Source: an uncultured Marinicella sp. (GTDB lineage: Bacteria; Pseudomonadota; Gammaproteobacteria; Xanthomonadales; Marinicellaceae). Taken from it: a stretch of 64,000 nt of DNA. Made by a program: the position numbers and the translations under genes. The notes under the pieces were generated by a model that was given only the letters and a program-made list of their open reading frames with translations, had not been told where the DNA came from and searched no databases. This document shows, in pieces, positions 1-64,000 of the stretch. Position 1 is the stretch's first letter, and each line of letters opens with the position of its first letter. The stretch is from assembly GCA_964631055.1 (NCBI GenBank), contig CAZVZJ010000005.1, positions 12,472 to 76,471 on the forward strand. Direction: 5' to 3'.

Positions 1-211
1 AACTCATATCTAGAGCATTGATTTTGTCATTACTTGTCATGTTTTGAACTGAATAAAGTCAGATTTACCGAATAAGCTGTATTTTTTAAATGAGAATACA
101 GCATGAAAGAATTTGTTTTTTGGGATGAAGATGACTTAAGCAATTTACCGGAAGATTTTAAACTGGTGCCATTTAATGTTGCTTTTTATGATCAAAAAAG
201 CGAACCAAACG

Positions 212-571
212 TTATCGAAACACCCAAAACTTCGACATCAAAAAAGTCACCAGCGGAACACAAATCATCAAAGTTGGTAACGCTTGTGTAGAATAATCAA
301 ACCCCAAATGGTTTACCAAGATATAGACACCTGACTGATGTAGTGTAAAGCCAGTTAAAGCGGTTATAAAGAACTTTGGAAAGCGTTCTTTGTGTGAACC
401 TTGGTCTTTAAAGGAATAATGATAATGCCCTAAATAAGCCGTGATTAGGCCACCAAAGAAGCCACAAGCATGTGCCCAAAATGGTTCAAGACCAGAAAAG
501 TTATGGAGTAACAAACCAATACTGGCGTGGACAATGCTGGCAATCACACCAACCATGCCATAACGTACCAT
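212..571 (-). CDS. GtrA-family small membrane protein
   Basis: The 172-aa ORF is trimmed to the internal Met (MVRYGMVGV...) because the upstream part overlaps the Rieske gene. It has four hydrophobic segments and a ...KFWVFR C-terminus typical of GtrA-like proteins. Confidence 0.6.
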   Translation of the reverse strand: MVRYGMVGVIASIVHASIGLLLHNFSGLEPFWAHACGFFGGLITAYLGHYHYSFKDQGSHKERFPKFFITALTGFTLHQSGVYILVNHLGFDYSTQALPTLMICVPLVTFLMSKFWVFR

Positions 572-587
572 AAGAGCCAGTAAGGCT

Positions 588-923
588 TTATGCGATTTCA
601 ATAAATACGTCCTTGTCGTCAAAAGTGATGTTAAGTTGAGTGAGTGATTGACCTGCGCAGGGGCCGCTGGTGCAAAGACCGTTTTCAGTATTAAAGGTGG
701 CACCATGGGCAGGACAAACCAACAAGCCATCAGGTGTTTCTAAAAATGCATTTTCAGCATAGTTCATGCGCCGCCCCTGGTGGGGACATTCATTGATAAA
801 AGCCACCCATTCAGTGGCTCCGCGTTTAATCATTACTGAAGTTTGACCGTTAATCGTTTGCACGGTGTGGGAAGACCACTGGCCTATGGGTACGTCGATT
901 AATTGTGCAATTTTGTGTTGCAT
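588..923 (-). CDS. Rieske (2Fe-2S) domain protein
   Basis: It carries CPHQG...17 aa...CPAHG, the Rieske cluster-binding CxH/CxxH pair. The ATG at 923 lies 1 nt after the hemE stop, which suggests tight coupling. Confidence 0.75.
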   Translation of the reverse strand: MQHKIAQLIDVPIGQWSSHTVQTINGQTSVMIKRGATEWVAFINECPHQGRRMNYAENAFLETPDGLLVCPAHGATFNTENGLCTSGPCAGQSLTQLNITFDDKDVFIEIA

Positions 924-924
924 G

Positions 925-1974
925 TCAGTTTTTACTGGTGTGTTGGCGTACAGCATCGACTAATACGGCTACTTTCTCAGGTGACATATCAGGTTGCATG
1001 CCGTGACCCAAGTTAAAAATATGCCCGGGTTGATTACCATAAGAATCACAGACTTGTTTAACCGCGTTGCTGATGTATTCATCAGGTGCATAAAGAGTGG
1101 CAGGGTCTAAGTTTCCCTGTAGCGCAACTCGGCCACCAGTGAGCTGTTGAGCATCGTTGATGTCAATGGTCCAATCAACACCAAGGCCGTGACAGCCTGT
1201 TTCGGATAAAGCACTTAAGTTTTGGTTGGCGCCTTTGCTGAAAAGCACAATGGGCGTGTCACCAAAACCAGCGGATTTGATGCCATCTATGATTTGTTGC
1301 ATATATTGCAGAGAAAAGCGTTTGAAATCAGCTGGGCTAAGGACGCCACCCCAGCTATCAAAAATTTGTATGGCCGATGCGCCGCTTTGAATTTGGCCAA
1401 TTAAATACTTGACGATGGATTGCGATAGCTTGTCGAGAAGCTGGTGTGCTAGTTCGGGCGTTTTATATAGAAACGCTTTGGATTTGGCGTAAGTTTTACT
1501 GCCACCATTTTCAATCATATAAGTCAGCAAAGTCCAAGGGCTACCAGAAAAGCCAATCAATGGCACGCGGCCATTCAGGGTTTGACTGGTCAAACTGATG
1601 GCATCCATGACGTACTGTAAATCCTCTGCTTCAGGTACTGGTAAGTCAACAATTTGTTTACCATCAGTGATGGGTTTTTTAAACTTTGGCCCCTCTCCTT
1701 GTACGAAATATAACTCCAGACCCATGGCGTCTGGGATGGTTAAGATGTCAGAAAAGATGATGGCAGCATCAAGGGGAAACCGCTCAAGCGGTTGAATGGT
1801 CACTTCACAAGCCATTTCAGGGGTGCTGGCTAAGGTCATAAAATCGCCAGCTTGAGCACGAACTTTTCGATACTCCGGCAAATACCGGCCAGCTTGTCGC
1901 ATCAACCACACAGGTGTGCGTTCAGTTTTTTCTCGGCGCAAGGCACGCAAATACAAATCGTTTTGCAGTTTCAT
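925..1974 (-). CDS. hemE: uroporphyrinogen decarboxylase
   Basis: The N-terminus MKLQNDLYLRALRREKTERTPVWLMRQAGRYLPEY matches the HemE signature (RQAGRYLPEY) and the protein has full HemE length. The start is chosen at the second Met; the ORF extends to 2001. Confidence 0.95.
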   Translation of the reverse strand: MKLQNDLYLRALRREKTERTPVWLMRQAGRYLPEYRKVRAQAGDFMTLASTPEMACEVTIQPLERFPLDAAIIFSDILTIPDAMGLELYFVQGEGPKFKKPITDGKQIVDLPVPEAEDLQYVMDAISLTSQTLNGRVPLIGFSGSPWTLLTYMIENGGSKTYAKSKAFLYKTPELAHQLLDKLSQSIVKYLIGQIQSGASAIQIFDSWGGVLSPADFKRFSLQYMQQIIDGIKSAGFGDTPIVLFSKGANQNLSALSETGCHGLGVDWTIDINDAQQLTGGRVALQGNLDPATLYAPDEYISNAVKQVCDSYGNQPGHIFNLGHGMQPDMSPEKVAVLVDAVRQHTSKN

Positions 1975-2153
1975 TGATTCTGATGGTTTAAAAAAGCTCA
2001 TTTTATCAGCTCCAACGGTCAGAAACAGCTACATATGATAACGCAAGGCTAAATTTACGCCATTTAATACCAACTCTGCTAAAATGCCGAATTTTGAATG
2101 GAACCTCAAGGTATGGGTGAGGTCTTATAGAAACTTTTATTGTGCCAATAATT

Positions 2154-3563
2154 ATGAAAAAAATTACATTGTGTTTAAGCTTGTTTTTTAGTCTTGGCTT
2201 GTCGGCTCAAGCCCTAGAGCGTGAAAAAAATTATGCTCTAGAAGTGAGTAAAATAAATGACATTCAACAGCTGCTTGAAATGGTCAGAGAAAAAGGTGAA
2301 AAACAACAGTATGCTGATCAAGAGGTTGCCTTACAACGCTTAATTTCATTAAGGCCATACAATCCGGATTTTCGTTTTGCCTTGGCCAGGACATATGCAT
2401 TACAAGATAAAAAGTCTGAAGCTTATAATGATTTAATTAGCTTGCAAAAAGCGGGCTTGAGCTACCCTGTTGGCGATAAAGAGGGCTTTGAAAACATCTC
2501 GACTACCAACGTCTTTACCTACATAGAAGATGGCATGTTGGCCAATGCCAAATCGTTTGGCCAGGGCAGTAAAGTATTCGAAGTCAGTGAAAACTATTCA
2601 GGAATGCTATTTGAAAACATAGTTTATGACTCAAATGACGAACGTTTTTTATTGGCCAGCATCAGAGCTGGAGAAATTTATCAATATTCAGAAAAAGAAG
2701 GCTTTAAAAGGTTTATAAACCCGTCTAACCCCGCCACAGGCCCTTGGGGAATTATTGATATTGCTATTGATTCTAAGGCCGATGTTTTGTGGACATCTTC
2801 CGCAACAATGCCACATTATAATGGGACCACACAAGCCAACTTTGGTCAGGCCATGATCTCAAAGTTTAAACTCAGTACAGGTGAGTTGATTAATAATTAT
2901 GCCATGGCTAAAACAGCTCAGCCCATGTTGTTTTCTAACTTACATTTAACAACCGGTCAAAATCTTTACTTTACCAATGTTTTTGGCAACCAGGTTTTTA
3001 AGATATCTAAAGACAGTGAAAAAGTAGAGCCACTGGTTTCTTTGACTGGGTTAAACACCATCAAAGCCATTACCAGTAATGCGGAAGAAAGTGTCCTATA
3101 TGTGTCAGACTTTGATCAGGGGTTATTCGTAATTAATTTAAAGACCAATCGGATGGTTCCACTGATCAAGTCACCCAATGGCTTCTTCGCGGGTTTCAAC
3201 GATTTATTTTATGATGATGGCGATTTGGTAGCCATACAAAGTGGCGTGGTACCTGCTCGGTTGATGCGCCTGGTTTTGAAACAAGACCTCTTTTTACAAA
3301 ACACCTTCCCTATTGAAGCGGCCAATGAAAACTTCAAAGCTTTGGGTAATGGAACATTGGTTGATGACAGCATTTATTATGTAGCTAATTCGCAATGGTC
3401 TAAGTTAGATGGGTTAGGTCGTTTATTACCAGAGCAAACGTGGGAACCTCTGGTAATCATGAAGTCTCCTACTAAGTACAGAATGGAGGAACATATGGAA
3501 CAACAGCGTAAAATGGAAGAAATTAAAAAGAAACGTGGCTTAAAAAGCCTACCAAATCAATAA
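2154..3563 (+). CDS. secreted hypothetical protein (TPR-like N-terminal part, beta-propeller-like C-terminal part)
   Basis: It has a signal peptide, MKKITLCLSLFFSLGLSAQA. The remainder resembles SMP-30/gluconolactonase-type repeat proteins only loosely. The function is not recognised. Confidence 0.6.
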   Translation: MKKITLCLSLFFSLGLSAQALEREKNYALEVSKINDIQQLLEMVREKGEKQQYADQEVALQRLISLRPYNPDFRFALARTYALQDKKSEAYNDLISLQKAGLSYPVGDKEGFENISTTNVFTYIEDGMLANAKSFGQGSKVFEVSENYSGMLFENIVYDSNDERFLLASIRAGEIYQYSEKEGFKRFINPSNPATGPWGIIDIAIDSKADVLWTSSATMPHYNGTTQANFGQAMISKFKLSTGELINNYAMAKTAQPMLFSNLHLTTGQNLYFTNVFGNQVFKISKDSEKVEPLVSLTGLNTIKAITSNAEESVLYVSDFDQGLFVINLKTNRMVPLIKSPNGFFAGFNDLFYDDGDLVAIQSGVVPARLMRLVLKQDLFLQNTFPIEAANENFKALGNGTLVDDSIYYVANSQWSKLDGLGRLLPEQTWEPLVIMKSPTKYRMEEHMEQQRKMEEIKKKRGLKSLPNQ

Positions 3564-3598
3564 GCAGGCTTTCATAAGTTAAAAGATAAAGGAGTTAT

Positions 3599-5413
3599 TT
3601 AGGCTCCTTTATCTGCAATATATTGGTCAATCAATTGTTCTAATATATTCAATGGAACGGAGCCGTTGTTCAATACAGCACGATGAAAATCTCGCACATC
3701 ATATCTTTCGCCTAAAGCGTTTTGGGCTTTTTCACGCAACTCCAAAATTTTAGTCATGCCTACTTTGTATGCTGTGGCTTGACCAGGCATGACGAAATAA
3801 CGTTCGATTTCCGCGATCACATCAGATTCTGTCATACCCGTATTGGCTAACATATAGTCAATCGCTCTTTCGCGAGACCAACGCTGGGCATGAATGCCGG
3901 TGTCTACCACCAGCCTAACAGCACGAAATAGCTCTGCTTGAAGACGGCCAATATTGTCATAAGGATCTGGTAGCATGCCCATCTCATAAGCAACGCGTTC
4001 AGCATATAAGGCCCACCCTTCGGAGTAGGCTATAAAAGGTACCATTTTACGGAAAAAAGGCATGTCTTTTAATTCTTGTTGGATAGATAGCTGATAATGG
4101 TGGCCTGGTGTGCCTTCGTGGTAGGCCAGGGTTTTCATGCTGTATTTTGGTGTGGCTTTGATGTCATAAAGGTTGGCATAAAAAACACCCGGTCTAGAAC
4201 CGTCCATGGCTGGTCTTTGATAGTAGGCGCCTGGAGAGGTTTTTTCTTTAAATGCAGGTATTCTTTGTACATCAACTTTGGCTTCAGGAATGTCATGAAA
4301 ATGACTCGACATTTGCTTTTCAATATCGACCAACATGGTTTTATAGTCATCTAAAATTTGTTCACGGCCTTCGTTAGAGTCCGAGTAATAAAATCGAGAA
4401 CTAACCGCCATATTTTCAATAGCAGCAGTAAACCCTGTTGATACGTCCCAACCTTCGCTGGCTAAAATCTCCAGTATTTCAGCTTGGATGCGGTCAACTT
4501 CTTGTCTGCCAAAATTATGAATGTAGTCTGGTGTGTAATCGGTAGTAGTAAAAAACCTGAGTGCCAGTGCATAATAAGCATCGCCATCAGGTAAATTCCA
4601 AACACCGTGATTTTCACTGACTTTATTATCTAATTGAACAAAATAATCAATCAGTTTTTGGTAGGCGGGATAAACGGTTTTTTCAATGGTGTCTTTGGCT
4701 TGTTGGGCGATTTCTTGTTGATCACCATCGGACAAGTCAGCCTCTTCCATTTTCGTGGCCAATGAAACGAATAAAATATTTTCTTCGATAGGTGTATTAA
4801 CAAAACCATTCATTTCTTCTACGACTTTAGTGACCACGAATTGAGGGGGCAAAATGCCTATATTTTCGCGGTGGTTCAAACCTTCTAAGACTTGGTCAAA
4901 CTTTATTCCTATTTTTGATAAGCGACTGATGTAGTCTTCGGCATCTCCCATGCTGTGAATCTGATGGGTGCTTTCCATAAAAGAAGGAAAGCCATTTTGG
5001 ACCCCAAATAACTGATTGACTGGGTAGTTGTGATATCGAAAACGTTGCCCCTCTACCACAATATTCAACAGTGACAGCATCACATCTTTAGACATTTTGT
5101 CATTTGGGTCCAGGTCCGCATCATCATACGACAGTAATGTTTTATGAGCTGCTAACACCTTTTCTATGGTTTCATCGCCAGAGGCTAGGCTGGCATCATC
5201 TAATTCTGCATTATGTCCGTCAATGCCAAAACTTTCTAAAACCCGCACTGAGCTCAGCATTTCAGGGCTGGATAAGGCAAACTGTAGTGCGGTTTTTCCA
5301 AAAAACAGGTTGATGTCGTAAGGTTTAAAATACCAAACATGAACAAAGAATGCTGAGGCCAGTAACACCACAACCAGTAACAGCCCACCTAAATATTTGA
5401 ATAACTTTTTCAT
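3599..5413 (-). CDS. DUF885-family protein (putative metallopeptidase-like)
   Basis: It is 604 aa with an N-terminal membrane anchor or signal. It has the HEGTPGHHYQ motif and the overall pattern characteristic of DUF885. Confidence 0.85.
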   Translation of the reverse strand: MKKLFKYLGGLLLVVVLLASAFFVHVWYFKPYDINLFFGKTALQFALSSPEMLSSVRVLESFGIDGHNAELDDASLASGDETIEKVLAAHKTLLSYDDADLDPNDKMSKDVMLSLLNIVVEGQRFRYHNYPVNQLFGVQNGFPSFMESTHQIHSMGDAEDYISRLSKIGIKFDQVLEGLNHRENIGILPPQFVVTKVVEEMNGFVNTPIEENILFVSLATKMEEADLSDGDQQEIAQQAKDTIEKTVYPAYQKLIDYFVQLDNKVSENHGVWNLPDGDAYYALALRFFTTTDYTPDYIHNFGRQEVDRIQAEILEILASEGWDVSTGFTAAIENMAVSSRFYYSDSNEGREQILDDYKTMLVDIEKQMSSHFHDIPEAKVDVQRIPAFKEKTSPGAYYQRPAMDGSRPGVFYANLYDIKATPKYSMKTLAYHEGTPGHHYQLSIQQELKDMPFFRKMVPFIAYSEGWALYAERVAYEMGMLPDPYDNIGRLQAELFRAVRLVVDTGIHAQRWSRERAIDYMLANTGMTESDVIAEIERYFVMPGQATAYKVGMTKILELREKAQNALGERYDVRDFHRAVLNNGSVPLNILEQLIDQYIADKGA

Positions 5414-5541
5414 TGTTTGTTCCAGTGTTTGTGTTTTGAAGCCGTCTTGATGCTTTCAACATTGATTTCATTGAATGGGCTGTCGTAAAATCTTGAGATG
5501 GGGTTCAAACCCAAGGTGCCAAGAGTGATGTAGCCAATCAT
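5410..5541 (-). CDS. 43-aa ORF, possible N-terminal remnant of a VOC/glyoxalase-family gene
   Basis: This ORF is below the 60-aa cut-off of the supplied track. The translation is MIGYITLGTLGLNPISRFYDSPFNEINVESIKTASKHKHWNKQ. An AGAGGAGA Shine-Dalgarno sits 7 nt upstream, and the stop overlaps the DUF885 ATG as ATGA. GY(I/V)TLGT...FYD is a typical VOC N-terminus. Confidence 0.3.
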   Translation of the reverse strand: MIGYITLGTLGLNPISRFYDSPFNEINVESIKTASKHKHWNKQ

Positions 5542-5629
5542 GGTGATTCTCCTCTGTTATAGTGTTTATAAATATTGTGTGGCTAATGACAGTTAATGTC
5601 CAGCCCAAACCATTCGGGAGTATCAAAAT

Positions 5630-6046
5630 ATGAAGAAAGTCATGGCCAACCAAGCACCAGACCCAGTAGGCTTGTACCCTCATGCCAGACAAGTAGGCAA
5701 CTTGTTATTTTTATCAGGTGTGGGGCCAAGAAAAAAAGACAGTAAGGATATACCGGGTGTAAGCATAGATGATGGCGGGAATGTGACAGCCTATTGTATT
5801 GAAACGCAATGTCGCAGTGTGTTCGATAATGTCAGGTATGTTCTGGAAGCGTCAGGTGCAAGCTGGGATGATTTGGTGGACGTTACAGTTTATTTAACTA
5901 ATATGGATGACGATTTTGCAATTTATAACCGGGTTTATGCAGAGTATTTTGCCAGCAATCAACCGTGCCGAACGACTGTTGAAATCAACAAACTGCCAAC
6001 TCCTATTGCTATTGAGCTAAAATGTATTGCTGTTATGGGAGAATAA
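5630..6046 (+). CDS. RidA/YjgF-family deaminase (candidate 2-aminomuconate deaminase)
   Basis: It shows a RidA-fold sequence pattern (...LFLSGVGPR...VDVTVYL...PCRTTVEI..LP....IELKCIA). It lies directly upstream of the 3-HAO and ACMSD genes. Confidence 0.8.
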   Translation: MKKVMANQAPDPVGLYPHARQVGNLLFLSGVGPRKKDSKDIPGVSIDDGGNVTAYCIETQCRSVFDNVRYVLEASGASWDDLVDVTVYLTNMDDDFAIYNRVYAEYFASNQPCRTTVEINKLPTPIAIELKCIAVMGE

Positions 6047-6052
6047 AAACAG

Positions 6053-6595
6053 ATGTCAGGTGTCCAAACCAAACCGTTAAAGCCATTTAATTTTGAAAAG
6101 TGGATAGACAAACACAGAGAACAACTGAAACCGCCTATTTGTAACAAACAGGTTTTCGATGAAGGTGATTTTATCGTTATGGTGGTAGGTGGCCCGAATG
6201 GTCGGCGTGATTATCACTATGATGAAGGCCCAGAGTTTTTTTATCAGTTGGAAGGTGAGATGTTGCTCAAAACCCAACAAGGTGGCTCAGTTGTGGACTA
6301 TCCCATAAAGGCAGGTGAGGTTTTTTTGTTGCCGCCTCGAATGCCACATTCTCCAATACGATATGCTAACTCCATAGGATTGGTGGTGGAGCGAAAAAGG
6401 TTGGTCCATGAAAAGGATGGTTTGATGTGGTTTTGTGAAAACTGTAACCACATGTTGTTTGAAGAATACTTCACTTTAGAAAATATAGAAAAAGATTTTT
6501 TTCCTGTGTTCGAACGTTTTTTTGCTGACGAACAATTACGAACTTGTGACCAATGTGGCACCGTGATGCCTGACACAAACAAGTTGGACTTGTGA
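6053..6595 (+). CDS. nbaC: 3-hydroxyanthranilate 3,4-dioxygenase
   Basis: A cupin core ([30 protein letters not shown]) and a C-terminal CxxC...CxxC rubredoxin-like site (CENC...CDQC) are typical of bacterial HAO. Confidence 0.9.
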
Positions 6596-7608
6596 TGTTA
6601 ACAATAGACATACATACTCACATCTTACCCGAAAACTGGCCTAACTTACGCGAAAAGTATGGATATGGTGGCTTTGTACAGCTTGAACATACAGGTTGTG
6701 GTTGTGCAAAGATGGTACAAGATGGGCGACATTTCAGAGACATAGAATCAAACTGCTGGGATCCGGCAGTGCGCTTAAGTGAATGTGATCAACATGGTGT
6801 TCATGTACAAGTGCTATCTACGGTACCGGTGATGTTTTGTTACTGGGCGAAAGCCAAAGATACTTACGATTTAGCGAAGTTTCTGAATGACGATATGGCC
6901 AAACAAGTGGCCACCAACCCAAGGAGGTTGGTCGGTTTGGGAACGCTGCCTATGCAAGCACCGGATTTGGCGATTAAGGAATTAGAGCGTTGTGTGAATG
7001 AGTTGGGCTTGGCTGGTGTGCAAATTGGCTCACATGTGAACGAATGGAATTTAAATGCGCCAGAATTGTTTGATGTGTTTGCTGCGGCAGCAGATTTGGG
7101 TGCGGCGGTCTTTGTTCATCCTTGGGATATGGTCGGTAAGGAACAAATGCAAGATTATTGGCTGCCTTGGTTGGTTGGTATGCCAGCAGAAACCTCACTG
7201 GCTATTTGTTCAATGATATTTGGTGGTGTGCTTGAACGCCTCCCTGATTTACGAATTGCTTTCGCTCATGGGGGTGGAAGTTTTCCGGCAAGTATAGGGC
7301 GCATCGAACATGGGTTTGAGGTAAGACCAGATTTAGTAGCGGTTGATAACCCCATCAACCCACGTCAATATTTAAAGCAAATTTATTTAGACACCTTGGT
7401 TCATGAGCCAGATGTCTTGGATTACATTGTTAAGCTTATGGGTCATGAACGCTTAGCATTGGGAACTGATTATCCATTTCCATTGGGTGAACTCCAACCA
7501 GGTAAGCTGATTCATTCAATGCCCTATTCTGATCAGATCAAAAGTCGCATGCTTGCAGGCACAGCATTAGAGTGGTTGAACTTAAATCGGTCACAGTTTG
7601 TTGAATGA
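6592..7608 (+). CDS. nbaD: 2-amino-3-carboxymuconate-6-semialdehyde decarboxylase (amidohydrolase_2 family)
   Basis: It has the [10 protein letters not shown]-terminal metal motif and FAHGGGSFP / GTDYPFP motifs of ACMSD. Its start overlaps the nbaC stop. Confidence 0.85.
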
Positions 7609-8408
7609 AGGTTCGGGTTGATTTAAGTAAAGAAGCTGTTTCGATCGCGATTCCATTACAGTTTGATGGACCACAACCCAATCACTTTGGTGCAGATTTA
7701 GCCACAGCTTCACCCATGAGGTCTGGTGAGTTTGTTGGAGACACAAAACAAGGTGGTTCTTGTAATGCTGAACAGGTTACGTTCAACCCGCATTGTAATG
7801 GTACACACACCGAAAGCATTTCACACATCATTGATCATCTAATGGCTCCTCATGAAGTTATTAAACAACCCTTGATGACAGCTTATTTATTAACGGTATC
7901 TCCACAGAAAGCATCAAGTCTTAAAGGAAATGATGATACCTATCAACCGCCGCTTAGTCCAGATGATATGATCATAAGAAAAAGCGACTTTACAGCCGTA
8001 ATAAAAAATTTACAAAACGGTGTAAAAGCATTAATTATCAGAACCTTGCCTAACGATAAAAACAAGAAAAACAAAATATATTCTGGTGCAAACCAACCGC
8101 CATATTTCAGCAATCAAGCCATGCAATGGTTGGTCAATCACACTGAAATTGAGCATTTATTGGTTGATATGCCGTCAGTTGATCGGCTTCATGATGAGGG
8201 CTTATTAAGTAACCATCGAATATTTTGGAATATTCAACCCGGTTCTCATCAATCTGATGAAAACCAACACCGGCACAAAACCATTACAGAAATGATATAT
8301 GTGCCAGACGCTATAAAAGACGGTGCTTATTTACTCAACCTTCAACTACCTCGCTTATGCCTCAATGCGGTGCCCAGTAACCCGCTTTTGTATGCGCTAA
8401 AATCTTGA
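7605..8408 (+). CDS. cyclase-family-like protein (possible arylformamidase/kynurenine formamidase relative)
   Basis: HCNGTHTESISH resembles the HxGTHxDxPxH cyclase/KynB motif but is divergent. Its start overlaps the ACMSD stop. The functional call is weak. Confidence 0.45.
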   Translation: MKVRVDLSKEAVSIAIPLQFDGPQPNHFGADLATASPMRSGEFVGDTKQGGSCNAEQVTFNPHCNGTHTESISHIIDHLMAPHEVIKQPLMTAYLLTVSPQKASSLKGNDDTYQPPLSPDDMIIRKSDFTAVIKNLQNGVKALIIRTLPNDKNKKNKIYSGANQPPYFSNQAMQWLVNHTEIEHLLVDMPSVDRLHDEGLLSNHRIFWNIQPGSHQSDENQHRHKTITEMIYVPDAIKDGAYLLNLQLPRLCLNAVPSNPLLYALKS

Positions 8409-9286
8409 TTAAAAACATCTTACTAACAGTTTTTGTGTTACTGGCTTTTGCTGGTAATTCATTGCTTTGTCGACTGGCTCTTAAGGGTGATTTAATTAAC
8501 GCCACAGACTTTACTTCGGTGCGATTATTGGCTGCTGCCATCACATTACTTGTGTTGTTGTTTATGACTAATAAGTCAGTAAATATAAGCACCTTAAAAC
8601 CCAGCCGAAAACAAGTGATTGGATCAACCATGCTTTTTTTATATGCCTGGCTCTTTTCTTTGGCGTATCTAATTTTAGATACTGGCAGCGGGGCACTGAT
8701 TTTGTTTGGGTTTGTACAGCTGACATTGTTGTTTTGTGGTTTTTGTATCAATCAAAAACCTGGTTGGTATGACAGTCTAGGTATGTTGTTGGCTTGTATT
8801 GGTTTGGTATATTGGCTTATTCCTGCATGGGGCACACCATCGGTCACTGGGTTTTTCATGATGGCAGCAGCGGGGGTTTCTTGGGGGCTATATACTTTCG
8901 TTGGCCGAAAATCTGAATTACCTTTGCTAGAAACCAGTAAGAACTTTATTTATAGTTTACCTTTGGTTTTATTACTTAATGTGTTTGTTTTTGAACCCAT
9001 CAGTTGGCGTGGTGAAGGTGTTGTATTGGCCATTATTTCTGGCTCAATTACTTCAGGGCTGGGGTATGCTTTGTGGTATGCAGTATTGCCTAAACTAAAA
9101 GTCTATCAAGCAGGAGTATTACAGCTATTGGTTCCAGTGATAGCAGCTCTAGGTGGTTGGTTGATACTTGGGGAAATGGTTGATGGTAGGTTTTTGTTGT
9201 CATCCTGCATGATATTAGGTGGTATTTTGTTGGTGTTGAAAACTGGCCAATTGAAAAGTAAAAAGAACACCAAAAAAACACATTGA
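8405..9286 (+). CDS. EamA/DMT-family transporter
   Basis: It has about 10 predicted TM helices with two EamA-like halves. Its TTG start overlaps the preceding stop. Confidence 0.8.
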   Translation: MIKNILLTVFVLLAFAGNSLLCRLALKGDLINATDFTSVRLLAAAITLLVLLFMTNKSVNISTLKPSRKQVIGSTMLFLYAWLFSLAYLILDTGSGALILFGFVQLTLLFCGFCINQKPGWYDSLGMLLACIGLVYWLIPAWGTPSVTGFFMMAAAGVSWGLYTFVGRKSELPLLETSKNFIYSLPLVLLLNVFVFEPISWRGEGVVLAIISGSITSGLGYALWYAVLPKLKVYQAGVLQLLVPVIAALGGWLILGEMVDGRFLLSSCMILGGILLVLKTGQLKSKKNTKKTH

Positions 9287-9368
9287 ATAGCTCAGTGAAG
9301 CGCCAGAAAGCACTTGAAAAAGGGCTTTAGAAAGTTAACAATGATTGTTTTAATACTCGAGGTCAGAG

Positions 9369-10166
9369 ATGGAAGGATTATTCACCATAGAAAACTTGCT
9401 CACCCTGGGCATGTTGGTCATGTTACAAGCAGTGCTGGGTTTTGATAACCTGCTTTATATCATTATTGAGTCACAACGGGTTGAAGAATCACGGCAGTCC
9501 AAGTTAAGAAAAACAGGTATATGGTTGGCGGTATTATTCCGCTTGGTATTACTGTTCTTACTGTTAAAAATCCTGTCGTATTTTACTGAACCGCTGTTTT
9601 CCTTAAGTTGGGAAGGTGTGGTTGAGGGAACCTTTAATCTACGAGCGGTGGTGGTGTTGTTAGGTGGGGTGTTCATTATTTATACGGCCATGAAAGAAAT
9701 CGTGCATATGATGATGCTAGAAGAAAATATAGAACATGAGAAAAAACAAAAATCATCATTCACAAAGGCGCTGATCTTAATTGTTACCATGAATGTGGTT
9801 TTTTCGTTTGATTCCATCCTCAGTGCCATGGCATTAACTGATAACTACATCATTATGGCATCAGCCATCTTAATTGGTGCTGGTTTGATGGTTTGGTTGG
9901 CAGATACAGTTGCTACATTTTTACAAAAGAATCGCATGTATGAAGTGTTGGGGCTTTTCATATTGTTCATAGTAGGTGTGATGTTGTTGTCAGAAGCTGG
10001 CCACATAGCCCATTTAAAATTCTTTGGGCATGAAATCACGCAAATGAGTAAAGCCACTTTCTATTTCGTTATTGTCATTCTGGTGATCACCGAAATTGTT
10101 CAGTCCAGATATACAAAGAAACTCAATCAACTGAAAGCAAGAAGGTTGGAAAAAGAAACTAAATGA
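9369..10166 (+). CDS. TerC-family integral membrane protein
   Basis: It has a TerC-like pattern (LGFDNLLYIII...FSFDSILSAMALT) and multiple TM helices. Confidence 0.8.
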   Translation: MEGLFTIENLLTLGMLVMLQAVLGFDNLLYIIIESQRVEESRQSKLRKTGIWLAVLFRLVLLFLLLKILSYFTEPLFSLSWEGVVEGTFNLRAVVVLLGGVFIIYTAMKEIVHMMMLEENIEHEKKQKSSFTKALILIVTMNVVFSFDSILSAMALTDNYIIMASAILIGAGLMVWLADTVATFLQKNRMYEVLGLFILFIVGVMLLSEAGHIAHLKFFGHEITQMSKATFYFVIVILVITEIVQSRYTKKLNQLKARRLEKETK

Positions 10167-11983
10167 CAGAAAACATCATGTTAACTATTGCCGTTATCGG
10201 CATATTGGGTTCCATGGCGCAATGGTTGGCATGGTGGTTAAAGCTACCTTCAATACTGCTGTTATTATTGTTGGGTATAGTTTTAGGTAAACCAGTCACT
10301 GGCTTGATTGATCCGGACCTGTTGTTTGGAGACTTGCTCTTTCCGATGGTTTCTCTGGCGGTTTCGGTGATTTTGTTTGAAGGGGCTTTAACGCTTAATT
10401 TCAGTCAAATCCGTGGTTTAGAGTCAGTGGTTAGGCGCATGGTCACTGTAGGCATGTTGGTTACTTGGTTAACCATAGCATTGGCCACCCACTGGCTTTT
10501 GGGTCTGTCATGGTTGATGTCTTTACTATTTGGTTCTTTGGTGGTGGTGACTGGACCAACAGTTATTGTGCCCATGTTGCGAATTTTGAAACTGAATAAG
10601 AAAGTAGCTAATGTACTTCGTTGGGAAGGGATTGTGATTGATCCATTAGGTGCTTTATTGGCAGTGTTGGTCTTTAATTTCATCATTTCATCACAGGGGG
10701 CTGTTGGCTTATTCGCAGTTGCCTTAGATTTTGGTTGGATCTTGCTGATAGGTTGTGTCTTGGGTGCCATAGCTGGTGCATTTATGGGCTTGGTGCTGCG
10801 TCGTCATTGGTTGCCAGAATATTTACACAATGTATTTACCCTGACTTTGGTTTTTGCGGTATTTGCAGTTTCAGATTTATTAGCACATGAGTCAGGTTTA
10901 TTAACCGTGACGGTCATGGGTATGTGGCTGGCTAACAGCAAGAACACTCCGGTTGAAGATATTTTAAACTTCAAAGAATCTTTAACGGTGTTGTTGATAT
11001 CAGGGTTATTTATCATATTAGCAGCGAGATTAGATTTGGATCAGTTTTTACAAATAGGTTGGTTATCTATTGTGTTGTTTTTAGTGATTCAGTTTGTCGC
11101 CCGGCCATTAAAAGTCATGGTGTCTACTTGGGGCTCTGGATTGACCACCAAAGAAAAAATTGTGCTTTCATGGGTAGCGCCCAGAGGTATTGTGGCAGCA
11201 GCAGTATCGGCATTGTTTGCTTTAAAACTTGAGCAACAAGGGTACACCGAAGGTGAATTGTTGGTTTCATTGACATTTATGGTGATCATCGGAACGGTCG
11301 TATTTCAATCAGCAACAGCTGGTTTTTTAGCGAACAAATTAGGTGTGGCGAACCCAGAATCAAAAGGAATTTTGATGGTGGGCAGTAACCCTGTGGCCAT
11401 AGCCATTGCGGAAGCATTGAATAAACATGGCTTTGAATGCATGCTGAGTGATTCACATTGGCGCTACATCAAAGAGGCGCGCATGAAAGACATCAAAACT
11501 TACTACGGTAATGTGGTTTCTGAGCATGCAGATCACCATTTAGACCTCATTGGTGTGGGTAAATTAATCGCCGTTTCAATGAATAAAGACCTTAATCTTT
11601 TGGCAGCGGCTCGTTACAAAAATGAGTTTGGTGTGGCCAATATCTTTACCTTGAGTAGCGATGAAAAAAACAAAGATGAGGCAAAACATGGGGTTTCAAA
11701 AGAAGGGAAAGCCCGACACCTGTTTGACAAAGATGTCAGCTATGCAAAATTAGCCAGTTTATTGGCACAAGGCGCTCAAATAAAAGCCACATTATTAACA
11801 TCGGAATTTGGTTATGAAGCCTATTTAGCCAAGCATGGAAATCAAGTTATACCAATGTTCGGAATTTCTCCCGACGGTAAACAACTGAGGGTGTTCACCC
11901 GCAAAGCAAGCATAGAAAAACTATCAGAAGACTGGAAAGTGGTTGGTTTGATAAAACATAGGGCTGAAAAACCCATGGCTTGA
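10163..11983 (+). CDS. cation:proton (Na+/H+) antiporter, CPA1-type, with C-terminal RCK/TrkA_N-like domain
   Basis: The first ~400 aa form a polytopic exchanger domain. It is followed by ILMVGSNPVAIAIAEAL, a Rossmann-like start. Its start overlaps the terC-like stop as ATGA. Confidence 0.85.
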   Translation: MTENIMLTIAVIGILGSMAQWLAWWLKLPSILLLLLLGIVLGKPVTGLIDPDLLFGDLLFPMVSLAVSVILFEGALTLNFSQIRGLESVVRRMVTVGMLVTWLTIALATHWLLGLSWLMSLLFGSLVVVTGPTVIVPMLRILKLNKKVANVLRWEGIVIDPLGALLAVLVFNFIISSQGAVGLFAVALDFGWILLIGCVLGAIAGAFMGLVLRRHWLPEYLHNVFTLTLVFAVFAVSDLLAHESGLLTVTVMGMWLANSKNTPVEDILNFKESLTVLLISGLFIILAARLDLDQFLQIGWLSIVLFLVIQFVARPLKVMVSTWGSGLTTKEKIVLSWVAPRGIVAAAVSALFALKLEQQGYTEGELLVSLTFMVIIGTVVFQSATAGFLANKLGVANPESKGILMVGSNPVAIAIAEALNKHGFECMLSDSHWRYIKEARMKDIKTYYGNVVSEHADHHLDLIGVGKLIAVSMNKDLNLLAAARYKNEFGVANIFTLSSDEKNKDEAKHGVSKEGKARHLFDKDVSYAKLASLLAQGAQIKATLLTSEFGYEAYLAKHGNQVIPMFGISPDGKQLRVFTRKASIEKLSEDWKVVGLIKHRAEKPMA

Positions 11984-12359
11984 GTTGAAAACAAGGGGTT
12001 CTTGATGAACCCCCTGGCTTCAAGGCCAATATTTACCGAAAAGGTTGACTCTTCGGTTTGTGCTGGGGAAACACAACCTTATGTGAGTAAGATAAATATT
12101 AATGCCTAACCTTGGGAGAGGTGAGTTCCCAAAGCTTTCTTGCTCGTATCAAGTAGAACTGGTGACTTTGTTTTTTATTACAAATAATTGATTTTAAATT
12201 CGGTTGAATTTTAAAGCCTATTTCCAATAACCCAGAAATCCTGGGTATTCTCTTGGCTATGATTAACCATAATGTAATTAACCCGTGTTTAATTGGGTGC
12301 ATTAAACAAGTTCAGCAGTATGCAGGCCGTTCTTTAGGTGGGTTTGATTGTCGAAGTGT

Positions 12360-13058
12360 TTATTTTTGTCTTAGGGTGTTTTTTCGAAAACGAAAATATA
12401 ACAGTACAAACCCCGACAAGGTAAACAGGGCAGCAAATAAAGCCGTTAAATATAACAAAGGGTGATTAAAGTCTGTTCGTTCATCATAATCCATGATGTG
12501 TAACATCCATAAAAAGTCAAATAAGCGCCATTGGTTGGTTCGCGTAGCCACTATTTCACCATCATGTTCAGAAATATAAATACGGGTATTTTCTTCATCT
12601 GCCAACTGTACTTGCCATAATGGCGCTTGGCGACCTCTTGCTTCATTAGGAGTTTCTGTAAGTCGTTTAATACTTTGTATTTGAAAACCTGTTTTTAGTT
12701 GAGTATTTAAAATGCGTTTAATGTGTGATTCCGTTAACGATTGAATGGGTTTCATGCTGGGTGTTTCAAATAACCATGAGCGCTCAGCAGTGGTAACCAA
12801 AACGACTGTCTGTCCAAGCCATGGTTTCACAACAAGCGATTTAATGGGTGAATTAACCTGATCAATAATTTGGCTTAAATCAATGTTGTTGAGACGCAGT
12901 GGTTTTGGCTCAGTGGTTTTGAGCAAATGCGCTCCTCGCACTTCATTTATGGGCATATAGCTCATTAAAAACCCACTGATAAACCACAACAGGATTTGAA
13001 TACCGAGAATTAAGCCAAGCCATTTATGGGTTTTTCGAACAAGAAACTGAGGTCGCAT
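12360..13058 (-). CDS. PepSY-type membrane protein
   Basis: It has an N-terminal helix (KWLGLILGIQILLWFISGFLM) and a C-terminal helix flanking a soluble domain, the pattern of PepSY-associated TM proteins. Confidence 0.55.
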   Translation of the reverse strand: MRPQFLVRKTHKWLGLILGIQILLWFISGFLMSYMPINEVRGAHLLKTTEPKPLRLNNIDLSQIIDQVNSPIKSLVVKPWLGQTVVLVTTAERSWLFETPSMKPIQSLTESHIKRILNTQLKTGFQIQSIKRLTETPNEARGRQAPLWQVQLADEENTRIYISEHDGEIVATRTNQWRLFDFLWMLHIMDYDERTDFNHPLLYLTALFAALFTLSGFVLLYFRFRKNTLRQK

Positions 13059-13204
13059 AAAACTGCTGAATTTAAAAAGGCATTTTAAATAATCCTTGCG
13101 TGAAGAAGAAGGTTTATACTTAACTTTTTATTTAACTAACTAAAAGAGACTTTTGCTTGATTGGTGAGTTTTTAACTCTTTTTCCAACTACCCGGAATGA
13201 AGCA

Positions 13205-13594
13205 ATGGCCTCTAAAAATGTCATGAAACAAATCAATAGTGGTTCGGCTTTCGAAAAAGAATTTGCTTATTCACGTGCTGTGGTAACCGGAGAATGGGTC
13301 TTGGTATCAGGCACCACTGGCTATAACTACGACACCATGAGTATCAGTGATTGTGTGGTTGAACAAACCGAGCAATGTTTTAAAAACATCCAAGCAGCTT
13401 TGGAGGAAGCTGGTAGCCACATGACTAAGGTGGTTCGAATTAACTATATATTACCTGATAAAAAAGACTTCAAAGCATGTGCGCCAGTGATTCAACAATA
13501 TTTGTCAAACACACTGCCAGCTGCAACCATGATTGAAGCCGGCTTAATTGATGATGCGATGAAAATAGAAATAGAGGTGACCGCCATCAAATAA
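13205..13594 (+). CDS. RidA/YjgF-family protein
   Basis: It shows a RidA-like pattern (VLVSGTTG...CFKNIQAALEEAG...PAATMIEAGL....KIEIEVTA). The start is set at the first ATG; the ORF opens at TTG 13157. Confidence 0.8.
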   Translation: MASKNVMKQINSGSAFEKEFAYSRAVVTGEWVLVSGTTGYNYDTMSISDCVVEQTEQCFKNIQAALEEAGSHMTKVVRINYILPDKKDFKACAPVIQQYLSNTLPAATMIEAGLIDDAMKIEIEVTAIK

Positions 13595-13625
13595 CCTCCA
13601 AGATTTTTTGATAAGAGGTTTTATA

Positions 13626-14726
13626 TTAATGCCTTAAGAAGTTGGTTACATACACTTCTAGTTTCTGGTTTAAGGCTTGTCCCTGATCGGAGTTGGTCAT
13701 AAAAACATAGCCTTGTTTTGAGTCGATAAAAAACATCATGCCAGATTGAAAATCGCCATTATTTCCACCATGCTCATAACGAATTCCATAGGGGGTTGGT
13801 TCTATAGCAATACCCAAGCCCCAGGCTGTGTCACCAGTCAGATCGAATGTCTTGTGTCCTTTGGGTACGTGGCTTTGTGGACGCAGCATTTCTCTCCACA
13901 GGTGCTTTGGCAGTCCCTTTTTATCCATGACTGCTAATAAGAAATGAGCATAATCTTCGGCATTGGTATGAAGCCTTCCTGCTGCGCCAAAAGTTAATGG
14001 GGTGTCATCGGGAAAAGAACGAGGCCATCCATCATCAGATGTTTGACCTGCTTTATGTCCCATTACCTTATGTTTTTTTATAAATGCTGTTTGAATGAAA
14101 GCGCTTTTATGCATTCCTAATGGTTTGGCTACTTCATTTTGAAACAGTTGATCAAGTGTGGTCATGTTGTGCTCGGTCAAGTGTGCAATAACCATCGCCA
14201 GGTAGTTGAAACCCTCACCTGAATACCCAAATGTGCCAGGTTCGTGTTTTAAATAAATTTGTCCCCTTTTTATATTGCGTTCAACAGGCGCAGGGTTGAA
14301 CCAGCGCCAGTTCGGCAAACCAGTCGTGTGGCTTAATACCATTCTGGCCGTGATTTTGTGGTATCTGGAATCGTATTCGAGCGCTTCGATTGGTAGGTAT
14401 TTATATAAAGGTTGATCAAGGCTTAAAACGCCCTGGTCAACCAAACGCAATGTTAAATATGCAAATACAGGTTTTGACAAAGAAGCGGCTTCGAATATAG
14501 AGTTGTTGTCAACCTTTTTTAGGGTGTCCTTATTAGCGACTCCTTTATTTTTATGGTAGATAATTTGACCATCATTGATAATTGCTATTGAAAGGCCTGG
14601 GATGTCCAGGTTTTGCATTTGTTGGTCGATGAACTGGTCTAGTTCTGCAATGTTGCTTTGGTGCTTAAGTTCTGCTGCACTTGATTGAAAGCATAGCATA
14701 GAACAAATAAGTTTGAAGTACTTCAT
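13626..14726 (-). CDS. serine hydrolase, class C beta-lactamase/PBP-like
   Basis: It has a signal peptide and an SxxK motif (ASLSKPVF), and family-typical length and YSGEG/HTTGL motifs. Confidence 0.85.
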   Translation of the reverse strand: MKYFKLICSMLCFQSSAAELKHQSNIAELDQFIDQQMQNLDIPGLSIAIINDGQIIYHKNKGVANKDTLKKVDNNSIFEAASLSKPVFAYLTLRLVDQGVLSLDQPLYKYLPIEALEYDSRYHKITARMVLSHTTGLPNWRWFNPAPVERNIKRGQIYLKHEPGTFGYSGEGFNYLAMVIAHLTEHNMTTLDQLFQNEVAKPLGMHKSAFIQTAFIKKHKVMGHKAGQTSDDGWPRSFPDDTPLTFGAAGRLHTNAEDYAHFLLAVMDKKGLPKHLWREMLRPQSHVPKGHKTFDLTGDTAWGLGIAIEPTPYGIRYEHGGNNGDFQSGMMFFIDSKQGYVFMTNSDQGQALNQKLEVYVTNFLRH

Positions 14727-14796
14727 CTGAATGGCCTTTATTAATATCACTTAATACCATTAACGCGCATTCTATGTGTTTGGTTATATTTAAAAT

Positions 14797-14823
14797 AAAA
14801 AAACCCCAAGATCAACTTGAGGC
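14797..14823 (-). terminator. rho-independent terminator of dcp
   Basis: On the minus strand, CCTCAAG-TTGAT-CTTGGGG (one G-U pair) is followed by T7, ~28 nt after the dcp stop. Confidence 0.6.
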
Positions 14824-14850
14824 TTTTAGGTTGAGTTATGGTGTATTTAA

Positions 14851-17007
14851 TTATTTTTTAGGAACTGGAAAACCACGGTCACGCATCAGTGCATCAATTG
14901 ATGCGTCACGACCGCGGAACTTACGGTAGGCTTCAGCTGGGTCCATGGCATTGCGTGGTGCAAACAGGTATTTGACCATTTTAGCTGCCACTTCTTTGTC
15001 ATAAAAACCTCCTGGTGCTTCCTTGAAGGCTTCTGAGGCATCAGAGGTTAATACATCGGCCCACATGTAGCCATAATATGCCGTAGCATAACCCTCACCG
15101 GAGAATACGTGTCCAAAGTGGGGTGTGCGGTGACGCATCACTAACTCTTCTGGCATGCCTAAGGCTTTCAAAGTTTCTCTTTCAAACTGATCTGGGTCTA
15201 AACCTTCAGGGTCAGCGATGTGAATCTTCATGTCAATCAAGGCCGAAGCTAAATATTCAGTGGTTGCAAAACCTTGGTTAAAAGTGGCTGCTTTTTTGAT
15301 TTTAGCAATCAACTCTTTCGGAATCACTTCACCTGTTTTGGCGTGTTTCATGTATTTGTTGATCACTTCATCGGTGGATAACCAGCGCTCTAACAACTGT
15401 GACTGAAATTCAGTGTAGTCTCGCACTCCTGAGTTTGATGATGGGAATTTCACATTGGAGGCCAAAAAGTGTAAAGCATGACCAAACTCATGGAAGAATG
15501 TGGTTGCATCATCCCATGAAATAAGCACGGGCTCGCCTGGTGCTGGCTTAATGAAGTTAGAATTGTTGGATGACAACACAGTCTGCTTACCGGCATGAGA
15601 CTCATGTGAACGGTATTGACTGGCCCAAGCGCCTGAGCGTTTACCCGGACGGGCAAATGGATCAAGATACCACAAGCCGATGTGTTCTCCTGAAGTTAAA
15701 TCATTCACTTCCCACACTTTAACATCTGGATGGTAAACGGGCACTTTACCTTCTGGTAATGCGGTGAATTTAAAATTAAATAATTCGCCAGCCACATAAA
15801 ACATGGCTTCAGTCAAATTACCCAACTGCAGGTATTGTTTCACCTCATTTGAATCTAAATCGTATTTTTTCTTACGTACTTTTTCTGCATAATAACGATA
15901 ATCCCAAGGTTTGATGGTGATGTCATGACCCAGTTCATCGGCCACCGCTTGCATATCGGCCACCTCTTCTTTGACTCGGCCGATGGCGGCAGGCCAAACA
16001 GCCTCCATTAATTTCATGGCGTTTTCTGGGTTTTTGGCCATGCGGTTTTGTAATCTCCACTCTGGGTAGTTTTTATGTCCCAATAATTCAACACGTTCGC
16101 GACGGAGTTTAAGTATTTTTGCTATGTTTTTATTGTTATCAAATTCATCGCCATTATCGCCACGAGAATAATAGTTGGTCCAAACCTTCTTTCGCAGTTC
16201 ACGTTCATCAGAATAGGTAAGAAATGGATCCATTGAAGACCGGGTATTGGTGATGGCATAATGACCATCCATGCCTTTATCTTTGGCCGCTTGGGCTGAT
16301 GATTTGACCAGTGACTCAGGTAATCCACTGAGTTGATTGTCATGGATATATGTCACATAACCTTCTTCATCATTCAAAGTATTGTTAGCGAAGTTGGTGT
16401 ATAAACTGGATAGTTCCTTATTAATAGCTGCATAGCGTTTTTTCGAAATATCATCCAGGTTGGCGCCATTCATGGCAAAACCTTCGTAAGTAGTCAAAAC
16501 CAATCTTTGCGACTCTTGTTCTAAAGGGTTTTTCTTGGCATCTTCATAAACTTTTTTGACTCGCTCAAACAGCTTTTTATTCTGCGAAATTTTTGAACGC
16601 ATTTCAGAAAACTTGGGTGAGTATTGCATTTGTAACTTTCGCACTTCTGGACTAGATAAATTGCTGCCCCAAATTCCGAAGTAAGTAAAAGCTCGGCCTA
16701 GTTTTTCACCGGCTTTTTCCATTGCTACGATGGTGTTCTCAAAGGTGGCCGGCTCAGGGTTGTTGGCAATTTTTTCATGATCAGTCAAATTTTCTGCGAT
16801 TGCCACATCAAAAGCAGCTGGCACATCACTTAAATCCATTTGGTCAAATGCAGGAACTCCCCCGTATGGCCCAACCCACTCAGCCAATAAAGGGTTGGTT
16901 GCTTGGGTCTTTTGAGTAGTTGATTGTTGGGCGATGCTCACTGTATAGGTTAAGACTAATGTCAGACCTAACATCCAGGGGATTAATTTATTTGGTTTCA
17001 TTGTCAT
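14851..17007 (-). CDS. dcp: M3-family peptidyl-dipeptidase
   Basis: It is 718 aa with a signal peptide and an HEFGHALH zinc motif, and resembles Dcp/oligopeptidase A overall. Confidence 0.9.
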   Translation of the reverse strand: MTMKPNKLIPWMLGLTLVLTYTVSIAQQSTTQKTQATNPLLAEWVGPYGGVPAFDQMDLSDVPAAFDVAIAENLTDHEKIANNPEPATFENTIVAMEKAGEKLGRAFTYFGIWGSNLSSPEVRKLQMQYSPKFSEMRSKISQNKKLFERVKKVYEDAKKNPLEQESQRLVLTTYEGFAMNGANLDDISKKRYAAINKELSSLYTNFANNTLNDEEGYVTYIHDNQLSGLPESLVKSSAQAAKDKGMDGHYAITNTRSSMDPFLTYSDERELRKKVWTNYYSRGDNGDEFDNNKNIAKILKLRRERVELLGHKNYPEWRLQNRMAKNPENAMKLMEAVWPAAIGRVKEEVADMQAVADELGHDITIKPWDYRYYAEKVRKKKYDLDSNEVKQYLQLGNLTEAMFYVAGELFNFKFTALPEGKVPVYHPDVKVWEVNDLTSGEHIGLWYLDPFARPGKRSGAWASQYRSHESHAGKQTVLSSNNSNFIKPAPGEPVLISWDDATTFFHEFGHALHFLASNVKFPSSNSGVRDYTEFQSQLLERWLSTDEVINKYMKHAKTGEVIPKELIAKIKKAATFNQGFATTEYLASALIDMKIHIADPEGLDPDQFERETLKALGMPEELVMRHRTPHFGHVFSGEGYATAYYGYMWADVLTSDASEAFKEAPGGFYDKEVAAKMVKYLFAPRNAMDPAEAYRKFRGRDASIDALMRDRGFPVPKK

Positions 17008-17241
17008 TTTACTTTCATATTAAATGGGTTGATTATACTTAAACGAAATTTAAATTGTAGCCAGTGCCAAAAGTATTGATCAAGAACAAACCTCATAGGT
17101 ATAGATGGTTTTTACAAAATCTTCACTGTTGATGCCTAAAATGATAAATGTCCAATGAATACTTGAGCTGTGACTTCTTATCCACACCTGAGAGGTCAAT
17201 TCAACTTTCATTGGACTTGAGCTTCAGTTAAGAATGTTGAT

Positions 17242-18948
17242 TTAAAACTCGAATCTGGCACCTAAACTAACAGTGTATTGGTCGTAGTTACTCAGGCCGA
17301 ACAATTGTTGGTACCTTAAATAGAACATTTTTCCGTTAGCAGATACCCAGGTAAGCCCTAAGTTTGCTTGGCTGTAACTGCTTTCTGTGAAATTGGTTTC
17401 AATATTAAATAACTCATCAACTGGCATTCCAATCAGCCTCATTGCCATGATGCCATCGTCTTGATCTTCGTAGTTATGCTGTAAGCTTAGTTGTGGCGAT
17501 ATTACACCAAGTCGGGTACTGAAGGCACGCGAAAGGTTAAAGCCCAAGTTGTATTTCAGTGCTTTAAACTCTTGTTCTGTATAAAAAATATTCCAACCAC
17601 CTGCCCCAGTTTCAGTGAACTGATCTAGGTTATTATTTACATATTCGGCAGTTACATAAGGAGACCAGTTCCAGGCACCGTGATTGAAATTATAGCCAGC
17701 ACTGGATGCAATGGTAAACTGGTCAGATTGAGTTCTACCAACTGCTTCAATATTAATCACTTCATCGATCAAGTTAAAAAGCTCTACACGCGTTTGTTTT
17801 ATGTCAGGCCTTGCAAAACTAACTCGAGTATCAATGTAAAATTTATCAGTGGGCGTAAACAGACCATAGAAGTTGATACTGGCTCCTTCAGAAGACATGT
17901 TTACACCAGAGCCCGTGTTGGAATCCATTTGGTTATAACCCAAGGCAGCCCCTAAGACAAAACGGTTAGAAAATCGGTAATCAACACCAGCACTCAGGCT
18001 ATCGGAATCAAAGCCAAAGCCATCGTTAATCCTTTCAGTATAATCGAAATCACCTGTAGTAATACTGCCATTGATAAAGAAGCCCCACGGAGAGATGAAG
18101 CTTTCTGCTGGGCTGTTTTCATTTTGGTATCCAAGCATAGAAACAGGCAGAGATTCACTGCCATTGTTTAGCTCAAGATCTGCAACGCTAAAACCAGAGA
18201 TTCCAGCTCGTAATTGAGCCATGCGCTGGCCGAGATTAGAAATTTGTGAGGCCACCAGCTTAGTTGAATTTCTGGCTTGGTGAACCACATTCCTGGGTCG
18301 CATCCAACTCATCACACGTGTGATGGTCTCAAAGTCACCCAGTTCCGCTTGTTGTAATAAGTCATCGCAAACACCGTCTAGTGCTGTGTGTAAGCTGGCA
18401 CCAGAACAGTAGGCACCGAGCACTTGAGCGGCTCGAGCGAATAAAGCCCTGCGTGATTCAGGCATACTGGTCAACATACCTGATGCATAATCACTGATAC
18501 TGGGTAAAGGGTTAACGTCAAAAACAACCAATTCACTGTTGTTACTGATATTAGGGTCAGGATTAGGAGAAAAAACTTCGGCCGAAAGGATCAGGTCTTG
18601 AGGGTCTTCTTGTTCTATCAGTTGAACCTTAACCAAAAGAATTTTTTCAGCACCCACTGGAAAATCACCCACATTTTGACAACGAATCTGTCCCTGTTCA
18701 ACCGAGACTTGACATGGTCCCGGGGCTGTAGTGGTGATGTCACTGAAGAGGCCTTGGGTCACATCAACGTTAAGACCTACCCCAGAGGCGTCATTGGGTC
18801 CTTGATTGCGAATGGTGATCTCCATTTTAGCGAAATCGCCAGTGATGATTCTGGATTGGAACAAATTAACCCTAACCCCAACATCTGAATCTTGAGCCCA
18901 CAGTGTGTCAACAAACAACACCATCATTGTGAAAAAAAGTGTACGCAT
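17242..18948 (-). CDS. autotransporter outer-membrane beta-barrel protein with short DUF11-like passenger
   Basis: It has a signal peptide and an N-terminal DUF11-like Ig segment (ITIRNQGPNDASGVGLNVDV). The C-terminal ~280 aa alternate in a beta-barrel pattern ending in ...LGARFEF. Confidence 0.75.
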   Translation of the reverse strand: MRTLFFTMMVLFVDTLWAQDSDVGVRVNLFQSRIITGDFAKMEITIRNQGPNDASGVGLNVDVTQGLFSDITTTAPGPCQVSVEQGQIRCQNVGDFPVGAEKILLVKVQLIEQEDPQDLILSAEVFSPNPDPNISNNSELVVFDVNPLPSISDYASGMLTSMPESRRALFARAAQVLGAYCSGASLHTALDGVCDDLLQQAELGDFETITRVMSWMRPRNVVHQARNSTKLVASQISNLGQRMAQLRAGISGFSVADLELNNGSESLPVSMLGYQNENSPAESFISPWGFFINGSITTGDFDYTERINDGFGFDSDSLSAGVDYRFSNRFVLGAALGYNQMDSNTGSGVNMSSEGASINFYGLFTPTDKFYIDTRVSFARPDIKQTRVELFNLIDEVINIEAVGRTQSDQFTIASSAGYNFNHGAWNWSPYVTAEYVNNNLDQFTETGAGGWNIFYTEQEFKALKYNLGFNLSRAFSTRLGVISPQLSLQHNYEDQDDGIMAMRLIGMPVDELFNIETNFTESSYSQANLGLTWVSANGKMFYLRYQQLFGLSNYDQYTVSLGARFEF

Positions 18949-19034
18949 ATTTCCCTCTGTTTTTTATTATTTTTTATCGAAAACCATTTTTTGTCAAATG
19001 GATAAAAAATGAACCCAGAACAAGTGACTCTTAA

Positions 19035-20261
19035 TTACAACAAATGCCTGACTTCTGGCAGGTATTTTTCAAAAGAGCCGGTGTTAAAAATGACCACCTT
19101 GTCGTTACTTTTTATCAGGTCCATTTGAACCAATGGTTCTATAGCTGCATAGCATGCAGCTCCTTCTGGACATAGCCAAACATGTGTGTCTTGCCAAACT
19201 TCAGATAAGTTTTGGGCAATATCATGTTCATGAATGGCTAAGGATGTACCACCGCTTTTTCTGACAATATCAACCACTTTAAAATGACCCACACCACCAG
19301 CAACATTGAGACCAACAGCCAATGTTTCTCCTGCAGGCGTTGCTTCTGGCTCAAACAAATTTCTGTCTATGGCGTTCTTAACAGGGGGTGTGGCAGCAGA
19401 CTGCACCGCGATGATTTTCGGTCTTTTGTCATTGATCATACCCAGAGCTTCTAATTCATCAAAAGCTTTCCACATACCCAGGATTCCGGTCCCACCTCCA
19501 GTAGGGTATAAAATCACATCAGGTAACTCCCATTGGGCAGATATTTCATTGGGTTCAGCCAATTCTAAGCCCATGGTTTTTTTACCTTCTATTCGCCACC
19601 CTGGTTCTTGGAATGTGGCGACATTAAAGTAACCTTGGTTGAGATACTTTTCTTTCATCAGCATCCCTGCCTCCTTGATGGTGCCTTTAACCATATCGAG
19701 TTGAATATTAGTGTTGTGAAAACTCAAAGCAGCTACATTGCCTTGAATGGGCGCCGGGGTGTCATCCGGCATAATGATAGCCGCACCAAGCTGCATTTGA
19801 TTGGCGTAAAAAGCAAGTGAGTCTCCTGCATTTCCTTGGGTTGGCACGGCTAATTTGGACAGTTTAAAGTGTTGTGCCATATTGGCCACAACAGCCATTC
19901 CTCGGTCTTTAAAGCTTAAAGTCGGGTTTTGGCCAAACCCTTGATGGCCTTTTCCTTCATCCTTGATAAAAAGCTTGAAGCCATGTTTAACTGCCAGTGT
20001 ATGATCAGAATGGTCAAGTAATGGGGTAAAACCTTCACCATGGGATTGATATCCAGAAGAAATGGGCAGCAACCCTGAAAAGCGCCACATGTTTTTTCTT
20101 TGAGGGTGGTACCAAGTTGTTTTTTTTAAGGCTTTTGTGTCATAGACCGCTTGAACGGGCCGTTGGTCATTAGGACACAAGTTCATTGGGGCATCATTGG
20201 TATATTGAGCCCCACAAAATGTGCATTGTAAGTGAGTGAAATGTGGGTTTAATTCTGTCAT
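19035..20261 (-). CDS. threonine synthase-like PLP-dependent enzyme
   Basis: It has an N-terminal Cys-rich zinc ribbon (CTFCG...CPND), the PLP-lysine motif SFKDRGMAV and a glycine-rich loop, PTGGGTG. The start is set at MTELNPHF. Confidence 0.8.
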   Translation of the reverse strand: MTELNPHFTHLQCTFCGAQYTNDAPMNLCPNDQRPVQAVYDTKALKKTTWYHPQRKNMWRFSGLLPISSGYQSHGEGFTPLLDHSDHTLAVKHGFKLFIKDEGKGHQGFGQNPTLSFKDRGMAVVANMAQHFKLSKLAVPTQGNAGDSLAFYANQMQLGAAIIMPDDTPAPIQGNVAALSFHNTNIQLDMVKGTIKEAGMLMKEKYLNQGYFNVATFQEPGWRIEGKKTMGLELAEPNEISAQWELPDVILYPTGGGTGILGMWKAFDELEALGMINDKRPKIIAVQSAATPPVKNAIDRNLFEPEATPAGETLAVGLNVAGGVGHFKVVDIVRKSGGTSLAIHEHDIAQNLSEVWQDTHVWLCPEGAACYAAIEPLVQMDLIKSNDKVVIFNTGSFEKYLPEVRHLL

Positions 20262-20327
20262 GGTTATATTGGGTTTAAGGTTATGATTTGATTTTATCAA
20301 AAAATTTATGGTAGAAAACACCCACTC

Positions 20328-23294
20328 TTATGGGCTCAGTTTGATGGACTCAGATTTGGCATATTCATATAACTTGTTTTGGGTGTTGATGAAGAGTTGG
20401 TTTGCTGGATCTATGGTCAAGGACAAGTTTATTTTTTCTAGTGCCATTTTAATCGCGGTGGTTTGTTGTGATCTGGTTTGGCTATTGTGAGCTTGGACCA
20501 ATAATCCTTCGGCCCAGGCTTGTTGGCTGTAGGGGTTGTCAGGGTATATATCCACGGCGTTTTTAAATACCTGATTGGCTTGGGTGTAGTTTTGGGAGTT
20601 GCCATAACTTTGTAATGTCATTAAAGCGGCTTGGCTCAACAAAATACCGTAATCGGTATTATTGATAGTCATTGCTTGTGAAATATAGTCTTCTGCGGCA
20701 GTTAAATGTTCTACAAAGGGTTGTTGTTGGTGACGCAAGTATTCAGCCATTAAGAGATGAGTATTGGCTAAATTTATCAGTTGGTTTGGATCTTTACTTA
20801 ACATGTTTTCTGCAGGGTTGAGAAAAGCCAGTAGCTTTTGTCCCAGAGGGATGATGTTTTCATCACGCTCAAACTGCAATGAAAGCTGAAGAAAAAGCAC
20901 TTGAGCCATGTTGTTAATTAAGCCCCGTTGTTCACTGATTAATAAATCAGGGGTCAATATCGCTTCATCATATAATCGTTGAGCTTGTTGGAATACTGAC
21001 GTAGGGTCTTGATTCTGGCGCATCATTTCTTGGCCTTGGAATATCAGTACAAACAACAAGTCGCTGATTATGTATGGCTTGTATTCAGTCTCAACCTTCA
21101 ACAGGTAGTCAAATAATTTTTGACTTTCGTCAAGCGCAGGTTGAACCGCCCCTCCAGTTAACATGTATTGCTTAGCCTCAATGGCGTGAACCAAAGCTTG
21201 GTTCCATGAAACACTTAATAAATTATCTACAGCAGTAATTTTTTGGTTCCAGTACTTGGCTTGAGCTATAGAGTCATCGGCATGGGCGCCTATGCTGATC
21301 TCCCATTGGGCTTTCATCATGTATATTCTTGATAAAAGCTGTTTTGGGAAGAGGCTTTCTGGAAGTATGGTTAGCGCGTTTTTACATGCTGCAATACCTT
21401 GTTCTGCGAATCTATAAACCTGTTCTCCGTTACGTTGAATGGCATCGGTTAACAACACCAAAAACACTTCACATAAGTTGATATAACTGTCTGGATAACT
21501 GCGAGCCATTTGGATTGATTGTTGGTAGGTATCAGCTGTTTGCAGTGCCAAAGTTTTGGCTTGTTCCCAGTAACCTTTTTGTTGTGCATCAACCATCGAG
21601 GCGGAGAGCATCAAAGCTTTGAGGTTTACAGCATCTTTATTCCACTGTTCGTTGGTTAAAACTTCATTGATTGCCACTAACCCAGAATCAAGTGAGTCAG
21701 TTTGAGAGAGCTTAAAAGCTTGAAACAAAGGGTTGTTCTGGTTACTATCTTCCTGTGCTTTGTTGATATATTTAATAGCTGGTTCTAAGTAGTTTTCTCT
21801 TAAGTTCTTGTCATTCATGGCTTGTTCAAAGCCATTGACTTCAGAAAACTCAGAGGTTTTTTCAATATAGAGTTTAATCCAAGCATCGGCCAACAACTCA
21901 GGTTCAGCATGACCTGCTTCTAATAAGTCTATGGCGGCTTGAAAGGACTCACTCTTAAGTAAAATGATACCGAGCAATCTTTGCTTATCTGGTTCAGTTA
22001 ACCGCTCATCTGTTTCAATGTTTTCATATAACAAACTCCCCTGAGTTAATATTTCATTGATTTCTGTAGATATGGGGTGAAGTGGAAGCACATAAATTTG
22101 TTCAGCTTGCTTTAACAGGGTGTTTATGCTGTTTTCATAAGCTTTGATTTGTTCATTTCTGACTTCTTGATTACCAAATCTTTGCCATTGCCAAAATAAA
22201 ATAAAAACCAATACCAAGCCAACAGTCATGCTGGCGTATTTGATGAGGTTTTTTCTCTTTTGTTTTGGCGCATTAATGATTGATTTAATTTGTTCAGCAG
22301 TGGATTCGGCAGTTGGACGATCTGTTGGGTTAATTTGTGTCAGTTGTTCAACCAGTTTTCTTATTGGCAAGGGCAATTCTTTGGCTTCTTGTCTTTTTCC
22401 TTGTTGCACATCAGACAGTAACTGGTTGGTTTCCATCACTTGATAAGCTGCTTTGTGGCTGAAAACTTCTTGGGCGATGATGCCCAGGGCATATAGGTCA
22501 CTGGCGGTCTCTATTGAGTGGCCTTTGGCTTGTTCGGGGCTCATATAACGAATGGTGCCCACCAAGGACCCATGTTGGGTTAGGAGACTGGAGTTGGTTT
22601 TGGTTGATTGCTGGTTTTTGGCTTCTGGAGTGGTGAGTGATTGGGCGATCCCAAAGTCCAGTACCTTCAATTTTCCCTCATCTGTGATCATGATATTATC
22701 AGGCTTCAAGTCTCGATGTACGATTCCATGTTCGTGAGCGACACAGAGTGCTGCGGCTAAGTCAGCTAATGCGGTTAATTTTTTTTCATATGACAAAGGT
22801 GATTCATACAATGGTTTACCTTTGATGTATTCAAGCACCAGAAAGTCCCCTTGAGCTGTTTCTATGTAGTCATATAACTGACATATCGAAGGGTGGTTAA
22901 TTTTTGATAAAATTTGTGCTTCTCGAACAAAGCGTTGCTGCGTTTCTAGGTTACTCAAGTGTTCAGGTCGAATTGACTTTACGGCCACTTGCCGCTCCAG
23001 CTTTTCATCAAAACCTAAATAAACGGAGCCCATACCGCCTTGCCCCAGCAATTTAATGATGCGTATTCTTTTGATTAAAGAGCCAGGTTTGATCTCTTGG
23101 TGATCAGTGTGTTGTATTTGCTTGGTTTGGTTTTCTTCTAAGAACTGATTTAACTGGTTTTCATCGGCTAACAGGGTTTCAACTTGTCTTCTGATTTCAC
23201 TGTCTTTAATTTGTTTAAGCAATACAGTTTGTTCTTGGGTGTTGAGCGCCAAGGCCTGGTCTAAAATGGTCTTCGTTTGATTGGGCTTTTTCAA
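20328..23294 (-). CDS. membrane-anchored Ser/Thr protein kinase with ~620-aa C-terminal TPR-like all-alpha domain
   Basis: It carries Hanks kinase motifs (GQGGMGSVY, VAVK, HRDLKPDN, DFG, SPE). One TM helix follows (VGLVLVFILFWQW), then a long helical repeat region. The start codon is uncertain (TTG at 23294). Confidence 0.9.
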   Translation of the reverse strand: MKKPNQTKTILDQALALNTQEQTVLLKQIKDSEIRRQVETLLADENQLNQFLEENQTKQIQHTDHQEIKPGSLIKRIRIIKLLGQGGMGSVYLGFDEKLERQVAVKSIRPEHLSNLETQQRFVREAQILSKINHPSICQLYDYIETAQGDFLVLEYIKGKPLYESPLSYEKKLTALADLAAALCVAHEHGIVHRDLKPDNIMITDEGKLKVLDFGIAQSLTTPEAKNQQSTKTNSSLLTQHGSLVGTIRYMSPEQAKGHSIETASDLYALGIIAQEVFSHKAAYQVMETNQLLSDVQQGKRQEAKELPLPIRKLVEQLTQINPTDRPTAESTAEQIKSIINAPKQKRKNLIKYASMTVGLVLVFILFWQWQRFGNQEVRNEQIKAYENSINTLLKQAEQIYVLPLHPISTEINEILTQGSLLYENIETDERLTEPDKQRLLGIILLKSESFQAAIDLLEAGHAEPELLADAWIKLYIEKTSEFSEVNGFEQAMNDKNLRENYLEPAIKYINKAQEDSNQNNPLFQAFKLSQTDSLDSGLVAINEVLTNEQWNKDAVNLKALMLSASMVDAQQKGYWEQAKTLALQTADTYQQSIQMARSYPDSYINLCEVFLVLLTDAIQRNGEQVYRFAEQGIAACKNALTILPESLFPKQLLSRIYMMKAQWEISIGAHADDSIAQAKYWNQKITAVDNLLSVSWNQALVHAIEAKQYMLTGGAVQPALDESQKLFDYLLKVETEYKPYIISDLLFVLIFQGQEMMRQNQDPTSVFQQAQRLYDEAILTPDLLISEQRGLINNMAQVLFLQLSLQFERDENIIPLGQKLLAFLNPAENMLSKDPNQLINLANTHLLMAEYLRHQQQPFVEHLTAAEDYISQAMTINNTDYGILLSQAALMTLQSYGNSQNYTQANQVFKNAVDIYPDNPYSQQAWAEGLLVQAHNSQTRSQQTTAIKMALEKINLSLTIDPANQLFINTQNKLYEYAKSESIKLSP

Positions 23295-23344
23295 AAACCT
23301 GAGTGAGTTAATCAGTTAACTTGATTATACCCAAAATGCCGCCA

Positions 23345-23373
23345 ACTAAAAAGCCCCACCATAAGCGGGGCTT
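23345..23373 (-). terminator. rho-independent terminator of aceA
   Basis: On the minus strand, AAGCCCC-GCTTATGGT-GGGGCTT is followed by TTTTTAG, 16 nt after the aceA stop. Confidence 0.7.
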
Positions 23374-23388
23374 GGAGTTAAATTACAC

Positions 23389-24984
23389 TCAGTCAAACTG
23401 GTTCATGGTGTTATCTTTGCCAGATGCTTTGAGTGCCGCATCACCGGAAAAGTATTCTTTGTGATCATCGCCAATGTTAGAGCCGGCCATGTCTTGGTGT
23501 TTAACACAGGCCAAGCCTTCACGAATTTCTTTCCTTTGTACACCGGTCACATAGGCTAACATGCCTGCCTCCCCATAATAACCTTTGGCCAACTGATCGG
23601 TAGCCAAGGCGGCGGTGTGATAAGTCGGCAGGGTAATGAGGTGGTGAAAAATTCCGGCTTGTTGTGCGCCATCACGCTGGAAGGCTTGAATCATGTTGTC
23701 GGCTTTTTGTCCCAATGGGGTGTCATCGTATTTAATGTCCATCAGTTCAGCGCGATCGTAAGCGCTGACATCTGCACCCGCTTCAACCATGGCATCAAAA
23801 GCTTGCTGTCTGAAATTCAAGGTCCAGTTAAAGGATGGTGAGTTGTTATAGACCAATTTGGCGTCAGGAACGACATCACGAATGCGCTTGACCATGCCGC
23901 CAATTTGGCCAACATGAGGTGTCGATGTCTCAATCCATAGTAAGTCGGCGCCGTTTTGTAAGCTGGTGATACAGTCTAAAACACATCGATCTTCACCGGT
24001 GTTCTTTTTGAATTGGAATAAACCACTGGGTAAACGCTTAGGTCGTAATAATTGACCGTTGCGATTGATGACCACATCACCATTACTCATGGCAGAAGGT
24101 TCGATTTCTTCACAATCTAAATAAGCATTGTATTGATCACCCAAATCACCAGGTTCATTGGTCACAGCAATTTGCTTAGTTAATCCAGCGCCCAAAGAGT
24201 CTGTTCTGGCCACAATAACGCCATCATCTACACCCAGTTCTAAAAAGGCATATCGCACGGCACGTATCTTAGCAACGAAGTCAGCATGTGGAACTGTGAC
24301 TTTGCCATCTTGGTGTCCACATTGTTTTTCATCAGACACCTGGTTTTCGATTTGGATCGCACAAGCACCTGCTTCGATCATTTTTTTGGCCAATAAGTAC
24401 GTGGCTTCTTCGTTACCAAAACCGGCATCAATATCAGCTATGATCGGAACCACATGGGTTTCAAAGTTATCGATGGCATCTTGTAATCTTTGTGCATTGA
24501 CTTCGTCGCCGCTTGCCTTGGCAGCATCCAAGTCTTTGAACAAGCCACGCAGTTCACGGGCATCAGCCTGTTTCAGAAAATCATACAACTCTTTAATGAG
24601 TGCCGGCACACTGGTTTTTTCATGCATTGATTGATCAGGTAGCGGGCCAAATTCAGACCGCAATGCAGCAATCATCCAACCGGATAAATAAAGGTAGCGT
24701 TTGTCAGTTGTGCCGTGGTGTTTTTTTACGGCGATCATTTTTTGTTGACCAATAAAGCCATGCCAACAGCCTAAAGATTGGGTGTAGTTAGCTGGGTTTA
24801 GGTCATAATCACGCATGTCTTTGCGCATGATTTTGGCGGTGTATTTGGCGATGTCCAAGCCAGTTTTGAAGCGGTTCTGTAGTTTCATTCTGGCCACAAA
24901 CTCGGGGTTTATAGATGACCAAGGGGATTGGTTGTCTTTGATAAGTCCATTGGCTGATTTCACTTCTGTTTGGTAATTTGACAT
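23389..24984 (-). CDS. aceA: isocitrate lyase (long, ~530-aa type)
   Basis: It has a K(K/Q)CGH active-site motif (EKQCGHQDGK) and ICL-like sequence throughout, with divergent glcB next door. Confidence 0.95.
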   Translation of the reverse strand: MSNYQTEVKSANGLIKDNQSPWSSINPEFVARMKLQNRFKTGLDIAKYTAKIMRKDMRDYDLNPANYTQSLGCWHGFIGQQKMIAVKKHHGTTDKRYLYLSGWMIAALRSEFGPLPDQSMHEKTSVPALIKELYDFLKQADARELRGLFKDLDAAKASGDEVNAQRLQDAIDNFETHVVPIIADIDAGFGNEEATYLLAKKMIEAGACAIQIENQVSDEKQCGHQDGKVTVPHADFVAKIRAVRYAFLELGVDDGVIVARTDSLGAGLTKQIAVTNEPGDLGDQYNAYLDCEEIEPSAMSNGDVVINRNGQLLRPKRLPSGLFQFKKNTGEDRCVLDCITSLQNGADLLWIETSTPHVGQIGGMVKRIRDVVPDAKLVYNNSPSFNWTLNFRQQAFDAMVEAGADVSAYDRAELMDIKYDDTPLGQKADNMIQAFQRDGAQQAGIFHHLITLPTYHTAALATDQLAKGYYGEAGMLAYVTGVQRKEIREGLACVKHQDMAGSNIGDDHKEYFSGDAALKASGKDNTMNQFD

Positions 24985-25256
24985 AGGTAAAAATTCCTGA
25001 TTTATTTTCGGCTAAATAACCGAGGGTTAATAATTCAACGATAAAACGATCTCAATCAAACAAACGTTTGAATAACGCGTTGTTGAATAATAAGCACATT
25101 TTCAATACTTTTAAATGGTTTTTTGCGACATTTGTAAATAAATAAAATATTTTTACTTTTTGCTGTGTTTTTAACTGAATTAGAGCTTTTATTCTAAAAT
25201 GCTGTTATATGATAAAAAGGTTTCGTCATTTAATTTTCACCTAATCTGGAACGTTC

Positions 25257-27437
25257 ATGCCCTTAAACAACATTAAATACAAAGCTAAAAATACCCTTAA
25301 AGTAGATGTCTTATTGGCTGATTTCATCGACCAAGAAGTCTTGCCAGATCTTAAGGTCGATGCAGCCACATTCTGGCAGTCTTTTGCCGATTTGATTCAT
25401 GGGTTGGCACCAGTTAATCGCAAATTGTTGAAAAAAAGGTCTGAATTACAATTCGACATAGATCAGTGGTTGCTTAACAATCGTGATCAATTTGATCAAA
25501 CCGCATACATCGCTTATTTGAAAGAGCTGGGTTACTTGGTTGAAGAAGGAAGTGAATTTTCGGTGACCACTCAGAATGTAGATGATGAAATTGCCAAACA
25601 AGCTGGACCACAGCTTGTGGTGCCTACATCCAATGCACGTTTCGCTTTGAATGCCACCAATGCCCGTTGGGGTAGTTTGTACGATGCCCTGTATGGAACT
25701 GATGTGATACCTGCATCAGGTGGTGCAGAGAAAACCAAAGCTTACAACCCCACTCGTGGTCAGAAAGTAATTGAATATGGGCGTGATTTTTTAAATCATA
25801 ACTTTCCTTTGCAACAAGGCAGTCACCATGATGTGGTTCAATATGCGATTAAAAACCAACAACTATTAATAACCACAACCAACGGGGACACGGCCTTGCA
25901 AGAGCCGCAACAGTGTTTAGGTTTTAACGGTGATGCTGAGGCACCGTCTCAAATCATACTGAAACACCATGATTTGCATGTGATCATAGAAATTGATAAA
26001 GCATCATCCATTGGTAAAACCGACCAAGCAGGTGTGAAGGACCTGACTTTTGAGGCAGCTGTTACCACCATTCAAGACTTTGAAGATTCAGTGGCAGCAG
26101 TTGATGGTGAGGATAAAGTGGTTGTATATCGCAATTGGTTGGGCTTGATGCGAGGTGACTTATCAGATACTTTTGTAAAAGACGGCAAGCCTGTTACTCG
26201 TGTAGCTGAACCGGATAAAACCTACCAATCGATCAATGGTGAAGTTGTGACATTGCATGGACGTAGCTTATTGTTCTGTCGCAATGTGGGTCACTTGATG
26301 ACCAATCCAGCAATCATAGATCAATTGGGACAAGAAGTACCGGAAGGTATCATGGATGCCATGATCAGTGTGTTGATTGCTAAGCATGACCTGAATCAAA
26401 TAGGACCCTTACGTAACTCAAGAACAGGCAGTATTTACATTGTAAAACCAAAAATGCATGGACCAGAAGAAGTGGCTTTTGCAAATACATTGTTTAACCA
26501 GGTTGAAGATGCTTTGGCTTTACCAAGACACACCATCAAGATAGGGGTTATGGATGAAGAGCGTCGCACCACTGTAAACCTCAAGGAATGTATCAGGCAG
26601 GTTAAGGAGCGCATTGTGTTTATTAACACCGGCTTTCTTGACCGCACTGGTGATGAAATTCATACCAGTATGTTACTGGGTCCGATGGCCCCCAAAGCGG
26701 ATATAAAAGCCATGTCTTGGATTAAGGCCTATGAAGATTGGAATGTGGATATTGGCTTGGAATGTGGTTTCACAGGTCATGCGCAAATAGGCAAAGGCAT
26801 GTGGGCCATGCCCGATGAAATGGCAAAAATGATGCAAGCCAAAACAGAGCACCCTGCTGCCGGAGCCAACTGTGCGTGGGTGCCCTCTCCTATTGGCGCT
26901 ACATTACATGCCATGCATTATCACCAAATCAATGTGTTTGAAATTCAAAGCCAGTTATCAAAACGCGCCAGGGCTGACATCAATGACATCTTAACCATTC
27001 CCTTGTGTACCGAGCCAAACAAGTTAACAGAAGAACAAATCCAACATGAGTTGGATAACAATGCCCAAGGTATTTTAGGTTATGTGGTGCGTTGGATTGA
27101 TCAAGGTGTGGGCTGTTCAAAAGTCCCAGATATTAACCACGTTGGTTTGATGGAAGACCGAGCCACATTGCGAATTTCAAGCCAACATATAGCCAACTGG
27201 CTTGAGCATGGTATTTGTACTGAACAACAAGTTAAAGACACCTTTGCTCGCATGGCTAAGGTGGTTGATCTACAAAATGTCAGTGATACTTCTTACCAAA
27301 ACATGACTGAAAACTTGAAGAACAACACAGCTTATCAAGCTGCTTTGGATTTGGTGTTCAAAGGCAAAGAGCAACCCAGTGGTTATACCGAACCCTTATT
27401 GCACGCTTACCGGTTAAAATTAAAAGCAAAAGCTTAA
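25257..27437 (+). CDS. glcB: malate synthase G
   Basis: It is 726 aa with an MSG-typical N-terminus and core ([31 protein letters not shown]). Confidence 0.95.
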
Positions 27438-27462
27438 AGGCAGAAGCTATTATTTGAATAGC

Positions 27463-28584
27463 TTATGTTTGATGAGATTGGGCAACTGCATAGAAAATAT
27501 CAATGCCTGGTTCAATCAATGAATCAGGAAAATCATACTCTGGATGATGAATCTGTGGCTTGTCTTCACCCGCACCTAAAATAAACATCGCGCCTTTGGC
27601 CATTGCACTGATGGCACCAAAATCTTCTGACCAACGAATTGGTTCATTGAGCCAAATGACTTCATGGCCTGTTTTTATGGCAGCTTTTGCTACTCTTTCG
27701 GCACAACTTTGTTCATTTACAGAGGCCAAAAAGACATCATGGTCTTGGAAGTCGAGTTCTAATTGGTGTTGCGCAGCAATGCTTTTGGCTTTTGCTAATA
27801 CCTTGCTTTTCAGAGTGGACATCATATGATTTTTTTCTGTTCGGAGGGTTATGCCGATTTCAGCTTGATGGGGTGTTGTACCAAAAGATTGTTCGCCCAT
27901 TTTACTGTAGATAACAGTGACCATTTGTAGTTCATCAGAATTAACTTCAAAGCTCATTTCTGTTAACTGCTTTATCAGTTCAACCATCGCCGGAGCTGGG
28001 GAGTTTCCTTTTTCCGGGTAGGCGGCATGAGCCGTGACTCCCGTGAGTTTAATGGATAAACCTTGAGAAGCACAATTGAAGGTGCCAGCACGGATTTGTA
28101 CTTGCCCCAGAGGAATACCAGGCAGGTTATGTAATGCATAACAGTAATCTACCTCTAAAGTTTTGAACTGTTTATCTTTTGTTACAGCAATGGCCCCCTC
28201 ACCTGTTTCTTCAGCAGGTTGAAACAATAAAATACGCTTACCTGAAAATGCCCTGTTGTGTGAAAATTTTTCAGCTAAACCGCATAAAATGGCCATATGA
28301 CCATCGTGGCCACATTTATGTGAGACGCCATCCACATTTGAGCGATGTGCGAAATTGTTTTTTTCATGGATTGGTAATGCGTCCAACTCACAACGAAACA
28401 ACACATGGTCACCTGGTTGTTCGCCATTAAAAATGACTGCCACCCCAGTGCCCCCTATCTCGGTAAGAATTTGATCTGGTAAAAGTGGGGTGAGGTAATC
28501 AACAACTTTTTGTGCTGTTTGGTGCTCTAAGTTTGAGAGTTCTGGGTTTTGATGTAGGTGTTTTCGAAAATTATGTAGTTTCAT
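27463..28584 (-). CDS. M20D-family amidohydrolase (aminoacylase/hippurate-hydrolase-like)
   Basis: It has the HKCGHDGH metal-binding motif, FQPAEE, and family-typical length. Confidence 0.85.
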   Translation of the reverse strand: MKLHNFRKHLHQNPELSNLEHQTAQKVVDYLTPLLPDQILTEIGGTGVAVIFNGEQPGDHVLFRCELDALPIHEKNNFAHRSNVDGVSHKCGHDGHMAILCGLAEKFSHNRAFSGKRILLFQPAEETGEGAIAVTKDKQFKTLEVDYCYALHNLPGIPLGQVQIRAGTFNCASQGLSIKLTGVTAHAAYPEKGNSPAPAMVELIKQLTEMSFEVNSDELQMVTVIYSKMGEQSFGTTPHQAEIGITLRTEKNHMMSTLKSKVLAKAKSIAAQHQLELDFQDHDVFLASVNEQSCAERVAKAAIKTGHEVIWLNEPIRWSEDFGAISAMAKGAMFILGAGEDKPQIHHPEYDFPDSLIEPGIDIFYAVAQSHQT

Positions 28585-28596
28585 GGTAAGAGTATT

Positions 28597-29028
28597 TTAT
28601 TTATAGTCATCAGGTAATTTACCATTTGAAGAGCCTGCAAACTGAGGCAGGTCATCATGAATTTGATAAAAATCAGCTTTTTCGGCCACAAAAATATGGC
28701 CCATGGTTTTTAAATCTGTTGGTTGGTCAAGTGAACCTGCGACAATCGCGATGGTGTTTTGGTCAAGAGGTTTCCAAAATAAATTTGAGCCACAAATTTG
28801 GCAAAAACCTCGTTGGGCTATTGGCGAGCTTTGATACCAGATCAGACCCTTTTCTTTGCTTATCTTCAAGTTGCTTTTTTGGGCTTTGGTATATGGTCCA
28901 AAGCCACCATGTAAACGTAGACACATTTCACAGTGACAATTGACAATGTCTCTGAGTGGACCTTTTACTTCGAATCGAATGGCACCACAAAGACAACCTC
29001 CATGACTGATTTTGTTGATGTTTTTCAT
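28597..29028 (-). CDS. GFA-family (CENP-V/glutathione-dependent formaldehyde-activating-like) protein
   Basis: It shows the cysteine pattern CLCGAIRFEV...CHCEMC...CQICGS characteristic of GFA. Confidence 0.85.
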   Translation of the reverse strand: MKNINKISHGGCLCGAIRFEVKGPLRDIVNCHCEMCLRLHGGFGPYTKAQKSNLKISKEKGLIWYQSSPIAQRGFCQICGSNLFWKPLDQNTIAIVAGSLDQPTDLKTMGHIFVAEKADFYQIHDDLPQFAGSSNGKLPDDYK

Positions 29029-29161
29029 GAAAAATTCAATGTGAATGTAATTGATCCATTTTAGCGAGGGTCTCTATTTCTAGCCAGTACTTTATATAGA
29101 GATCAATTAGGACTATCTAATTTTATGGTATGCTTAATTCAATATTTTTAGGAACAAAACA

Positions 29162-30073
29162 ATGGTAAAAATAGTTTTGCTTGGACTGTATTTGATGGCC
29201 TCTACTGTGGCGTACTCACAAAGCTGTGATAAACAAAAGGTCAAATTACAAGTTTTGGGCTCAGGAGGCCCTGAATTAACTGACGGTCGGGTTTCATCAT
29301 CGCATTTGTTGTGGGTTGATGGTAAAGCCGTGGTGTTAATAGATGCCGGTGGCGGTAGTGCCCATCAGTTCGAACGAGCTGGTGGAAAGATCAAAGATTT
29401 ACAAGCCATTTTACTGACTCATTTACATGTTGATCACAGTGTAGATGTACCTACATTTATCAAGGGTTCTTTTTTTACTGACCGCAAGCAAGACCTATGG
29501 GTAATGGGACCTCAAGGCAACGAACTGATGCCTGACACCAGTGCTTATTTGGCTGAGCTGTTCGATGCTGGAGGTGCATACGGTTATTTAAGTAATTATT
29601 GGTTACCTAATGAGAGCAGTAAATATAAAATCAGAGCTGTAGATGCCAAGCTAGAACATCATAAGATACATCAACATCCAGTCAATGAAAGTATTTCTGT
29701 CAGTAGCATCGGCGTTCATCATGGCCCGATCAGTGCAGTGGCTTGGCGAATTGATATTAGTGATTGTGCGATTACATTTTCAGGGGACATGAGTAACCAA
29801 TATTCATCGTTAGAAAAACTGGCCAAGGGCAGTGATTTATTGGTGGCAAATAATGCGATTGAAGAATCGGCCACTGGTGTAGCAAGAAACTTACACATGC
29901 CACCATCTGAAATTGCTAAAATCGCCAGTAAAGCCCGAGTTAACAAATTGTTGCTGGCTCATTTTATGAACCGCAGTTTACCGCATCAAAAAACGGCCAG
30001 ACAAATAATAAATCAGGCTTACAAAGGCTCAATTATATTGGCTGAAGATTTAATGGAGATCAACTTGAAATGA
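29162..30073 (+). CDS. secreted MBL-fold metallo-hydrolase
   Basis: It has a signal peptide and the HLHVDHS (HxHxDH) motif. Confidence 0.8.
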   Translation: MVKIVLLGLYLMASTVAYSQSCDKQKVKLQVLGSGGPELTDGRVSSSHLLWVDGKAVVLIDAGGGSAHQFERAGGKIKDLQAILLTHLHVDHSVDVPTFIKGSFFTDRKQDLWVMGPQGNELMPDTSAYLAELFDAGGAYGYLSNYWLPNESSKYKIRAVDAKLEHHKIHQHPVNESISVSSIGVHHGPISAVAWRIDISDCAITFSGDMSNQYSSLEKLAKGSDLLVANNAIEESATGVARNLHMPPSEIAKIASKARVNKLLLAHFMNRSLPHQKTARQIINQAYKGSIILAEDLMEINLK

Positions 30074-30477
30074 AACATTATTTATTATTTTTATTGGGTT
30101 TAACTGTTGAAGTTGATACTCAAGTGCTTAAAAATTTAAACAGCTTACAGTGGAAAAATCGAGTGATTATTCTGAATGAAATGGATGACAATGATCACAT
30201 TATTAAAGTACTAGAAAGTCAGCAAAAAGAAATTTTAGAACGAGACATCTTATGGTTCATGCTTTCCGGAAACAACACCAACAGTAATTATTCAGGAAAA
30301 TTAAGTGAGTCCTTTGCCCATGATTTGCGGCAACAATTCGGGCCCAAAAATAATCAAGTTATTTTGGTTGGAAAAGATGGCGGGCTAAAATCAATCTTTG
30401 ATGGGGTAGACTTACAAGGCGTATTTGCAAACATCGATTCAATGCCTATGCGCCAACTCGAAATGCAACGACAATAA
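30070..30477 (+). CDS. DUF4174-domain protein
   Basis: Pattern: WKNRVIIL...ILERDILWFML...VILVGKDGGLK. Its start overlaps the MBL gene stop as ATGA. Confidence 0.7.
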   Translation: MKHYLLFLLGLTVEVDTQVLKNLNSLQWKNRVIILNEMDDNDHIIKVLESQQKEILERDILWFMLSGNNTNSNYSGKLSESFAHDLRQQFGPKNNQVILVGKDGGLKSIFDGVDLQGVFANIDSMPMRQLEMQRQ

Positions 30478-30515
30478 ATACAAAGACTGTGTTTTAATTT
30501 GAAGAGGAGTTTAAT

Positions 30516-30722
30516 ATGCAGCACCAAAGCAACCCAGTACACCCTCAAAACATTGGTGGAATCCATAAAAAAGGCATTGGAATCGGTGAAGAAGCGATGA
30601 TCCGAATCACTGCCGGCTTGTGCGCTAACCCTGAAATATGGCAAAAAACCGCAAAAGAAATTGTTGCAAAGGCACAAAGCATACATGATGAACTGTTTAG
30701 GTACAAAGGCCCAGAACAATGA
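30516..30722 (+). CDS. 68-aa hypothetical protein
   Basis: A strong SD (GAGGAG) sits 7 nt before the ATG. I recognise no family. Confidence 0.5.
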   Translation: MQHQSNPVHPQNIGGIHKKGIGIGEEAMIRITAGLCANPEIWQKTAKEIVAKAQSIHDELFRYKGPEQ

Positions 30723-30843
30723 ATTTGAGCCAGTTGATGGGTATATTATAAATGTCCTACCTAACTTTTTATGATATTGCTGAAATTTTTGCATTGGATG
30801 TGATAAGTTAATTTCTGTTGAATAAATTGTCAGAGTAGACTTT

Positions 30844-31185
30844 ATGTTGATTCATTACCTAGAAATAGTTTCAGACGATCTGGAAAGTACTTGTGCGGTT
30901 TATGAAAACAGCCATGGCGTTACTTTCTCTTCTGAACCCCTATTAGGAAACGCCCGAATTGCACCAATGAAAAACGGTGGCCTGACTGGGGTCAGATTAC
31001 CTATGAGTGATACTGAACAACCTGCTGTTCGCCCTTATCATTTAGTAGAAGACATCGAAAAAGCTTACCAAATGGCCCTAGATTCAGGTGCTCAAGAGGC
31101 TCATTCACCTTTAAATATTCCCGGCATAGGAACGTTTGCTATTTATGAAGTAGGAGGTAATCAATTGGGACTGTGGCAAAAGTAA
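30844..31185 (+). CDS. VOC/glyoxalase-fold protein
   Basis: It is a 113-aa single VOC-like module (YLEIVSDDLESTCAVYE...FAIYEVGGNQLGLWQ). Confidence 0.7.
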   Translation: MLIHYLEIVSDDLESTCAVYENSHGVTFSSEPLLGNARIAPMKNGGLTGVRLPMSDTEQPAVRPYHLVEDIEKAYQMALDSGAQEAHSPLNIPGIGTFAIYEVGGNQLGLWQK

Positions 31186-31272
31186 AATTTGGTGCATGAA
31201 ACCTTATTTATATGGGTCTATAATTAGTATCAGACCTATGAAAAACACCTTAAAACCTAAAGGAGCCAACCT

Positions 31273-31641
31273 ATGAATCTTCCCGCCAATTTTTTTACCT
31301 GTTTTGTGGCCCTCAGCCATGTCGGTATATTAATTTTGGAAATGTTTTTCTGGAACCATCCAGTGGGTCAAAGAATATTTGCCATGAGCCCAGAGGTGGC
31401 CGCATCCTCAGAAGTGTTGGCTATGAATCAAGGCTTATACAATGGCTTTTTAGCAGCCGGTTTGTTTTGGGGGGTGTTGGCCAAGAAAACAGATGTCAAA
31501 ATATTTTTTCTCAGTTGTGTAGTTATCGCCGGTATATTCGGTGGCATCACTGCTAAAACCAGTATTCTGTTCACCCAAGGGCTACCCGCACTTATTGCGT
31601 TAATCTTGGTACTGATGGTTTCTCGGGATAAAGAGTTCTGA
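31273..31641 (+). CDS. DUF1304 membrane protein
   Basis: It has four TM helices and the motif NQGLYNGFLAAGL. An AAAGGAG SD lies upstream. Confidence 0.8.
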   Translation: MNLPANFFTCFVALSHVGILILEMFFWNHPVGQRIFAMSPEVAASSEVLAMNQGLYNGFLAAGLFWGVLAKKTDVKIFFLSCVVIAGIFGGITAKTSILFTQGLPALIALILVLMVSRDKEF

Positions 31642-31773
31642 ATATCCAAGTTCAAAAAAACGACCATTATTCCAGCCGAGCTTTAGCTAGATCAGAAACT
31701 TCGGCTAGATTTGTAGCTGGATGGTAATTTAAACGATTGACAAACCAAGTTTGTTATCTCATTTCTATTGAAT

Positions 31774-31917
31774 GACCAAGCAAGAGCTTGGTAACCAGTA
31801 AAACAATCGCGGCAATATCCAAAGGGCAAACCTTCTTGTAAAGCAAACGTAATTTTAAAAAAAACCTTACAACTCAACTAAGAGGTTGTCGCCTTTGCAC
31901 CTCCTTCGCAATGACCC
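31774..31917. repeat. degenerate REP-like palindromic units (CCAAGC-N-GCTTGGTAA type and ...TCGCAATGAC type)
   Basis: GACCAAGCAAGAGCTTGGTAACC lies at 31774-31796 and GAGGTTGTCGCCTTTGCACCTCCTTCGCAATGACCC at 31882-31917. Both resemble units clustered at 59989-60335 and 62569-62932. Confidence 0.55.
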
Positions 31918-31983
31918 TCTGTTTTTACCCTGGTTCCCCCGCTGGAGCGAGGTAAAGCGATTGCTCGCATTAAAAAAATGACT

Positions 31984-33051
31984 TCAAAAATCCAAATTAA
32001 TCTGTTCAATATCTGCGGCTTTTTGATACTGAATGCCTAAACCTAGCAACCTAACGGGCCTGGACTTTCTGTGCCAAGCAGTCTTAATGAGGTCATGAAA
32101 CACATTAATATTTAGTTTTTGGTGTAATTTTTGGGCTGTGGTACTTTTGAAGTCATTGAATCGAATTTTTACACACAGTGCTTTGATCACGATATTCTGT
32201 TTCTTTTGCGCTTTTTCATGCCGTGCTTTGAGCGAATCAAATAACCGTTTAACTTCCCCTTGACAGACAGCAAGGCTAGGTAAGTCATGAAGAAAAGTAT
32301 CCTCGACACTGACCGACTTGCGCTCACTGTGGGTGCGAACTGGCCTGTCATCAATGCCGCGACACAGGTTATATAGAGTTCGACCAAACACGCCAAAGCG
32401 TTGTTGTAATTGTTTTTGATCTAGCTGTTGTAAGTCAGTACAGGTATTGATGCCCATACCTTGCATCTTTTTGGCGGTGACTTTACCCACGCCATAAATC
32501 TTTTTAACGGGTAAGTCTTTGACGAAATCATCTATCGAATCTGGTGTAACCACAAATTGGCCGTTGGGTTTATTCCAGTCACTGGCGATCTTGGCCAAAA
32601 ACTTATTTGGAGCGATGCCAGCGGAAGCGGTTATTTGGTGCTCATTCCAAATATCCTGCCGAACTTGTTGTGCGATTAAAGTGGCGCTGCCTTGGCAATG
32701 CTCTGATCCAGTCACATCTAAAAACGCCTCGTCCAATGAAAGGGGTTGAATCACATCGGTATAGTTTTTAAATATATTTTTAATACCTTTTGATACTTCT
32801 TGATAGACCGACATGCGCACCGGTTGAATGATCAGGTGCGGACATTTTTTAATGGCTTGTCCCATCGGCATGGCAGAATGTATGCCAAACGCGCGCGCCT
32901 CATAGGAACAAGTCGCCACCACGCCTCGTTTATCCGGCTGTCCACCTACCGCAATGGCTTTGCCTTTAAGTTCCGGAAAATCCCGCGCTTCTATAGCTGC
33001 ATAAAAACAGTCCATATCAACATGGATGATTTTACGCATAGGTTCATTCAT
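31984..33051 (-). CDS. dinB: DNA polymerase IV
   Basis: IIHVDMDCFYAAIE, SLDEAFLDVT and the little-finger region follow the canonical DinB layout. Confidence 0.95.
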   Translation of the reverse strand: MNEPMRKIIHVDMDCFYAAIEARDFPELKGKAIAVGGQPDKRGVVATCSYEARAFGIHSAMPMGQAIKKCPHLIIQPVRMSVYQEVSKGIKNIFKNYTDVIQPLSLDEAFLDVTGSEHCQGSATLIAQQVRQDIWNEHQITASAGIAPNKFLAKIASDWNKPNGQFVVTPDSIDDFVKDLPVKKIYGVGKVTAKKMQGMGINTCTDLQQLDQKQLQQRFGVFGRTLYNLCRGIDDRPVRTHSERKSVSVEDTFLHDLPSLAVCQGEVKRLFDSLKARHEKAQKKQNIVIKALCVKIRFNDFKSTTAQKLHQKLNINVFHDLIKTAWHRKSRPVRLLGLGIQYQKAADIEQINLDF

Positions 33052-33056
33052 TAAAA

Positions 33057-34343
33057 TTATAGTCTTTCGTCAACCCACTCTTCAGGTAACAACCCCTTTA
33101 AATCAAACAGCACACCATCGGGAACCAGGTATTCACGCGGACTGGTTTTAAGAAATTGATCATGGGCCACAGCCAACACCACCAAATCATAAAATTCTTT
33201 GGCCGGCTCTTTAACCAATGGTTGATTAATGGCTGCGGCATCTTGGGGCCCCACCCATGGATCATACACTTCTATTTGCACATGGTATCTTTGGAGCTGT
33301 TCAACAATTTCAACCACTCGTGTGTTACGCAAATCCGGGCAATTTTCCTTAAAAGTTAAACCCATAATCAAGACTTTGGCCGAAACAATGTGTTTGCGGT
33401 GTAAGGCCATCAACTTTAAGATACGTTCACTGACGTAAGTACTCATGTTTTCATTGATGCGACGTGCTGTAGTAATCAGCTGTGGAAAGTACCCTTTTTC
33501 TTGTGACTTGTGGATCAAGTAATAAGGGTCAACACCAATACAATGTCCACCAACTAACCCAGGAGTGAACTTCAAAAAATTCCATTTGGTCGCTGCTGCC
33601 TCGATCACTTCTAATACATCTATATCCATTTCATGAAGCATCATAGACAGTTCATTCATAAAGGCTATATTGATATCCCGCTGAGTGTTTTCAATGGCCT
33701 TGGCAGCCTCGGCCACTTTGATGGAGGGTGCCAGATGCGTTCCAGCTGAAATGATTTTTTCATACAATGCATTGACCCTTCGAGCTGTTGCTTCATTTGA
33801 ACCTGAAACCACTTTAACAATGGATGTGAGGGTGTTGACCTTATCACCTGGATTAATTCTTTCTGGTGAATAACCCAGGTAAAAGCCTTGGTTTAAAATC
33901 AAATTACTTTCTGCGGCCAAAATTTTGGCACAAACCCCTTCGGTTGCTCCAGGATATACCGTAGATTCATAAATCACGGTATCTCCCTCATTAAGGAGTG
34001 AGCCAACCAACTCTGATGCGCTGACCAGTGGTGAAAGATCAGGAGTGTTGTTTTCATCAACTGGTGTAGGTACGGTAATGATGTAGTGGTTTGCTGCTTC
34101 GATGGTTTTTTTATCATCAGTAAACGACAACTGAGTGGCTTGTTGTAACTGTACTGTTGTGACTTCTTGAGTTAAGTCATTATGCTCTTTCAGTTGCTGG
34201 ACTCGCTGACTGTTTATATCATAACCAATCACCGAGTGGTGCTCGGCCATAGCCACGGCCAAAGGTAAGCCGACATAACCCAAACCAATCACTGCTATTT
34301 CAATGGGTTCGTTTTGCTTACTTGTAGGAGTATTTTTATCCAT
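33057..34343 (-). CDS. nucleotide-sugar dehydrogenase (UDP-glucose/GDP-mannose dehydrogenase family, TviB/WbpA-like)
   Basis: It has the Rossmann start IAVIGLGYVGLPLAVA and the catalytic region GGHCIGVDPYY. The start is set at ATG 34343; the ORF opens at TTG 34370. Confidence 0.85.
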   Translation of the reverse strand: MDKNTPTSKQNEPIEIAVIGLGYVGLPLAVAMAEHHSVIGYDINSQRVQQLKEHNDLTQEVTTVQLQQATQLSFTDDKKTIEAANHYIITVPTPVDENNTPDLSPLVSASELVGSLLNEGDTVIYESTVYPGATEGVCAKILAAESNLILNQGFYLGYSPERINPGDKVNTLTSIVKVVSGSNEATARRVNALYEKIISAGTHLAPSIKVAEAAKAIENTQRDINIAFMNELSMMLHEMDIDVLEVIEAAATKWNFLKFTPGLVGGHCIGVDPYYLIHKSQEKGYFPQLITTARRINENMSTYVSERILKLMALHRKHIVSAKVLIMGLTFKENCPDLRNTRVVEIVEQLQRYHVQIEVYDPWVGPQDAAAINQPLVKEPAKEFYDLVVLAVAHDQFLKTSPREYLVPDGVLFDLKGLLPEEWVDERL

Positions 34344-34359
34344 GACTTGTGCCTTTAAT

Positions 34360-35619
34360 TCAGATATCAAACTGGGGTAGTTTTTTAGTCGTTAAAGATT
34401 GTGAAAGCCTGACATAGTGAGGCAACCCATTGTCATTGTAGGGTGGATAAGCCTCTCCCACAATCAATGGTTGCATGTATGTACGGCATTTTTCAGTGAT
34501 ACCAAAACCATCTTCAGTGATGTAATCACGTGGCAACATTTTTTCTACATTGGCCAAGTCTTTAAGTTCAGCGGTCGCAATTTCCCATCGATAAGGTTCA
34601 TCTTGTAAGCGCTTAATCACTGGCATGACTGAATTACGGCCAGCCACTGCTAATTCAATGGCCCTCTCGCCAACCGCATAGGCTTGTTCTAAATCTGTCT
34701 TCGATGCCAAGTGTCTGGCTGAACGTTGCAGATAATCGCTGATGGCATAGTGGTACTTATAGCCCAGGTTATCTTTGACCAATTGTGCAATCACTGCGGC
34801 TACGCCACCCAGTTGTGCGTGGCCAAAAGCGTCAACCGTGCCAGCATCAGCTAAAAATTGACCATCTGGATTCCTGACGCCTTCAGAGACCACCACCGAG
34901 CAGTAACCATGGTTGTCCACTGACCATTTAACCCGCGCTAAAAACGCTTGTTGATCAAAAGGTATTTCAGGGAATAAAATGATTTGCGGTGGTTCATCAT
35001 GATGCTTGCCGGCCAAGCCACCAGCGGCAGCAATCCAACCCGCATGACGACCCATCACTTCCATAATAAATACCTTGGTCGAACTTTCAGCCATTGATTC
35101 AACGTCCAAAGAAGCCTCCATGATAGAAGTAGCTATGTATTTAGCAGTGGTACCAAAACCAGGGCAGGTATCGGTCACGGGTAAATCATTATCAATGGTT
35201 TTGGGCACTCCGATACAGGTTACATCTAAACCACGTGATTTAGCCATTTGTGAGACCTTAAATGCAGTGTCTGATGAATCACCACCACCGTTATAAAGAA
35301 AATAGCCGATGTTATGCGCCTTAAAAACATCAATCAAACGTTCATACTCCGCACGCTGTGCCTCCATGTCTTTCAGTTTATAACGACAAGAACCAAATGC
35401 ACCGCCTGGGGTATGTCGCAAAGCAGCAATCTCAGCATCACTGTGTTGCTCAGTATTAACCAACTCTTCTCTCAATACACCAATGATGCCATTTTTTGCA
35501 CCAAACACTGTTCCCACTTCATCATTTTTTCTGGCCGCTTCTATGACGCCACATGCGGTTGCATTAATGACAGCCGTTACCCCGCCTGACTGACAATAAA
35601 GTGCGTTTTTCTTTGACAT
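34360..35619 (-). CDS. pfp: 6-phosphofructokinase, long ~420-aa form (probably PPi-dependent)
   Basis: It has the PFK fold motifs (QSGGVTAVINA, GGGDS, PKTIDNDL, MGRHAGW). The size and sequence class resemble the PPi-PFKs of methanotrophs and Xanthomonas. The phosphoryl donor cannot be read with certainty. Confidence 0.8.
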   Translation of the reverse strand: MSKKNALYCQSGGVTAVINATACGVIEAARKNDEVGTVFGAKNGIIGVLREELVNTEQHSDAEIAALRHTPGGAFGSCRYKLKDMEAQRAEYERLIDVFKAHNIGYFLYNGGGDSSDTAFKVSQMAKSRGLDVTCIGVPKTIDNDLPVTDTCPGFGTTAKYIATSIMEASLDVESMAESSTKVFIMEVMGRHAGWIAAAGGLAGKHHDEPPQIILFPEIPFDQQAFLARVKWSVDNHGYCSVVVSEGVRNPDGQFLADAGTVDAFGHAQLGGVAAVIAQLVKDNLGYKYHYAISDYLQRSARHLASKTDLEQAYAVGERAIELAVAGRNSVMPVIKRLQDEPYRWEIATAELKDLANVEKMLPRDYITEDGFGITEKCRTYMQPLIVGEAYPPYNDNGLPHYVRLSQSLTTKKLPQFDI

Positions 35620-35849
35620 ATACTTAATCCTGTTTGGTTATTTGCTGGTACGTATTGACTAAAATGCTTTGTAAGTGTACTGTAGCACGTTTTTTAGATC
35701 AAAGACCTGAGGTGACTGTGTCACATGATTTAGGCTGTAAATTTTAACTGAAAACCCAGCCCATTGCATGACCTCTGATTGTCTTATTATGAATCACAAC
35801 GAAATCGATTCTGTGGTTTTTGAAAAACATATTTAACCGAGAATAAAAT

Positions 35850-36413
35850 ATGAGAATAGTATTACTGGGTGCACCAGGTAGTGGTAAAGGAACACAAGCC
35901 AAATTAATGGTTCAACAATTAAATATCCCACATGTTTCTACCGGGGACCTATTCAGAGCAGCCATTGCCGCCAAAACACCACTGGGCTTGGCCGCCAAAG
36001 AGGTGATGGACAAAGGGGACTTGGTTTCTGATGACATCACTTTAGGCATGCTCAAAGAACGCATCACTCAAGATGATGCGACAGCTGGTTTTATTTTGGA
36101 CGGCTTCCCAAGAAACCTGGTTCAAGCTGAGATGCTCGAGGGTTTACTGAAAGAACTGGACATGACCTTAGACCATGCGCTGTTAATTCAAGTTGATCCG
36201 GATGAAGTGGTCGCAAGAATCGCTAAGCGCGCTGAGATTGAAGGCCGTGCTGATGACACTGAAGAGGTGGTCAGAAACCGTTTAAATGTTTACAAAGAAC
36301 AAACAGCGCCCGTGGGTGAGTTCTATAAAAAACAAGACATCGTTACAGAAGTGCTTGGCAAAGGCAGTATCCAAGACGTACAAGAGCGTATACAGGCTGT
36401 TTTGCGTTTTTAA
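35850..36413 (+). CDS. adk: adenylate kinase (short-lid, 187 aa)
   Basis: It has the GAPGSGKGTQ P-loop and a short LID region without the Cys/zinc insert. Confidence 0.95.
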   Translation: MRIVLLGAPGSGKGTQAKLMVQQLNIPHVSTGDLFRAAIAAKTPLGLAAKEVMDKGDLVSDDITLGMLKERITQDDATAGFILDGFPRNLVQAEMLEGLLKELDMTLDHALLIQVDPDEVVARIAKRAEIEGRADDTEEVVRNRLNVYKEQTAPVGEFYKKQDIVTEVLGKGSIQDVQERIQAVLRF

Positions 36414-36529
36414 TACCGAAAATTTGATTGACAGAGAATCTCAAGCAAAAAGTAAGGTTTTTGTCTTAAGAAGTTCAGTACGGTTTATAATGCCTTGCAG
36501 TCTATGGGGTCAGTATCACAGCAAAGAAT

Positions 36530-38527
36530 TCAATATAACGTTTTAAAAATATCAGCGGTCCTACTGTTTAAGTGGCTATAAAACACGCTATCAAGCCCTA
36601 CATCAAATCCATTGTGTCCCAATGCCATTAAACGGGTTGATTGTGAACTTGTTATGTCTGTTTGATATAAAGCCAAACTTTGTTGTTCTTCATGATAATG
36701 ATAGATTGAACCACTGTCCACCTGAAATCCAAAACGTCGGTACAGCATCAGTTTAGTGTTTCCGGCTAATTCTATTTTATGGTTGTTGATATACAGTTGA
36801 TTTTTATGGTCTATAAAAGCTGTGTATTTTGGATCTTTATGATAATTAATATAAGCCCACTTTTGATCGGCTAAGGTTAAGGAAGATGTTAAGATGTTAT
36901 AGTGGTGTACGCGCCATTTTTTGTTTGATTTTTGGCTGAAGGCAATGGTTTTTTCATCCAACCAAGACAAGCCTCTCAATTCTTTTTGCGGAATTTTAAG
37001 CAGTGAAGTTTCGCCTGTATCACTGGCTATTAATTTAATTCCATTAATCATAAGTGCGGCTATGTATTTGTCATTAGGAGACCACTGAAAATCATAGTAC
37101 TTTGCTTGATCAGTAAAATCAGTAATAGGTTGAATATGGCCTGTAACTAAATTGTTACTCCAAACTTGAGATGCACCGGAGCGTCTTGATATAAAGCCCA
37201 ATAATTTTTCATCAGAGGACAACCTTGGTAGTTCATCTGTATCCGATGAGTTGGCTACAGTCACATCAGATTTATGGTTGATGTCATACTTTTTTATATC
37301 AAAATTATTGATTCCACCTGAGTATATATATGTTTTATCACTCTGTACACGAATGGGCTTGCGAACATGGTGGGTACTTTCATAGATGGTTTTGATGTTT
37401 TTTCCTTGTAAATCCATTTGCATTATGCCATTTGAGGGGTGGGCATTCATGGTGACAATTTCGTTACCCGAGTGACTCCATATGGCACAACATAGGTGTT
37501 CATCTTTCTTAAATAAATACTTAATCTCATCTGTGTTTAGATTCAATTGATAAAACGCCAGCCACTGTTGTTCATCAGGAGATGAAATCAATAGTTTATT
37601 TTCATGTGGATGGATATCAAATTCTGCATTGCCTGCAAGAAAAGTAGGTGGTTGGTTAAGCTTCTTCTTATCGGATGTTGTTAAGTCCATACTGAATAAA
37701 AAGTATGGGCTTTTAGTGTCAGACCTTTCTGAATAAATTATGCGGTTACTGTCATGGGTAAATGCAACTTTACCAAAGCTCTTTGGCGGACAGTTGTGTA
37801 CCCTTTGTTGGTTTTTCACCACACCATCTGTGATCTTCAACAACCTGAACTCACACAGTTCTTTGTATGTGTAGATATATATCAACTGATGACCATCAAA
37901 TGACCAGTTACCACTGGTCGCATCACCAATACCATCACTAATTAATATCTGTTGTTCATTACTCAGGTTTTTTAAATATAAATTATATGTTTGATTTTCA
38001 AAAGCAGAATAAATTAAATATTGGCCATCAGGAGATATGGCCGGTTGATATTCACCGCCACCACTGCGAGTTAATGCAACTGCCTTGGTATATTTGTTAT
38101 CTTTAGTTTGAGACAGCCAAGCCAATGAACCAACCAAAGCGAGTATAATTAAAGTAACAAACAAATGTCGATAGTAGGGTCTTAAAAAAGTGGTTTTGTT
38201 AGGTTGGTTTGTGGTCTGAAGACAAACAGTATCAGCAATCAACTTATACCCTTTTTTGGGGTGTGTAACTATAAATTGCCGCAACTTATCTTCGTCACCC
38301 AAAGACTTTCGCAATTTAGCAATTACTTTATTAACAGCGTTTTCAGTGACCAGCTGTCCTTGCCAAACATGTTCTAAAAATTCATCCCGAGAAACTATTT
38401 TTTGAGCATTCTTACATAAGTAAAGGAGTACTTCAGATTGGATGGGCTCTAGTCTAAATACATGAACACCTGCACTGAGTGTTTGTTTGACTGAGTTGAA
38501 ATGCCACTGATTTATCTTCCAAATCAT
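36530..38527 (-). CDS. CadC/ToxR-like membrane transcriptional activator with periplasmic TolB-like beta-propeller
   Basis: An N-terminal OmpR/PhoB-type winged helix (LEPIQSEVLLYLCKNAQKIVSRDEFLEHVW...NAVNKVIAKLRKSL) is followed by one TM helix. WD40-like/TolB-type repeats follow (SPDGQYLIY...). Confidence 0.8.
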   Translation of the reverse strand: MIWKINQWHFNSVKQTLSAGVHVFRLEPIQSEVLLYLCKNAQKIVSRDEFLEHVWQGQLVTENAVNKVIAKLRKSLGDEDKLRQFIVTHPKKGYKLIADTVCLQTTNQPNKTTFLRPYYRHLFVTLIILALVGSLAWLSQTKDNKYTKAVALTRSGGGEYQPAISPDGQYLIYSAFENQTYNLYLKNLSNEQQILISDGIGDATSGNWSFDGHQLIYIYTYKELCEFRLLKITDGVVKNQQRVHNCPPKSFGKVAFTHDSNRIIYSERSDTKSPYFLFSMDLTTSDKKKLNQPPTFLAGNAEFDIHPHENKLLISSPDEQQWLAFYQLNLNTDEIKYLFKKDEHLCCAIWSHSGNEIVTMNAHPSNGIMQMDLQGKNIKTIYESTHHVRKPIRVQSDKTYIYSGGINNFDIKKYDINHKSDVTVANSSDTDELPRLSSDEKLLGFISRRSGASQVWSNNLVTGHIQPITDFTDQAKYYDFQWSPNDKYIAALMINGIKLIASDTGETSLLKIPQKELRGLSWLDEKTIAFSQKSNKKWRVHHYNILTSSLTLADQKWAYINYHKDPKYTAFIDHKNQLYINNHKIELAGNTKLMLYRRFGFQVDSGSIYHYHEEQQSLALYQTDITSSQSTRLMALGHNGFDVGLDSVFYSHLNSRTADIFKTLY

Positions 38528-38667
38528 TGTTAGGTAACAAACTGTGTTTAATCTAAAGGCATTATTAAACACCCGTCATGAAAAGTCATTAAAAATCACG
38601 CCACAGTCACTACTTTCAAAGCCGTTAAAGTTTAACCTTGAGGCTACTTAACAGATAGAAAGTAAAA

Positions 38668-40929
38668 ATGAAAACACATCATACAAAACTGATTTTATTG
38701 ATCGCTTTGATCAGTCAATTACTGCCCACAGCTGAAGGGTTTTCTTTGCCCAAAACCTTATTAGAACAGCCCATTAATTGGTCCAGTGATAGCACCAAAC
38801 TAGCCATACAGAAACTTGCAAGCCAATGGGAAAAAGACACTCTTGATTCAGCCAATAGTGTGCCTTTGTTGTCATTGTTAGATCAACATAATAAAGCCTT
38901 GAATTTGATAAATGAGTATGAGAATAACGAAAGTGGGCTTCGGCCTTTTGTTTATTTGCATTTTAAACTTTACAGCCTCGCCAAGATCAGTCAGCAAAAT
39001 AAAGCAATGAGTTTTGATCAATCTTTCACTCTGGCTTTTAAACAGTTTTCGGCAAGAGTTTCTGATGCTCAACTATATCAAATGAGTAGGCACCTATATT
39101 ACAGCCACAAACAAGGTGTTTCAGACCTGAATTTATTATTAAAAGGGTTACTTAAAAAAACCAAACCAAACCAACAAGAAATTTTGAGGTTAGTTGAGGA
39201 GTATCAACGCTTTAAAGTATATTTGACGATCAGAGAATCATTGAATAAAGGGTTTGAGTTGGAGTTAAACAACCGATACATTATTGATGAAAATGTATTG
39301 ATTAAAACGCCCACAGGTGTCACTTTATCGGCTGTCATTGTAAAAAAGAAAGGCCATAAAACACGCCTACCCACTGCTTTAATGTCGACTATATATACCA
39401 ATACCTTGAGAAATAAATGGACGGCAATTAATGCCGCTAACCATGGTTACATCGGTGTGGTTTCAGACACTCGAGGTAAACGCTTAAGTGATGAAAAAAT
39501 TGAACCCTTTGAACACGATGGCATAGACACTCATCATGTCATTGACTGGATAAGTAAGCAACCTTGGAGTGATGGGCAAGTAGGTATGTACGGTGGTAGC
39601 TATTCGGGTTTTGTACAATGGGCAGCAGCAAAATATCAGCACTCGGCGCTGAAAACAATTGTTCCTTACGTAGCCGCCATACCAGGACAAGGTTTACCGA
39701 TGGAAAACAATGTATTTATTACTGCCAATTATGCTTGGCCATTTTATGTTACCAATAATAAATACCTCGACAATGAACTGTATTACGACAATCAACGGTG
39801 GCGTGAGCTCAGCGAAAAATGGTATCTGAGCGGTCGTTCATATCGAGAGATAGATCAAGTAGATGGTTTAAACAACCCATGGTTACAAAAATGGCTAAAG
39901 CACCCAGCTTATGACGCTTACTGGCAAGCCATGGTTCCATATAAGAAGCAATTTCAAAATATTAAAATCCCGGTTTTAACCGTGACTGGATACTATGATG
40001 ACGGTCAAATATCTGCCATTCAATACTTAAAAGAACATGAAAGCTACAACCCTCAGTCTAATCACTATTTACTCATAGGGCCGTATGACCACTTTGGGGC
40101 ACAAGGGAAGCCAGATAAACATTTGCGTGGTTATGACATTGATTCGGTGGCACAGATTGATATTAATGAGTTAACTTTTGATTGGTTAAACCATGTTATG
40201 AAAGGAGCTGCTAAACCAGCCTTGTTAAAAGGAAAAATAAACTATCAGCTGATGGGAAGTAACCAATGGCTAAATGCACCCTCCCTTAAAGACTTAAACC
40301 AAACTAAAAAACGACTTTTCTTCACTACCAAAAAATACAAAGAACAACTTTTGTTAAGTCCACAACCTGAACAAACGTTGGCAGCAGTTTCGCAAAAAGT
40401 TGATCTAAATGACCGGTTCAAAAGTCACAACCAATACTATCCGTGGCCAATTATCAATGATAAGTTAGAAGTGCCCAATGGGTTGGCATTTATCACTGAT
40501 GCGTTCAATGAAGCTCAAGAATTCAGTGGCATCATCAGTGGAAAAATTGTTATTAAAACCAATAAAAAAGACTTTGACTTTGGCTTGATAGTCTATGAAA
40601 TATTACCTAATGGACAAACATTTCATCTGGGATATTATTTGGGCCGAGCCAGTTATGCCAATGACATGAGCCGCAGACAATTGTTAGAGCCCAATAAGAT
40701 ACAGTCCATACCTTTTGAACGAAGTCGAATGACCAGCAAATTGATCGGAAAGGGCAGTCGTATAGCTCTTCTGGTTAATGTCAATAAGAATGCTGGCGCT
40801 CAAATAAACTATGGAACAGGTAAAGATGTCAGTGACGAAAATATATCTGATGGAGAAGAAGATTTGACCATTCAGTGGTACAACACGAGTTTTATTGACT
40901 TACCCATAAAGCAATGGGTACAAAACTAA
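38668..40929 (+). CDS. secreted CocE/NonD-family (S15 X-Pro dipeptidyl-peptidase-like) hydrolase
   Basis: It has a signal peptide, the nucleophile motif GMYGGSYSG, and a C-terminal jelly-roll region typical of the family. Confidence 0.85.
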   Translation: MKTHHTKLILLIALISQLLPTAEGFSLPKTLLEQPINWSSDSTKLAIQKLASQWEKDTLDSANSVPLLSLLDQHNKALNLINEYENNESGLRPFVYLHFKLYSLAKISQQNKAMSFDQSFTLAFKQFSARVSDAQLYQMSRHLYYSHKQGVSDLNLLLKGLLKKTKPNQQEILRLVEEYQRFKVYLTIRESLNKGFELELNNRYIIDENVLIKTPTGVTLSAVIVKKKGHKTRLPTALMSTIYTNTLRNKWTAINAANHGYIGVVSDTRGKRLSDEKIEPFEHDGIDTHHVIDWISKQPWSDGQVGMYGGSYSGFVQWAAAKYQHSALKTIVPYVAAIPGQGLPMENNVFITANYAWPFYVTNNKYLDNELYYDNQRWRELSEKWYLSGRSYREIDQVDGLNNPWLQKWLKHPAYDAYWQAMVPYKKQFQNIKIPVLTVTGYYDDGQISAIQYLKEHESYNPQSNHYLLIGPYDHFGAQGKPDKHLRGYDIDSVAQIDINELTFDWLNHVMKGAAKPALLKGKINYQLMGSNQWLNAPSLKDLNQTKKRLFFTTKKYKEQLLLSPQPEQTLAAVSQKVDLNDRFKSHNQYYPWPIINDKLEVPNGLAFITDAFNEAQEFSGIISGKIVIKTNKKDFDFGLIVYEILPNGQTFHLGYYLGRASYANDMSRRQLLEPNKIQSIPFERSRMTSKLIGKGSRIALLVNVNKNAGAQINYGTGKDVSDENISDGEEDLTIQWYNTSFIDLPIKQWVQN

Positions 40930-41000
40930 ACCTCTAAACAGAATCAGGCCAAATAAACTGGCTTACTGAGCTGTCATATTTTCAATGCTGTTTAAACAAA

Positions 41001-41035
41001 CGAAGCCCTTGAAACTTTCCAAGGGCTTCGTTTTT
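41001..41035. terminator. bidirectional rho-independent terminator between the CocE-like and tusA-like genes
   Basis: An 11-bp stem with an 8-nt loop (CGAAGCCCTTG-AAACTTTC-CAAGGGCTTCG) is followed by TTTTT on plus and TTTGTTT on minus. The flanking genes are convergent. Confidence 0.8.
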
Positions 41036-41063
41036 CTGGCCAAAGCAGGTAAATCATCAACAA

Positions 41064-41300
41064 TTAAGTTTTAATAACCCTGAACCTCCATAAGTCACCA
41101 TCATCAACAAGTATTTGTAGTTGATAACCAAACTTTTCACACCAAATCTCAAAATCCAATTCAGCATGAATGTCGGTGACTGTAATTTCTATAACATCAC
41201 CTGCTGATACTTGGTTAACAGTCTTTTTCAGTAACATCAAAGGCATTGGACAATTCAGCCCAGTGGCATCAACGTGAGTGATGGTGTGCTTGGTTTTCAT
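41064..41300 (-). CDS. TusA-family sulfurtransferase-like protein
   Basis: It has the CPxP active-site motif (GLNCPMPLMLLKK) and is ~78 aa from the internal Met MKTKHT. Confidence 0.8.
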   Translation of the reverse strand: MKTKHTITHVDATGLNCPMPLMLLKKTVNQVSAGDVIEITVTDIHAELDFEIWCEKFGYQLQILVDDGDLWRFRVIKT

Positions 41301-41367
41301 GGCAAAGATTGTATGGGCAAATTTAAAGGATGCAAGTATCGAGTGATTTTTTCTATAACCCAAAAGA

Positions 41368-41397
41368 CAAAAGACCGCTTCAGGAGCGGTCTTTTTA
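41368..41397. terminator. GC-rich hairpin with T-runs on both strands
   Basis: AAGACCGCT-TCAGG-AGCGGTCTT is followed by TTT on plus and TTGTCTTTTG on minus. It lies between the groEL terminator and the tusA-like start. Confidence 0.5.
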
Positions 41398-41511
41398 GGT
41401 CAAGAGATCAAGAAAGGGGGAAAAGGGTGTGTGAGCTTGATCTCTAACTTGTACACCAGTTTACGCAGTTGATACAAAATTATTGTGATGATGCTCACAA
41501 AAACCTAAGTT

Positions 41512-41543
41512 AAAAAAAAGGCCTTGAAATCATTTTCAAGGCC
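41512..41543 (-). terminator. rho-independent terminator of groESL
   Basis: On the minus strand, GGCCTTGAAA-ATGA-TTTCAAGGCC is followed by T8, 33 nt after the groEL stop. Confidence 0.85.
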
Positions 41544-41575
41544 TAATCAGTTGGGTAACTGTTTGGGAAGATGGT

Positions 41576-43517
<1,942 letters not shown>

Positions 43518-43606
43518 CTTTCGAACTCCCTAAATACGTTTAAAAAAATTGACTTTTAAGTGAAGAAGCCCATGTTGTTGAATCAACAGTGCTTCGGTTG
43601 ATGCAG

Positions 43607-43637
43607 AATATTGGGTTGTTGATTTTTAATTCAAGGG
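43607..43637 (-). promoter_or_regulatory. sigma32 (heat-shock) type promoter of groESL
   Basis: The minus strand reads CCCTTGAA-14 nt-CCCAATATT, against the consensus CCCTTGAA-N13-15-CCCCATNT. It lies ~90 nt upstream of the groES ATG. Confidence 0.7.
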
Positions 43638-43813
43638 ATAAAACAAGAAAATCTTTGTGTCTAAAATCCTTTCAGGGTAAATGTTAAGTCTATTAGATCA
43701 GAACAGCTCTTTATAGTAACTCCAAACAACTGATTACAAAATGTTTTGCAACCGCTGGGTTTAAGCTATTTCGAATCAGAGCTGTTAATCCTAAGCATAA
43801 AACGAAACCAGTC

Positions 43814-45400
43814 TCATAATGATTCAAAGCCATTTTTAAAAACCACATCAGAACCAAAGATCACATAGGAGCTACCAGCAATAGATACACCACCGGGGTT
43901 GGCAGCAAAGGCCCCCACAATGACATCATCGATGCCATCACCATTTACATCTCCAGCTGTACTGACCGAACTGCCAGATCGGTCACCTGTACTTACACCA
44001 TTAATCACCAAACCATTTAAACCATCCAAACCAGATAAACTCAACACACCAGGAAAACCTCTTTCACGGCCAAAAACCACATAGGTGCGGCCGACATCCG
44101 TTCCAACAATAGATTCTGCACGATAGGCCCCCATAATGATATCATCAATACCATCACCATTCACATCTCCTGCTGCCCCCACTGAAAACCCAAATTGATG
44201 GCCTGTACTCTCACCGTTGATCACAAAGCCATTCTGGCCATTTAAATCAGACAAATTCAATGGATTAGACAAACCACCGTCATTGCCAAAAACCACATAA
44301 GCCCTACCAGTTCCTGCCCCACCATTCCTGGCGCCCACCATGACATCATCGATGCCATCACCGTTGATATCACCTGCTCCAGTCACTGATATTCCAGATT
44401 GGTCGTCTGTATTCTCACCATTGATCACAAAGCCATTCTGGCCATTTAAATCAGACAAATTCAATGGATTAGACAAACCACCGTCATTGCCAAAAACCAC
44501 ATAAGCCCTACCAGTTCCTGCCCCACCATTCCTGGCGCCCACCATGACATCATCGATGCCATCACCGTTGATATCACCTGCTCCAGTCACTGATATTCCA
44601 GATTGGTCGTCTGTATTCTCACCATTGATCACAAAGCCATTCTGGCCATTTAAATCAGACAGACCCAATAGGTTAGAGAACGCACTTTCATTGCCAAACA
44701 CCACATAGGAACTACCAGCATTTGATAGACCATTAGGTTCTGCCAACAAAGCACCCACAACAACATCATCAATACCATCACCATTGACATCACCTGCTGC
44801 ACTGACCGAGCTGCCAGAACGATCACCTGCATTTACACCATTAATCACGAAGCCATTCTGGCCATTTAAATCAGTCAAATTCAATGGATTAGGAAAGCCA
44901 ATATCAGTGCCAAATACTACATATGAACTGCCAGCATCTAATTCATCATCTGGGCTTGAATGTCTGGCACCGATGATAATATCACCAATGCCATCTCCGT
45001 TGACATCTCCGGCGGCACTCACAGAGCGTCCAGATTCATCACCTGCATTCACCCCATTAATGACAAAACCATTGGAACCGTTTAAATCAGATAAACTCAA
45101 TACCTCAGAAAAATCTGTATCACTCCCAAAGACCACATAAGAACTGCCAGCATCATATTGGCCATTAATGTCGGCAGTAAATGCTCCCACAATCACATCA
45201 TCAATGCCATCCCCATTGACATCTCCAGCGGTACTCACTGACATTCCAGATCGATCACCTGGGCTAATGCCATTGATCACAAAACCATTTTGACCATTGA
45301 GGTCGCTAAGTTCGATAACAGCACCTACTTGCGCAACAGCTGAAGCTTGTGCCAGACCCAAAGCAAACGATACTGCCATCGTTATTTTGTTGTATTGCAT
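43814..45400 (-). CDS. secreted seven-blade FG-GAP (integrin-alpha-like) repeat protein
   Basis: It has the signal peptide MQYNKITMAVSFALGLAQASAVAQ. Seven units carry LNGxNGFxING...AGDVNGDGIDDxxxGA...SSYVVFG, and the C-terminal tail is VVFKNGFESL. Confidence 0.85.
   Translation of the reverse strand: MQYNKITMAVSFALGLAQASAVAQVGAVIELSDLNGQNGFVINGISPGDRSGMSVSTAGDVNGDGIDDVIVGAFTADINGQYDAGSSYVVFGSDTDFSEVLSLSDLNGSNGFVINGVNAGDESGRSVSAAGDVNGDGIGDIIIGARHSSPDDELDAGSSYVVFGTDIGFPNPLNLTDLNGQNGFVINGVNAGDRSGSSVSAAGDVNGDGIDDVVVGALLAEPNGLSNAGSSYVVFGNESAFSNLLGLSDLNGQNGFVINGENTDDQSGISVTGAGDINGDGIDDVMVGARNGGAGTGRAYVVFGNDGGLSNPLNLSDLNGQNGFVINGENTDDQSGISVTGAGDINGDGIDDVMVGARNGGAGTGRAYVVFGNDGGLSNPLNLSDLNGQNGFVINGESTGHQFGFSVGAAGDVNGDGIDDIIMGAYRAESIVGTDVGRTYVVFGRERGFPGVLSLSGLDGLNGLVINGVSTGDRSGSSVSTAGDVNGDGIDDVIVGAFAANPGGVSIAGSSYVIFGSDVVFKNGFESL
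44217..44660. repeat. perfect tandem duplication, 204-bp period (~2.2 copies) inside the FG-GAP gene
   Basis: By direct comparison, 44217-44456 is identical base-for-base to 44421-44660. It encodes the twice-repeated 68-aa blade ...NGENTDDQSGISVTGAGDINGDGIDDVMVGARNGGAGTGRAYVVFGNDGGLSNPLNLSDLNGQNGFVI. Confidence 0.9.
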
Positions 45401-45625
45401 TTTTTAAGTTTAAACCTCTTACTGATAATCACTATGACATGTCTATAAATGTTAACAGAACCGTTGATGCATTTGTAGCTGCTCACTTAATGTCAACTGT
45501 AAAAAGAAAGCCTCCCATCTTTTCAAACTGCGTTCAGGTCAGCCTCATATAGCCTACCCAAAAAATCAACGGGAAGCTTATATCAGCCAGAATCTATCAA
45601 CGGTTTCAGGCATTTTTTATCCATT

Positions 45626-47005
45626 TTAGCGGACTATTTTTTGTAACAAACCCAAAACAGTTCGCCCATGGCTTTGAAAAATATCTTCACCAGCAAAAAC
45701 AGGCGTATGCCATTGAGGTGTTATACCTTGTCCTTCCCAAGAAACACCAGATGTATCTAGATAAGTTTCATTAGAAAAACCCACTTCCCAACCATTGGGT
45801 AATGTCTTTTCCAATATATCGGAAAAAGCACCCCGAGTGTAATCTCCAACATGAGTTACTTGCGGTAAGGATCTCATGGCAAGAACAAAAGTTTCAGCTG
45901 CACTGACTGTGTGATCACTGCTTAATAAATACACCGGCTTATCATAAAAAACTCCATTGGGTTCAACCACAACGGACTGCGGTGATAACCCAGAGCCATG
46001 GGCGAATTTTGAATACACTGGCGTTTTAGATTGGGTGAAAAAGCCAGCCATTGCCAAGCCTATCTCATCATGGCCTCCGCTGTTTGTTGTGACATCAACT
46101 ATCAATGATTGGGTATTTTTAAGTACTTTCATGATTTTGTTCATTTCTGCTTTAAACACACTTAAGTCATCTTGAATGGTTGCTGATTCTGTAAAATTGA
46201 TCATTCGCAACAAGTTGATGTAACCGACCTCACCAATAACTCCCCAAATGATCCTGTCATTTGCAGCATATTGGTATTGCCCTTTGAGTATGGTTTGTTC
46301 AATATTATTCTTATGCGCTTCAAACCATGCACGCCTGAATGTGCTTCCACTTTGGATTTCATTTTGAGCTGAAAAAGCTTGATCCAATGCTGGGCGAAGA
46401 GTCTTCGATCTTCCTGTTGAATAACGTTTAATTTCACCATTAACCTCAGCGATGAAAGATGTATGAGCATCGTTAATTCCAGACAGTAAGCTGGTCATTA
46501 TTTCGTATGCATCGGTATCTGAAAGTTCATTTTTAAGTAATGGCAAAACTTGTTTAGAGCGTTTGTCCCAATCAACACCATAAAGGTCGAAGTATGCATA
46601 ATGTTCTTTCATGATTTCGATGAAATAACGAATACTTTCAGCGTGATTTTTCACGGGTACTTGTTTACAAGTATCAGGCAATTTTTCAATTCTCTTAAAG
46701 TAATAATCAGTGATTCCAGATTGGATTTTCGCTTGTATAGTCTGCTTATTAACCTGTTTAATATCTGTTAAAGTGGCAGAAAGTTCTTTGGAGCTAAAGC
46801 CTTTATCAAAACAGTGGCTGTTACTTATATCAAATAATTTCTTTTTCTTACCAGTAACCTGTAAGATATACCCATAACCTTCTGATGCCCAAACCCCATC
46901 AAGTGAAGATTGATTTTTAGTTGAGTTTGGCATAGAGTTACTTGGTCCAAATTGACACCCACCAGTAAGTATAATGACTGAAAGAACTGCAATTATTTTC
47001 AACAT
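45626..47005 (-). CDS. S41-family peptidase lipoprotein
   Basis: It has a lipobox (ILTGGC), a DVTTNSGGH motif and a catalytic-Ser region SDHTVSAAETF, typical of tail-specific/S41 peptidases. Confidence 0.8.
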   Translation of the reverse strand: MLKIIAVLSVIILTGGCQFGPSNSMPNSTKNQSSLDGVWASEGYGYILQVTGKKKKLFDISNSHCFDKGFSSKELSATLTDIKQVNKQTIQAKIQSGITDYYFKRIEKLPDTCKQVPVKNHAESIRYFIEIMKEHYAYFDLYGVDWDKRSKQVLPLLKNELSDTDAYEIMTSLLSGINDAHTSFIAEVNGEIKRYSTGRSKTLRPALDQAFSAQNEIQSGSTFRRAWFEAHKNNIEQTILKGQYQYAANDRIIWGVIGEVGYINLLRMINFTESATIQDDLSVFKAEMNKIMKVLKNTQSLIVDVTTNSGGHDEIGLAMAGFFTQSKTPVYSKFAHGSGLSPQSVVVEPNGVFYDKPVYLLSSDHTVSAAETFVLAMRSLPQVTHVGDYTRGAFSDILEKTLPNGWEVGFSNETYLDTSGVSWEGQGITPQWHTPVFAGEDIFQSHGRTVLGLLQKIVR

Positions 47006-47099
47006 GACTTTTTCCTTTGATTTAAAAAGCCACCAGCTTAGTTTGGCTAGCTAAACAAGTCGTCCTAACCCTTTTGTTAAGACTTATTTATTGACAAAT

Positions 47100-48250
47100 A
47101 TGCCTACTATTGAATCTTTATTGCTTGCCATAACTTATTTTACTTTAGGTATTAATGCATTTGTTTTGGTGCATTGTTTAGTAGATGGTTTGGTCAAAAC
47201 CTCACTGCATAAAAAGTACTTGGCTTTGTTTTTTTTCGCCTCACTGGTTAATTACCTCGATGATGTGTTTTGGCGCACCGATGGATGGCAGTGGTTTCCA
47301 GCAATTACCAATGCATATATCCCTTTTGCTTTTATTATGCCAGCGGCTCTTTATCTATATATTTTGACTCTGGTTAAACATGAGAGAAAAGTGAATCTAT
47401 TCAGTATTCACTGGCTGGGTGTTGTTTTTGCATTGATTTGTTGTCTGCCTTATTACTTGCTTGACCCCACCACAAAATTAACCCGTTTATCAGCGACACC
47501 TGGCAGTCTTTCAGCCGAAGGTTTAGCCACATGGGGACCGTTATTCCTTTCGGTCTGATATACATCTTATTTAGTTTAAGATTACTCAAAGAAAATCAGA
47601 TAAGAGTAAAATCCTTTTTTTCCAACATCGAAGATAAAAACTTATCTTGGGTTCGATGGGTCATATTAATTTTGATGTTGGCTTGGTTGGTTGCATCTAT
47701 TGAATTGGTGTTACCCAATCGAATATCTGAGAACAGTTTTTGGTCAATTGTTATTGCATTGTTTGAGTTGGCTTGGCTTTGGGTTTTTGCTCATTTTTCA
47801 ATGCAACAAGATGCGTTAAAGGTTCCTTTGATTGATACAGTAACAGAGGGTTCTCAAAAACCAGTCACAAGTTCAGAAACAAAGAAATACCAGCGGTCAC
47901 CATTAACCAATAACGAAGTAAGTCACATCAAAGTTGCTTTATCAAATACCATAGACCAACAACTACACAGACAGCCAGAACTGTCGTTACAAACCTTGTC
48001 CGAACATTTAAATATTCCGATTCTTAAAATATCACAGGTGTTGAATGTACATATGGAAACTGGCTTCTACGATTACATCAACAAAAACCGCATTAATGAT
48101 GCTTGCAGACAACTTAAAAACTCCAACCTAAATATCATCGATATCGCTTATCTGGTTGGCTTCAACTCAAAATCCACTTTTAACAGTGCGTTCAAGAAGC
48201 ACGCTCTAATGACACCCAGCCAGTTTAAGAAAGCCAATCAAATACCGTAA
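47100..48250 (+). pseudogene. membrane-anchored AraC-family regulator, apparently frameshifted
   Basis: Two overlapping ORFs (47091-47558 in frame 0, 47531-48250 in frame 2) together give multi-TM N-terminal helices plus a C-terminal AraC HTH (...IIDIAYLVGFNSKSTFNSAFKK). Frame 2 is open from 47465, so the shift lies within 47465-47558. Confidence 0.6.
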
Positions 48251-48387
48251 AAAAACTGACCTCAACTTGAGACATTACCTCTTGGTGTCGATTTGGAGCG
48301 TTGAATTGTTTTAAGGGGGAAATGATGGCTCATAATGTAATACACGGGGACTGCGAGTTTGAACTGCATGTTTTTTTAATCTTTAAT

Positions 48388-48523
48388 GGGTACCCACAAG
48401 GGGCACACCCTACAGGGTTATACCATATTTTGTTATTTACATTCCGTTAAAAATATAAATCTGACATATGTGAGGATGAATGGTAAAAAGAAGTGTTGTA
48501 GGGCGTCCACCTTGTAGGTACCC
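48388..48523. repeat. pair of inverted 27-nt REP-like units
   Basis: GGGTACCCACAAGGGGCACACCCTACA (48388-48414) is matched by the reverse complement of 48497-48523, GGGTACCTACAAGGTGGACGCCCTACA. That is 22/27 identity across an 82-bp spacer, in a 311-bp intergenic region. Confidence 0.7.
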
Positions 48524-48561
48524 GTTTTGTATCTTATCAGTATTGAACCACCAGGTCTTCC

Positions 48562-49332
48562 TTAAGAACGCAGGCCAATGCCCTTATGTAAGATATACCA
48601 AGATATAAATCCAAGGATTAAAACAAAGGCAATGATGATGCCATACGCAATGCCGACATTAATATCCGAAACGCCCAAAAAGCCATAGCGGAAGGTGTTA
48701 ACCATATACAGAACTGGATTAATCAAAGACACTTTTTGCCAAAATTCTGGCAGCAGTGAAATCGAATAAAACACACCACCTAAATAGGTTAAAGGGGTTA
48801 GCACAAAAGTCGGGATGATGGCGATGTCATCAAATTTTTTCGCGAACGCTGCATTGATAAACCCACCTAAGGAAAACACGATGGAAGTCAATACCACCGT
48901 TGAAATAATAATCCAGACGTTATGGATTTTTATTTCGGTAAAGAACAAAGAAATGAGGGTCACGATAAAACCCACCATGAGCCCACGGAATAAACTGCCA
49001 CTGACATAGCCAGTCAAGATGGCCCAATTGGGCATGGGCGAAACCAATAACTCTTCCACGTGTTTGGCGAATTTAGCACCGAAAAATGAAGAAACCATAT
49101 TACCGTATGAAGAGGTAATCACAGCCATCATCACCAAACCAGGCACAATGAATGACATGTAATCAAAACCACCCATCTGCCCGATTCTGGAACCAATCAA
49201 ATTCCCAAAAATAACAAAATACAGCGTCATGGTGATCGCAGGTGGTAATAATGTCTGTGACCAAATGCGAATAATACGGGTCACTTCTTTACGCACCAGA
49301 GTCTTGATGCCAGTGAAAGTCACAGAACTCAT
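48562..49332 (-). CDS. yadH: ABC-2 type exporter permease (YadH-like)
   Basis: It is 256 aa with 6 TM helices and an ABC-2 pattern. Its start overlaps the stop of the ATPase gene. Confidence 0.85.
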   Translation of the reverse strand: MSSVTFTGIKTLVRKEVTRIIRIWSQTLLPPAITMTLYFVIFGNLIGSRIGQMGGFDYMSFIVPGLVMMAVITSSYGNMVSSFFGAKFAKHVEELLVSPMPNWAILTGYVSGSLFRGLMVGFIVTLISLFFTEIKIHNVWIIISTVVLTSIVFSLGGFINAAFAKKFDDIAIIPTFVLTPLTYLGGVFYSISLLPEFWQKVSLINPVLYMVNTFRYGFLGVSDINVGIAYGIIIAFVLILGFISWYILHKGIGLRS

Positions 49333-50300
49333 GCAGCACCTCCTTGAGTGTTTTGGACTGCTTGACGTGTGTTGTTTTCAATCATTTTCACAAATAATTC
49401 CTCCAAGCGGTTGGCCTTGTTGCGCATCGATGATACGCAGTAGCCAGCTTCATCGATTTGTTTGAATACACTGTTGAGGTTTTTCGATTTGGGCACATCC
49501 AATTCAATGCTGTTATCGTCAGTAATGCGTGCATCCAAAGCTTTTAATAAATCTTTATCAGGTGTTTTGTCTAGATCAAAAATAAACGTCTCAATATCCA
49601 AAGTTTTTAACAGGTCTTTGATGGTGGTGTTTTTAACAATTTCACCGTGATCAATGATGGCGATGTTTTTACACAACTGTTCTGCTTCTTCTAGATAATG
49701 CGTGGTGAGGATAATCGTGGTGCCATTTTTAGCAATTTCTTCTACAAATGACCACATCGAACGGCGGATTTCAATGTCTACACCGGCAGTTGGTTCATCC
49801 AAAATTAAAATACGCGGTTCATTCACCATCGCACGCGCAATCATCAAGCGGCGCTTCATGCCGCCAGATAAGCCACGTGAAATCGTGTCTTTCTTTTCCC
49901 AAAGTTGTAATTGCTTGAGGTACTTTTCAGTGCGTTCCAATGCCACTTTTCTGGGTACACCATAATAGCCCGCTTGGTTGGCCACAATATCAATCGGCTT
50001 TTCAAACATGTTGAAATTAAACTCTTGAGGGACCAAACCAATCATGGCTTTAACATCAGTGCGATTTTTCACCAAGTCTTTGCCAAAAGCCTTAACCTCA
50101 CCTGAGGTCATGTTAACCAATGATGAAATGATACCGATCAAAGTTGATTTACCGGCGCCATTAGGTCCCAGTAGTGCGAAAATCTCACCGGCTTCAACCT
50201 GCAGGTCTACACCCTTGAGTGCTTGGGTGCCGTCTTTATAGGTTTTGACCAGGTTTTTGATGTCTATGGCCAAATGATTATCGTCTGTTTTTACTTGCAT
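49329..50300 (-). CDS. yadG: ABC transporter ATP-binding protein (YadG-like)
   Basis: It has Walker A GPNGAGKST, the signature LSGGMKRR and Walker B ILILDEP. Confidence 0.9.
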   Translation of the reverse strand: MQVKTDDNHLAIDIKNLVKTYKDGTQALKGVDLQVEAGEIFALLGPNGAGKSTLIGIISSLVNMTSGEVKAFGKDLVKNRTDVKAMIGLVPQEFNFNMFEKPIDIVANQAGYYGVPRKVALERTEKYLKQLQLWEKKDTISRGLSGGMKRRLMIARAMVNEPRILILDEPTAGVDIEIRRSMWSFVEEIAKNGTTIILTTHYLEEAEQLCKNIAIIDHGEIVKNTTIKDLLKTLDIETFIFDLDKTPDKDLLKALDARITDDNSIELDVPKSKNLNSVFKQIDEAGYCVSSMRNKANRLEELFVKMIENNTRQAVQNTQGGAA

Positions 50301-50383
50301 AAATTGCTCTGTTGACTATCGCCCGGTTGACTTTTGACAGTTTGACCGTATATTGGCGTCATCTAAAATTTTATCTGTTCCCC

Positions 50384-50554
50384 ATGGAAACTGAATTCAA
50401 AAAATATATCTGTGTTGTTTGTGGCCTCATTTACGATGAAGCTGAAGGTTGGCCTGATGACGGTATCGAAGCCGGCACTCGCTGGGAAGACGTTCCAGAA
50501 ACCTGGATGTGCCCAGATTGTGGCGTCACCAAAGAAGATTTTGAAGAGCTGTGA
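50384..50554 (+). CDS. rubredoxin
   Basis: [12 protein letters not shown]...WMCPDCGV has two CxxCG knuckles. It is 56 aa from Met METEFKK. Confidence 0.9.
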
Positions 50555-50582
50555 TCAAAAGCTCTTCACCTTCCTTAAATCC

Positions 50583-50957
50583 CTAATCCGCCGCTTTAAT
50601 ACACTTCATCAGTTGGTAGTTGCGCCAATGAGCCATCACCATCAACACCCCACCAACCACAAACATCGCCGACTCAATCAGGATGTCAACTTTGTCTTCC
50701 AGCAAAGTACCACCAATCAAAAACCCAAAACCCAAAACAAACAACCCAACCACACCTTTATCATGATGTCGGCGCCAGCCTCTTGAAAAGGACCACACCG
50801 CAATCACCGCAATGGCACTCAACCAAATCCAACCATGACCAAAATGCATCCAATTAGGCACCACCGCCGTCACACTCAATAAAATCGGCAACATGGCACA
50901 TTGAATGGCACAGAGGCCAGACATAAATATACCTATTTTATCTGCTGTTGATTTCAT
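50583..50957 (-). CDS. MerC-domain-like small membrane protein
   Basis: It has four TM helices and an N-terminal motif GLCAIQCAMLPILLS resembling the MerC CxxxC-containing first helix. Confidence 0.65.
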   Translation of the reverse strand: MKSTADKIGIFMSGLCAIQCAMLPILLSVTAVVPNWMHFGHGWIWLSAIAVIAVWSFSRGWRRHHDKGVVGLFVLGFGFLIGGTLLEDKVDILIESAMFVVGGVLMVMAHWRNYQLMKCIKAAD

Positions 50958-51191
50958 GGATGTGTGAAGCTTAATTGCTCAAAAATTTGATGATAACAGA
51001 TATGGGTTTTTTATGGGCAGACACAAGTCTTATTAAAGTTTCTTTTTTATTCGAAGCAAATTTATTCGAAGGCTTCATATCCTTTTTATGAGTTTTTCAG
51101 AAAAATTTCATATAAATTTCAGGTTTATTCAACAGGTTTTCAGTATGCTCTTGCAGGTAATTTTTAAATTTATTTTCATGGAGCATTGTTA

Positions 51192-52793
51192 ATGCACATA
51201 CAACGCAAAAAAATCGTCTTGGCTGTTTCTTTGGCCTTGAGTTTATCTCAACAGTCAGCTTTCGCACAATTTGAACCATCCTTTGAGCTCTCTGGTATCA
51301 ATGGCCAAAATGGCGTGACCATCAATGGTATCGGGGCCGGTGATAGTTCAGGCACTTCTGTAAGTACAGTTGGTGATGTCAATGGCGATGGTATCGATGA
51401 TTTAATCATTGGCGCTCTTACTGCAGATTCTGGAAGTAACATGTATTCTGGCAGCAGTTACGTGGTATTTGGTACAGTGAGCGGACTACCGAACCCATTC
51501 AACTTAGAAGACATCAATGGTTTGAATGGTTTTACCATAAACGGTGCTTCCTCCTCTGACTTATCAGGCCGCTCTGTTAGTAACGCTGGTGATGTCAACG
51601 GTGATGGTACTGATGATTTGATTATTGGTGCAAGCTCTGCCAGTCCCAACGGAAACTCTGGAGCCGGAGCCAGTTATTTGGTTTTTGGTAGTGACACGGG
51701 GCTTCCTAACCCATTGAACTTGGACAGTCTCAATGGAGTCAATGGCATCATTATTAATGGCATCGCAGCCAATGACAACTCAGGCACTTCTGTCAGTTCA
51801 GCCGGCGACATCAATGACGATGGGTTTGATGATGTGATCATCGGGGCGCCTTTCGCAGACCCAAGCAATAATTTGGTCGCTGGAAGTAGTTATGTGGTTT
51901 TCGGTGCCGCCAGTGGCATACCCAACCCTTTTAATCTTGATGAGATCAATGGGCTTAACGGGTTTACCATCAATGGAGCAGCAGCTGGTGACCAATCTGG
52001 TATTTCAGTCAGTGGGGCAGGAGACATCAACGGCGATGGTATTGATGATGTGATCATCGGCGCCAATCTCTCCAATTCCAGTGCCGGTAGCAGCTATGTG
52101 GTGTTTGGGACCACAAGTGGTTTCCCAAATCCTTTGAAATTGGAGGACATCAATGGCATCAATGGATTCAGTATTAATGGTGTGACTAACGGTGATCAAT
52201 CGGGTACTTCTGTCAGTGCGGCTGGCGATGTCAATGGCGATGGCACCGATGATTTAATAATTGGTGCTTATTTAGCAGATTCAAGTGGCGGTAATGACAT
52301 GGGCAGTTCCTATGTGGTATTCGGGACAGACAGTGGGCTGCCCAATCCATTTGACTTAGATGACATCAATGGCCTCAATGGCTTCATCATCAATGGTGAA
52401 TCAGCAGGCGACTACTCAGGCCTTTCTGTCCATTCAGCTGGAGATATGAACGGTGACGGTATCGATGATTTAATTATTGGCGCTCCACTGGCTGGCCTAA
52501 ATAATAATGATTACTCCGGTAGCAGTTATGTGATATTTGGTTCCACAAGTCAGTTTTCCAACCCTTTCAATTTAATTGGTTTGAATGGTTCCAATGGCTT
52601 TGCCATCAATGGAGTGGCTGAAAACGACCTATCAGGTGTTTCAGTCAGTGAAGCAGGCGACTTCAATTCAGACGGTATCGGTGATGTCATCATAGGTGCT
52701 CGGGCAGCAACTCCAGGCGGTAACGCTGGCGCTGGTAGCAGCTATGTGGTGTTTGGTAAAGAGAAGCCAATTTTTAAAGATGGGTTTGACTAA
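51192..52793 (+). CDS. secreted seven-blade FG-GAP repeat protein
   Basis: It has the signal peptide MHIQRKKIVLAVSLALSLSQQSAFA, seven FG-GAP units each ending in (S/A)SY(V/L)VFG, and the C-terminal tail PIFKDGFD. Confidence 0.85.
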   Translation: MHIQRKKIVLAVSLALSLSQQSAFAQFEPSFELSGINGQNGVTINGIGAGDSSGTSVSTVGDVNGDGIDDLIIGALTADSGSNMYSGSSYVVFGTVSGLPNPFNLEDINGLNGFTINGASSSDLSGRSVSNAGDVNGDGTDDLIIGASSASPNGNSGAGASYLVFGSDTGLPNPLNLDSLNGVNGIIINGIAANDNSGTSVSSAGDINDDGFDDVIIGAPFADPSNNLVAGSSYVVFGAASGIPNPFNLDEINGLNGFTINGAAAGDQSGISVSGAGDINGDGIDDVIIGANLSNSSAGSSYVVFGTTSGFPNPLKLEDINGINGFSINGVTNGDQSGTSVSAAGDVNGDGTDDLIIGAYLADSSGGNDMGSSYVVFGTDSGLPNPFDLDDINGLNGFIINGESAGDYSGLSVHSAGDMNGDGIDDLIIGAPLAGLNNNDYSGSSYVIFGSTSQFSNPFNLIGLNGSNGFAINGVAENDLSGVSVSEAGDFNSDGIGDVIIGARAATPGGNAGAGSSYVVFGKEKPIFKDGFD

Positions 52794-52801
52794 AGCGGGA
52801 G

Positions 52802-52888
52802 TTAACTGAGAAAAATCGGCAGCATGGCACATTGAATGGCACACAGGCCAGACATGAAGATACCTATTTTATCGGTGGTTGAATTCAT
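52802..52888 (-). pseudogene. truncated duplicate of the 5' end of the merC-like gene
   Basis: It encodes MNSTTDKIGIFMSGLCAIQCAMLPIFLS then a stop, against MKSTADKIGIFMSGLCAIQCAMLPILLS... in the full gene. The DNA at 52812-52961 aligns to 50881-51030 at a constant offset of 1931 bp. Confidence 0.8.
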
Positions 52889-53062
52889 TGAGGTGCGTAG
52901 TTTGGATACAAAAAAATGGCATAATAACAGATATGGGATTTTTCTGTGTAGGTACAAGCCAATAATCCACTTCTTTTGTCTCTTTCTCACCAGAACACCA
53001 AAGGTTTAATGGCTTTTAGCCTATAATCTAAACAGATACCGAACAAAGGGGCCACACAAAAC

Positions 53063-55321
53063 ATGCAACGCAAGAAAATCGTACTTTCCATCACACTGGC
53101 ATTGGGCTTGGCCCAATGCCCAGCCCATGCACAAATTGATCCCATCCAGCTAGAAGGATTAGATGGCAACAATGGCTTTCGCCTTGATGGTGCATCAGCT
53201 GGAGACAACACTGGTTTCTCAGTGAATACTGCCGGTGATGTCAATGGCGATGGTTTTGATGATTTGATAATTGGCGCTTATGGTGCGGACCCGAATGGCA
53301 ATGATTCTGGCAGCAGTTATGTGGTTTTCGGTTCTGATGCAGGCTTTTCTAACACATTGAACTTATCAAGTCTTGATGGATCCAACGGCTTCCGCCTTGA
53401 TGGCGCAACAGCTGGAGACCTCTCTGGCTTTGCAGTCAGCACAGCAGGTGATGTTAATGGCGATGGCATCGATGACGTCATCATCGGGGCTAGTGGAGCG
53501 GATCCGAATGGCATTGGAACGGACCCAAATGGCAATAGTTCTGGCAGTAGCTATGTGGTGTTTGGTTCTGGTGCAGGTTTTACTAACCCATTGAACCTAT
53601 CAAGTCTTGATGGATCCAACGGCTACCGTCTTGATGGCGCAGCAGCTGGAGACCTCTCAGGCTTTACTGTGAGCTCAGCTGGTGATGTCAACGGTGATGG
53701 CATAGATGATCTGATCATCGGCGCCTATCATGCTGATCCAAATGGGACTGATCGTGCTGGCAGCAGTTATGTGATGTTTGGTAGGAGCTCTCCTTTTACC
53801 GCCACACAGAACCTGAGCACGCTGGATGGCAGCAACGGCTTCCGCCTGGATGGCGCAGCAGCTGGAGACCTCTCAGGCTTTGCTGTCAGCTCAGCTGGTG
53901 ATGTCAATGGCGATGGCATCGATGACATCATTATCGGGGCTCGTGCAGCAGACCCGAATGGCAGTTTTTCTGGTAGTAGCTACGTGGTGTTTGGTAAAAG
54001 TACTCCTTTTACCGCCATACAGAATCTGAGCACGCTGGATGGCAGCAACGGCTTTCGCCTTGATGGCGCAGCAGCCTTAGACAACTCCGGCCGCGCAGTG
54101 AGTGCAGCTGGTGATGTCAATAGCGATGGCATCGATGACGTCATCATCGCGGCTCCTTTTGCGAACCCAAATGGCAATGATTCTGGCAGTAGCTATGTGG
54201 TGTTTGGCACCAGCGCAGGGTTTAATGCTACGATGAACCTGAGTGCACTGGATGGAACCAACGGCTTCCGCCTCGATGGCGAAGCGGCGAATGATTTTTC
54301 CGGCCGCGAAGTGAGTACAGCAGGTGATGTTAATGGCGATGGCATTGACGATCTACTGATTGGGGCTTCTAGAGCTGATCCTAACGGTGCTTCGTCCGGC
54401 AGTAGCTACGTGGTGTTTGGCACCAGCGCAGGGTTTAATGCTACGATGAACCTGAGTGCACTGGATGGAACCAACGGCTTCCGCCTCGATGGCGAAGCGG
54501 CGTATGATTTTTCCGGCCGCAGCGTGAGCGCTGCTGGTGATGTCAATGGTGACGGCATTGATGACCTGCTGATTGGGGCTTTTGAAGCTGATCCTAACGG
54601 TACTTCGTCCGGCAGTAGCTACCTGGTGTTTGGTCGAGTCACCGGAGTTCCATTGGTGGATTTCGATGTGAACCTGGTTGATTTTGGTGATACCCTAGTC
54701 GGTACCAACAGTGATACAAACACCATTACCTTAAGTAATCCCGGTACCGGTCTGGTCACCATTGATGGCATTAACCTGGCAGATCCCGCATTCGCCATCA
54801 CTGGTGGCGACTGTGGCACGCCACCATTCTTCATCGGCGTCAACGAAACCTGCACACTGGACCTGCAGTTCACACCGCAGATGGTTGGTACCACGGCGAG
54901 TAAGACCATCATTGAAAGTTCTTCATTCACCAGTCCAGACTCGTTTACCCTGATTGGCAACGGCGTGCTGCCACCAATGGTCTCTTTACAACCCGATCCA
55001 TTGGTCTTTATGGACACCCCAGTTGGAAACAGCAACATCGAAACACTTACTGTCGAAAACATCGGCCAAAATAGCACCTTGGAACCCGGCGCCGTTACCA
55101 TCCAAGGCACCGATGCGGTCGATTTCAGCATAACCATGAATAACTGCATGGGCGCACAACTAGAACTCAACCAGTCTTGTGACATCGAGGTGAGTTTTAC
55201 CCCAAGCGCGGCTGGAACCCGAGAGGCCATGCTACAGCTGGAATCCAATGCCCCAAGCAGCCCCGACTTTATCGAACTGATCGGCAGCAGCGATGTGATT
55301 TTTAAATCAGGGTTTGAGTGA
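53063..55321 (+). CDS. secreted seven-blade FG-GAP repeat protein with two C-terminal choice-of-anchor-D/HYDIN-like Ig modules
   Basis: It has the signal peptide MQRKKIVLSITLALGLAQCPAHA and seven FG-GAP units. Two ~100-aa modules follow (VDFGDTLVGTNSD..ITLSNPGTG...CTLDLQFTP; LVFMDTPVGNSN..LTVENIGQ...CDIEVSFTP), and the tail is VIFKSGFE. Confidence 0.85.
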   Translation: MQRKKIVLSITLALGLAQCPAHAQIDPIQLEGLDGNNGFRLDGASAGDNTGFSVNTAGDVNGDGFDDLIIGAYGADPNGNDSGSSYVVFGSDAGFSNTLNLSSLDGSNGFRLDGATAGDLSGFAVSTAGDVNGDGIDDVIIGASGADPNGIGTDPNGNSSGSSYVVFGSGAGFTNPLNLSSLDGSNGYRLDGAAAGDLSGFTVSSAGDVNGDGIDDLIIGAYHADPNGTDRAGSSYVMFGRSSPFTATQNLSTLDGSNGFRLDGAAAGDLSGFAVSSAGDVNGDGIDDIIIGARAADPNGSFSGSSYVVFGKSTPFTAIQNLSTLDGSNGFRLDGAAALDNSGRAVSAAGDVNSDGIDDVIIAAPFANPNGNDSGSSYVVFGTSAGFNATMNLSALDGTNGFRLDGEAANDFSGREVSTAGDVNGDGIDDLLIGASRADPNGASSGSSYVVFGTSAGFNATMNLSALDGTNGFRLDGEAAYDFSGRSVSAAGDVNGDGIDDLLIGAFEADPNGTSSGSSYLVFGRVTGVPLVDFDVNLVDFGDTLVGTNSDTNTITLSNPGTGLVTIDGINLADPAFAITGGDCGTPPFFIGVNETCTLDLQFTPQMVGTTASKTIIESSSFTSPDSFTLIGNGVLPPMVSLQPDPLVFMDTPVGNSNIETLTVENIGQNSTLEPGAVTIQGTDAVDFSITMNNCMGAQLELNQSCDIEVSFTPSAAGTREAMLQLESNAPSSPDFIELIGSSDVIFKSGFE
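54187..54626. repeat. near-identical tandem duplication, 213-bp period, inside the FG-GAP gene
   Basis: 54187-54306 and 54400-54519 differ at only 2 positions by eye, and the remainder of each unit is diverged. They encode the repeated ...SSYVVFGTSAGFNATMNLSALDGTNGFRLDGEAA(N/Y)DFSGR... Confidence 0.85.
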
Positions 55322-55483
55322 GATATACATCTGACTTTAATTCACTGGTGTGGTGAAAACTGAACTTCAAGGTTTAACCAAAAACACACGTACGCTGTGT
55401 AAAATACCACTTCTGTCTCTCTAGTGAATTGAGCCCTGTAAGCGGCATTAAACTGGAGTGGTTTTAAACTCAAGGGTATAAAA

Positions 55484-57076
55484 ATGCAACGAAAAAAGAT
55501 CACTTTAGCAGTTTCAATGGCCTTGTGCCTGTCACACATGCACAGTGCCAATTCTCAATTTGAACCCACCATTGAACTGGCCGACCTTAATGGCTTAAAT
55601 GGCATCAGATTCAATGGCGTTGCTGAATTAGATAACAGCGGCGTTTCAGTTTCATCAGCCGGTGACATCAATGGTGATGGTATCGATGATGTGATCATAG
55701 GTGCCAATGATGCAGACCCGAATGGGACTGATCGTGCTGGCAGTACTTACGTGGTGTTTGGTACCACAACAACTTTACCCAACCCATTTAATTTATCAAA
55801 TATAAATGGCAGCAATGGTTTCACCATTAACGGGGTTGCTGATGTAGACTTGTCAGGTTTTTCAGTCGATGGGGCTGGAGACATCAATGGCGATGGCTTT
55901 GATGACTTAATCATTGGTGCGCTGTATGCCGATGTGAATGGTGTTACTGATGCGGGTAGTGCCTATGTGGTGTTTGGTTGAAATACTGACTTACCCAATC
56001 CGTTGAATTTATCCACCATAGATGGTACCAATGGTTTCGCGCTTAAAGGCATTATTATGGATGACCGCACAGGTCGAGCAGTCAGTGCAGCTGGAGATAT
56101 CAATGGTGATGGTATTGATGACCTGGTAATTTCTGCAGATCGTGCCAGCCCAGGTGGTATCAACAGTGCTGGCAGCACCTATGTGGTGTTTGGCTCGAAC
56201 AGTGACTTACCCAACCCTTTTAATGTATCCAGCCTGGACGGCACCAATGGCTTCATCATTAATGGCTCATCATCTTTTGACCAAACGGGCACTTCTCTCA
56301 GTACTGCCGGTGACATCAATGGCGATGGTATTGATGACCTCATCATCGGTGCGGATCGAGCTGGAATCTCAGGTTCCAGTTATGTGGTGTTCGGCTCAAA
56401 CACTGGATTTACAAATCCGCTTAACTTATCTGATCTTAATGGCAGCAACGGCTTTCTGATCAATGGTCAGTCATCTGGTGATTTTTTGGGCTTTTCAGTC
56501 AGTGCAGCTGAAGATGTGAATGATGACGGTATAGATGACCTAATTATGGGTGCTCGAGGTGCTGATCCGGGTGGTAACAGTTTTGCTGGCAGCAGCTACG
56601 TCATTTATGGGTCTGATTCTGGTATTCCTCACCCTTTTGATTTATCTACACTTAATGGTACCAATGGATTTGCTCTCAACGGTATAGCAGAAAATGATTA
56701 CTCTGGCATTTCAGTCAGTGCAACTGGCGACATCAATGGTGATGGTATGGATGATCTGATCATCGGAGCCAGCGGTGCAGACCCTAATGGCTCAAATAGT
56801 GCCGGCAGTGCTTATGTGGTATTTGGTTCTGACGCGGGCATTTCACATCCTTTTGATTTATCGGCCCTCAATGGAGTTAACGGTTTTACTGTCAATGGTG
56901 TTTCGAATTCAGACACCACCGGTTATTCAGTCAGCGAAGCGGGTGATTTCAACGGTGATGGTTTGAACGACATATTGATAGGTGCTCGCAGGGCAGACCC
57001 GGATGATAATATCAATGCCGGCAGCAGTTATGTGGTTTTCGGCAATGATGTGATTTTTAGGGATGGATTTGAGTAG
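55484..57076 (+). pseudogene. seven-blade FG-GAP repeat paralog interrupted by an in-frame TGA at 55979-55981
   Basis: ORFs 55484-55981 and 56003-57076 share one frame, with 7 sense codons between the stop and the track's TTG 'start'. The read-through sequence is ...SAYVVFG*NTDLPNPLNLSTIDG, mid-repeat. Only the 5' part has a signal peptide (MQRKKITLAVSMALCLSHMHSANS), and the tail is VIFRDGFE. Confidence 0.75.
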
Positions 57077-57189
57077 TTGAGGCTTGAGCTAAGGAAAGAC
57101 TATAAAATAATAGGGTATATGTTTATAATAGTTAGAACATCCGACATCATCCACGTACCCAACAATAAAACCAATCAATAGCACGCAAT

Positions 57190-58227
57190 ATGACCCAAAA
57201 CAAACTCGAATTCAATGGCTCCAGACAGTTCTGTAGCTGGCTGATTGAACACAACATCAGCTTGAGCTTTTCGACTTATCAAGCGGGTAAGTTGTTTTTT
57301 ATTGGTATGCAAGATGAAGTTAAGATGTCGGTTTTTGAGCGGACTTTTGCACGCTGTATGGGCATTGGGCTGGACCCCAAAACCATGAGTTTATGGGTGG
57401 CAAATCTTTATCAACTGTGGCGTTTTGAAAATGCGCTCAAACCCGGACAATCACACCAAGGATTTGATCGTGTTTACGTTCCACAAGTCGGTTACACCAC
57501 GGGTGATGTGGATGCGCATGATGTGGCCATTGATGATGAAGGGGTGATTTTTGTGAACACCTTGTTCAGTTGTTTGGCCAGACCCAGTGATCAATACAGC
57601 TTTGAACCGATCTGGCAACCGCCACATATTTCTAAACTGGCCGCTGAAGACCGCTGTCACCTCAATGGCCTAGCGACCAAAGATGGTCAGGCCGCTTATG
57701 TCACCTGTGTCAGCCAAACCGATGTGAACGAAGGCTGGCGAGAGCACCGACAAAAAGGCGGTGTGGTGATTGATGTGCAAAAAAATGATGTAGTGGCTGA
57801 TGGCTTATCCATGCCACACTCACCCAGGTGGTACAACGGAAAATTGTGGGTGTTAAATTCAGGTGAAGGGGAGTTCGGCTACATTGACCTGACCAGCGGT
57901 CGATTTGAGCCAGTGGCTTTTTGTCCAGGTTATCTGCGTGGCATGAGCTTTCATGGCGATTATGCGGTGGTAGGCCTTTCAAAACCCAGAGGCAATAAAA
58001 CCTTCGAAGGCCTGAAACTGCATGAAAAACTTGAGGATAAAAAAGTACAGCCACGCTGTGCTTTACAAGTAATTAATTTAACCACCGGCGATGTCGTTCA
58101 TGAGTTAAGGATCGAAGGAGTGGTTGAAGAGCTATATGATGTGTGTGTTCTACCTGGTACGAGGAGACCTATGGCCATCGGCTTTATGAATGAAGAGATC
58201 AGGCGTGTACTTTCATTACCGTTTTAA
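57190..58227 (+). CDS. conserved hypothetical protein, TIGR03032-like
   Basis: The N-terminal F..WL.....SL.FSTYQAGKLFFIG pattern and ~345-aa length match my recollection of the uncharacterised TIGR03032 family. No signal peptide is present. The family assignment is from memory and is not verified. Confidence 0.55.
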   Translation: MTQNKLEFNGSRQFCSWLIEHNISLSFSTYQAGKLFFIGMQDEVKMSVFERTFARCMGIGLDPKTMSLWVANLYQLWRFENALKPGQSHQGFDRVYVPQVGYTTGDVDAHDVAIDDEGVIFVNTLFSCLARPSDQYSFEPIWQPPHISKLAAEDRCHLNGLATKDGQAAYVTCVSQTDVNEGWREHRQKGGVVIDVQKNDVVADGLSMPHSPRWYNGKLWVLNSGEGEFGYIDLTSGRFEPVAFCPGYLRGMSFHGDYAVVGLSKPRGNKTFEGLKLHEKLEDKKVQPRCALQVINLTTGDVVHELRIEGVVEELYDVCVLPGTRRPMAIGFMNEEIRRVLSLPF

Positions 58228-58339
58228 CAGCAACGCCACTGGAGAACTGTGTTATCAATGTCACTGTTTTGCAACCAAAACCTGCGTAAAATAACAAACA
58301 GTGTAAAATAGCGATTTAGACCAATCATTCATACATAGC

Positions 58340-59050
58340 ATGAACAGCAACCATTACCCAGCCGAAATAGATCAGTTCGACAGCCAAGCGGCCTTCTGGT
58401 GGGATTTGAATGGACCATTCAAAACCTTACATCAAATCAACCCAATCAGGCTTCAATACATCACCGATCATGTCAGTATCGATGGTCAAAAAGTACTGGA
58501 TGTGGGCTGTGGCGGTGGCATTTTGTCTGAAGCGCTGGCCTCAAGCGGCGCAGAGGTCATCGGTTTAGATTTGTCAAAAGCTTCTTTACAAACCGCCAAG
58601 TTGCACTTGCATGAGTCAGGTCAAAAAGTGAATTATCAGCAACAAAGCATCGAAGACTTTGCTGCAGAAAATCCAGAATCTCAAGATGTGGTTTGTTGTC
58701 TCGAAATGCTGGAGCACGTACCAGATCCGGAAAGTATCATTGACGCTTGCTTAAAAGCGCTTAAACCAGGTGGTTGGTTGTTTCTTTCTACTTTGAACCG
58801 CACTCCCAAAGCCATGATGCTTGGTATATTTGCAGCCGAACATGTGCTTAAAATCGTGCCCAAAGGCACGCATCATTTTGAACAGTTCATAAAACCATCT
58901 GAGTTGGTCAAAGTGCTGAAGAACAAACCGTTAACTATCGAAAACCTGTCTGGTATGCGCTACAACCCGATAACAGGAACAGCCAGCCTTGATCCACAGG
59001 ATTTGGACATCAACTACTTCATGGCCATCAAAAAACATGATCACAACTGA
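58340..59050 (+). CDS. ubiG: ubiquinone biosynthesis O-methyltransferase
   Basis: It has the SAM motif VLDVGCGGGILSE, a UbiG-typical N-terminus (FWWD..G.FK.LH..NP.R) and the expected length. Confidence 0.9.
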   Translation: MNSNHYPAEIDQFDSQAAFWWDLNGPFKTLHQINPIRLQYITDHVSIDGQKVLDVGCGGGILSEALASSGAEVIGLDLSKASLQTAKLHLHESGQKVNYQQQSIEDFAAENPESQDVVCCLEMLEHVPDPESIIDACLKALKPGGWLFLSTLNRTPKAMMLGIFAAEHVLKIVPKGTHHFEQFIKPSELVKVLKNKPLTIENLSGMRYNPITGTASLDPQDLDINYFMAIKKHDHN

Positions 59051-59717
59051 CACCAACATTTCAGCCATACTGTTCGATCTGGATGGCACCTTAATTGATA
59101 CGGCTGTTGATATGATTCACGCCTTGGCTCAATTGGCTGACAAACATCAAGTTGAGCATAATTTGAATGTAGCCCAGTTCCGCCAATACATATCCAAAGG
59201 TGCTGTGGCTTTGGTCAAATCAGTGTTCGATAACCCAAGCCCTGAAAAGCTGGAATCGCTGCGCAAAGAATATCTGGAAATATATCAGCAGCAACTCAAC
59301 ACCCACAGCCAATTATTCGATGGTATCACTGAACTCATCCAACATTTAGACCAAAGCCGCACCCCTTGGGGCATTGTCACCAACAAACCTTCGTGGTTGG
59401 CCAAACCCATTGTCCAAGCCACCCCAGAACTCAACAACTCACAAATACTGCTGTGTGCCGATGAAGTGGGCGTGGCCAAACCAGATCCCAAGCCACTGTT
59501 ACTGGCTGCTGAAAAAATGGGCATCAACCCTGCAACTACATTGTATTTAGGTGACGCCCAATCTGATATCGATGGCGCCCACAATGCAGGTATGCAATCA
59601 GCAATAGCGATGTGGGGTTATCTGGCACCTGAGGATAAGCCTGTACATTGGGGGGCGGGTTTTAGGTTTAACACAGCTTCTGAACTGAATGGTTTATTCA
59701 AACATGAGTATAGATAA
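59037..59717 (+). CDS. HAD-family phosphatase (phosphoglycolate phosphatase / MupP-like)
   Basis: It has the DxD motif ILFDLDGTLIDT, then VTNK and GDAQSDIDGA. It sits directly after ubiG, as in many gammaproteobacteria. The start is set at MITTDTN. Confidence 0.8.
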   Translation: MITTDTNISAILFDLDGTLIDTAVDMIHALAQLADKHQVEHNLNVAQFRQYISKGAVALVKSVFDNPSPEKLESLRKEYLEIYQQQLNTHSQLFDGITELIQHLDQSRTPWGIVTNKPSWLAKPIVQATPELNNSQILLCADEVGVAKPDPKPLLLAAEKMGINPATTLYLGDAQSDIDGAHNAGMQSAIAMWGYLAPEDKPVHWGAGFRFNTASELNGLFKHEYR

Positions 59718-59988
59718 TGACTTACTTTTTTATTACAGTCACACTCATGTCACAATTAGCAACGCTGTGCTTTTTATATTAAAAGCCTACAGATTTAAAA
59801 GAAAGTTTTTTTTTAATAGTCATTTATACCCTTGGCATATATAGGGTCTGGTGGAAACAAATATTATCGGGTTTTCCTCAGCTTTGGCTGTTATTTGGTT
59901 TTATTTTGTACCAATGGTTTTTTGCAATATTACTTTTATATGTAAACAAAAAGATTAAAGAACAGCTTTGAAAACTGTTTATGGTTAT

Positions 59989-60335
59989 TTACTCGTTACC
60001 AAGCTCTGCTTGGTAATGCATAGGAATGATCCTCAACCCAACGAAAATAGATTCCTGCTCTCGCTAGAGCTCGGCTGGAATGACGATTTTTTAGCTTTTC
60101 TAGATTTCCTTACTCGTTTACTCGTTTCCAAGCTATGCATTGGTAATGCATAGTGGTTTTAATTAGATTCCAAAACCCAAATCTTCCAAAGGTTTGATCT
60201 GATTGTGCATATGTTGCGTTGAAAAAGCACCATGTTTTTACAATGGATTCCTGATCTCGCCTACCGGCTCGTCTGGAATGACGATGGGTTTTTAGTTTTA
60301 TTCTCGTTCCCAAGCTCCAGCTTGGTAACGCATAG
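59989..60335. repeat. cluster of REP-like palindromic units (three ~34-nt CTCGTT(C/A)CCAAGC-NNN-GCTTGGTAATGCATAG units plus two ...ATTCCTG...GGAATGACG units)
   Basis: The CCAAGC-type units lie at 59989-60023, 60121-60153 and 60301-60335. The 'GGAATGACG' hairpin-type units lie at 60051-60086 and 60247-60283. Confidence 0.85.
60117..60291 (+). repeat. ~175-bp direct repeat, copy A
   Basis: It aligns end to end with 62567-62742 at roughly 90% identity by eye. The match includes an identical 38-nt run (TGATCTGATTGTGCATATGTTGCGTTGAA...) and an identical GCACCATGTTTTTACAATGGATTCCTGATCTCGCCTACCGGCTCGTCTGGAATGACGATGGGTTT. Confidence 0.9.
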
Positions 60336-60589
60336 GGGTGGTATACCTGTTAATTGGGTGAATTATCCGACTACATCTCTAGCCCTCCTGTTCGTCAGGA
60401 ACGAGGACACAATAAAGAAGAGCTAAAGAATTGCTGAGGCTTTTATGCCATTTGTCGAACCATTGGTGGCACATAAAACAGTCTAATTCATTAAATTAAA
60501 GGAAACCCTAAACTACTCTCAAAATTGTTTTTTTTTAGAATAGATCAGGGTTTTCACAAAATTAAATTAAAAATTAGGTCAGTAATTCT

Positions 60590-62032
60590 TCATTGTTCAA
60601 TTACACTAACTGTTGATTTAACCTTTTGTGTTCCACCATACTGTGCCAATAAGCCCTGCCCTGCAGCTGCATTGGTGAACTGTTGAAATGTAACCCCTAT
60701 AACTGGAAGCCCCATAATTTCCACGTTGGTATTGGTATTTGCATCAGTGCCACTCAACGATCTTGTTGCTAAAAAATCAATCCTATGAAAACCGCTTTCT
60801 GTAACTGCGGTGGTGGGTGAGGTGAATAATTGGGTATTGCTAGACCCTGTAATACTTCCATCGGAACCATCTTGTCCAGGTAACACAAGTTGATATGCAA
60901 AGACACTGCCACAGATGGCTGGGGTGGGAAAGCCCACTGGAATTGGACCAGCTGCCACATCTGAATTCTCAATTTGAGCTTCTCGATCGAATATTGAAAC
61001 GTCTACTTCTGAACCGCCGTAAGTTGAATCTGAACAAAGACCTACATCAATGTCATCACCATAAGGAGGCGAAGAAACCAGCGTTTCACTGTCAAAATAA
61101 AATCTACGAGTAGGCTGTACAAAAACAGTTTCGCTTTTTCCAACCACAACTGTATCTAATGCATAGGCTGCTATCAACTCATCGGCCATTAAAACTGCAC
61201 TGACCGCATCAATACCTGAATCAAGATCCAATTCATATACTTTCTCTCGAGTCACTACAGTGGCTTTAGGTTCAGCAGCATCTAAAGATAAATTAGTATC
61301 ACCTGGACTTGTGTGAGCAATGGTACCTTCAGCAAAAAAGCCATCTAAAGCAACCACGGGCACAGAGAAATTAATACCCTCAGCAACATTAATGATATCT
61401 GCATTCACCATCAGTCCGCCAGTAACCTCAGTCACATCTGATTCAACATCACCACCGGAAGGTTCGTCCCAAATTCCATCCAATGTCCAGGCCTCAATAA
61501 TTCTCCCACAATCCGCTGGTACTCCTGCATTAAATTGACTAACAAAACCAGCAACCTCACCTGTTAATTCACCCATTTCAATCACTTCAATAAAACCTTC
61601 ACGGGCCCTGCTTAAATCATTAGGTCCATCTATAAATTCAAAAGGCAAAAACTCTTGGCCAGATTTTAATAAAAACGGGGCGCATGAAGTATCTGAAGTA
61701 ACATGGCGGACTGAATTTTGGCCAGCATAACCTGAAACAGTTGACTGAGTTTCAACCAAAGCAAATGACCAGGTATCAAAAGAATCCAGATAGACATTAT
61801 ATGACAACACTGCATATCCATTTAACCCTTCTCTGAAGTTAATTTTTACTGCTTTTGCGGTGTTTCGGGTGTTTGTAACTGTCACCAATGTATTTAAATT
61901 GTTATTAACCGTATAGTATGGGACTAGTGAGACATCACTTATTCCTTGAGGATTAATATGGACTGCGGACGCATTAAAAGTGTAACAAGTAAATGCAGTG
62001 CCAATGAGTTTTTTTATTAACATTTTAATCAT
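60590..62032 (-). CDS. secreted hypothetical protein (no recognised domain)
   Basis: The ATG at 62032 has an AAGGA SD 8 nt upstream. It has the signal peptide MIKMLIKKLIGTAFTCYTFNASA. The mature N-terminus LVPYYTVNNNLNTLVTVTNT...AVKINFREG resembles an uncharacterised proteobacterial family that I cannot name. Confidence 0.75.
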   Translation of the reverse strand: MIKMLIKKLIGTAFTCYTFNASAVHINPQGISDVSLVPYYTVNNNLNTLVTVTNTRNTAKAVKINFREGLNGYAVLSYNVYLDSFDTWSFALVETQSTVSGYAGQNSVRHVTSDTSCAPFLLKSGQEFLPFEFIDGPNDLSRAREGFIEVIEMGELTGEVAGFVSQFNAGVPADCGRIIEAWTLDGIWDEPSGGDVESDVTEVTGGLMVNADIINVAEGINFSVPVVALDGFFAEGTIAHTSPGDTNLSLDAAEPKATVVTREKVYELDLDSGIDAVSAVLMADELIAAYALDTVVVGKSETVFVQPTRRFYFDSETLVSSPPYGDDIDVGLCSDSTYGGSEVDVSIFDREAQIENSDVAAGPIPVGFPTPAICGSVFAYQLVLPGQDGSDGSITGSSNTQLFTSPTTAVTESGFHRIDFLATRSLSGTDANTNTNVEIMGLPVIGVTFQQFTNAAAGQGLLAQYGGTQKVKSTVSVIEQ

Positions 62033-62566
62033 TTTATTTCCTTGTTTTTTGATAGTACTTTTGTTTTTCAGTGCCAAATTATATGAAAAACATAGTTAGA
62101 TCAAAGTTATTTTTATATGTAAAAAAAGTTAAACAAATCACTGCTGTTTAACTGAATAAAATACAGTTTTCAGTGAGATTTTATTTAGCTATACCCTATA
62201 TTCAAATTACTGAAAGTGCTATTGAAATCAAACAACTTTCTATTGAAAGCCATCAGTATAGGCGTCAATACAATGGAGTTAAACCGATTGTCTGAAATCT
62301 TAAAAAAACTGTCGTAATTTTAATTTTTACGATAATAAACAGTCTCTGCTACGCTTGTTTTTAATTTTATATACCTCAGTTTAAGCGTAAGGCTAACAAG
62401 GCTAAACATCTTGGTCATGGGCTATTAGAGGAAAGGTCTAAAGTTTTCGAGTAATGCCAGTGTTCGGCCAACTCAACGCAACCTCGTTTAGCTGGGTTTT
62501 GATGGATACAATTAATTTTCTGTCACAACATACCTTCATTCGAAATCAATTGGGGGATGCTCTCCT

Positions 62567-62742
62567 TATTCTCGTTCCCAAGCTGTGCTTGGTAATACAT
62601 AGAGGTTTTAATCAGGCTCCAAAACCCAACTCTTCCAAAGACTTGATCTGATTGTGCATATGTTGCGTTGAATAAAAGCACCATGTTTTTACAATGGATT
62701 CCTGATCTCGCCTACCGGCTCGTCTGGAATGACGATGGGTTT
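62567..62742 (+). repeat. ~175-bp direct repeat, copy B
   Basis: See copy A at 60117-60291. The two copies bracket the orphan secreted-protein gene. Confidence 0.9.
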
Positions 62743-62932
62743 ATTGCCTTTTAAGGAGATTGCTTCAGTCGTTCCTCTTTCGCAATGACAGGGATTTTCA
62801 AACTTGAAACAAAGGTGTTAATGAAGGTTTATTCTCGTTCCCAAGTTCTTGCTTGGTAATGCATAAGTTTAAGCCTGACTGATTCAAGCCTAATTTTTCC
62901 TCGTTACCAAGATCCAACTTGGTTATGCCTAT
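62569..62932. repeat. cluster of REP-like palindromic units (three CCAAG-type, one GGAATGACG-type, one ...TCGCAATGAC-type)
   Basis: The CCAAG-type units lie at 62569-62602, 62832-62866 and 62897-62932. The other two units lie at 62697-62733 and 62758-62790 (GATTGCTTCAGTCGTTCCTCTTTCGCAATGACA). Confidence 0.85.
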
Positions 62933-63070
62933 CATCGCCAATCAGAATGTACCTCAATTAAACCAGCGCTTCCTAAATAGTTTGGTTCACTTGAATATCG
63001 CCAATATATTCAGATAAAATTTTTGAAAATGATTTTTTTACTCGTTTGAAAACATAAGAAGTTAAAAGTA

Positions 63071-64000
63071 TTATTTATAAGCTGCAATTTGTTTTTTAAT
63101 GTAGCTGATTTCATCTGCATATTGACCTTCAATATTAGAATAGGACTCAAGTGCTTTTTTATAATATGACTGCGCTATTATGTGGTTATTGTTTTGTTCA
63201 TGAAATTCAGCAAAATCATGGTAGGCAATGGCTGTGAATTCATGGTTTGTACCGTATTTATGGTTGTGTCTATCAATAGAAAATTGGTGGGTATAAAATG
63301 CTGGTTCATGGTTGGCATTATTGTTATATTGTTTATTAAGTGAACGAAGGATGTTTAAAGTTTCATGGTGATATTCACCCAGGTGTTGATGACTGGTTTG
63401 GTAAATTTTTTCTAATTCTTGGGTACTTTCGGTCAATTGACCAGTCTTTTCTAAGTAAAGTGCAAAAGTGAATTTTGCATGTATGGTTTGCAAATGATTT
63501 ATGCCGTATTTATTTTCACTGAATTCGATGGATTCTTGAAGGTAAATTTTAGCTTCATCATAACGTTCTAGCGACATCAAAGTGTGACCAATGCTCTCTA
63601 GCAAACCGGCAATTTGATGGTAGTTCTCACCCTTAGCCTGTTTGATCATTCGTAGAGCATCTTTAAAAATAGGCAGTGATATATCAAATTCACCACGCTT
63701 ATTGAGCAGGTGTGCGTAGTTTGAAGTAAGGACTATGTTCATTGTATGATTTTTTCCTAATGACTCTCTTGCGCGATACATTTGTAGTGGCAAGACCTTT
63801 CCAGCTTCATCTATTTTGTTTTGGCTTAGCAATGAAATCAAATATACATTGATTAAGTCAAAATACTCGACTGTGTCTTTGTTTGTTATGGAATTTTCTA
63901 AAAATAGCTTGTTGAATAAAGTTTCTTCAACAGTTTTCCAATCGCCTTGTTTATACAAAGCCACAGACCTGCTGACCAGTGCTTTGAGGGTTTCTGGGTG
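63071..64000 (-). CDS. TPR (TPR_10/12, kinesin-light-chain-like) repeat protein, 5'-truncated by window edge
   Basis: The reading frame stays open to position 64000 (...HPETLKALVSRSVALYKQGDW...). It has repeated ~42-aa units of the type H..T...L..LA.LY...G.Y..A...Y..AL. Confidence 0.75.
   Translation of the reverse strand, partial: HPETLKALVSRSVALYKQGDWKTVEETLFNKLFLENSITNKDTVEYFDLINVYLISLLSQNKIDEAGKVLPLQMYRARESLGKNHTMNIVLTSNYAHLLNKRGEFDISLPIFKDALRMIKQAKGENYHQIAGLLESIGHTLMSLERYDEAKIYLQESIEFSENKYGINHLQTIHAKFTFALYLEKTGQLTESTQELEKIYQTSHQHLGEYHHETLNILRSLNKQYNNNANHEPAFYTHQFSIDRHNHKYGTNHEFTAIAYHDFAEFHEQNNNHIIAQSYYKKALESYSNIEGQYADEISYIKKQIAAYK

Follow-up and report, generated by a model that had tools for sequence, protein, structure and literature searches.

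Integrin-type propellers have been described from bacteria by Chouhan et al. (2011; PMC3192720), whose proteins have seven FG-GAP/Cage repeats, a Dx[DN]xDG calcium loop in every blade (seven calcium sites) and loops of regular length, and lack a transmembrane helix; tandem versions with 14 blades also exist. That work gives no function, gene context or partner. Experiments on cyanobacteria have detected an FG-GAP repeat protein in extracellular-vesicle and outer-membrane fractions (PMC9003413).

The second family of concern here, TIGR03032/DUF4915 (a "hypothetical equivalog" in NCBIfam; PF16261 in Pfam), has no assigned function, and I found no mention of TIGR03032 in the papers searched. Exported proteins paired with a dedicated cytoplasmic modifier are familiar from other systems: HMW1 with HMW1C (a GT41 N-glycosyltransferase), RTX toxins with the acyltransferase HlyC, and RaxX with RaxST, where, with RaxPQ, tyrosine sulfation precedes export by type I secretion (T1SS).

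Propeller genes and a TIGR03032 gene in Marinicella

The window (the whole stretch analysed, 64,000 nucleotides from an uncultured Marinicella sp.) contains four propeller paralogs, referred to as g1 to g4, and a TIGR03032 gene 113 bp beyond g3 on the same strand. Their positions, which agree with those of a preliminary description made from the sequence, are given in Table 1. The distance from g4 to g1 is 5.8 kb.

Table 1. Positions within the window of the propeller paralogs, the TIGR03032 gene and the duplications and mutation discussed in the text.
Feature	Position	Strand	Description
g1	51192..52793	+	533 aa: Sec signal peptide, FG-GAP propeller of 7 blades, PIFKDGFD as C-terminal tail
g2	53063..55321	+	Signal peptide; propeller of 7 blades (53063-54634); two Ig-like modules of choice-of-anchor-D type (~54650-55288); VIFKSGFE as tail
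g3	55484..57076	+	Seven-blade paralog broken by a single in-frame TGA; probably a pseudogene of recent origin
g3 stop	55979..55981	+	TGA, codon 166; context AYVVFG*NTDLPN (Ser follows YVVFG in other blades)
g4	43814..45400	-	Seven blades after a signal peptide; VFKNGFESL as tail; S41 peptidase gene upstream
g4 perfect blade repeat	44217..44661	-	Blades 4 and 5 have the same protein sequence; 241-nt exact run, period 204; TRF period 204
g2 blades 6 and 7	54209..54634	+	Near-identical neighbours, 90.6% DNA, 90% protein; 93-nt exact run, period 213; TRF 91% matches
Source of duplicated segment	50874..51027		merC 5' end and intergenic region upstream of g1 (repeat search and alignment)
Duplication scar, g1 to g2	52805..52958		79% copy of merC 5' end and g1 upstream region (repeat search and alignment)
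TIGR03032/DUF4915 gene	57190..58227	+	Cytoplasmic; predicted beta-propeller of ~6 blades; FG-GAP propeller genes are its conserved partners

The preliminary description held that each paralog encodes a signal peptide and a closed seven-blade propeller of integrin type with a calcium-type loop per blade, and on this architecture Pfam, the division into blades, and AlphaFold2 with Foldseek agree. Pfam FG-GAP (PF01839) matches g1, g2 and g4 in seven stretches each and the two halves of g3 in two and five, with E-values from 1e-38 to 1e-54 across the paralogs (1e-50 for g1). Splitting by regular expression gives exactly seven blades per gene, and each blade of all four paralogs has its DxNGDGxDD loop. 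The count of seven units thus stands, their supposed length of about 68-71 aa being replaced by 67-78 aa; the shared strand pattern likewise occurs seven times in every gene, with slight departures in g4 (RAYVVFG and RTYVVFG). The Sec signal peptides are recognised by eye from the sequence, and the common start M(Q)RKKI does not extend to g4, which begins MQYNKIT. A C-terminal tail, (I/V)FxxGFE, is conserved among the propellers and predicted to be disordered.

Profile searches of Pfam and NCBIfam also bore out the assignments to choice-of-anchor D and TIGR03032. Ig-like modules are confined to g2 among the paralogs, as had been proposed: NCBIfam choice_anch_D matches g2 in two stretches (94.5 bits, against a cutoff of 45), and Pfam reports HYDIN_VesB_CFA65-like_Ig and ASH there besides the seven FG-GAP stretches. 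The GC content of g2 is 52%, as compared to 45-46% for the other three. The ortholog of g1 (P0004) is 78-79% identical to it.

The AlphaFold2 model of g1 (pLDDT 85.5, pTM 0.88) is a closed propeller of 7x4 strands, which Foldseek superposes on the heads of metazoan integrins alphaV, alpha5 and alphaIIb (E ~1e-20, TMt 0.7 to 0.76); matches to metazoan integrin alpha by sequence are as good as E ~1e-9. The Ig-like modules that follow the propeller of g2 recall the thigh and calf domains of integrin alpha. Nonetheless, the window proteins are not integrins: they have no beta-subunit partner, transmembrane or cytoplasmic tail, or I-domain, their calcium loops number seven rather than three or four, and the Ig modules of g2 are of a type (choice-of-anchor D) unlike those of integrin. 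Their family is very common among bacteria, with at least 7,965 matches in the homolog search, named in their sources "integrin alpha" or "FG-GAP repeat protein". The suggestion that such propellers constitute an undescribed family must therefore be given up in view of PMC3192720, although the propellers of the window are a short, Sec-exported form with the conserved FxxGFE tail, whereas the proteins of that study and most relatives are of the long RTX/T1SS type.

The gene at 57190-58227 is a full-length member of TIGR03032 (482 bits, cutoff 251.5) and of DUF4915 (473 bits, E 6e-142). Its AlphaFold2 model (pLDDT 86.9, pTM 0.88) matches generic six-blade propellers in Foldseek; no PDB relative was found by sequence or profile search, nor any relative of known function by sequence, profile or Foldseek searches. 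TIGR03032 proteins from different phyla share 56-67% identity. Their alignment (A3) has about 100 invariant columns, Cys, His, Arg and Asp among the invariant residues, and a signal peptide appears in none of the aligned sequences.

Linkage of TIGR03032 to FG-GAP propellers

The association of the two families was assessed in 80 TIGR03032 loci from species-representative genomes, linkage being defined as an FG-GAP propeller open reading frame on the same strand at most 800 bp away. Such a propeller is found in 32 of the 80, a raw count that includes related species, not phylogenetically independent, and so overstates the number of independent events. The propeller lies downstream in 21 cases and upstream in 12 (one locus, L021, is counted on both sides), and the hosts come from Cyanobacteriota, Planctomycetota, Verrucomicrobiota and alpha-, beta- and gamma-Pseudomonadota. 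All 43 FG-GAP reading frames in the 80 loci are on the TIGR03032 strand, and only five lie more than 3 kb from TIGR03032, in 720 kb of flank. Conversely, TIGR03032 occurs in 15 of 80 metagenome loci selected for FG-GAP, 15-939 bp from the propeller gene, and in 10 of those 32 among them that reach at least 10 kb in length. Tandem propeller arrays recur beside TIGR03032 (L004, L005, L061, L071, L097, L099 and L175). TIGR03032 is a genuine, conserved partner of FG-GAP propellers across at least four phyla, and the earlier suspicion that the gene downstream of the array matters was well placed.

The partnership is not obligatory in cis, since tail-bearing, stand-alone propellers occur with no TIGR03032 nearby (L002, L173 and L174). 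In other phyla the partner propellers have RTX repeats, T1SS-like C-termini and no signal peptide; TIGR03032 being cytoplasmic, the cytoplasm is thus the one compartment that it shares with every partner.

Candidate roles for the pair

The best explanation as a whole, to which I would give a probability of about one half, is that propeller and TIGR03032 form a conserved two-component module in which TIGR03032 acts on the precursor before export. The products of g1, g2 and g4 (and of g3 before its nonsense mutation) would be Sec-exported, calcium-loop-bearing, closed propellers of the integrin-alpha type, serving as ligand-binding or adhesive exoproteins. The six-bladed TIGR03032 protein would meet the still-unfolded precursor in the cytoplasm, export then taking the Sec route here and, in most of the other phyla, that of type I secretion. 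I infer direct action on the propeller from the linkage, and its kind from the neighbouring genes: TIGR03032 probably modifies the precursor, covalent modification or maturation being likeliest, and a dedicated holding or export factor less likely. In the window TIGR03032 directly follows the pseudogene g3, which counts against the proposed partnership.

The arrangement resembles HMW1/HMW1C, RTX/HlyC and RaxX/RaxST in that the gene for a secreted repeat protein lies beside one for a cytoplasmic protein with no signal peptide, and in that many TIGR03032 loci contain TPR-GT41 genes, genes for PAPS synthesis, or both. TPR-GT41 genes of the protein-glycosyltransferase type are found in 14 of the 80 loci, and APS kinase or CysD/CysNC in seven, often directly adjoining TIGR03032; a TPR-sulfotransferase gene adjoins the L004 cluster. 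TIGR03032 differs in belonging to none of the enzyme families of HMW1C, HlyC or RaxST, with its predicted six-blade fold and no characterised relative. The window has the propeller-TIGR03032 pair only and lacks genes for GT41, APS kinase and sulfotransferase. GT41-linked propellers show no clear excess of NxS/T sequons over the others (observed/expected 1.20 vs 1.09).

The same neighbours, together with GT4, might instead belong to a pathway in which TIGR03032 helps to make or edit a (sulfated) glycan or small molecule that the propeller binds outside the cell, as a lectin-like organiser of the matrix. FG-GAP-type propellers do occur in carbohydrate-active proteins, and g2 has a weak match to PL11 RGL11_C. 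I consider this unlikely: propeller and TIGR03032 alone make up the smallest conserved unit, which includes no polymerase, flippase or exporter gene, and the TPR-GT41 neighbours show weak similarity to NGTferase, TPR-GT41 enzymes being typically directed to proteins (OGT and HMW1C-type).

It is quite unlikely that the propellers are ordinary adhesins with which TIGR03032 is co-transcribed for unrelated reasons, for example as a housekeeping enzyme common in exoprotein operons. The family is certainly huge and generically annotated, an adjacent propeller is missing from about 60% of TIGR03032 loci, and the stand-alone propellers noted above do without TIGR03032. Against this, adjacency on the same strand, in both gene orders, four phyla and both directions of search, is far above chance or hitch-hiking when set beside the few FG-GAP genes in the distal flanks.

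Age of the paralogs

The preliminary description regarded the locus as a recently diversifying family, pointing to a perfect and a near-perfect blade duplication, a scar between g1 and g2 and a nonsense-interrupted copy. All four features are present (Table 1). The duplicated segment includes the first ~15 codons of merC, and L001, an independent contig of 99.5% identity, shares the TGA of g3 and has the gene split alike.

Recent diversification itself fares poorly. The paralogs are no closer to one another (54-60% protein, 65-68% DNA) than to homologs from other organisms, and because their identity is so low the locus is not a fast-turnover one. L001 has the same gene layout, and related species have a single propeller copy, with TIGR03032 at the same chromosomal site (L091 and L092) or with none (L002). 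In L002 and L091 merC directly precedes that copy, and g4, the S41 peptidase and AraC genes are absent. The ancestral Marinicella order was probably merC, one FG-GAP gene, TIGR03032, methyltransferase and HAD; in this lineage duplication of the propeller gene produced the tandem array and left a merC fragment between g1 and g2. A fourth copy lies 6 kb away. Nothing but the homogenisation of blades within two of the genes and the nonsense mutation of g3 looks recent.

The propellers may act as variable surface proteins or in receptor binding. That the duplications, scar and pseudogene represent ongoing antigenic or specificity variation is very doubtful, even though the scar has diverged less than the paralogous coding DNA on either side of it and g4 of L001 lacks one 204-nt unit, a possible polymorphism in blade number; the loss may be short-read assembly collapse of the 445-nt perfect repeat, and a search of the locus for invertible or repeat-mediated switching elements, promoter signals and RNA elements found none. 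A toxin-immunity pair, with the propeller as a bacteriocin-like toxin and TIGR03032 as its immunity protein, would account for the tight same-strand pairing and the many RTX/T1SS-exported partners, but is barely credible given the conservation of TIGR03032, unlike that of fast-evolving immunity proteins, its cytoplasmic location, whereas Sec-exported propellers never fold there, the propellers that lack it, and the absence of PADLOC or toxin-domain matches.

What is new is that TIGR03032 adjoins propeller genes in roughly one genome out of three, from at least four bacterial phyla. Its links to FG-GAP propellers, TPR-GT41 and APS kinase add to the description of the family, and the pairing makes both families experimentally testable.

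Propellers of a known family and their C-terminal tail

The four paralogs g1 to g4 lie where the preliminary description placed them, as judged from their ORFs, the translations and a split of these at the YVVFG strands, and all four have the layout proposed there, with exactly seven blades, each with a Ca-type loop, behind a Sec signal peptide. The blades are 67–78 aa long, with seven YVVFG strands per gene, and a putative Ca loop, D(V/I/M/F)N(G/D/S)DGxxD by sequence, is present in 28 of 28 blades, a few with single-residue deviations (for example, ED in blade 5 of g3). Profile scans agree with the earlier assignments to FG-GAP, choice-of-anchor D and TIGR03032. Pfam FG-GAP (PF01839) matches seven stretches each in g1, g2 and g4 and 2 + 5 in the two halves of g3; whole proteins score 127–178 bits and the two-blade N-terminal fragment of g3 54 bits, against a cutoff of 22.1. 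Integrin-type propellers were defined by an unbroken series of seven or more FG-GAP repeats that pass the Pfam threshold, and such series were found. Two choice-of-anchor D modules (NF012200 of NCBIfam; 94.5 bits, cutoff 45) occur in g2 only. The module is ubiquitous, for 22,580 representative clusters carry it too in an exhaustive representative search. The g1, g3 and g4 proteins stop 8–12 residues past blade 7, g2 stops after its two modules, and no hydrophobic C-terminal segment was found in any of the four translations.

An AlphaFold2 model of g1, computed from an alignment of 20 stand-alone homologs (pLDDT 85.5, pTM 0.88), has 28 strands in seven groups of four, with an N-terminal strand preceding blade 1. 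Foldseek matched the model to the propellers of integrins alphaV, alpha5 and alphaIIb over about 530 columns (E about 1e-20, TMt up to 0.76), and the PDB relatives of the propellers by sequence are integrin alpha chains only. A closed propeller of seven blades, as supposed from the sequence, is predicted for g1, and the modelling supports an integrin-type toroid. Metazoan integrin alpha chains have a transmembrane helix, a GFFKR-type tail, thigh and calf legs and a beta-subunit partner, all absent here, and because g1–g4 are without the helix, the legs and the partner, they are not integrins. Nor are they RTX exoproteins of type I secretion. The features of that class (no signal peptide, the GGxGxD nonapeptide repeats of PF00353, a T1SS C-terminal signal) are found in many homologs and in most of the TIGR03032-linked partners from other phyla, but g1–g4 have Sec-type signal peptides and gave no match to PF00353 in the Pfam scan, which rules this identity out.

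The free-standing architecture had been put forward as undescribed, and this part of the preliminary description does not stand. Bacterial integrin-type propellers with seven blades and a Ca site per blade, as well as 14-blade tandems, were reported by Chouhan et al. (2011; PMC3192720), who left their function open, and a homology search limited to 8,000 candidates saturated at 7,965 hits, a lower bound for the family, under source names such as "integrin alpha", "FG-GAP repeat protein" and "beta strand repeat-containing protein". The genes g1–g4 add new members to a known family, one that is abundant and lacks functional characterisation. In Leptolyngbya, the extracellular-vesicle and outer-membrane fractions contain an FG-GAP repeat protein as a major component (PMC9003413).

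All four paralogs end in a common tail, (I/V)F(K/R)xGF(E/D) plus 0–2 residues, with the stop codon following directly and neither a transmembrane helix nor a basic cluster after it. Within the 64-kb window the tail stands at the end of an ORF only in g1–g4 and in one 8-codon frame. Of 24 stand-alone homologs of diverse taxa it is found in 19, and it also ends homologs in which a DUF11 domain is inserted ahead of it; RTX-type relatives are without it. In g2 it sits after the Ig modules, not after the propeller. A word-index search with the Ig modules and tail of g2 gave no match, and in the exhaustive representative search for the Ig module only P0241 and P0354, two giant choice-of-anchor-D repeat proteins that end in the tail, were informative on it. 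In the g1 model the tail is predicted to be disordered (pLDDT <50). By this distribution it resembles an autonomous linear motif at the C-terminus of Sec-exported proteins. A signal of the exosortase, rhombosortase or sortase type (PEP-CTERM, GlyGly-CTERM, LPXTG) was considered and rejected because no transmembrane helix follows. The tail may serve in sorting, retention or recognition, and in Lysobacterales-like bacteria it may be a new tag by which Sec-exported proteins are sorted or retained.

Propeller genes, C-terminal tails and neighbouring genes in the window
Feature	Position	Strand	Remark
g1	51192-52793	+	FG-GAP propeller
g2	53063-55321	+	FG-GAP propeller
g3	55484-57076	+	FG-GAP propeller
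g4	43814-45400	-	FG-GAP propeller
Tail of g1	52770-52790	+	
Tail of g2	55298-55318	+	
Tail of g3	57053-57073	+	
Tail of g4	43817-43843	-	
S41 C-terminal-processing-type peptidase	45626-47005	-	in g4 block
AraC regulator	47531-48250		in g4 block; small ORF between it and S41 gene
TIGR03032/DUF4915 gene	57190-58227	+	113 bp after g3

Age and turnover of the array

The paralogs are 54–60% identical in protein and 65–68% in DNA, and each is no closer to its neighbours than to homologs of other organisms: g1 has an ortholog at 79% (P0004), and the best match of g2 is P0102, that of g4 the Marinicella protein P0085, each at 65%. The organism is Marinicella-like (Lysobacterales), judging by TIGR03032 and FG-GAP relatives that carry the name Marinicella sp. 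In one related species (L091/L092) the gene order is merC, a single FG-GAP gene (532 aa), TIGR03032, methyltransferase, HAD; in another (L002) it is the same with TIGR03032 absent, and both lack g4, the S41 peptidase and the AraC gene. Their arrangement is the ancestral state, and since they have a single propeller gene, the lineage of the window grew one gene into an array. The g4 block (43814-48250) lies between groES and an ABC-2 transporter, and is absent at that site in L002 and L091. A general role of its S41 peptidase as tail-processing partner of g4 was dismissed, as in no other locus does an S41 homolog lie close to an FG-GAP gene.

The four signs of turnover listed in the preliminary description are all present. 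Blades 4 and 5 of g4 are identical in protein, with an exact run of 241 nt at a period of 204; blades 6 and 7 of g2 are 90.6% identical in DNA; positions 52805-52958 are a 79% copy of 50874-51027, the first merC codons included, a scar that is the trace of one tandem duplication; and g3 is interrupted by one in-frame TGA (55979-55981), seen also in L001, an independent contig 99.5% identical to the window. In that contig (2827-4188, compared with window 44217-44661) g4 is missing exactly one 204-nt blade unit, giving six blades instead of seven, which could be a genuine polymorphism in blade number or the collapse of a 445-nt perfect repeat in short-read assembly. The copies themselves look old, and what looks recent is limited to the two blade homogenisations and the nonsense mutation of g3. 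The suggestion of a diversifying variable-surface system thus keeps its signs of turnover, which are real, but is weakened by the age of the copies, and I regard it as doubtful.

The GC content of g2 is 52% (GC3 50–57%), as compared to 45–46% in g1, g3 and g4, and its closest homolog, P0102, is of a subtype marked by "FRLDG". The 52% GC and the P0102-type closest homolog are the sole signs that suggest horizontal transfer of g2. The merC scar upstream nevertheless implies local tandem duplication, and a foreign copy may have replaced the gene or converted it.

Elsewhere in the window there is a direct repeat of about 170 nt (60112-60334 and 62571-62931; 69 nt exact, the rest about 90%), between whose copies lies a 495-aa ORF (60590-62077, minus strand) that matched nothing in Pfam or NCBIfam. 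A 41-nt element with the internal palindrome CCAAGCT..AGCTTGG, REP-like in appearance, occurs in four copies. Promoter, terminator and Rfam scans gave nothing above background, and no tRNA genes were found.

The TIGR03032 neighbour

The gene downstream of g3 matches TIGR03032 at 482.4 bits (cutoff 251.5) over model positions 1–334 of 335, and PF16261 at 472.9 bits (cutoff 35). Between members from Marinicella, cyanobacteria, planctomycetes and verrucomicrobia identity is 56–67%, and about 100 alignment columns are invariant, those of C128, E153-D154-R155-C156-H157, H210, R213, R250, C290 and H304 among them; no signal peptide was found in any aligned member. AlphaFold2 predicts a nearly all-beta propeller with roughly six blades (pLDDT 86.9, pTM 0.88), for which Foldseek returned generic six-blade propellers only (YWTD, NHL, Kelch designs); an arylsulfate sulfotransferase, at rank 7 (TMq 0.53, rmsd 12), was too weak a match to be taken as a relative. 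Neither sequence nor profile search found a relative in the PDB, the PADLOC models of anti-phage defence matched neither TIGR03032 nor g1, and no paper on TIGR03032, DUF4915 or PF16261 was found in the literature searched. As for fusion domains, the long open frames upstream of TIGR03032 in L019 and L073 gave no Pfam hit and are probably spurious. In Tolypothrix sp. FACHB-123, a truncated second DUF4915 (L066 9332-9850; 173 aa, N-terminal part) lies just upstream of the full-length gene.

To survey the surroundings of the family, all ORFs in 80 species-representative TIGR03032 loci were scanned with an HMM built from the blades of the window. An FG-GAP propeller ORF lies within 800 bp on the same strand in 32 of them, downstream in 21 and upstream in 12 (L021 is counted on both sides). 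Across the 80 loci, all 43 FG-GAP ORFs lie on the TIGR03032 strand (43/43), and in 720 kb of flank only five are found beyond 3 kb. Linked hosts include Nostoc, Tolypothrix, Leptothoe, Pirellula, Planctomycetaceae and Chthoniobacteraceae, as well as Nitrosomonas, Sulfuritalea, Zavarzinia, Woeseiaceae and Ectothiorhodospiraceae, and the partner propellers have 7, 14 or 35 blades. The reverse survey, of 80 metagenome loci picked by FG-GAP similarity, found TIGR03032 in 15, at 15–939 bp from the propeller gene; of the 32 loci that reach 10 kb or more, 10 have it. The pairing is facultative, being absent in L007/L008, L002, L173 and L174.

Tandem propellers beside TIGR03032 are recurrent, not specific to the window, as four other arrays indicate. 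In L004 two stand-alone propellers immediately precede DUF4915, and a third lies 4 kb off; in Anabaena azotica DUF4915 is directly upstream of FG-GAP proteins of 1,562 and 1,324 aa; L175 has two tandem 537-aa propellers, then a DUF4915 gene whose start overlaps the preceding stop; and in L097 DUF4915 is followed by three tandem propellers. The hint of a connection with TIGR03032 in the preliminary description is strongly borne out, as a two-gene module that crosses phyla, often in company with TPR-GT41 and APS kinase. No mention of the module was found in the literature searched, and the coupling is the new point.

A possible maturation step before export

Neighbour clustering and family scans found TPR-GT41 glycosyltransferases in 14 of the 80 loci around TIGR03032 and in 5 of the 80 picked by FG-GAP similarity. 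The order in betaproteobacteria is FG-GAP, (GT4), TPR-GT41, TIGR03032, APS kinase. Seven of the 80 TIGR03032 loci have APS kinase or CysD/CysNC, often adjoining TIGR03032 directly, and a TPR-sulfotransferase stands alongside the L004 cluster. Genes of these kinds lie by TIGR03032 in the betaproteobacterial loci L041, L049, L051, L063 and L081 and in L011, L022, L066, L073 and L079. Some loci also have small stand-alone TPR proteins of 115–156 aa by TIGR03032 (L175 4924-5271; L007/L008 8475-8945), that of L175 being a sub-threshold match to SycD/LcrH-type T3SS chaperones (44 bits, cutoff 105).

Outside the gammaproteobacteria, TIGR03032-linked propellers are mostly without signal peptide and have RTX repeats and T1SS-type C-termini; the Marinicella type uses Sec. 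Planctomycete and verrucomicrobial partners in L020, L036, L053, L062, L047, L061 and L078 start with a basic segment, then (E/Q)xLE(D/P/G/A)R..(LL)(S/A), and have no classical signal peptide. Judged by these predicted routes, the cytoplasm before export is the sole compartment that TIGR03032 shares with all its partners, and TIGR03032 would there act on the propeller precursor while this is unfolded, with a modification as the likeliest action. This proposal is drawn by analogy with HMW1/HMW1C, RTX toxin/HlyC and RaxX/RaxST-RaxPQ, in which modification takes place in the cytoplasm before export, and the module may be likened to an exported repeat protein with a dedicated cytoplasmic factor. 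The likeness has limits. HMW1 has its GT41 encoded with the exported substrate, whereas tblastn found no GT41 homolog in the 64-kb window, nor were PAPS genes found there, and GT41-linked propellers gave no clear signal of enrichment in NxS/T sequons. A new PAPS-dependent protein sulfotransferase is possible, because APS kinase or CysD/CysNC directly adjoins TIGR03032 in several loci and the ORFs scanned in the APS-kinase loci included no canonical sulfotransferase. I put at roughly one in five the chance that TIGR03032/DUF4915 is an unrecognised, pan-bacterial cytoplasmic enzyme family of six-bladed propeller fold that covalently modifies integrin-type FG-GAP exoproteins before export by Sec or T1SS, possibly in a PAPS-dependent manner.

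In cyanobacteria, planctomycetes and many proteobacteria, few uncharacterised exoprotein families are more abundant than the integrin-type propellers, and TIGR03032/DUF4915 is a highly conserved family without known function. Their link, often with TPR-GT41 and PAPS synthesis, leads to the hypothesis of a maturation step before export and so offers a testable hypothesis for both families; should TIGR03032 turn out to be a new protein-modifying enzyme, the maturation of bacterial exoproteins would gain an enzyme of new fold and class.
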